Assembly: GCA_000004695.1 (NCBI GenBank)
Contig: CM000154.2
Span: forward strand, 4,256,001 to 4,320,000
Origin: Dictyostelium discoideum
Lineage: Eukaryota
Direction of reading: 5' to 3'
DNA length: 64,000 nucleotides
Part shown: positions 1-64,000 of the stretch, piece after piece
Layout of the letters: each line of letters opens with the position of its first letter
How positions within the stretch are numbered: the first letter of the stretch is position 1
Program-made: the position numbers and the translations under genes
The notes under the pieces: generated by a model
The model's input: the letters and a program-made list of their open reading frames with translations, nothing else
Databases searched by the model: none
What the model was told of the DNA's origin: nothing

Positions 1-7
1 TTATTAA

Positions 8-53
<46 letters not shown>

Positions 54-181
54 TTGTTTTTCTTGTTGTTGTTGTTCTGGTTGTTGTTGTTGTTGTTCTG
101 GTTGTTGTTCTGTAGTTGTTGTTGTTGGTGCGGTTGTTTTTGTATTTATATTAGTAAGGTCATTTTTATTATGTGCCATCA
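1..181 (-). CDS. 5' part of an unidentified gene running off the left edge. N-terminus MMAHNKNDLTNINTKTTAPTTTTTEQQPEQQQQQPEQQQQEKQNNNN..., Gln/Thr/Asn-rich.
   Basis: Minus-strand ATG at 181-179 (second ATG at 178-176) with an open frame to position 1. An upstream in-frame stop lies near 199. Low-complexity CAA/AAT coding typical of Dictyostelium. No homology recognised. Confidence 0.3.
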
Positions 182-1236
182 TTTTTAAATTTTTAATTAG
201 TACTATTATTATTTATTGTTAATTATTTATTTATTTATTTTTTATTATTGCAAAAATTATAATTATTATTATTATTTATATTTCTTTATATTTATTTATT
301 TAAATTAATATTTTAAATTATTAAATTTTTTAAAGTTTAAATTGTTTTTTTTTTTTTCTTAAAAAAAGTTTTAAATTATTTGTTCATTTAAAAGACAATA
401 TTATTATATTTGATATATATATATATAAATTTATATAAAAAAAAAAAAAAAAAAGAAGAAAAAAAATAAAAATTATAAGGGACAAATAATTAAAATGTTA
501 TAAAAAATTGAGGTTTTTTTTTTTTTAAAAAATTTTTTTGGCGCGAAAATCTTTTTTTTTTTATTTAATTTTTATTTTTTTTATTTTTTTTTTCAATTCC
601 CCTTTTCTCGGACCAAAAGCTTCCATTTAAAAAAAATATAAAATGGATTTTGTATACAAAAAAAAAAAAAAAAAAAAAAATAAAAAAAAATAAATACATT
701 TTTAAATATTACATAATTTTTTATTATTATAATAATTATTATTTTTATTATTTTTTCAATTATCTGTTTAAAAAAAATTTTAAAATGGTTTAAAAAAAAA
801 AAAAAAAATATTTCTTGGTATGTATAAAATAAAATTTATTTTTTTCCATTTTTAATTTATTCTTTTTTTTTATAAGTTTCTTGTTTTATATACCTTTCTC
901 GAATTACCAAATAAGACATCCTTTACATTTTCATTCCAAATTAAAATATATATCTCTATCAAACTTGATAATCACTGGAATATTATTAGTTTATTTTTTT
1001 TCCATTAATGATCTAAATTTATTTTAATATGCCGCTGCCAAAGCCATTTCAAAGACTATCAAGATAAAAAAAAATTAAAAAAAAACAGTTGATCTCGATA
1101 ATCGCACTAAAAAAAAAAAAAAAATAATAAAAAAAATAATAAAAAAAAAAATAAAAATGAAAAAAATAAAAAAAAATAAAAAAATAAAAAAATCTTTTTT
1201 GTCTTTCACTGTCAGTTAGTTTAAAAACAATTTTTT

Positions 1237-1271
<35 letters not shown>

Positions 1272-1528
1272 CCATATTTTTTAAAATACTATTAAACACC
1301 AATATTCATATATAAAGTATTCATATAACTTTATTTATTGGATTTATAGTTTGTACATTATTTTTCATTTTTTCATTTTTTTTTTTTTTTTTCTCAAAAA
1401 AACCAAAATCAAAAAAAAAAAAAAAAAAATCAAAAAAAAAAAACAACAAAAAACAAAATTAAATAATTATTTGTAATATTACAACACAAACATTTTTATA
1501 TATTTATACACAACATATAAATCTTATT

Positions 1529-1562
<34 letters not shown>

Positions 1563-1565
<3 letters not shown>

Positions 1566-4500
1566 TCAATTTCATTAAAAATTAATATTGTTGGTGCAAA
1601 TACTGTTAAAACATTAAGATTTGCACCAGATATGTGTATTCAAGAATGTTGTACACATATTTTTGAAAAAACAAATGAAGGTGGACCAGATCATGGTTTG
1701 TATCAAGCTCATATTGAAGGTAAACAATCAGCAAGATGGTTAGCAATGGAAAAAACATTACAATTTTATGATATCAATTCAGATCAACAATTAGATTACA
1801 AAAAAAAACATAGACCACAAAAATTCAAATTATTAGATGGTACAATTAAAACTCAATTAGTTGATGAAAGTCAAAATGTTTCTGAAATCGTTAATTCAAT
1901 TTGTAAGAAAATGGGTATTAAAAATCCAGAAGAATATTCATTAATGAATTCAGGTAAATTATTAATTATATTTTAAAAAAAGGTTCATGATAATATAATA
2001 TAATATAATATAAATACATATTAATTTTTTTTTTTATTTTTTTTTATTTTTTTTTTTATTTTTTTTTTAAAAGCTGGTGCATGGTTAAATAATACACAAA
2101 TTTTATCAGAACAAGGTATTTCTGAAAATGACATTACAGTTTTAATGAAAAAATTCTTTTTTAATGATGCAAATATTGATAGAAATGATCCAGTTCAATT
2201 ACATCTTTTATTCGTTCAATGTAGAGATGGTATTATTGAAGGTAAATATCCAACTCAAAGAGAAGAATCATTGGCATTATCAGCACTTCAATGTCAAGTT
2301 CAATTAGGTGATTATAATCCAACAAAACATGTTCCTGGATTTTTAACGTAAGTAAAGTTTAATGACTTTTTTTTTTTTTTTTTTAAAAGAATAATTAAAT
2401 TAATTTTTTTATAATTATTAGATTAAAAGATTATTTACCATTACAATGGTTAAAATCAAAAGGTGTTGAAAAGGATATTTTTAAAGAACATAAGAAATTA
2501 GTATCAATGACAGAAGTTAATGCAAAGTATAGATATGTACAATTGTGTCGTTCATTAAAGACTTATGGTATGACATCATTTGATGTAAAGATTAGAGAAT
2601 ATGGTAAGAAGAAAATGGTTGATCATATTTTAGGTATTACAAGAGAGCAAATGTTATTGATGTTAACTGAGACTAAGGAAGTGATAATGACACATCCATT
2701 GAAACATATAAAGAGATGGGCTGCAACTGATAAGAGTTTTACTTTGGATTTTGGTGATCATGAAACTGAGTATTTGATTTTACAAACCCCAAATCCTGAA
2801 CAAATCAGTCAGTTAATCGGTGGTTACATTGAGATTATTATGAAGGCCAGAAAGGATTCATCCAAAGTGATAGAGAAGGAAGATACAGCAATGGGTGTTG
2901 AGGAGGTGATGGCTGTCAAGAAAGGCTCCGTTGCTAATAGTTCATCATACATGGGGTACGGTGCAGGTGGGGGCGGTGCCAATCAGTTGCAACCATCCCA
3001 ACAAATTCCAATCACTGATTTAAAGAGTGCTTTACGTGCAACTGATCTTTTAATTGGTGAATTGGGTGGATTTAGAAGTTCCACTGGTGCAACTCCACAG
3101 AATTTCACACGTTCATTCACTACATTAACACCACAACAATTTAAACATCAATTGATCTCTCATACAAATGCAATGGCAATTGCAGCACAAGGTTTATTCC
3201 AAGATATGACAACCCCACCACCAACTGGTGGCATTGCAGCATTCCAACAAGCTATTACCAAACGTGCACAAATCATTATGGCTGAATTGAATACAGTTGG
3301 TACTGCAGCCAAGAATGCCGGTTATTTCCCTGACATGGCAAGTTTCTCTGATGAAATCATTGGTGTAGCTACAAAATTATCAGAATCTATGGCACGTCTT
3401 CTTGCAATTGGTTCAACTATTCAAGGTACAGATTGTGATGAAAAATCACAAAAAGCAGCACAAACTGAAATTTTCAATGTACAATCATTGGTTACATTAA
3501 TGATGGCAGCATGTGATAATGAATATGTCACTGATTCAAGTAGTAAGTTACTCATTGAATGTGCAAAGAATGTTTCAGCAGCAATTGCTGATATGTTGGT
3601 AGTTGGTAATAGTAAAGTTGAATTCATCGATGATGAATTATTATTAGGTCAAATTCAAAACACATTAAAAAGCACTTCCCTCACATCGGATGAATTATTA
3701 TCAACCACTGAAAATTTAGCATCAACTTCATGTCATCCAGAATCACGTAAACAAATCACCAACATCACTCAATCAGCATTGAATCAAAGTAATGCATTGT
3801 TAACTGCATTCAAATCTGGTGAAATTCCAGAACAAGATTATAACTTGCTCAATGCTAGAGTTTCAGATATTATCGAATCTGTTAATTTAATAAACTATGC
3901 TATGGATTGTTCAGAGAGGGAATATAAAATCTCTATCACTTCTAATGGTGTTGAAGTTGGTGAGGGTGAAATTCTCGCTGGTACAAATTTAACTGAGGAA
4001 TTTGCAACCGTTGCCAATGATTTAACAAATGCTATCATGACAATGAGATCAAATTTAAAGAATCCAGACACCGTTATGGAATCCTATAAAATGGTAGCAG
4101 GTCATGCCAATCGTTTAATCACTTGTACTAAAGCAGTTGCATCACGTGCTGATACTCAATCACAACAACGTCTTTTCAATTCAACCAATGCAGTATTTGA
4201 ATCTGTAGCAAATCTTTCCAATCATTGTCGTTCCTATATTAAAAATCCAGAACAAGAAGCACACACATTCCAAATCGTAGAAACTGCTGGTCATTTACAA
4301 TTCCTCACTCAAAATATGTCAACTGATGCTGGTAAGATTGCATGTATCACAAGTTTACGTGATTATTCCAAAGAGATGATTGCTCAAGTTAGTTCATTAA
4401 TTTCAACAAGTCGTACATCCTCTCAATATTTACCAGATGCAAATGGTATCACCTTATTGAAGGGTGCAAAAGATGTATCTGATGCATTATCTAAATTAAT

Positions 4501-7500
4501 GGTTGGTATTAAAAAGGTTGTATTAGATCCAAAATCTGAAGCAACCCAAATGGAACTTTTAACATTGGCTCAAAAACAATCACTTCCACCAATGAATTTA
4601 GTTTCCACTTGTAAAAGATTTGCACCAAAGATTTCAGATCCAAATCAAAAACAAAGACTTATTTTCTCTTCAGATGCTGCCGCTCAATCTGTTCAAAAAT
4701 TAATGAAAGCTGGTGAAGCCTATAAAAGAATTTGTGGTCATATAGAAATTGAAGAAGCTTTAGAAGTATTCGATTCAACTATTGCCGATTTAGAAACAAC
4801 TGAAATTGCAATTGCTGGTGGTTTCTTAGATGCAGTTAGTGGTACAACTCGTGAAGGTGCTGCTGAATTATTAATGGTTGCAATTAAAGATTTAAATAAA
4901 GTAAACAATGAATTGGTAACTGATATTCGTGTTAATCCAGCAAGATTAGGTGATTTAGTTAAAAGTGCAACTGAATCCGCTTCATCAGTTGCCATCTCTG
5001 CTAAAACTTTAATTTGTGCTACCACTGGAAAACAAGTTCAAAAGAAATTAATGGGTATTACCAAACAATTGATGATTGATATGGAACAATTAATTCGTGC
5101 ATCTCGTTCAGTAGCATCAAATCCAAATGATGCAGCATCTGAATTACTCTTGGATGCAGCATCCAATGATGTATCAATTAGTACAGCAGCATTGGTTGGT
5201 TCAACTGCAAATGTAGATTGTAAGGAATTGGATGAAGCCTCTGCTGATATCTCAAATTTACTCTCATTGAAAATGGGTTCCCTCGAATCAATTCTATCAC
5301 AACCAACTGAAGAATTTGCTTTCTACGTTGAAGAGATTGCTTCATCAACTAAAGCATTAAATGCTGCAAGTCAACAAGTTGTTGCAATGGCACGTAATAA
5401 AAATCTTAAAGGTTTAGGAGCATCCGCTAAAATCACAGCATCAGCATTGAGTACATTGGTTAGTCATGCTCAAAATGCAATTGTATTAACAGAGAATGAA
5501 GCTACAAAGAATGCAATTTTAGCATCAACCGTTGCATTGGGTGGTCAAATCATTGGTTTATTAGATTTCTCAAAAGCTCGTATTGCAAATTACTAAGATC
5601 CAATCTATGATCAAAATTTAATCAATCAAGCAAAATCAGTAGAGGATCATTTGGTAAAGGTTGGTCGTTCATTGGGTGGTGATGGTAATAATACAATTTG
5701 TGATGAAGCTGTCGATCGTATCATTGAAGCCACTCGTTCATTGGATAAAACTATTTTACCAGATACAAGTGGTTTACAAACCAATGCACATTTAGAGATG
5801 TTACATCAACAATCTCTACTTGCAATTACCCAAGCATCAAAGAAACTTGGTTCAATTACATCTAATTTAGTAAACTCAAAGAATAACTCCGATTTGGTTG
5901 GATCTGGTTCAACTGATGCTGCTGAAGCAATCATTGAAATGATTGAAGCTGCCAAACATGTTGTACACTGCTCCATTTCAACCTCATCACCAGATATTCT
6001 CTTACCTGCTAAATCAATTTTAGATGCCTCTCAAATGCTCACAGCTAATCAAGCCGATGTAAATCATGTACTTAGTCATGCTCGTACCATTGCAGCTTGT
6101 ACTCAACAATTGTTAGGTATCACTAGAGAACGTGCTTCACAATTCAATGAACAAGATGAACAACAAGTACAAGTTCGTGATGGTATTGTTAAATCAACTC
6201 AACAATTAGCTCATGCCACCAGTAGTTTAGCACGTGCTGTTAAATCTGTAACCTCTAAAGAACCAGGTGCCAAAGCAATGATCTCTCAATCTTTGAAAGA
6301 TCTTGAATCTGCAATTAATAATCTTTTAATCACATCATCTGTACCAGCTAGTGAACGTGGTATTGGTATTGCCGATTTCAATAAACTCATGTCAACTTGT
6401 CGTTCAGTTTCAACAGCTTCATCTCAATTGATCATTTCCGCTTCTTCATGTTCACAAAAACCAAAAGATATCGAACTCTCTTCAATTCTCTCAGAGAACG
6501 CTGTATTAATGACAAATTCATTGAAAGATATCATCAAAGTAACTTCATCAATGATGCCAGGTGTAAACTTTTGTGAAGAAGCTATTGAAATCGCTCAACG
6601 TGCAATTAGTGATCTTTCAAGTGTTGCACTTTCAGTTGCAGTTGGTTCATTCGATTCATCTGCCAATAATAAAGAAGGTTTATCACATGTTGAATCTCAA
6701 GAGAGATTGGTTGATGTAACTAAAAAAATTGGTACTGGTATTAATGATCTATTGAAAGCATCAAGACAATCACCAGAAGCCATTGGTATCTCTGCCAAGG
6801 CACTCTCATTCATTGCACCATCATTGGTTAATACTACTAAACCTGCACTTGCAACTGCACCAGATGCTGATGCTCAAAATGATTTAGTCACAGAATCAAA
6901 GAATGTTGGTGACAGTATCTTGAAATTATGTCAAGCTTCATTGATTGCCTCTTCAAATCCATCCAAAGAAACCTATCAAATCATTGTTAATAAATGTGTT
7001 GACGCTTCAGAGGCAATGAGTAAATTGGTCGCTCAAATTTCATCAGGTGTTAATCTCTATAAAGAACTTGATGAATCACTCGATCGTATTCGTAAATCAG
7101 TTGTTCAAACATCTGCCAAGGATGCACCAAAAGATAGTGAAAATAGAGGTTATCAAGAATATAAAGAAGAGTTATCCAATCTTACAAAGAATCTCGCCTT
7201 ATCACTTAAAACCATTGTTGCAACTGATGGTAATAATCTTGTATCAATTTCAACTATCTCTAAAGATATCGCCAATTATATCTCTGATATCGCTCATGTT
7301 TCATCAGCAATTCTTGCAACTACAAGTGATCAAAAGATTAGAGATTCTATCATTACAAGTTCAAGACAAGTCATCGTTTCAACTGGTGATATTGTTAATC
7401 ATATTAAAGTCAATTCAACCGATAAAGCAAATTCATCACAAGCTAAAGTTAACGATAGTTATCGTGCTACCAATGATAATATAACTAGATTCCTCCAATC

Positions 7501-9238
7501 ATTGAAACAAGGTGCAATCGGTGAGATTCTCTCTGATGCCGCCATTGACCAAATTCGTAAGGTTATTTCAGATTTGGATGGCTATAGTTTGTTCGCTGCC
7601 GCTGGTCAATTAGAGAATGATCAATCATCTCAATCAACAATGAATGAAGTTACCAAACAACAACATTTGAAAAATCTTCAAAAAGATACAATCACTCAAG
7701 CTAAATTACTCATTGTTTCAAGTTCGCAATTGGTTGGTTCTTCAAGAGGTACTCAAGAACATTTGGGTTCTGCAACTACTAAAGTTGCCAATACCGTTTC
7801 ATCATTGGTTAAAACCGCAAAAGATATTGCATCAGTTTTAGCTGATACCACATCACAACAAGATATCCTCTCTGCAAGTAAAGCATTATCTATTTCATCT
7901 CAACAAATGGTTTTGGCCACTAAAGATGCTCAACGTTTCAAAAAGGATGCTACTGCATTCCGTTCACTTGGTAAATCTGCTGAAGCTGTCGCCGAAGCTG
8001 TTGGTCAATTCCTCACATCAGTTTATACCGCTATCTCTGATGCTGGTAAAGGTATTAAAGAATTGGAGAAATCAATTGTACAAGTTGCAAACTACCACGA
8101 AAAACCAGATACTGTACTTAGCAATAAAGATGCCACTGCTGAAATTTTCGCTCAATCCGCTAGAGATTTGGCTAAATCTTCAATTGAAATCGTTACATCC
8201 TACACTTCTTCTCAAGATGATCTCGTTAAATCATCACAAGCCGTTGTTTCCAACGTTCAATCATTCATTTCCAATAGTAAAGGTGTCATTGCTTTATTGG
8301 GTAACGGTAATGATGATTTGAAATCTAAAGTTTTGGAGAATGTTAAACAAACAACTGGTGATATGTTAGCCTTGTTACAATGTGTTAAAGATCAAGATAA
8401 GAATGGTTCAACAAGTATTGCTGATGCTACTCGTTCAATCTCTGATCGTGTTCATAGTGTTGTCACTTTATCAAAATCATTACCAGGTGGTCAAAACATT
8501 GTCGTAGAGGAAGATAACGTACTCGAAGATCTTGAAGCACTCGCTGAGGATGAATTATCTGCATGTGCTAGATCCATCGAAGAAGCTACCGCTAAATTAA
8601 TTGCTGCCAGACCACAATCTAAATCTAAAAATGGTAAATTGGATGCTGAAGGTGTTGCTGCAACAATCGTAGATGCTAGTAGTGCAATTGCTAAAGCTGT
8701 TGCCAAACTTGTCAATTCCGCTGCCGTCGCTCAATCAAAGAGAAGAGAAGATCAAATTGCAAGTGGTTCAGTTTATAAAGCTGATCCAACTTGGTCAAAT
8801 GGTTTAATTTCAGCCGCTAAAGGTGTAGGTGCTGCAACTCATCGTTTAGTTGAAGCTGCAATGAAATCTGCAACTGGTAAAGCTGAAGAAGAAGAACTCA
8901 TTGCAACTGCACGTTCTGTAGCCGCTGCAACTGCCTTATTAGTCTCTGCTTCTCGTGCTAAATCTGGTGATGACTATCAATCTCAAGCTGCCCATTCACA
9001 TCTTTCAACTGCAGCTAGACAAGTCGCTTCCGCTACATCTGATCTTGTAGCTGCTGCTAAAGCTGCAACAATCTTTGACGAACAACAACAAGAAGAAGAA
9101 CAAGAACAATTCAATTTCACTGGTTCAAAAGTAAAAGAATTAGAACAACAAATGAAGATTCTAAAATTAGAAAAAGAATTAGAAACTGCAAGAAGACAAA
9201 TGTTAAATTCAAGAAAACAAAATTATAATAAAAATTAA
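1563..9238 (+). CDS. talA: Talin A-type (filopodin-like) cytoskeletal protein. N-terminal FERM domain, long helical-bundle rod, C-terminal I/LWEQ actin-binding module.
   Basis: Exons 1563-1953, 2074-2347 and 2422-9238. Donors are GTAAAT at 1954 and GTAAGT at 2348; acceptors are AG at 2072-73 and 2420-21; all phases are consistent. FERM F3 motif THPLKHIKRWAATDKSFTLDFGD. The I/LWEQ module is around 8760-9060 (SVYKADPTWSNGLISAAKGVGAATHRLVEAA...). There is no villin headpiece, so this is talA-type, not talB. An in-frame TAA at 5594-5596 splits exon 3 into the two ORFs listed in the track; see findings. Confidence 0.7.
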
Positions 9239-9294
9239 AAAATAAAATAAAATAAATTTTTAAAAAAACTAAAAAATAAATAATATTTATATAA

Positions 9295-10800
9295 TTAATT
9301 TTTTATTTTTGTAAATTTTGCAATAAAGAAACCAATTGTACCAATATTTGAATCTGATGGATCAAATCTTGAAACTAATTTACATTGTTGTTCAGTCAAA
9401 CCACAATTTGGTAGACCTGGTTGAGAGATATGAGGAATTTGTGGAATTAATTTCATTTCTGGATAATTATTTAAAAGATATGAAACATTTAATTCATTTT
9501 CTTCTGGATTAATTGAACATGTTGAATAAACTAAAATACCACCTGGTTTTAATAATGAAACTGCTTGGTCAATTAATTTCTTTTGAAATTCTGATGAATT
9601 TGTTAAATCAACTAAACTACTTGATTCAATTAAACGTGGACGTGATCCAAGTCCAGAACATGGTCCATCTAATAAAACTTTATCAAATGAATTACTTTGA
9701 AATCTAATTTTATCCAATGGATCTTGTTGATTTTCTTTTGTTAATTTTGATGAATCTTTTGCTAAACATGTTACATATTTATCTAATGATAATCTTTTAC
9801 ATAAATCAATAATCTTTTTAACTTTTCCTTTATTTTTATCTAATGCAAATATTTCAGTTTTAATTTCATTATTGTTTTGATATTTTTGATTATTTTGATT
9901 ATTATTAATTTCAAATTGTTGGATTAATGATGCAATTAATGTAGTTTTACCACCTGGAGCAGCACACATATCAATAATTTTATCACCTAATTTTGGTTCT
10001 AATTGATAAACTGTATAGATTGATGGTAAATGTTGTAAAAACATTTTATCCTCTAATACTGAATTTAAAGGTGGACAAACATATAATCTTTCAGTCATTT
10101 CAATTGCAACACCAACTCTAGTTTGATGATAATCATCTCTATCCAATAAACTTATACCATTACCAATGAATGCACATTTCTCTTTGAAACAATCTTCAAA
10201 TATTTCACCTTTCGAAACTCTGCTATCAATTGTTACAAATACTGATACCATATTACCTTTTTTAATATATTTATTTGAACCTAATACACCAATTGAAAAT
10301 ATATTACTACCCCTTAATACTGCTTCACCACAAATTAAATCAACAATAATTTGTGGATAAATTGGTTTTGGTATTAATGGTCCAATTGTTTTTATAAATA
10401 TTGTATCTTTTGAAATTTGATTTTTAATTTCATCATTATTATCATTATCATTATTATTATTTTCAATATTATTTAAAATATCATTAAATGATTTAAAATT
10501 TGTAAAAATTTCTTGATTTTCTATTGATTTTTCATTGGTTTTGAAATGATTTGAAAGGTCAATTAATAATTTATCTTTATTGGTATTCATTGTATTAACT
10601 CTGATTGTTGTATATAAAAAAGTTTGAGTCATTGATTTTTGAATTCTTTCCATATGTTCTTTTCCATAATATTTAATTAAATGATTAAGTACTTCAATAT
10701 CTTTAAATTCCATTAAACATTCATTTGTATATTCATCATCTCCAATTTTCTTAAAATTCATAATTTTCATTTCATTTAAAACATGATTTAAATCTTTCAT
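9295..10800 (-). CDS. NOL1/NOP2/Sun-family RNA (cytosine-5)-methyltransferase with a PUA domain (NSUN6-like).
   Basis: Single 501-aa ORF. PUA-like segment ICGEAVLRGSNIFSIGVL. SAM-binding motif DMCAAPGGKTT. Catalytic motifs DGPCSGLG and TCS. Convergent with talin, with 56 bp between the stop codons. Confidence 0.7.
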   Translation of the reverse strand: MKDLNHVLNEMKIMNFKKIGDDEYTNECLMEFKDIEVLNHLIKYYGKEHMERIQKSMTQTFLYTTIRVNTMNTNKDKLLIDLSNHFKTNEKSIENQEIFTNFKSFNDILNNIENNNNDNDNNDEIKNQISKDTIFIKTIGPLIPKPIYPQIIVDLICGEAVLRGSNIFSIGVLGSNKYIKKGNMVSVFVTIDSRVSKGEIFEDCFKEKCAFIGNGISLLDRDDYHQTRVGVAIEMTERLYVCPPLNSVLEDKMFLQHLPSIYTVYQLEPKLGDKIIDMCAAPGGKTTLIASLIQQFEINNNQNNQKYQNNNEIKTEIFALDKNKGKVKKIIDLCKRLSLDKYVTCLAKDSSKLTKENQQDPLDKIRFQSNSFDKVLLDGPCSGLGSRPRLIESSSLVDLTNSSEFQKKLIDQAVSLLKPGGILVYSTCSINPEENELNVSYLLNNYPEMKLIPQIPHISQPGLPNCGLTEQQCKLVSRFDPSDSNIGTIGFFIAKFTKIKN

Positions 10801-11109
10801 TTTTATTTTTTATTTTTTATTTTTTATTTTTTATTTTATTTTTATTTTTATTTTTTATTTTTTTATTATTAATTTAAGGATTTAAAAAAAAAAAATTGTT
10901 TGTATCTTTAAATTTAATATTCATTAATTAAATTTAGATTATTTTTAGAAAAAAAAAAAAAAAAAAAATTAATTTCTTTTTTTTTATTTTTTTTATTTTT
11001 TTTATTTTTTTTCTCAAAACAAAAAACCGACAAAAAAAGCGAAAGACGATTTTTTTTTTTTTTTTTTTTTTTCAAAATAATTATAATTTTAGATAATAAT
11101 AAAAATAAA

Positions 11110-12820
11110 ATGGATGTACTTGTAGGTTGTTCAACTGGTATTAATAAAAGTAATGTAAACAAGATTTTTTTTTTTTTTTTTTAATTATATCTTAAGATTA
11201 TTAACTTTTTTTTTTTTTTTATAGTTTATAATATTCATAAAAAAACACCAACAGGTTTATATGGTGCATTAAATACAACATCAGAATTAAATGTAATGAC
11301 ATTTGGTTGGAATTCAGTTGAAAATAATGAAGATTATGTATTTTATGGATATTCAAATGGTATTTTAAAATATTGGAATCAAAAAGAGAAACAATTAATT
11401 GGTGAAATTGATTATGGTCAATCAATTAAAGCAATTCATCCATTGAATAATGATAAATTATTAGTAGCATTAGAGAATGGTTTAGTTGATGTTAAAACTT
11501 TAACAGCACCAATTACAACTCAATTAGCTCCAATGAATTTACCAACATTAAATAAAAAAAAGAGTCCAGCAGCAGCAGCCGCCGCCTCAACAGTAGGAAA
11601 GAATAATAAATCAAAACAAGTCATTGTTGAACCAGTTAATACTCAAAGTTTTTCATTAAATGTTGCAACTAATTTATCAGGTTTTGCAATGAATCCATCA
11701 AATGATAAATTTGCATTTGGTGGTAAAGATGTAAATTTAACCATTTGGGATCTTGAAAAACAAGTTAAAACCTATTCAGCCAAATTTAAACATGACTTTT
11801 TAAATCTTCAAGAACCAGTTTCAATCAATGTTGTAAAATACATGAATGATGATAAAATTTTAATTGGTAGTGATTTTAGAATAAAAGCTTATGATTTACG
11901 TTCAAAAACTAATAGATCTTCTTTCTTGGACGTTTCATTTTCAAAACATCCAATTCAATCAATTCAATATACAAATCAAAAAGAACAGTATGTTTTTAAA
12001 TTTAAAAAAGATATTATTAAAAAAAAAAAAAAAAAAAAAAAAGAATAATTATAATTATATAAAATATTAATATTTATTATTTTTTATTATTATTAGTTAT
12101 TTCTATGCATCAGATTCAATTGGTAAAGTATTTTGTTATGATGTTAGAACAAGTAGACAAGTTGGTAGTTTCAAAGATAGTGCTGGTAGTGTTAAAGATA
12201 TTGCAATTCATCCAACTTTACCATTATTAGCAACAGTTGGTTTAGATAGACATCTTAGAGTTTATAATTTAGATAATAGAAAAATGTTACATAAAATTTT
12301 CTTAAAACAAAGACTTTCTTGTGTATTATTCTCAAAAGAAGAACCAACAAATGAAATTGCTCAAGAAGAAGAAGAAATCTGGAAGAATTTGGAAGAAAAT
12401 AAAAATAGAATTAATAATGATGATAATGATGATAATAATGAAGGAAATGATAAAAAGAAATCAATTTCAATTAAAGTTACTGATAATATGGATTCTGATG
12501 ATGATATTGAAGATGGTGATGATAATGATGTTGAATTCCCAATGGAAGCAGATTCAGATGATTCAGATTTTGATTTAGGTAATTCTGATGATGATAATAT
12601 CTCTGTTAAAAAAGAAAATAAAGGTGATTCAGATGATTCAGATGATGACTCTGACGAAGATGAAAAACCAAAAAGAAAAACACCTGCAAAATCAAATCTC
12701 AGAAATAATAATAATAATAATAATAAAGGTAAAAATAATAAAGGTAAAAATAATAGTAGTACAAAGAAAACTAGTCAAGTTTTGAAAAAGAAATTTGCTG
12801 GTTTAAAAAAAAGAAAGTAA
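11110..12820 (+). CDS. WD40-repeat ribosome-biogenesis factor NSA1/WDR74 homolog.
   Basis: Exons 11110-11149, 11225-11987 and 12097-12820. Donors are GTAATG at 11150 and GTATGT at 11988; acceptors are at 11223-24 and 12095-96. N-terminus MDVLVGCSTGINK resembles yeast Nsa1 MRLLVSCVDSGSIK. VGLDRHLRVYNLDNRKML matches Nsa1 GGLDRYVRIFDIKTNKML. Acidic/basic tail with EEEIWKNLE. Divergently arranged with the NSUN6-like gene. Confidence 0.6.
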
Positions 12821-13451
12821 ATTAAAGTTTATAATAAAAAAAAAAAAAAAATAAAAAAAAACAAAATAAAATAAAATAAAACAATTACAAAAAAAATAAA
12901 AGAAAATAATATTTAAAAAATAATTAAAATAATATTATTTTTAACAATAATTAAATAATCCTTGAAATAAACCACACTTTTTTTTTTTTTTCCATTTTTT
13001 TTTTTTTACTATCATTATTACTAAAAAAAAAAAGATTTTTAAACAAATAGTAGTAAAAACCACATGTGAACACACACATACTTCCCACAATAAAAATAAA
13101 AATAAAGTAATTATAAATTTTGACAAATAAATCCTAACAGAATTAATTTTAATTTAATCAATAAAATAGTACTATTTATTTTAATTAAAATTTCAAAACC
13201 ACATAAAATTATTATAAAAAAAAAAAAAAAAGGATTAATTGTTAACAAATTTTACTTTAAATAATTTATTTTAATAAGATAAGGGTTAATATAAATATTA
13301 AAGTTGAAATTTTTTTTTTTTTTTAATACTCCAAATTATTATATTTGTAAAAGTAATAAACAAATAAATAAATAAATAAATAAATAAATAAAGAAATAAA
13401 TAAATAAATAAATAAATAAAAAAATAAATATATAAAAAAAAAAAAAAAAAA

Positions 13452-26519: not shown

Positions 26520-27702
26520 ATTTTAATTTCTGGTTTCATTGATTGGAATATTTTGGGTATTGATCCTTCAATTAGTGGTGTATTCATTTTCCTAATGTTA
26601 ATTGCTTTATTGACTTAGTACAGTAGTATAATTTTGTATTATTCTATATTTCAATTTTTTTTAATAATTTCTACAGATTTATCTAATTTACAAATATCTA
26701 ATGATTGATTGAAACTTCTTTGTAAAATAATTTTTGGTATATTTTTGGGTATTGATCCTTCTATTAGTTAGATCAAAGAAATGGTACCTGATATATCTCA
26801 ACTTTAAAACTCTGACACTTGAGGGAATAATACCTGGTTCTAATGATTGGGAAAATCCATCACAAACATAAAAAATATTTACAGAATTGGGGATTGAACC
26901 AATCTTTAATGGCTTTTTAATGTCGTGTAGAAATAAATATTGAACACTCGAAGGAATAATACCAGCTTCAATTAATTGACTAAATCCATCATAAAATGAT
27001 AACCACCAAACACTTGATGGTATTGATCCTTTTACTAATGGTGTTTTAATATCACATATCTCTAAATATTTAATACCAAGTGGTAATACACCTGGTTCTA
27101 AACTTTCTTTAAATCCATCTAATAATATTACATGCTTAATATTTTTATTTGATTTGAGTTTTAATAAACTACCACAATCTTCTCCAAGTGCAATTCTATA
27201 ATTATCTTTTGGTAATTCACTGTTCTCTGAATATATATAATACTTTTCTCCAGTACCAAATTCTATTTTAAATTAAAATGTTAAAATAATTTTTTTATTT
27301 AAATAAATACTTGTTATTAAACATACTCTTTATAAATTTATAATTATTTTCATCAATTTCAATCTTAAATTTTTTACTATTATTATTACTATTATTATTA
27401 ATAAGTTCATATATTAATTTTAAGTTATTTTTTATATCATTAATTTTTTGATTATTGAATTTAATGATTTGATTATTATAATTTTTTAATTTATTTTGAT
27501 TATTGATATTTATATTATTTTTTAATAACAATAATGATTGTTGATATTGTTTAATTAGTTCAATTGTATCAGTACCTTTATGATAACCAATTATATCTTC
27601 ATCACCATAATCGATATCATCATAATTTTGTTGAATATTATTAATATTTTTTATTGAAATATTGAGTTTATCGATCATTGAGATATTATTATTTTTACTA
27701 TG

Positions 27703-27737
<35 letters not shown>

Positions 27738-28176
27738 CATTATTGATTGAAGAGGTTATATTTGCATTTTTTGATGAGTTTTCTTGGAATCCTGTTTCTA
27801 ATTGTTTTTCGATATCTAATTCAAGTATTGAGAGTATGTGATGAAGTTTTTTAAATTCTTCTTTGAGTAATTTTTTATTTTCATCATTTTGTGATTGAAT
27901 TTCATTGAAAATTTCATTGGAATCTTTTAATGTTTGTTTATTATTTCCAATTCTTTCAAGTAATTTTGGATAAACATCATCTTTAAAATTATTCATCATT
28001 GAAAGAATGTTTGATGTTGATATTGGTTCTAATCCGTGACGATGATGAGAACCATTAATGGATGTACATAAAATACAACATGGTATTAATTTACAATCTA
28101 AACATAAAAGTTCCAAATTTTTACTTGGATGAATTGAACATTTTTTATTTTTATTATTATTATTATTATTATTATA

Positions 28177-28224
<48 letters not shown>

Positions 28225-28281
28225 TGCTAATGATATCATAATATAAATTAAAAAGGTGTGATAATTTTTTCTATTATTCAA
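26520..28281 (-). pseudogene. Copy C: the B-box/coiled-coil exon is intact (328 aa, 28281-27326), but the FNIP exon is internally deleted and frameshifted.
   Basis: Exon 1 ORF 27295-28281 has the full finger [39 protein letters not shown]. Intron donor GTATGT, acceptor at 27263-64. The FNIP exon keeps about 4 repeats, then a deletion junction throws the last repeat and the tail out of frame. The 3'-end segment is duplicated at 26540-26640 and 26650-26780. Confidence 0.5.
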
Positions 28282-28324
28282 ATGAAGCTACTATTGGTTT
28301 TATGATGTTAAAAAAAACAAAAAA

Positions 28325-28356
<32 letters not shown>

Positions 28357-28700
28357 TAAAATTTCTTAAATCTTTTGAGTGTTTGTTTTTAAATTTGTAA
28401 TCTTCTCACACCCACACTCAGACATACCCACACCCTCAATTATTTTTTTATTAATAGAAATAATAAAAATTAATTAACAGTAACTTATTTAAATGTTAAA
28501 AAAAAAAGTTCCAAATACAATCAAATCCATAACATTTTGATACTCAATTTTTATTTATTTTATTTTATTTTATTTTTTTATTTTCCAAAAATATTTAATA
28601 TTTGGATAATAAAGTTCATTTAATTTCTAATGGTTTTGTTGATTAGAATAAAAAAAAAAAAACATAATATTGTAATATAATTTTTTATTATTCTATATTT

Positions 28701-30073
28701 CTAAATTAATTTAATAATTTTTACAGATTTATCTAATTTACAAATATCTAATGATTGATTAAAACTACTTTGTAAAATAACTTTTGGTATATTTTTGGGT
28801 ATTGATCCTTCAATTAGTGGTGTATCCATTATTCCTAATGTTAATTCCTTTATTGAATTTGGAATGATTCCTGGTGTTAGTTGATGTTTGAATCCTTCAT
28901 AAATACTGAGATAGGTTACAGAATTTGGTATTGAATTTACTTCTAATGATTGTTTAGTATCATATAAATATAAGAATTTCACTCCATCACTAATTATACC
29001 TGGTGTTATTAATTGATCAAAACCATTACAGAAATAAATTAGTGACTGATTTAGGAATTGATCCAGCAACTAATGGTACTTTAATATAAAAGAACCACAA
29101 ATATTTTACACTTTCTGGTATAATACCTGGTGAGAGTAATTGGCTAAAACCATTATTAAATGAAATGGATTCAACTGAATTAGGAATTGACCCAATTTGT
29201 AAATTTAAATTAATTTCATAACAAAAGTTTAATGATTTAACACCATTTGGAATAATACCTGGTTCTAGTGATTGAGAAAATCTATGAAGAAATATCAATG
29301 TTTTAACTGTTTTAGGAATTGAACCAATCTTTAATTCACTTTTAATATTATTTAAACTTAACTCTAGTATACATTCGGGTATCAAAGAAATGGTACCTAT
29401 TGATAATGGTTGATTAAATCTATTTTCTAAACAAAGATGAAAAACAGTATTTGGAATTGATCCAATCTCTAATGAATGTTTGATATCCCCTAAGTTTAAA
29501 GAACTGACTTTTGAGGGAATAATACCTGGTTCTAATGATTGGGAAAATCCATCACAAACATGCAAATGAGTTACAGAAATAGGAATTGAACCAATCTTTA
29601 ATGGCTTTTTAATGTCGTGTAGATACAAATATTTAACACTATAAGGAATAATACCAGCCTCAATTAATTGACTAAATCCATCATGAAATGATAACCAAAC
29701 AACACTTGATGGTATTGATCCTTTTACTAATGGTGTTTTAATATCACATATCTAAATATTCAATACCGAGTGGTAGTACACCTGGTTCTAAACTTTCTTT
29801 AAATCCATCTAATAATATTACATGCCTAATATTTTTATTTGATTTAAGTTTTAATAAACTACCACAATCTTCTCCAAGTGCAATTTTATCATTATCTTTT
29901 TGCAATTCACTGTTCTTTGAATATAATACTTTTCACCACTACTAATATCTATTTTTAAAATAAAATGTTAAAATACTTTTATTTTTTACATATATACTTG
30001 TAATTAAACATACTCTCTATAAATTTATAATTATTTTCATCAATTTCAATCTTAAATTTTTCATTTAATTTAC

Positions 30074-30128
<55 letters not shown>

Positions 30129-30197
30129 GTTGTTATTGTTTGTTAATGATATCATAATATAAATTAAAAAGGTGTGATAATTTTTTCTGTTGCTCAA
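28701..30197 (-). pseudogene. Copy D: B-box exon reduced to 72 aa by internal deletion; FNIP exon frameshifted.
   Basis: ORF 29979-30197 joins the N-terminus ([23 protein letters not shown]...) directly to the C-terminal tail ([31 protein letters not shown]), omitting the finger and coiled coil. The FNIP region is split into ORFs 28701-29069 and 29026-29628 and others. Confidence 0.5.
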
Positions 30198-30925
30198 AGG
30201 AAGTTATGGTTTTATGATGTGAAAAAAAAAAAGAAAAAATGTTAAAAAAAAAAATAAAAAAAAAAAAAAATTATTTTTTTCAACCTTAAATTAAGTGTTT
30301 GCTTTTAAATTTGTAATCTACTCAGGCACCCATAATTTAATTATTTTTACAACTTAATTTTTTTTAATAATCATAAAAATAGAAAAAAAAAAAAAAAAAA
30401 AAAACAAATTAGCAACATCAAACATTAATCAATACACAACAATTTTTATTTTTACACATTAAATTTTACCTATATTATTTCTATATCTCAGATTATTTGA
30501 TTTTTATCATCAAATTTAATTTTTTTTTTTTTTTTTTTTTGATGAATTAAATTTCATTAATTTAGTCATATCCAAATATAATTTTATTTTTATATTCTTA
30601 AATAATTTATTAGAATAAAAAAAGATTTTTTCTTTTTTTTTTTTTGAAAGATATTTATGGTTATAATAAAATAAAAAAAATGATAAATTAATTCGTCACC
30701 AAAAAAAAAAATGGTGTGTTCTTTTCGAATCGGGCTTTTTTTTATTTTTTTTTAATTTTTTTTTTTTTTTTTTATTATTTTTACTTTCCCACTTTTCATA
30801 TTTAAACTAAAAAAAATCAAAAAATGTAAAATTAAAGTATTTATCTTTTTAATATTAAAAACAATAACAATATATATAAATTAATAAATAAGTTACTCAA
30901 TATTAAATTATTATTATTATTATTA

Positions 30926-30969
<44 letters not shown>

Positions 30970-30972
30970 GGA

Positions 30973-31945
30973 ATGTCACAAAATGATAAGAAAGTTTTTT
31001 ATATTACTGGTGCAAGTAAAGGATTTGGTTTAGAATTAACCAATCAATTACTTGAGAGAGGATTTAATGTTGTGGCAACTTCAAGAAATAAACAACAATT
31101 ATCAAATAGTGTGAATAATAAATTTGTTACAAATGATAACTTTTTAGCATTACAAGTTGATCTCACATCCAATGAATCAGTAAAGAATTCAATTGATGAA
31201 ACAATCTCAAAATTCACTCGTATTGATGTTATCATTAATAATGCAGGTTATTCACAATGTGGTACAATTGAAGAATTAACAGATAAAGAAATTAGAGATA
31301 ACTTTGAATGTAATGTTTTCGGTGTTATCTCTGTAATTCGTAATGCACTTCCACATTTACGTATAAATAAGTTTTTTGCAAATGGGCCTAGAATAATTAA
31401 CATTTCATCAATTGCTGGATTTACAGGATCATTTCCAGGATTTAGTATTTATTCATCAACTAAATTCGCATTGGAAGGTTTAACAGAAGGTTTGAATGAA
31501 GATTTGAAAGAGTTTGGTATACATGCATCAACTGTATTACCAGGTTATTTTAGAACATCATTTTTAGAGAAAGGTTCAGTGGCAGTTCCATCACATCCAA
31601 TTAAAGAATATACAGCAGTTAGAAAAATTCAAGAAATTCATGAAAATCAAATTAATGGTAATCAACAAGGTGATCCTGTAAAAGGTTGTAAAGTTATCAT
31701 TGATCATGCATTATCTGAAAATCCAACAACTCATCTTTTCTTAGGTCCAGACTCAATGAAATATGCTCAATCCAAAATTGAAGCAATTCAAAATGATATC
31801 AAATCAAATTATGTATGTTTTTTTTTTTTTTTTTTATTTCATTAATAATTCTTTATTTAAATCATAATATTAATATTAAAATTTTTATCATTATTGTTGA
31901 ACATAAATTTAGGATGCAGCTTCTAAAACTGATTTCACAAATTAA
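30973..31945 (+). CDS. Classical short-chain dehydrogenase/reductase (SDR).
   Basis: Exon 1 is 30973-31812 (TGASKGFG Rossmann motif, NNAG, catalytic YSSTK), followed by GTATGT and a T-run. Putative terminal micro-exon 31913-31945 (DAASKTDFTN-stop) after the acceptor at 31911-12. The micro-exon sequence is conserved in captured fragments at 34841 and 38582. Confidence 0.6.
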
Positions 31946-31983
31946 TTTAATAAATAAAAATAAAAAAAAAAGTACAATTTACT

Positions 31984-32019
<36 letters not shown>

Positions 32020-32134
32020 TAAAGTAATTTCTAAATCACCAATGGTTGTTTTATATGATCTTTTATTATTAAAATCTTAAATATTATTCAAATTAAAATT
32101 TGGTACAATTTATTTTTTATTTTAAATTTTTCTT

Positions 32135-32171
<37 letters not shown>

Positions 32172-32391
32172 GTAAATAAAAAAAAAAATACAAAAAAACT
32201 TAAACAATTAAAATCAAGATGTCATCAATTAATTTATGATCATGAAAAAGATAAGGATTAATTAAGAGCTGGTATTAATTTGGTTAAAATTAATTGTTAA
32301 AGCTAAAGAATTGTTTTCTCAAAAAAAAAAAAATCTATTTAAAAAATGAAAAACTAAATAGAGTAATGTGTTTTTTATTATTACTATTTTT

Positions 32392-33636
32392 CTAATTTTG
32401 TTTGATAATTTCCACAGATTTATCTAATTTACAAATATCTAATGATAGATTGAAACTTCTTTGTAAAATAATTTTTGGTATATTTTTGGGTATAGATCCT
32501 TCAATTAGTGGTGTATTCATTATTCCTAATTTTAATTGCTTTATTGAATTTGGAATGATTCCTGGTGTTAGTTGATGTTTGAATCCTTGATAAATACTGA
32601 GATTTGTTACAGAATTCGGCATTGAAATTACTTCTAATGATTGTTTAGTATCATATAAATATAAGAATTTCACTCCATCACTAATTATACCTGGTGTTAT
32701 TAATTGATCGAAACCATTACACAAATATAAATTAGTGACTGATTTAGGAATTGATCCGACAATTAATGGTGATTTAATATTACAGAACCATAAATATTTT
32801 ACACTTTCTGGTATAATACCTGGTGAGAGTAATTGGTTAAAACCACTATTGAACCAAATGGATTCAACTGAATTTGGAATTGAACCAATCTTTATTTCAC
32901 TTTTAATATTATTTAAACTTAACTCTTGTATACCTTCAGGTATCAAAGAAATGGTACCGATTGATAATGGTTGATTAAGTCCATCTTCTAAACAAAGATA
33001 TTCAACAGTTTTTGGAATTGATCCAATCTCCAATGAATGTTTGATATCTCCTAAATTTAAAGATCTGACCCCTGAGGGTATAATACCTGTTTTTAATGAT
33101 TGGGAAAATCCATCACAAACATACAAACTTTTTACAGAAATAGGAATCGAACCAATCTTTAATGGCTTTTTAATGTCGTGTAGACATAAATATTCGACAC
33201 TATAAGGAATAACACCAGCTTCAATTGATTGACTAAATCCATCATAAAAAGTTAACCGCCTAACACTCGATGGTATTGATCCTTTTACTAATGGTGTTTT
33301 AATATCACATATCTCTAAATATTTAATACCAAGTGGTAATACATGTGGTTCTAAACTTTCTTTGAATCCATCTAATAATATTACATGCTTAATATTTTCA
33401 TTTGATTTAAGTTTTAATAAACTACCACAATCTTCTCCAAGTGCAACTTTATCATTATCTTTTGGTAATTCAATGTTCTCTGAATATATATAATACTTTT
33501 CACCAATACCAAATTCTATTTTTAAAATTAAAATGTTAATATACTTTTATTATTTACATATATACTTGTAATTAAACATACTCTCTATAAATTTATAATT
33601 ATTTTCATCAATTTCAATCTTAAATTTTTCATTTAG

Positions 33637-33717
<81 letters not shown>

Positions 33718-34442
33718 AAGTTCATATATTAATTTTAAATTATATTTAATATCATCAATTATCTGGTTATCGAATTTAATGATTTGATTATTATATTCTT
33801 TTAATTTATTTTGATTATTGATATTTATATTATTTTTTAATAATAATAATGATTGTTGATATTGTTTGATTAGCTGAATTGTATCAGTACCTTTATGATA
33901 ACCAATAATATCTTCATCACCATAATCATAATCATCATAATTTTGTTGAACATTATTAATATTTTTTATGGAATTATTTAATTTATCAATCATTGAGTTA
34001 TTATTATTATTGTTATTATCATTATCGATTGAAGAGGTAATAGTTGTATTTATTAATGTATTTTCTTGGAATACTGTTTCTAATTGTTTTTCGATGTCTA
34101 ATTAAAGTATTGAGAGTATGTGATGAAGTTTTTTAAATTCATCTTTAAGTAATTTTTTATTTTCATCATTTTGTGATTGAATTTCATTGAAAATTTCATT
34201 GGAATCTTTTAATGTTTGTTTATTATTTCCAATTCTTTCAAGTAATTTTGGATAAACATCATCTTTAAAATTATTCATCATTGAAATAATGTTTGATGTT
34301 GATATTGGTTCTAATCCATGACGATGATGAGAACCATTACTGGATGCACATAAAATACAACATGGTATTAATTTACAATCTAAACATAAAAGTTCAACAT
34401 TTTTACTTGGATGAATTGAACATTTTTTATTATTATCATTAC

Positions 34443-34495
<53 letters not shown>

Positions 34496-34563
34496 TTATT
34501 ATTATTTGCTAATGACATCATAATATAAATTAAAAAGGTGTGATAATTTTTTCTATTGTTCAA
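32392..34563 (-). pseudogene. Copy E: full-length B-box/FNIP paralog inactivated by one nonsense codon in exon 1.
   Basis: Exon 1 is 34563-33592, intron 33591-33516, exon 2 33515-32392 with an open FNIP frame. The minus-sense TAA at 34104-34102 corresponds to the GAA (Glu) in ...[16 protein letters not shown]... of the intact copies. This splits exon 1 into ORFs 34102-34563 and 33550-33993. Confidence 0.55.
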
Positions 34564-36029
34564 ATGAAGTTATTATTGGTTTTTGGTGGTAAAAAAAAAT
34601 AAAAAAAAAATAAAAAAAAATTATTTCCAAAATCTTTAAGTTTTTATTAAAAAAAATTTAAAAAATTAATTTAAAAATAGAAAATGATTAAAAAAAGTGG
34701 TCGTAAACAACAATTTTTTACATTTTTATTATCTTTTTTCATATTATGTATAATGTGCCTTTGATTATTACAAATAATTTATTAGAATTAATTCATTCTT
34801 TTTTCTTTTTTTTTTTTTATGGTTAACCTAAATAAATTTAGGATGCAGCTTCTATAACTGGTTTCACTGATTTTTAATAAAAAAAAAAAAAAAGATGTAC
34901 AATTAAAATATTAATTTCATGATAATGTTTTTTGGAAATTAATTTTTTTTTTTTTTTTTTTTTTTATTACATTATCATGAAATTGTTGAATTTGAAGATG
35001 ATATATATCTTAGTTCTTCTTTTAAAGTGTAAACTTCACGTTTTAAAGTGGAAACTTCATTATTTAATTTATTGTTTTCATCCAATAGCGATTTATATTA
35101 ATTTTGATTTGGTAATTGATCTCTTAAACCATAAAAACATAAAAAACTTGGTATACATCCATCCAAAATATGATTTTTTATATCAGAAAAGTGTTTACCT
35201 TTTGGAAAAAAAAAAATGAAAAATAAAATTAAAAAAAAAAATGAAAATTTTTTTTTTTTTTTTTTTTTTGGTCATTTTTAATAAAATTTAAGGGAGTCAC
35301 TTTGCATGTAAATTATTGTTTAAAAAAAAAAAAAAAATTTTCAAAAAAAAAAAAAACATTTTTTCTAATAATATTTAAGGGAGTCGCTTTAAAAAAAAAA
35401 ATAAAAAAAAAAAAAAAGGCGAAATTTTTAGACCCAACCACCTTAGTAATATTAAAAAAAAAAAATATCTGATTGGTGCAATTATAATTAATTAACTCTA
35501 GTAAAGAGTAATGATTTTTTTTAATTTTTTTCTTTTATTTTTATTTTATTTTATTTTATTTTTTAATAAATAATTAATAGAAATAAAAAAAAAAAATACA
35601 AAAAAAAAAAAAAAAATAATAAAAATGGATGAAGCGCCAGCAATTAAAATTTTAGATAATATAATAAACTCAACAACATTGATGTAGTACTATTGATGTA
35701 AGAATTGAAAAAAAAGATTAAGAAATTAAACAAGAAACTTTACAATTAAAATCGTTTCAATTGAAGAAGAGATTAAAAACTCAAACAATTAAAATCAAGA
35801 TGTCAACAATTAATTGATGATTATGAACAAGATAAAGATTTAATAAGTGTTGGTATTAATTTAGTTGATGAATTAAATGTTGGGGCTATTCTCAAAATGG
35901 TTTTAAAATTGAGAATTTGTTAATTAATTATTATTTTAATTAAAACAATAAAAAAAAAAAAAAAAAAAAATCAATTTAAAAAAATAAAAACTTAATACAG
36001 TAATATAATTATTTATTACTATTATTCTA

Positions 36030-37280
36030 TTATAATTTAATAATTTCTACAGATTTATCTAATTTACAAATATCTAATGATTGATCAAAATTATATTGTA
36101 AAATAATTTTTGGAATATTTTTGGGTATTGATCCTTCAATTAGTGGTGCATTCATTTTTCCTAAATTTAATTGCTTTATTGAATTTGGAATGATTCCTGG
36201 TGTTAGTTGATGTTTGAATCCTTCACAAATACTGAGATTTGTTACAGAATTTGGTATTGAATTCACTTCTAATGAAATAGTATCACATAATTGTAAGAAT
36301 TTCACTCCATCACTAATTATACCTGGTGTTATTAATTGATCGAAACCATTATAGAAATTTAATTCAGTGACTGATTTAGGAATTGATCCAACAACTAATG
36401 GTACTTTAATATTATAGAAGAATAAGGATTTAACACTATCTGGTATAATACCTGGTGAGAGTAATTGGTTAAAACCATCATTAAACTGAATGGATTCAAC
36501 TGATTTAGGAAGTGATCCAATCTTTAATTCACTTTTAATATTATTTAAACCTAACGATTGTATACCTTCAGGTATCAAAGAAATGGTACCGATTGATAAT
36601 GGTTGATTAAATCCATTTCCTAAATTTAGATGAGCAACAGTTTTTGGAATTGATCCAATCTCTAATGAGCGTTTGATATCTCTTAAAATTAAAGATCCGA
36701 CCCTTGAGGGAATAATACCTGGTTCTAGTGATTGGGAAAATCCATCACAAACATGCAATTGAGCTACAGAATTAGGAATTGAACCAATCTTTAATGGCTT
36801 TTTAATGTCGTGTAGATATAACCATATAAAACTCGAAGGAATAATACCAGCCTCAATTGATTGATTAAATCCATCATGAAATGATAACCGCCTAACACTT
36901 GATGGTATTGATCCTTTAACTAATGGTGTTTTAATATCACATATATCTAAATATTCAATACCAAGTGGTAATACACCTGGTTCTAAACTTTCTTTAAATC
37001 CATCTAATAATATTACATCCTTTAAATTTTTATTTGATTTAAGTTTTAATAAACTACCACAATCTTCTCCAAGTGCAATTTTATAATTATAAATATCTTT
37101 TGGTAATTCACTGTCCTCTGAATATATATAATATTTTTCACTAGTACCAATTTCTATTTTTAAATTAAAATGTTAATATACTTTTATTATTTACATATAT
37201 ATACTTGTAATTAAACATACTTTTTATAAATTTATAATTATTTTCATCAATTTCAATCTTAAATTTTTCATTTAATTTAC

Positions 37281-37353
<73 letters not shown>

Positions 37354-37659
37354 ATTATTATTCTTATCATTATTATTAATAAGTTCATAAATTAGTTTTA
37401 AATTATTTTTAATACCATCAATTGTTTGATTATCGAATTTAATTATTTGATTATTATATTCTTTTAATTTATTTCGATTATTGATATTAATATTATTTTT
37501 TAATAACAATAATGATTGTTGATATTGTTTAATTAGTTGAATTGTATCAGTATCTTTATGATAACCATTAATATCTTCATCACCACAATCGTAATCATCG
37601 TAATTTTGTTGAATATTATTAATATTCTTAATTGAATTATTTAATTTATCAATCATTGA

Positions 37660-37743
<84 letters not shown>

Positions 37744-38295
37744 ATTATTATTATTATTATTATAATTATTATTACTAATATTTTTATTATAATTACTATT
37801 ATCATTATCATTATCATTATCGATTGAAGAGGTAATAGTTGCATTTATTAATGTATTTTCTTGGAATACCGTTTCTAATTGTTTTTCAATATCTAATTCA
37901 AGTATTGAGAGTATGTGGTGAAGTTTTTTAAATTCATCTTTGAGTAATTTTTTATTTTCATCATTTTGTGATTGAATTTCATTGAAAATTTCATTGGAAT
38001 CTTTTAATGTTTGTTTATTATCTCCAAATCTTTCAAGTAATTTTGGACAAATATCATCTTTAAAATTATTCATCATTGAAAGAATGTTTGATGTTGATAT
38101 TGGTTCTAATCGATGACGATGATGAGAACCATTACTTGATGTACATAAAATACAACATGGCATTAATTTACAATCTAAACATAAAAGTTTCACACTTTTA
38201 CTTGGATGGATTGAACATTTTTTATTATTATTATTATTTATTAATGACATCATAATATAAATTAAAAAGGTGTGATAATTTTTTCTATTGTTCAA
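36030..38295 (-). CDS. Copy F: intact B-box zinc finger / coiled-coil / double poly-Asn / FNIP-repeat protein.
   Basis: Exon 1 is 38295-37221 (376-aa ORF with finger [39 protein letters not shown] and two (AAT)n tracts of 40+ Asn). Donor GTATGT. Intron 37220-37154. Exon 2 is 37153-36030 with a continuous FNIP-repeat frame. Confidence 0.6.
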
Positions 38296-38465
38296 ATGAA
38301 GTTATTATTGGTTTTTGTGTTGTAAAAAAAAAATGAAAAAATGAAAAAAAAAAAAAAAAAAAATTTCTTAAATCTTTAAGTGTTTGATTTTAAATTTGTG
38401 ATATAAAATTAAAAGTAATTTTAAAAAAATTAAAAAAGATTATAAATTAATTTATTTTATTCTCA

Positions 38466-38630
38466 GGTCAATGCAATATGCTCAATCTAAAATTGATTCA
38501 AAATGATATCAAATCAATTATGTGTTTTTTTTTTTTTCTTTTATTTAAATATCACTATATTAATATTAAAATTTTAATCACCTAAATTAATTTAGGATGC
38601 AGCTTCTAAAACTGATTTACTATTTAATAA
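38466..38630 (+). pseudogene. Captured 3'-end fragment of the SDR gene (last about 20 codons, intron and micro-exon), part of the tandem amplicon.
   Basis: TCAATGCAATATGCTCAATCTAAAATTGATTCAAAATGATATCAAATCAATTATGTGTTTTTT and TTAATTTAGGATGCAGCTTCTAAAACTGATTT match 31750-31945. A third copy is at 34841-34885. Confidence 0.5.
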
Positions 38631-39575
38631 TAAAAAAAATGTTTTAAGGGTAATTTCTAAATCACTAATGGTTGTTTCATATGGTCTTTTATTAAAATTA
38701 ACATTGGTGCACTTTTGTTGGAATTTTTTTTTTTTTCACCTTTTGACTATATATTTTTAATATCTAATTGATACTATTTTTAAAAAAAAAATTAGCAAAA
38801 AATAAAAAAAAGTTAATTAATTAAATCAAAGAAAAAGTCAAAATTTGTATTTTTTTTTCTTAATTTTTATTCAAAAAATTTATTTTTCACTTAATTTTTT
38901 TTTATTTTTTTATTTTTTTTTTTTTTAATACAAATAAAAAAATAATAAAAATGGACGATGCATTATATTTGATTTTTTTAATTTTTAATACCAACATATT
39001 TAAAACTGGATTATATATATATATCGTTAAATCTTCAAGTGGAATTCGTAAAAAAATTAATATCTTAAGTCTTTAAGCGGGATTCACAAAAAAAAAAAAA
39101 AAGTGAATCCCACACCAAAAAATTGTTGTTTGACCCAATTGTATGAGTTATTTGATGTTTTAAAACACAAAGAAATGAAACAATTAAAATCAATTCAAGA
39201 AGAAAATGAAAAATCAATCCTTGCTCAAGGTGGAAATATCAATTTAATGGAAAAATTTTAAAATCAAATATAAATCAAAATAGATTCTCATAATTTATAA
39301 CTAAAACTTAAACAATTCAACAATTAATTAATGATTCTTAACAAGATATAGGTTTATTAAGTGATGGTATTAATTTAGTTGATAAAAAAAAATGCTGGAG
39401 CTAAAGAATGGTTTAAATCAATTGATTTTTAATTAATAATTAAAACAATAAAAATAAAAATAAAAATAAAAAATAAAAATAAAAATTTTATTTAAATTAT
39501 TTATTTATTTATTTAATTTAATTTAATTTAATTTATTTGAATATAATTTTTGATGTGTAATTAATTATTACAAAA

Positions 39576-40810
39576 TTACATATCAAAACCAAAGCTTAAA
39601 CCAAAAATTGTAGTTTGGCCAATTGTATGAGTGAATAAACATTGAAGTGCACCACTTTGAGTTATTTGATGTTTTAAACCAATTTCTAATTGCCATTTTG
39701 TACCATACAATTTACTAATTCTTCTAATACCAAATTCAGTTGCAGAAGTTACATGAACGATCTTATAATGAATAGTTTCAAAGAATCTTGATCCTCTGGT
39801 AATTCTATTTTTATAATCAAATAAAAATGGTAATCCTAATATTGGTGGTCTATTATCATCATTATTATTACTATTATTACTATTATTACTAATAGCTGAT
39901 GGTGATGACGATGATGATAATGATTCATTTAAATTATTATTTACACTCATACTTCTACTAAATGAATTTGATTCATTATCACTATTTAAAACTTTATTAC
40001 TAAAATAATGATCAGAGAAATAACGTGACATATCACCTAAACGTGAAGTGATTTCTAATGATGATAAGAATGTATTCTTACCGAATTGAAAGAACATATG
40101 GTGTTTTAAAACTATACGATTTGATTTCTTGTTGATTGGGATATCAAATTTTAACCAACCATATCTACCGAAATAAGTGAATTTTGGATTTATAAATGGT
40201 GATACTATCATACGACTAAATGAATGAACTCTAACACCAACTGCACCGCCAACTTGGAAAACACTTGCAAAATTACGTTTATAGATACTATATATGTTTG
40301 GTATAACAATACCAATATCACCCTCCCTTGATCCACGTGGTGTTTCATACCATGATATTGAGGTTTTAATAGGTGGTGGTGAATGTAATGATGATCTACT
40401 AATATTGTTGCTATTACCAACGCCACCGTAAAACCCATTAACTTGTTTTTCATATGTTACTTTTAATCTACTATCTAATGATCTAGCTGAAACTCTTAAT
40501 CCATCAAATAATGTATATTGTAAACATCCGAATATGCTACCTATATTATTTGTTGATGCTTGAAATAATTTAAATTTTGATGGTATATTTACTGGATCCA
40601 TTAAAGTATCCCTTGAAATATCAATTGGTAATCTTTTATTTAAATTATAATTATTATTATTATTGTGTTGTTTATTTGTAGTAGTATTATTATTACTATT
40701 ATTGTTATTACTACCACCACTATGTGTGGTTGATGTTATATTATTATTATTACTATTTTGATTATTTACATTTGATTTAATATTACTACTATTTAAATTA
40801 TTTATATTAC

Positions 40811-40844
<34 letters not shown>

Positions 40845-40919
40845 GTTATTTGTATTTGTATTACTATTATTTATATTATTTTCATTTGACTCGGTATGTG
40901 TAAAAAGTTTTTCGCTCAT
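39576..40919 (-). CDS. Asn-rich hypothetical protein, possibly a beta-barrel-like membrane protein (C-terminus ...TIFGLSFGFDM).
   Basis: 447-aa ORF with a CA-rich 5' leader. The N-terminal 100 aa is poly-N/S/T low complexity. The remainder has alternating hydrophobic patterns and a C-terminal aromatic motif reminiscent of mitochondrial outer-membrane barrels (Mdm10/Sam50-like); this assignment is speculative. Confidence 0.4.
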
Positions 40920-41132
40920 CTCGATCTATTTTCTGCTTTTCTTGTGTTTGTGTTGCGTTTGTGTTTGTTTGTGTTGTGTGTTTATGAACGTATTTATGTT
41001 TTATTATTATTTTTTTTTTTTTTTTGTAAATCAAAGTATACTTGTTGAATTAAAAAAAAAATTAATTTAAAAATTTCAAAAATAAAAAAAAAATAAAAAA
41101 AAATAAAAAAAAATAAAATTATATATTAGAAT

Positions 41133-41356
41133 GGCTTGACATAGGTTTTGACCATTAAGAAAAAAAAAATAAAAAAATAAAAAAAATAGATAAACACAAT
41201 ATATGTAGATTTATAAATCACACCCAAATTTATTATTTTTATTTTTTACCTTTTTTTTTATAAATATTCCCACACCCTTACTATTTTTTTTTTTTTTTTT
41301 TTTTTTATTTTTTTTTTTTTTATTTTTTTAATAGTCAAAACCTATGTCTAGCCATT
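41133..41356. repeat. MITE-like element: about 225 bp bounded by 20-bp terminal inverted repeats.
   Basis: Left arm GGCTTGACATAGGTTTTGAC (41139-41158); right arm GTCAAAACCTATGTCTAGCC (41334-41353), i.e. the reverse complement with one mismatch. AT-rich interior containing CCCACACCC. Confidence 0.4.
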
Positions 41357-42484
41357 ATTTTTTTTTTAGTTTAATTCAAATCTAGACTTTTAAATTTTAA
41401 TAGTTATAATAATTCTCAAAATATTAATATGTCTAAAATTAAACAAAATTGAATATGATAAAATAAATTTTTTTTTTTTTTTTTTTTAATGACTAAATTT
41501 TATTCTTAATATAAAGTTTTTGGAATTTAAGAATAAAATTATTAATATACCATGATTTGAGAATGGATTCTTATTTTAGGGAATCAAATTCTGAAAAAAA
41601 AAAAAAAGATTATTGGTTTAATAAAAAAGAATTTATTTTAAATTTGAAATGGAGAAAAAAAAAAGGTGAGATTGGCAGGAGATAGAACCTAGGTGAGGAC
41701 AGCAAAACGGAACAGGAACAAAAATATTGGATTTAATAAATGGTAGTAAATCCAATATTTTTTAGTGAAATTGGTATTGTTTGATATATAAATTTATTTT
41801 ATTTTACATATTTAGATTATTTTTCTTGAAATCTTGGTTAATGGTCAATTTGAGGTTCACCAATTTTCATTTTTACAAGAACTTCATCTTGACCTTTGAT
41901 AACATGACCTATATGATGAAAAAAATAAAAAAAAAATAAAAAAATTATAAAAAAATAAAAAAAAAGTAATAATTACAGTTTTTGATACTTAGTTTAATTT
42001 ACCTATTTTGATTATATAAAATTTTAAAAATATAATAATGGTTTTAAAAAATGATGTCAAAAAAAAAATATATATATAAATTTATTTCCATATTTAGTTT
42101 TTTGTTTAATTATTTTATTTTATTTTTTTTTAATTTTTAAATAAGGATTAATCAAAGTTTTGGTGTGAAAAAAAAAAAAAAAAAAAACTATATTAAATCT
42201 ATCTAATTCACACAAAAGTATATCGATTTATATATCTCAATTCATTAAATAAATTCTTATATTGAAAATTATAATTGATCTTTTATCAATTATTTTTAAA
42301 ACATGATTAATTAAAAATTACTTATCACACACACCATTTAAAAATTAAAAAAATAAAAAAAAAAAAATAAAAAATAAAAAAATAAAAAAACTATTATTAT
42401 AAAATTTTTTGATTCTGATTGTGCTATATTTAAACAAAATCAAATAATTTAGTATTTTTTTATAAGAAAAAAAAAAAAAAAAGA

Positions 42485-42515
<31 letters not shown>

Positions 42516-42762
42516 GACCAGATTATTTGAAAAACTCCTAGTATTGAAAAAAAAAAAAAAAATAAAAAAAAAAAAATAAAAAAAATGTATTTTTGGTATT
42601 TTATGTGTGGTTGATTGCAAGTGAAAGTATTTTTATCTTCATCTGTTTGATAACTAATCATATAATTATTTTTTTTTTTTGGAAAAAAAAAAATAAAATT
42701 ATAAAAAAAAAAAAATAAAAATATTTCCACCCACACACACGTTAACGATTTGAGAGAAAAAA

Positions 42763-42813
<51 letters not shown>

Positions 42814-43543
42814 TTTTGTTCTTTTTTTTTTTTTTTTATATTGTGACAAGTGTTTTAACTGTTTTTCAATATAAAAAAAAAAAAAAAATAAAAAAAAATA
42901 AAAAAAATAAAAAAATCAAAAATTTTCTCTTAACAACCAACCCAATCAAATTTTTGGTTTTTCCATAATAAAAAAAACATTTTTTTCATTTTTTTTTTTT
43001 TTTTCATTTTTTTTTATCATATAAATTTTTTTTTTTCTTTTTTTTTATTTCCATTTTTTTTATCGCCTCACTTTTTATTTTGGAATTATATTTTCTCTTT
43101 ATTTCTTTTCTATATATAGATAAATTTTTTTTAGAAAAACTAAAAAAAAAACCTCAAACAATTAATACAAGTATGTAAAAAAAGAATTTAAGAAACTTTA
43201 TAAGAAAAAAAAAAAAAAAAAAAAAACAAATAAAAATAAAAATTTTTTGAAAAAATAAAAATAAAAAAATAATCACGATGAAATAATTTTTTTTTTTCAA
43301 AATAAATAAATCTAAAAATTCAATTAATCAATCAAATAAATTAATCAAATAAATCAATCAATCAATCAATCGAATAAATAAATTTATTAATCAATCAACC
43401 AATCAATAAAATAATAAATAAATTGAATAATGAATCATCCTTCAAGAAATTGAATGAGAAAGAAAAAAAAAAAAAAAAAAAATATTAATACCTTTATTCC
43501 ATTTTTTTTAAAATTTTAATTTTTTTTTTTTTTTTCCTTTAGA

Positions 43544-45062
43544 ATGGTAAACATTGGTGGAACTCAAGAAAAATGTACTGCATGTGCTAAAACTGTATAC
43601 TTAACAGAAAAGATTGTAGTTGAAGATAAAGAAGATAAGAAAACTTTCCACAAATTATGTTTAAAATGTACTCACTGTAAGCTTACATTAAGTCTTGGTA
43701 ACTATGCATCATTAAATGGTGTATTCTATTGTAAACCACATTTCAAACAATTATTCGCCACCAAAGGTAACTACGATGAAGGTTTCGGTAAATCAAAACA
43801 TTCTGAAAAATGGACACCACAAGCCACCCCAACTGGTACTTGTAAGTTTAAAATTTTAAATATAATTAAATATATATAAAAAAAAAAAAAAATTAATAAT
43901 AATAATCTAACTTTTTTATTTTATTTTTTTATTTTTAAAAGCTTCATTCATTCCAGTTGAAGAATCAAAATCATCAGAAAAGAAAGAAACACCAACAACA
44001 ATTTCATCAAAATTCTCAGGATCAACTGAAAAATGTAATCTCTGTAATAAGACAGTATATTTAACAGAAAAGATTGTTGTTGAAGATAAAGAAGATAAGA
44101 AAGTATTACATAAACAATGTTTGAAATGTACACATTGTAGTGTTGTATTAAATCTTGGTACCTATGCATCAATGAAAGGTGTATTCTATTGTAAACCACA
44201 TTTCAAACAATTATTCGCCACCAAAGGTAACTATGATGAAAGTTTTGGTAACAACAAAGCCACCGATAAATGGGCACCACAAACCAACACTGCACCAGCT
44301 TCATTCGTTCCATTAGAAAAGACTGCAACCACTGAAAAGAATACCAACCAATCATCAAACCCAGATATTGCCAAGAAATTCTCAACTGGTAGTTCAGAGA
44401 AATGTCACGATTGTCAAAAATCAGTTTACCTCACAGAGAAAGTCGTACTTGAGGAATTGGAAAACAAGAGAATCTTCCACAAGGCTTGTTTGAAATGTAG
44501 TAAATGTTCAGTCATTCTCACCTTGGGTACTTTGGTTCAATTGGATGGTGTTATCTATTGTAAACCACACTTTAAAGAACTCTATGCCACTCAAGGTAAT
44601 TTAGATGGTGGTTTCGGTAAACCAAAACACTCTGAAAAATGGGAAAATAACCCATTCCCATATTTAGAAAAGGATAGCAGTTATGTACCATCCGTTGAAA
44701 AGGTTGAATCTCAAATGAATAATGCTTCATCTGAATCTGATGTTGATAGATTTAAAAATATTAACAATGATGATTCTGATAAACCAAGAAGACAACAACA
44801 ACCAGTTTCTCAACCAGAAGAAGAACAACAACAACAAGAAGAAGAAAAAGTTGAAGAACCAATCTCTGAAGAAGAAGAAAAAGTTGAAGAAAAAGTTGAA
44901 GAACCAGTCGCTGAACAAGAAGAAGAAAAGGTTGAGGAACCAGTTGTTGCTGAAGAAGAAAAAGTTGAAGAACCAGTTACTGAAGAAGAAAAAGTTGAAG
45001 AACCAGTCGTTGCCTCTGAAGAACCAGTTGAAGAAGAAACAAAAGCTGAAGAAGAAAACTAA
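43544..45062 (+). CDS. LIM-domain protein of the cysteine-rich-protein (CRP) type with three LIM domains and a C-terminal acidic tandem-repeat tail.
   Basis: Exons 43544-43841 and 43942-45062 (GTAAGT donor at 43842, acceptor at 43940-41, phase 1). Three units of CxxC-x17-HxxC-x2-CxxC...[19 protein letters not shown]. The tail carries about 8 copies of EEKVEEPV encoded by a 24-nt periodicity (44845-45040). Confidence 0.65.
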
Positions 45063-45493
45063 ACTTAAATTTCTCAACGCAAATAATTTTCAACATAAAA
45101 AAAAAAAACAAAGAAATATATAAAAAAAAAAAAAAAAAATAAGAAAATTGTATAAATTATCACAATACCAAAAAAAAAAAAAAAAAAAAGAAAAATGTAA
45201 TTGTAACAACAAATAAAATTATTTATATAAAAAAAAAAAAAAAATAATAATTTATATATTTATAAAAAAAAAAAAAAAAAAAAATTTATTGTTTAATTCT
45301 TTTTTTTTTAATAATTTGTGATTAAAAATACAGGTTTGATTAAATGTTTATTTGTATAAAAAAAAGATAAAAAAAAAATATTATCTAATCAGTTTTTTTT
45401 TTTTTTTTTTTTTTCCTATAAATTTATTATTTAATTATTTTATCGATATTAAAGTATAAAAATATAAAGTAATGAATTATAAATAAATATTAT

Positions 45494-46722
45494 TTATAAT
45501 TCAAGACTTGTATCACCTGGACAATTTGTATCAATAGTTTCAATGATATTAGCATATGATTGCCAGAGTGATTTATTAATGAAACAAGCTGAACCACCAC
45601 CTCTTTTAAATTGAGTAAACATTCTATTTACATCACCAATGCAAATATAATAATCAGCTTCATGAATTGAAAGAGCATATTTACTATGATCTTTTGTATA
45701 TTTCCAATTAACTGTACCCTCGGTTGGATCATCAAATGAAAATGTTAATGTATTAATACTATCATATGTAAAATTACCACCTGAACAATATGTTGGCATC
45801 TAATAATAATAAATAAATAAATAAATAAATATAATTATGTTAATTTTATTATTATTATTATTTTTAATTTAATGTTTTTTTTTTAAAATTTTATACATAC
45901 AACTGAAGCTTTTGAACCTAAACGCCATGAAGTTACAACCATATTTTGTTTAAGAGTTGATTGAATTAAATCTTCATAAAGATCTTTATCCCATGCAGCA
46001 TTTTTAGCGAAAACTTGGAAAGAATTACCACCGATTGAAGTGAGGATGGTTGAATCAGTACGTGGTGAATCATCAAATTCACCTTTAATAGTTTGTTGAA
46101 TTAAAGATAATTGTGGAAGATTAATTTTTGATGGTAAATTATAAGCATAGATGAATGGTCTATTTATAAAGATTTTATTGGCAATATCAGCAAAACTACT
46201 TGAAGCTTTATAAGTTACACATAAAAATGATTGACCATTGTTTACTTCATTCTTTGGGAAATAATAATCTTCATGATTTGGATCATGTGGGAAACGAGGT
46301 ACTGAATGAATTAACCAAAATCCTTGAGTGCTATCAAATGCAACGACACCTTTACTATGAGCATACTCTGAATCGGCTTCGTCGGTTGGTGGTTGATCAT
46401 TATACATAAACCATGCTAAATCATTGCTTTCCTTATTTGAATAAATTAAATTCAATGTATGTGATAATGAATTTGTATCATTTAATGTGTTTGTTGGGAT
46501 TTTCCATGTAGGATTCTTTGAATCTGCATATAAATAACCTAAACCTAATTTATATTTTGTATCTGCTGGCATCGATGATACAACTGGTTGCTTTTGAATT
46601 ACCCACCAATCAACACTTTCACCTTGATCATTTAAACATTCAATAGTTGTTGATTTTAATCCATCAATTGAATTTATTAATATAATTACAATTATTAATA
46701 ATAATAAAATTAATTTATTCAT
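45494..46722 (-). CDS. Deoxyribonuclease II (acid DNase) family protein, secreted or lysosomal.
   Basis: Exons 46722-45901 and 45799-45494 (minus-sense donor GTATGT, acceptor at 45801-00). Signal peptide MNKLILLLLIIVIILINSIDG. Both DNase II HxK motifs are present: FWLIHSVPRFP...HSK and DHSKYALS. Confidence 0.6.
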
Positions 46723-46818
46723 CTCTTTTTTTTTCTTTTTTTTTTTCTACCTGGAAATATGATTTAAAAAAAAAAAAAAAAAAAAAAATTCTAAAAATAA
46801 ATTTTATGTAATAAAAAA

Positions 46819-46850
<32 letters not shown>

Positions 46851-47635
46851 TAAAAGGGAGATAAAAAAAAAAAAAAAAAGAAATATAAAAATTAATATGT
46901 GTTTAGAAAATGTATAAAAAAAAAAAAAAAAAAAAAAAACCACTTTTTTTTTGATCACACTAAAATATTTTGTGATGGTTTCATACTTTTTTTTTATTTT
47001 TTTATTTTATTACACAGGCAACGTTTGTTGGCTTGGACAAAAAAAAAAAATCAGCAAAACTACTAACAACCGGTTATGCCGAAGAAATTTTAAAAAAATA
47101 AAATTTTATTTTTTTTTGTTTGAAAATTAATTAATGATTTTTTTTTTTTGGCCAAACATCAGCCCTTGTCCAAAAATGAAACCTCTTTTGAAAAATTTGA
47201 TGTGTACAAAAAAAAAAAAAAGATTATTATATTATTACTATTTACAATAAAATTATTTTGAATAAAAAGAAAAAAAAAAAATCTTTGATTTTTGTGAAAG
47301 TTTGAACTAGAATAAAATAAAAAAAATAAAAAAATAAAGATAATTAATTTATAATAAAAAAAAAAATTTAAAATTTTAAAAAAAAAAAAAACAAAATAAA
47401 AAAAATTATAAAAAACAGATATTAATTTTAAGTTCTATTATATTTTTTAAAAATAAAAAATAAAATAAAATAAATAAAAAATTAGTAATAGTTTTATAAA
47501 GTGAGAATGTCATTTTCAGATTTTTTTTTTTTTTTTATTTTTCTGAATTTTTTTTTTATTTTTTTTTTTACCTTTTATTTTTTTTTTTTTTTTTTAGTTA
47601 ATGATTTTTTTTGATCAAAATAAAAAAAAAAAAAA

Positions 47636-48797
47636 ATGAAATTTATTAAAATATTATTATTTGTCTTAGTAGTATCTTATTTTAATTATAACAATGATAA
47701 AGTTTTATCATTCATTTTAAATTCTTCATCATCTTCACCACCACAAGATTTTATATTATCAATTTCAACATTTGGACCTGTGGGCGAAGAAAATTTAAAA
47801 CAAATTTTATTAATTAACCCATGGACAAATTCTACAAATAAATTAATTTCAAATTCAACAATTAATATTCAATATGATATTCTTGATATTTTATTTGTTG
47901 ATTTTACTCAAAATACTGTAATTAATTAATTAATTAATTAATTTATTCAAATTTAATAATAATAATAATAATTTTTTTTTTTTTTATTTATTTATTTAAA
48001 AAAAGGTAGTTTTATTATGTGAAAATGAAATAAATGAATATTTATTAATATCATTAGAAAATATTAATAGTGAAACACCAACTATATCATCAATAAGTTC
48101 AATAAAGAGTAATATAGATGAAAATGAATTTTCATATACATTACAAAAATACATATTTAATTATAAAATTGGTTATTTACCAATTGAATTAAAATCAAAT
48201 CAAACTTTTTATATAATGGAATTAAATTTTCCAAATGGTGAAGTTAATTTCATTGATTTGGAAACACCAAATATTGATATTGAAATCAATCAACAACAAT
48301 TAATTCAAGGATTTGATTATACAAATAAAATAATGTACATTTCTTATAAAACTAATAATAATGAATTTAATTTAATATCATATAATCCAATTAATGCAAC
48401 GAATACACAAAGAGTTTATCAAACAATTACAAATATTGAAACAGAGGTTAATATGATATTTACAGATAGTTTAAATCGTGGTGATATTTATATGATAACG
48501 CCAGATTCTGTTAGTTTAAATTTAACAATTTGTAAATTAAATTTTAAAACATCAACTTGTGATCAAATTCTTATCACATCATTAAACATTGAAATTGTTA
48601 ATAGTGAATATCACTTTTTACCATACTTTTTAAACCAAGATAAATCATCATTGATTTTATTATCAATTGTTGATAATGGTAATCTAAATATTGAAATCTT
48701 TGATATTAATAATAATTTTACAAGTATTAATATTATTATTCAATCAGGTCAATGGTCAAATTCTAAAGATTTAATTTGGTCTAAATTTGCATTTTAA
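47636..48797 (+). CDS. Hypothetical secreted protein.
   Basis: Exons 47636-47917 and 48006-48797 (donor GTAATT at 47918, acceptor at 48004-05). Signal peptide MKFIKILLFVLVVSYFNYN. No family recognised. Confidence 0.4.
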
Positions 48798-49580
48798 AAC
48801 AATAAATAAAATAAAATAAAATAAAAAATAAAAAAATATTGTGAAAAAAAAAAAAAAAAAAAAACAAAAAACAATTACTACCACACTACACTACAAAAAA
48901 AATAAAATAAAATAAAATAAAAAAAAAAACAATTACTAATAGATTTAATTAATAATAAATAAATAAGGTTATTGAAATGTCTCGACTACAAAACAACAAC
49001 AACATAGGAACTGAAAGATTTTCAAAAAGTTAAATTGTTTCCAATTATAATATTTTTAAAATATTGGCTATTAATTAATATTAATATATTATTATTATTA
49101 TTATTTTTTTTTTTTTGTTGTTCCTCAAGATTGGTTTTTATTATTTTTTATTATTTTTTTTTTTGTTGGCCCAGGATAGGGGAACTGCGAAAATAAATAA
49201 AAAAAAAAAAAAAAAAAACGTTTTTAAACATTTTTTTTTATTTTTTTTATTTTTTTTTTATTTTTTTCATATGTGTTTTTAAAAGAAAAATAATTTTAAC
49301 CAAAAAAAAAAATAAAAAAAATAAAATAAAATAAAAATAAAAATAAAATAATAAGTGAATTTAAACACTAATAATTAATAATAATTATAATAATAACAAT
49401 ACATATATGTATTTTTTTTTTTAAATTAAAAAATTAAAACAAAAAAAAAAAAAAAAAAAAAAAAAAAGAAGTTCTTCAATTTTTAATATATATCCTTAAA
49501 AAAACAAACAAATAAATAAAATAAATAAATAGAATAAAATAAAATTGAAAATATAAAAAAAACAATCTTTGTTTATTAGT

Positions 49581-50229
49581 ATGAATAAAAATGAAATATT
49601 ATTTTGGAAAATATGGAGAAATAAAGTAATTAGAGGGTATTTATTAAAATTTTGTTTTGATTGTAAATATAATAAATTTAAATATAATCAAGTTATATCA
49701 GTTGAATGGTTAATTGATAATGGTTATATAAATATTTTAAAAGAAAAAGTTAAAAGGAATGAATATTTAGTATTTGGAAATACATATATACAAAGTAATA
49801 ATAATGGTATTGGTGGATATTATGATTATAATTCTTCATCTTCCTCCTCCTCCTCATCCTCCTCATCAACAACACCAACTACAACAACATTAACAAATGA
49901 TGAAGAAGCATTTATAAAAAAAGTAAAAAGAAAACTTTATCTCTCAATTAGTGATGATATTCATTTTTATACATCACTTTTTAAAAATTATCCAATCTAT
50001 TATAGTGTTGCATTATTATCATCAACGACTACAGAAAGTAATAAAAAATTAAAGAAACAATTAATCAATACAATGATTGAAACTCGTTGTTTAGCAGGTT
50101 TAATAGTATTATTAAAAGAATATAAATTTCAAATAACTGAAAAACAATTAATAAAATCGATTCAATCCCAATCATTTTTAATTTCAAAATTTATTTTTAA
50201 AAATTATTTTGAAATTATTACTATAAATG

Positions 50230-50307
<78 letters not shown>

Positions 50308-51230
50308 TTAATAATAATAATAATTTAGAAAATTCAAATAAAATTTTAATTTTAAAACCAAATAAAATATGGAAAAAAGTAATTAGTAAAGATTATGATA
50401 ATAGTATTAATGGTGGTATTGATTGTATTAATTCAAAAGAATTTACAAGAAAAGTATTATTTTTAATAAAAACTATGAAATTAAAAATACCAAATGAATT
50501 TCAATCTATTCAAACTGGTTATAGTATAAATGAATCAATATGGGATTATAAATTATTAGATTTAATTAATTCATGTGAATTAATTAATTATTTAGAGAAA
50601 CCATTAAAATCATTTATAAAAAATATTTCACAATATAATGAACGTTCAATTAAATATATTCAAACAAATTTTTCAAAACAAATGATTCAATCATTCTTAA
50701 AAGAACCAATTAAATTAATTTCAAATGAAAAAATTAATCAAATTAAATCATTATTTAATGAAAATCAATTAAATTTAAATTTAAATGATTTATTAAATAA
50801 TATTAATAATACCAATAATAATAATACCAACAATAATATCAATTTATTTGAAGAAATTAAACAATTATTTCAAATGATATTACCATTTATGTGTATTAAT
50901 TTTGTTTATTTTGAAAATTATATTTATTATTGTATAAAGTTTACAAATAAATTAACAGAATTTAATCAATTTAGAAATTTACATGAATCACAATTAATTA
51001 TTAAACATCAAATCAATGAAAAACAAAAAATTAATAAATACTTATACTCACTAAAAGATTCATTCTTACAATGTACTGACCAATCAAGGAAATTAGAAAT
51101 TAATAATATTATATTAAAATTATTCTTTCAATTTATTGAATTAAATGAATTGGATTCTTTAAAATTCTTATTTCCATTATTAATAAATTCAAATAATTAT
51201 TTTTCAAATACTAATAATAATAATATTAAT

Positions 51231-51265
<35 letters not shown>

Positions 51266-52334
51266 ATTACCAAAATTATTAGATAAAGTAATATCAAAAG
51301 AAGTTTTTCAATTTTTATATTCCCAAATGAAAGGTATTATAAAGAATGAATTAAATTTAAGATCATTATTAGAGAAGAATTCAATTATTATTAAATATTT
51401 TAAAGAACTTTATCCAATTGATTATAAAATTAAATTTCAAAAAGAATATATTGATTTCCAATTAGATGCATTCACATTATTATCAAATTCATCATTATAT
51501 AAAAGTTCAAAATCAAAATTTAAAAATAATAATTATAATTTTAATGTTTATGGTAATAATAATAATATAAATAATAATAATAAAAATAATAATAATAATA
51601 ATATTGAAGAAACTATTGAATTTATTTTTGATAATATTTTAGAATTTAAAGAAAGGTATCCAAAATTAGTTAATGAATTAATACCAATTTGGTTTGATAA
51701 TCCAAATGAAAAGTTATCATATAAACAATTTAAAATTTTATTTAAAATTTCAAGAGATTTAGATAGTCATCATTTTCAAGCTCATCATCCACTATATATT
51801 GAAAATACAGTTAATGAGAGAGTTATCTTATATAAATATTATACAAGTACAAGTTTACAATCTTTGGAATTTAAATTATTTGGTAATAATTATGACTATG
51901 ATGATGATGACGTTGGTAGTAGTTGTTGTGGTGGTACTGTTGATGATGATGATGATAATAAAAATAATTTAGATTTGTTTTATTTAGATTCAAGATTATT
52001 ATTATCAGTAATTGCAAGACATGCAGATTTAGAAACTATATCAATGATTTTATCAAAATTTTATCCAAAGGAAATTTTAACAATAGAGAATGATAGTAAT
52101 AGTGGTGGTGGTATAAATAGGTTGAAAACTCATGATTTTGATGTTCTTTTCTTATATGCATCATTATTTGGTCAATTACAAGTTTTTAAGTTTATTCAAA
52201 AGAATTATCCATTTTTATTTTTAAATGATACTTCAAATACTTTTAATTATTGTTTACATTTAGCAAAAAAGAATCAACATTTAGAAATCATTGATTTCAT
52301 TACTAGATTAAATAAAAATCAATTATTCAATTAA
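49581..52334 (+). CDS. Hypothetical Asn-rich protein of about 917 aa, unknown function.
   Basis: Long single ORF; the ATG at 49581 is preferred over the TTG at 49569. Several (AAT)n tracts, e.g. 50229-50320. Short acidic/Cys patch near the C-terminus. No recognisable domain. Confidence 0.45.

Positions 52335-64000: not shown

Follow-up and report, generated by a model that had tools for sequence, protein, structure and literature searches.

Talin A of Dictyostelium discoideum strain AX2 was described as a 269-kDa protein by Kreitmeier et al. (1995). UniProt holds two entries for the protein, the full-length AX2 form P0CE95 (= AAC46586.2) and a 1,279-aa AX4 form, P0CE94 (TALA_DICDI, Talin-A/Filopodin). 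Vertebrate talin-1 (PDB 6r9t, full length; 2l7n, R5) shares its domain order with TalA, although the rod alignment between the two is weak and overall identity is only about 24%. Localisation of TalA is directed by its C-terminal I/LWEQ actin-binding domain, to the posterior actomyosin cortex (PMC6449030). When TalA is made to end after residue 940, adhesion, phagocytosis, and migration are not restored, and the protein carries no force (PMC12686525). For AX4, a 2020 paper citing dictyBase ("unpublished data," and thus second-hand) states that the strain makes a truncated talin A (PMC7377449); this was the only published description of the AX4 talA stop found in our literature searches. The change of Lys1280 to a stop in AX4 talA is already known, being recorded in UniProt (P0CE94 and P0CE95) and in dictyBase. 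Our analysis therefore teaches nothing new about the biology, and its value is practical.

We analyzed a 64,000-nucleotide stretch of D. discoideum DNA, called the window here, which is the AX4 reference talA locus. The gene lies on the forward strand in three exons: exon 1 (1563 to 1953) holds the start codon and encodes F0 and the beginning of F1; exon 2 (2074 to 2347) encodes the F1/F2 portion of the FERM head; and exon 3 (2422 to 9238) contains a TAA at 5594-5596. The two introns (1954-2073, 120 nt; 2348-2421, 74 nt) are AT-rich and have GT...AG ends. With the stop removed, the spliced translation of the window is identical to XP_635646.2/EAL62101.2 (P0128; DDB_G0290481, D. discoideum AX4), and the 1,279 residues preceding the stop are identical to P0CE94, so that this entry and the window product are the same object up to the TAA. 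These exact matches bear out the assignment of the gene to talA in a preliminary description made from the sequence alone. The RefSeq protein (2,492 aa) comes from the same locus and is a conceptual protein in which the stop codon is omitted and Y1279 is joined to D1281. Placing K at 1280 makes the window protein identical to a protein from an AX2-like genome assembly (P0121).

Searches with the full-length protein returned dictyostelid talin A orthologues at E = 0, with talin matched at E = 0 on each side of the TAA, and the 90%-identity cluster of the best match comprised 13 proteins. A word-indexed protein search with a 283-aa query across the stop (X at the stop) gave no match, whereas the full-length query gave 100% matches; the missing match is a false negative of the tool, which is unreliable for short, low-complexity-like rod queries.

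We ran Pfam on the full-length protein and converted the residue coordinates to positions in the window, where all of the domains lie on the forward strand. The N terminus is an atypical talin FERM head with F0, F1, F2, and a PTB-like F3: FERM_f0 covers residues 3-81 (E = 9e-31), RA_2/FERM_N residues 87-145, FERM_M residues 167-275 (to about 2581 in the window; E = 2e-23), and the PTB-like F3 (IRS/PTB) residues 277-362 (2585-2842; E = 1e-22). A long helical-bundle rod follows, recognized by Pfam and by a weak match to the PDB structure of talin-1 R5. Its segments include Talin_R4 (residues 869-985; 4361-4711), a Talin_IBS2B-like segment (the best of five stretches; residues 1419-1524; 6011-6328), and a TLN1-like rod segment (TLN1-like_RS; residues 1927-2097; 7535-8047). 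The C-terminal I/LWEQ (I_LWEQ) actin-binding domain is also encoded (residues 2340-2491; 8774-9229; E = 2e-59), but it lies 3' of the premature stop and is absent from the AX4 product. The region flanking the stop aligned weakly with talin-1 R5 (talin-1 residues 1078-1260; E = 0.003-0.012), and in this weak alignment K1280 falls opposite talin-1 G1177, in the loop preceding the last R5 helix.

The codon at 5594-5596 is TAA, in the context ATT GCA AAT TAC TAA GAT CCA ATC, and it is in frame with the ATG at 2507, where (5594-2507)/3 = 1029. In the spliced coding sequence it is codon 1280 and the sole stop inside the 2,493-codon talA frame; sequence and frame thus agree with the preliminary description, in which an in-frame TAA was said to interrupt talA. 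Beyond it, the same frame is open from 5597 until it reaches its natural end, a TAA at 9236-9238. The two ORFs reported there, 2507-5596 and 5651-9238, do share a frame and are parted only by the TAA: the codons DPIYDQNLINQAKSVEDH at 5597-5650 are likewise open, and the listed start at 5651 is the ORF tool's first TTG. The A+T content is 78% across the window, and by our own estimate from base frequencies stops are expected by chance about every 11 codons. Set against this expectation, open runs of 1,029 and 1,213 codons flanking one stop are not a chance outcome. Exons 1 and 2 together with positions 2422 to 5593 (the remaining FERM head, the linker, and the proximal part of the rod, stopping within the R5-like bundle) encode a product of 1,279 aa, which corrects the earlier figure of about 1250 aa by counting the exons at 1563-1953 and 2074-2347. 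The remainder of talA, from 5597 to 9238, is intact (1,213 codons plus the natural stop, encoding the distal rod and the I/LWEQ domain) and presumably untranslated in AX4.

Such a fully intact downstream frame is what one would see if the stop were bypassed in vivo, by programmed or leaky readthrough, a tiny intron, or reinitiation (e.g., at ATG 5798), with a near full-length talin A being made, and the joining of Y1279 to D1281 in XP_635646.2 has the same form. We consider bypass very improbable. The stop was absent from every other strain and species examined, all of which except AX4 had Lys (AAA or AAG), and there is thus no conserved recoding site. Termination at UAA is efficient when a G comes next (the context here is UAC UAA GAU), and eukaryotic ribosomes are not expected to reinitiate after an ORF of 1,279 codons. 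The TAA itself has no GT/AG ends, and the sole GT/AG pair that spans it would remove conserved residues. The preliminary description had reported no GT/AG signals for a micro-intron, but a GT at 5580-81 and an AG at 5596-97 are present and would bound an "intron" of 18 nt. A spliceosomal micro-intron between them was rejected as far too short; the real talA introns measure 120 and 74 nt, and the 18-nt "intron" would delete RIANYK, which is conserved coding sequence in all orthologues. A scan of the window for tRNA genes found none, which says nothing about suppressor tRNAs from other parts of the genome.

Next, we looked at which residue other talin A sequences carry at position 1280. Lysine was present in 9 of the 13 cluster members, including AX2 P0CE95; among the other four, the AX4 model skips the codon, P0CE94 ends before it, and two did not contain the search string and were left out. 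Carriers of Lys1280 are the AX2 cDNA protein (P0CE95/AAC46586.2), three other D. discoideum assemblies, D. firmibasis, two D. citrinum assemblies, one "D. cf. discoideum" assembly, and four Logan read assemblies. Codon 1280 reads AAA in the DNA of the three loci L002, L003, and L007. The lysine is also kept, within the motif NxKDPIYDQNL, in seven more distant dictyostelid TalA orthologues; its conservation is confined to dictyostelid TalA orthologues and does not extend to TalB or to non-dictyostelid talins. These results indicate that the ancestral codon is AAA (Lys1280) and that the T at 5594 replaced an A. The preliminary description had presumed that the full-length protein reads through this position, and elsewhere it does, with Lys in AX2, in other strains, and in other species. 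In D. purpureum the lysine codon is AAG. The D. purpureum talA gene model (P0002) lacks 14 conserved residues at exactly this place (L001, about 4959-5000, GL871326.1). A peculiarity shared between the two species at this site was considered and rejected: the DNA encodes RIANNKDPIYDQNL uninterrupted, and the missing residues stem from a 42-nt GT...AG intron that was annotated in error.

We then compared the window with the two loci L007 and L002. L007 (GCA_054883475.1, CM142511.1) aligns to positions 1-12238 of the window with a single substitution, A in place of the T at 5594. The only other differences are two poly-T lengths, at 552 (intergenic) and at 2367-2368 (talA intron 2), of a kind typical of homopolymer length uncertainty or variation. 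Judging from this near-identity, L007 is probably AX2-214, which was the single laboratory strain sequenced, alongside wild isolates, in the paper that generated the assemblies (PMC12745789). No talA codon other than codon 1280 differs between the window and L007. Against L002, a more diverged strain, we counted 49 synonymous and 3 nonsynonymous codon differences upstream of the stop and 54 synonymous and 6 nonsynonymous differences downstream of it. The excess of synonymous changes downstream (54 versus 6) argues that in this species the C-terminal half is functional coding sequence under purifying selection. That this half is intact in AX4 would follow from the mutation being very young, and recency, seen in the absence of any other talA codon difference from L007, accounts for the open downstream frame without bypass of the stop.

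Taken together, these comparisons lead us to place a probability of roughly four in five on a recent nonsense mutation of one base in AX4 talA (DDB_G0290481), which turned AAA (Lys1280) into the stop TAA and probably arose in the AX3/AX4 laboratory lineage. A premature stop halfway along a gene could also mark talA as a decaying pseudogene, free of selection in this lineage. Little else in the locus agrees with decay: there is one lesion only, with no frameshift or other substitution in talA relative to the K1280 strain L007, and the promoter, the introns, and the start codon are intact. A unitary pseudogene would show several lesions or relaxed constraint, and the laboratory lineage is too young for decay, so that a pseudogene is the least probable of the readings that we weighed and a recent nonsense allele fits better.

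The same single-base difference from a near-identical laboratory strain is what a base-call error in the 2005 AX4 reference would leave, in which case AX4 cells would carry AAA and make full-length talin A. Exact look-ups with the 1,029-aa ORF (2507-5596), the 1,146-aa ATG-started ORF (5798-9238), and the AX4 RefSeq model turned up no record of a separate contig from AX4 that carries the truncated ORF, and the RefSeq model skips the codon rather than annotating a truncated protein or a pseudogene, both of which would be in keeping with an error. We nevertheless judge an error unlikely. The site lies in ordinary nonrepetitive coding sequence with no homopolymer, whereas the other two differences from L007 are poly-T tracts; UniProt curators split the entry into P0CE94 (1,279 aa, AX4) and P0CE95 (full length, AX2); and a truncated protein in AX4 has been reported by dictyBase, according to PMC7377449. 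The preliminary description had left three explanations side by side: a sequencing or assembly error, a strain-specific nonsense allele, and a real truncation. Lysine elsewhere and the existence of P0CE94 favour the second together with the third, and the first is not favoured. It had also proposed a comparison with the AX4 reference; that reference turned out to be the window itself and carries the TAA, while the sense codon in other strains is AAA.

If the nonsense mutation is real, translation would end at codon 1280 and yield a talin A of 1,279 residues, with the FERM head (F0-F3) and linker followed by the rod as far as the loop before the last R5-like helix. The distal rod would be missing, as would the I/LWEQ actin-binding domain at the C terminus. 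The Pfam coordinates agree with the loss and retention of domains foreseen in the preliminary description, as a predicted consequence. The stop lies in the last exon. With no exon junction downstream of it, junction-dependent mRNA decay is unlikely, and a stable truncated protein is thus plausible. The head of such a fragment could still engage membrane or receptor partners, but there would be no C terminus to link them to actin, which leads to the expectation that AX4 is at least a strong talA hypomorph. For actin coupling, this expectation is extrapolated from the shorter 940-aa construct TalA* (PMC12686525). Like TalA*, the AX4 product would have the head and the proximal rod without the C-terminal actin-binding region. 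Unlike TalA*, it would be 339 residues longer, would retain the R4-like bundle along with most of the R5-like one, and arose spontaneously at the endogenous locus. The observation that an AX3 knockout has a phenotype has been used to argue against equating AX4 with a talin null (PMC7377449). The AX3 phenotype implies that either AX3 is free of the mutation or the fragment is still partly functional.

A further reading is that K1280* was favoured during AX3/AX4 domestication in shaken axenic culture, or that the fragment, with the head and R1-R5, has kept or gained activity, which would make AX4 a hypomorph or neomorph and not a null. Substrate adhesion and particle uptake are dispensable in shaken axenic culture, so the allele could be favoured there; the TAA is the only substitution in 12.2 kb and falls in an adhesion gene, but a single event cannot show selection. 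We regard this reading as rather doubtful. If true, it could explain some of the documented adhesion differences between AX2 and AX4.

The practical consequences of the favoured nonsense allele concern AX4 as a strain and as a reference. The reference genome comes from AX4, which is also in wide use as a "wild type." A truncated talin A would compromise the strain as a background in studies of adhesion, phagocytosis, cytokinesis, and rear retraction and would confound comparisons between AX2 and AX4. In addition, there is an annotation hazard: the stop has been silently dropped from the RefSeq AX4 protein, and proteome analyses consequently treat talin A as full length. The RefSeq/GenBank AX4 model shows full-length talin A in proteome files, contradicting the 1,279 aa of UniProt P0CE94.

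Synteny around talA is kept in L002 and L007. The neighbouring gene at 9295-10800, on the reverse strand, encodes an RsmB/NOP2-type methyltransferase (501 aa; the orthologous loci match PF01189), and from 11296 onward the forward strand encodes a WD40 beta-propeller protein.

Finally, we compared the window with the AX2 cDNA protein P0CE95 (P0131) along its whole length. The two represent the same gene and share the architecture of FERM head, rod, and I/LWEQ domain. P0CE95 has Lys at 1280 and is full length, in contrast to the stop in the AX4 window, and differs from the window at 12 other positions (217, 1096, 1120-1135, 1388-1443, and 2155), mostly in clusters of Ala-to-Arg changes (e.g., 1120-1135), together with a one-residue deletion. 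The protein from the AX2-like assembly (P0121) agrees with the window at all 12 of these positions. Since P0121 lacks them, the 12 differences are probably sequencing errors in the 1995 cDNA.

Follow-up and report, generated by a model that had tools for sequence, protein, structure and literature searches.

Degenerate SDR tails in a tandem B-box/FNIP array of Dictyostelium discoideum: putative deletion relics of whole duplicated genes

Two degenerate copies of the 3' end of an SDR gene, termed s2 and s3 here, lie among tandem B-box/FNIP paralogs in the window analysed in this work, a stretch of 64,000 nucleotides of Dictyostelium discoideum AX4 sequence. Judged from sequence comparison, these tails are fairly probably deletion relics, that is, unprocessed pseudogenes, of complete duplicated SDR genes. 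The array that contains them can be read as three units, each composed of a B-box/FNIP paralog, its upstream region, SDR, a spacer and a 255-aa gene (gene C), and is followed by gene X. In AX4, the units are represented as D-S-c1, E-s2-C2 and F-s3-C3, and tail, spacer, C fragments and paralogs recur in one constant order.

The SDR gene and its tail copies

The parent gene, the two relics and the associated spacers are located as follows.

30331-30972, no strand: intergenic region between paralog D and SDR, which are divergent; a T19 run at 30523-30541 ends the homology with the region upstream of E
30973-31812, plus strand: SDR exon 1, 280 codons (translation, exact Q54FW2 match, Pfam PF00106 at 156 bits)
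31813-31912, plus strand: SDR intron, 100 nt, phase 0, opening with GTATGT and then T18, and ending in TTTAG
31913-31945, plus strand: SDR terminal micro-exon, DAASKTDFTN plus stop; with 31740-31912 it forms tail copy s1
32016-32217, plus strand: SDR 3' spacer copy 1, 70.6% identical to 38641-38829 over 204 bp (E 3e-13)
~34808-34917, plus strand: s2, SDR tail relic comprising ~25-30 nt from the 3' end of the intron, then the micro-exon, then ~30 nt of 3' UTR
~38452-38642, plus strand: s3, SDR tail relic with the last ~20 codons of exon 1, the intron and a partial micro-exon
38641-38829, plus strand: SDR 3' spacer copy 3, which matches copy 1 and in D. cf. discoideum precedes gene C as well (L002, 6881-7002)

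By translation and protein comparison, the spliced SDR product is 290 aa long and identical to AX4 XP_635655.1/Q54FW2, so that the gene model proposed from the sequence alone, with its GTATGT intron and terminal micro-exon, is right. The protein scores 156.2 bits against PF00106 (cut-off 26.6) and is a full-length classical SDR with a conserved C-terminus; its alignment extends to the final residues of bacterial and dictyostelid homologues. Because the residues encoded by the micro-exon have aligned counterparts at the C-termini of these homologues, the sequence common to the tails is SDR-derived.

The window was compared with itself by BLAST under DUST masking. Positions 31753-31959 match 38468-38639 (75% over 207 columns, E 2e-34), 31882-31979 match 34808-34904 (80% over 101 columns, E 5e-17), and the two relics match each other at 34826-34886 and 38580-38639 (87% over 61 columns, E 1e-12). 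The fragments reported at both sites by the sequence-only reading are thus real, all three matches being longer than the 40 bp that it had set as its limit for refutation. Its sites were right, whereas its ranges were slightly narrower than those listed above, and it had correctly noted that the fragments are repeated together with the paralogs, 5' of E and F (minus strand), and that more than the tail is repeated, as the spacer match at 38641-38829 confirms. A 30-nt core comprising the intron acceptor and micro-exon, AATTTAGGATGCAGCTTCTAAAACTGATTT, occurs at 31906, at 34835 (2 mismatches) and at 38589 (0 mismatches); it was found in none of 100 dinucleotide-preserving shuffles, versus three times in the window.

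Both relics keep their elements in the parental order: s3 retains the exon end, intron, micro-exon and spacer, and s2 the 3' end of the intron, the micro-exon and UTR. The coding capacity of both is disabled. In s3, the frame of the exon part is broken by 7-, 5- and 1-nt deletions, the GTATGT donor is mutated, the intron is shortened, and the micro-exon runs for 23 nt before a 9-nt deletion that takes out the stop; s2 is entirely without exon 1. A tblastn search found no further SDR coding sequence in the window. Parental intron and non-coding flanks are kept in both relics, as in unprocessed pseudogenes. A processed (retro-copied) pseudogene, which would lack the intron and carry poly-A at the mRNA 3' end, is excluded by the intron sequence in both. 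Nor are the copies an assembly artefact, since all three tails are unaltered in a second AX4 assembly made independently (L004), which is 99.76% identical over 21 kb and differs almost only in gap length.

Layout of the array and its junctions

The remaining elements of the array are listed below.

28647-30330, minus strand: paralog D with its proximal upstream region, degenerate B-box/FNIP, unit 1 (self-BLAST, broken ORFs, 3'-flank alignment)
32194-32324, plus strand: c1, relic covering aa 212-248 near the 3' end of gene C (tblastn with the C protein of strain L005; alignments)
32392-34521, minus strand: paralog E, with B-box, coiled coil and FNIP repeats (translation, start motif)
34522-34818, no strand: E upstream region, homologous to the D upstream region and the D-SDR intergenic region as far as the T-run, then jumping to s2
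35625-35930, plus strand: C2, gene C pseudogene interrupted by stops and an internal deletion, matching aa 1-43 and 206-242 (tblastn, BLAST to D. citrinum C)
36030-38253, minus strand: paralog F, apparently intact, two exons, donor at ~37220, intron of ~67 nt
38254-38446, no strand: F upstream region, matching the E upstream region at 34486-34694, then joined directly to s3
38953-39430, plus strand: C3, gene C pseudogene, aa 150-237, with stops, in the ancestral position beside X (tblastn, D. citrinum collinearity)
39576-40919, minus strand: gene X, 447 aa, the ancestral right-hand neighbour, which closes the array

Paralog F scores 187.6 bits for FNIP (PF05725), above the Pfam cut-off, in 8 repeat stretches; for zf-B_box (PF00643) it scores 22.9 bits, just below the cut-off of 24.1, with the Cys/His pattern visible in the translation. 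Exon 1 of paralog E has a premature TAA near 34100, and this copy is probably a pseudogene. Gene C (255 aa) is intact in relatives, and tblastn finds only the fragments c1, C2 and C3 in AX4. Neither gene C nor gene X matches a Pfam family above threshold.

The ancestral order can be read from the outgroups. D. citrinum and D. dimigraforme share the order T-S1-S2-C-X-LIM-DNaseII, where S1 and S2 are tandem SDR genes, and have no paralog between SDR and X. AX4 39162-41193, comprising the 3' half of C3 and X, is collinear with D. citrinum C-X in a continuous alignment, and 42168-47481 aligns with D. citrinum LIM and DNase II. On these grounds, the adjacency of C3 and X is ancestral. In D. firmibasis no C gene is called, yet tblastn detects sequence resembling C in the interval from the second SDR to X.

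The junction between C and the following paralog is common to E and F. In particular, c1 adjoins the E 3' flank at a junction designated J1, and self-BLAST shows continuous homology across c1/E and C2/F (32194-34025 with 35775-37688). Copies A and D, in contrast, keep another, original paralog 3' flank, which in D is not a gene C fragment. Since the C/X adjacency is ancestral, the C/paralog junction is the new one; since it is new, the ends of the unit fall in two A-runs, one 3' of the paralog and one 3' of C, and the whole of SDR would lie inside the unit. The array accordingly has a single novel junction, ancestral flanks and a whole number of units, as is characteristic of amplification in whole paralog-SDR-C units.

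The junctions between paralog upstream regions and tails are of another kind. The E upstream region runs to 34818, which corresponds to ~30554 of the D-SDR intergenic region at the end of the T-run, and there meets SDR at ~31882; the F upstream region stops at 38446 and meets SDR at ~31740. These junctions of units 2 and 3 differ on both sides. Had both units inherited one primary junction, it should be the same in each, so that the difference argues against a primary breakpoint inside SDR. This breakpoint had been the central proposal of the sequence-only reading, and it is not supported in view of the unlike junctions, the ancestral C/X adjacency and the near-complete SDR copies in D. cf. 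discoideum described below. The same applies to the minimum unit that had been proposed, consisting of SDR tail, spacer and paralog: much of that spacer is in fact gene C fragments c1, C2 and C3, and the unit would have spanned the whole SDR.

Related lineages and the origin of the relics

The comparison assemblies apparently derive from PMC12745789. The D. cf. discoideum array shows the same interleaving, with SDR copies that cover aa 9-280, 7-280, 64-269, 9-78 plus 134-280, 58-128, and 9-72. At L001 9700-11521 of that species, an E-like paralog upstream region is found with the SDR 5' flank (30621 onward), SDR and the tail, and the whole-SDR units have the C/paralog junction too. A tail-only relic (L003 14969-15023) has the SDR-3'UTR/c junction exactly as in the full-length unit; since relic and full-length unit have one and the same junction, decay of a whole copy can leave nothing but the tail.

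Paralog, SDR and C were co-amplified, each lineage has kept a different subset, and the number of paralog copies ranges from 0 to >13 between close relatives. Neither tail was found in L005 and L006, two diverged strains of the discoideum clade. L005 is without precisely the ~110 bp between two T-runs that bear s2 in AX4, and next to X it has only the 3' flank of C left; its E upstream region (13469-13976) matches window positions 30070-30554 (73.6% over 530 bp, E 2e-74). At the s3 position, D. cf. discoideum has kept the spacer, and the tail is absent.

In the history that we favour, the ancestor of the discoideum clade would have had the order paralog (minus), SDR (plus), spacer, C (plus) and X (minus). 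J1 would have arisen by a tandem duplication that linked two A-runs, one immediately 3' of C and the other immediately 3' of the paralog, and a third copy would have been added through unequal crossing-over between units. The outcome would be three units, each with a paralog, its upstream region, a complete SDR, spacer and C, and X after the last of them. Only the first SDR would have retained its function, and independent deletions would have removed the promoter and exon 1, together with some of the intron, from the redundant copies 2 and 3; in unit 2, the deletion probably had its ends in two T-runs, the one at 30523-30541 and the one at the start of the intron. The C copies and several paralogs would have decayed in parallel; deletional decay is common in these units (c1, C2 and C3), in addition to the stop codon in E.

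Note that no SDR 5' flank or exon 1 is demonstrable between the AX4 paralog upstream regions and the tails, and for this reason we infer the full-length stage of the AX4 copies rather than see it in that genome; the homopolymer-mediated mechanism is inferred as well. The AX4 s2 and the tail-less L005 allele have a common left edge, the T-run at 34818, which needs either recurrent deletion at this T-run or a second deletion starting exactly there.

An alternative, which we regard as unlikely, is the model of the sequence-only reading itself, in which the amplified segment never had the SDR head. Duplication or template switching with a breakpoint in exon 1 near 31740 would have produced units of tail, spacer, C, paralog and upstream region, and later trimming would have made the junctions unlike. 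This agrees with the presence of only 3' ends in AX4 and with the sharp edge at which s3 starts within exon 1. However, with C/X ancestral, it needs two novel junctions at once (C/paralog and upstream/tail), and two extra deletions, each abutting a junction, for the unlike edges of s2 and s3. It also leaves unexplained why a paralog with its original 3' flank stands first in the array and C-X last, making exactly three paralog-SDR-C units. Moreover, it implies that no related unit has the 5' part of SDR, whereas in the sister lineage D. cf. discoideum whole SDR copies, with their 5' flank, lie in units with the same C/paralog junction. In neighbour-joining trees, the SDR copies and paralogs of D. 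cf. discoideum cluster with the main copies of that species, which allows its whole-SDR units to be an independent event; on this sequence evidence they may have been amplified independently or restored from the functional SDR by gene conversion. It is possible that a complex one-step event made both upstream/tail junctions.

Neighbour-joining trees, one for the N-terminal block of the paralogs and one for SDR exon 1, were also considered for dating the duplications and set aside. Copies, including the ancient S1 and S2, cluster by species, and as a result of this concerted evolution the trees are uninformative on timing.

Still less likely is that s3 is the remnant of the ancestral second SDR, S2, left in place beside C-X while insertion or duplication placed paralog material between S1 and S2, with s2 as a secondary copy. 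The outgroups indeed have two tandem SDRs with S2 directly upstream of C-X, the block s3-spacer-C3-X holds the position of outgroup S2, and the exon part of s3 is about equidistant from D. citrinum S1 and S2; its comparison with outgroup S1 and S2 gave 77% identity to each over 70 nt, an alignment too short to be decisive. Against this, the functional AX4 SDR is S1-like (90% and 87% identical to D. citrinum S1 and S2, respectively) and yet is followed by the same spacer and a fragment of C, so that the downstream setting of "S2" is present there as well. In addition, s3 and the AX4 SDR agree at every position of the 30-nt acceptor/micro-exon core. The test of s3 against S1 and S2 is blurred because the SDR copies evolve in concert.

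Chance similarity of AT-rich, low-complexity Dictyostelium sequence, which the ~20% G+C of the window and the hundreds of spurious matches under permissive scoring might suggest, is refuted by the masked E-values, the shuffles and the conserved order of elements, and its probability is negligible. A search for faint SDR 5' remnants with blastn at +1/-1 and word size 7 was swamped by such AT-rich noise; default scoring with DUST was used.

Wider meaning and related systems

The relics provide a readable record of how the cluster grew, with genes travelling together and junctions in homopolymer runs, and they show that redundant copies were deleted at different places in different strains. They are useful for pseudogene annotation of the AX4 reference (E, c1, C2, C3, s2 and s3), and they reveal that the laboratory strain has lost a conserved 255-aa gene, gene C, that wild relatives retain. 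No description of this array turned up in the literature searched or among the terms looked for in PMC12745789.

It is conceivable, as a long shot, that the B-box/coiled-coil/FNIP (LRR-like) genes form a fast-evolving, TRIM-like recognition or defence cluster. If so, unequal exchange would drag along and destroy neighbours such as the SDR copies and gene C, and the locus would be a second hypervariable one in Dictyostelium, comparable to the tgr region. The tgr allorecognition clusters (PMC12745789) belong to the same clade and are covered by the same set of new assemblies; there, too, copies are gained and lost quickly, pseudogenes are numerous and the copies show signs of having converted one another. 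They differ in that they encode TIG-repeat Tgr proteins, whereas the genes here are of the B-box/FNIP type and are described from their sequence; a term search of PMC12745789 gave no mention of FNIP genes.

Among known families, paralog F resembles the FNIP/FGxxFN leucine-rich-repeat proteins (PF05725), structures of which are treated in PMC9525666, with its 8 FNIP matches; this likeness is a trait of the amplified gene and not of the SDR relics. The parent SDR resembles the classical SDRs (PF00106), and the motifs TGxxxGxG, NNAG and YxxxK are visible in its translation. In contrast, s2 and s3, with at most ~30 degenerate codons, cannot encode an SDR.

The closest comparison is with unprocessed pseudogene fragments that arise by tandem segmental duplication and unequal crossing-over. 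As in such fragments, the intron and flanks are kept in register with the repeated unit, and frame-breaking indels and a lost splice donor are found beside one functional parent. The history of the array is one of ordinary tandem-duplication decay, involving no new mechanism and no new type of element. There is no difference in kind from these known cases; what is specific here is that three neighbouring genes were amplified together.

The SDR gene and its tail relics

G+C content is about 20% across the window. A separate, independent assembly of AX4, the strain of the window, agrees with it at 99.76% identity over 21 kb, the differences being one mismatch and eight gaps totalling 50 positions. 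The short-chain dehydrogenase (SDR) gene at 30973-31945 (+) is spliced as 30973-31812 plus 31913-31945, giving a 290-aa product that is 100% identical to AX4 XP_635655.1/Q54FW2 and has a Pfam PF00106 score of 156 bits. The residues that its micro-exon contributes to the C-terminus align with the C-termini of dictyostelid and bacterial SDRs. Its best non-Dictyostelium homologues are Bacteroidota SDRs (51-54% identity, 98-100% of the length), and it could be of bacterial origin via horizontal transfer. An extra intron of about 100 nt near CDS position 398 is present in the SDR genes of D. citrinum (L007 10398-10502), D. firmibasis and D. dimigraforme and missing from every copy in D. discoideum and D. 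cf. discoideum (window 31370 region), a distribution suggesting that the discoideum clade lost this intron.

In a DUST-masked BLAST of the window against itself, 31753-31959 matches 38468-38639 (75%, 207 columns, E = 2e-34), 31882-31979 matches 34808-34904 (80%, 101 columns, E = 5e-17), and 34826-34886 matches 38580-38639 (87%, 61 columns). Allowing up to two mismatches, the 30-nt acceptor/micro-exon core occurs at exactly three sites, and at none in 100 shuffles. The sequence-only reading, that the SDR 3' end recurs as degenerate fragments, is borne out by this search, in which the matches exceed 40 bp after low-complexity masking, and by the multiple alignment, which delimits two relics:

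s3, ~38452-38642: last ~20 exon-1 codons with frame-breaking deletions, damaged donor, intron reduced in length, micro-exon largely retained
s2, ~34808-34917: intron 3' end, micro-exon and ~30 nt of UTR only

Since the micro-exon residues match SDR C-termini elsewhere, descent runs from the SDR to the fragments. A perfect 15-bp inverted repeat (ATTTCATGATAATGT / ACATTATCATGAAAT) flanks a T-run directly 3' of s2 (34916-34980).

Paralogs, gene C and unit order

Each paralog lies on the minus strand, contains a single intron and encodes a B-box-like N-terminus, a coiled coil, poly-Asn tracts and FNIP repeats (PF05725, 187.6 bits); the zf-B_box match, at 22.9 bits, is slightly below the cut-off. 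Self-BLAST places six copies within the window:

16850-19150 (-), paralog A
19212-21040 (-), paralog B
26543-28416 (-), paralog Cc
28647-30330 (-), paralog D
32392-34521 (-), paralog E, with a premature stop
36030-38253 (-), paralog F, apparently intact

Against these six, the locus carries three copies in L005 and three or four in L006 (two diverged discoideum-clade strains), at least 13 in D. cf. discoideum, none in D. citrinum or D. firmibasis, and one, on the opposite strand, in D. dimigraforme. The interval 16429-30665, which holds A, B, Cc, D and a ricin-B-lectin gene (21976-24282), spans ~14 kb in AX4 versus ~1.5 kb in D. citrinum; L005 and L006 have one paralog in its place, collinear with A on the left side and with D on the right. 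An orphan paralog-upstream block lies at 25595-26359.

The SDR 3' spacer is also repeated (32016-32217 and 38641-38829), as is a block directly 3' of the paralogs (32194-32316, 35775-35888 and 39317-39414). The latter is the 3' end of gene C, which encodes a 255-aa coiled-coil-like protein for which no Pfam family was found. Two diverged discoideum-clade strains carry it intact, as do four related species, D. cf. discoideum, D. citrinum and D. dimigraforme among them; AX4 has three pseudogene pieces only:

32214-32322, c1
35625-35930, C2
38953-39430, C3

Because all three copies are fragments, gene C appears to have been lost from the reference strain. The AX4 order is D - SDR - spacer - c1 - E - s2 - C2 - F - s3 - spacer - C3 - X, where X is the right-hand neighbour gene. 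Within C3, at ~39070-39112, there is a hairpin, GGGATTCAC(A)14GTGAATCCC, and by eye the 3' end of X recurs as a short direct repeat in the C3 region (39115-39175 and 39598-39680). The LIM-domain gene region downstream (43568-44642) contains internal repeats of ~260 bp with 83% identity.

Junctions and synteny

In D. citrinum and D. dimigraforme the order is TPP-enzyme gene - S1 - S2 - C - X - LIM - DNase II, S1 and S2 being a tandem SDR pair, and no paralog separates SDR from X; in D. firmibasis C is uncalled, and tblastn detects C-like sequence at the locus. AX4 39162-41193 is continuously collinear with the 3' half of C plus X of D. citrinum, so that the C3|X adjacency is ancestral, and 42168-47481 is collinear with LIM and DNase II. 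Judged from this synteny, s3-spacer-C3 occupies the place of an ancestral SDR-C pair.

The junction of the C 3' flank with the paralog 3' flank (J1) is common to E, F, strain L005 and the D. cf. discoideum units. The 3' flank of A and D differs from the J1 copies and is the original flank, the switch point lying within an A-run. One new junction is what a simple tandem duplication makes; should this be J1, the unit starts immediately 3' of the paralog, takes in the paralog's upstream region, the entire SDR and the spacer, and ends immediately 3' of C, and the AX4 array then consists of exactly three units (D-S-c1, E-s2-C2 and F-s3-C3, S being the SDR), closed by X.

The region upstream of E shares homology with the sequence upstream of D and with the D-SDR intergenic sequence up to 30554, ending in a T19 run, and joins the SDR at ~31882; that of F ends ~120 bp sooner, at 38446, and joins at ~31740. 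Corresponding matches occur in L005 (13469-13976 with window 30070-30554, E = 2e-74) and in L003 of D. cf. discoideum (20300-20626 with window 34474-34818; 20470-20636 with window 30373-30540). The two upstream|tail junctions therefore differ on both sides, which would fit two independent internal deletions and would not fit one duplication junction inherited by both units. As the SDR intron opens with a T18 run, s2 could plausibly have been produced by a deletion between the intergenic T19 run and that run.

L005 and L006 have the order SDR - E - C - F - X and no SDR tail copies; L005 is without precisely the ~110 bp carrying s2, between two T-runs, and beside X retains only the 3' flank of C. 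In the interleaved D. cf. discoideum array, SDR copies cover aa 9-280, 7-280, 64-269, 9-78 plus 134-280, 58-128 and 9-72, and one unit (L001 9700-11521) comprises paralog upstream sequence like that of E, SDR 5' flank, SDR and tail. A tail-only relic (L003 14969-15023) has the SDR-3'UTR|c junction exactly as in the full-length unit, so the tail-only fragment and the whole copy come from one unit in this species. A DDE transposase gene (PF01609/PF13359; L001 6036-7487) lies within this array. An additional SDR copy past X (L002 9918-13231) is fused inside its intron to a paralog, the annotated protein P0010 reading from SDR into the antisense strand of an FNIP gene.

Origin of the array

We consider it rather probable that s2 and s3 are what remains of complete SDR copies made by duplication; an array of three paralog-SDR-C units, since decayed, would account for the repeats. 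SDR copies and paralogs group by species, and the syntenic S1 and S2 of D. citrinum and D. dimigraforme do so against position, which indicates concerted evolution (gene conversion) at the locus. Because of this, the whole D. cf. discoideum copies and the AX4 tails need not descend from the same duplicates, and the former could have been refilled through gene conversion.

A one-step complex rearrangement that made both junctions is possible, and agrees with the finding of no SDR 5' sequence in AX4 units 2 and 3. That a primary breakpoint inside the SDR created the tail copies, as the first reading had proposed, is unlikely and was not upheld, given the two dissimilar junctions. It is more doubtful still that s3 is a remnant of S2, the ancestral second tandem SDR.

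A literature search and a term search within one paper found no account of this array. Decayed units of this kind are a standard outcome of tandem duplication followed by pseudogene decay, and the array is a fresh example of an already known process.
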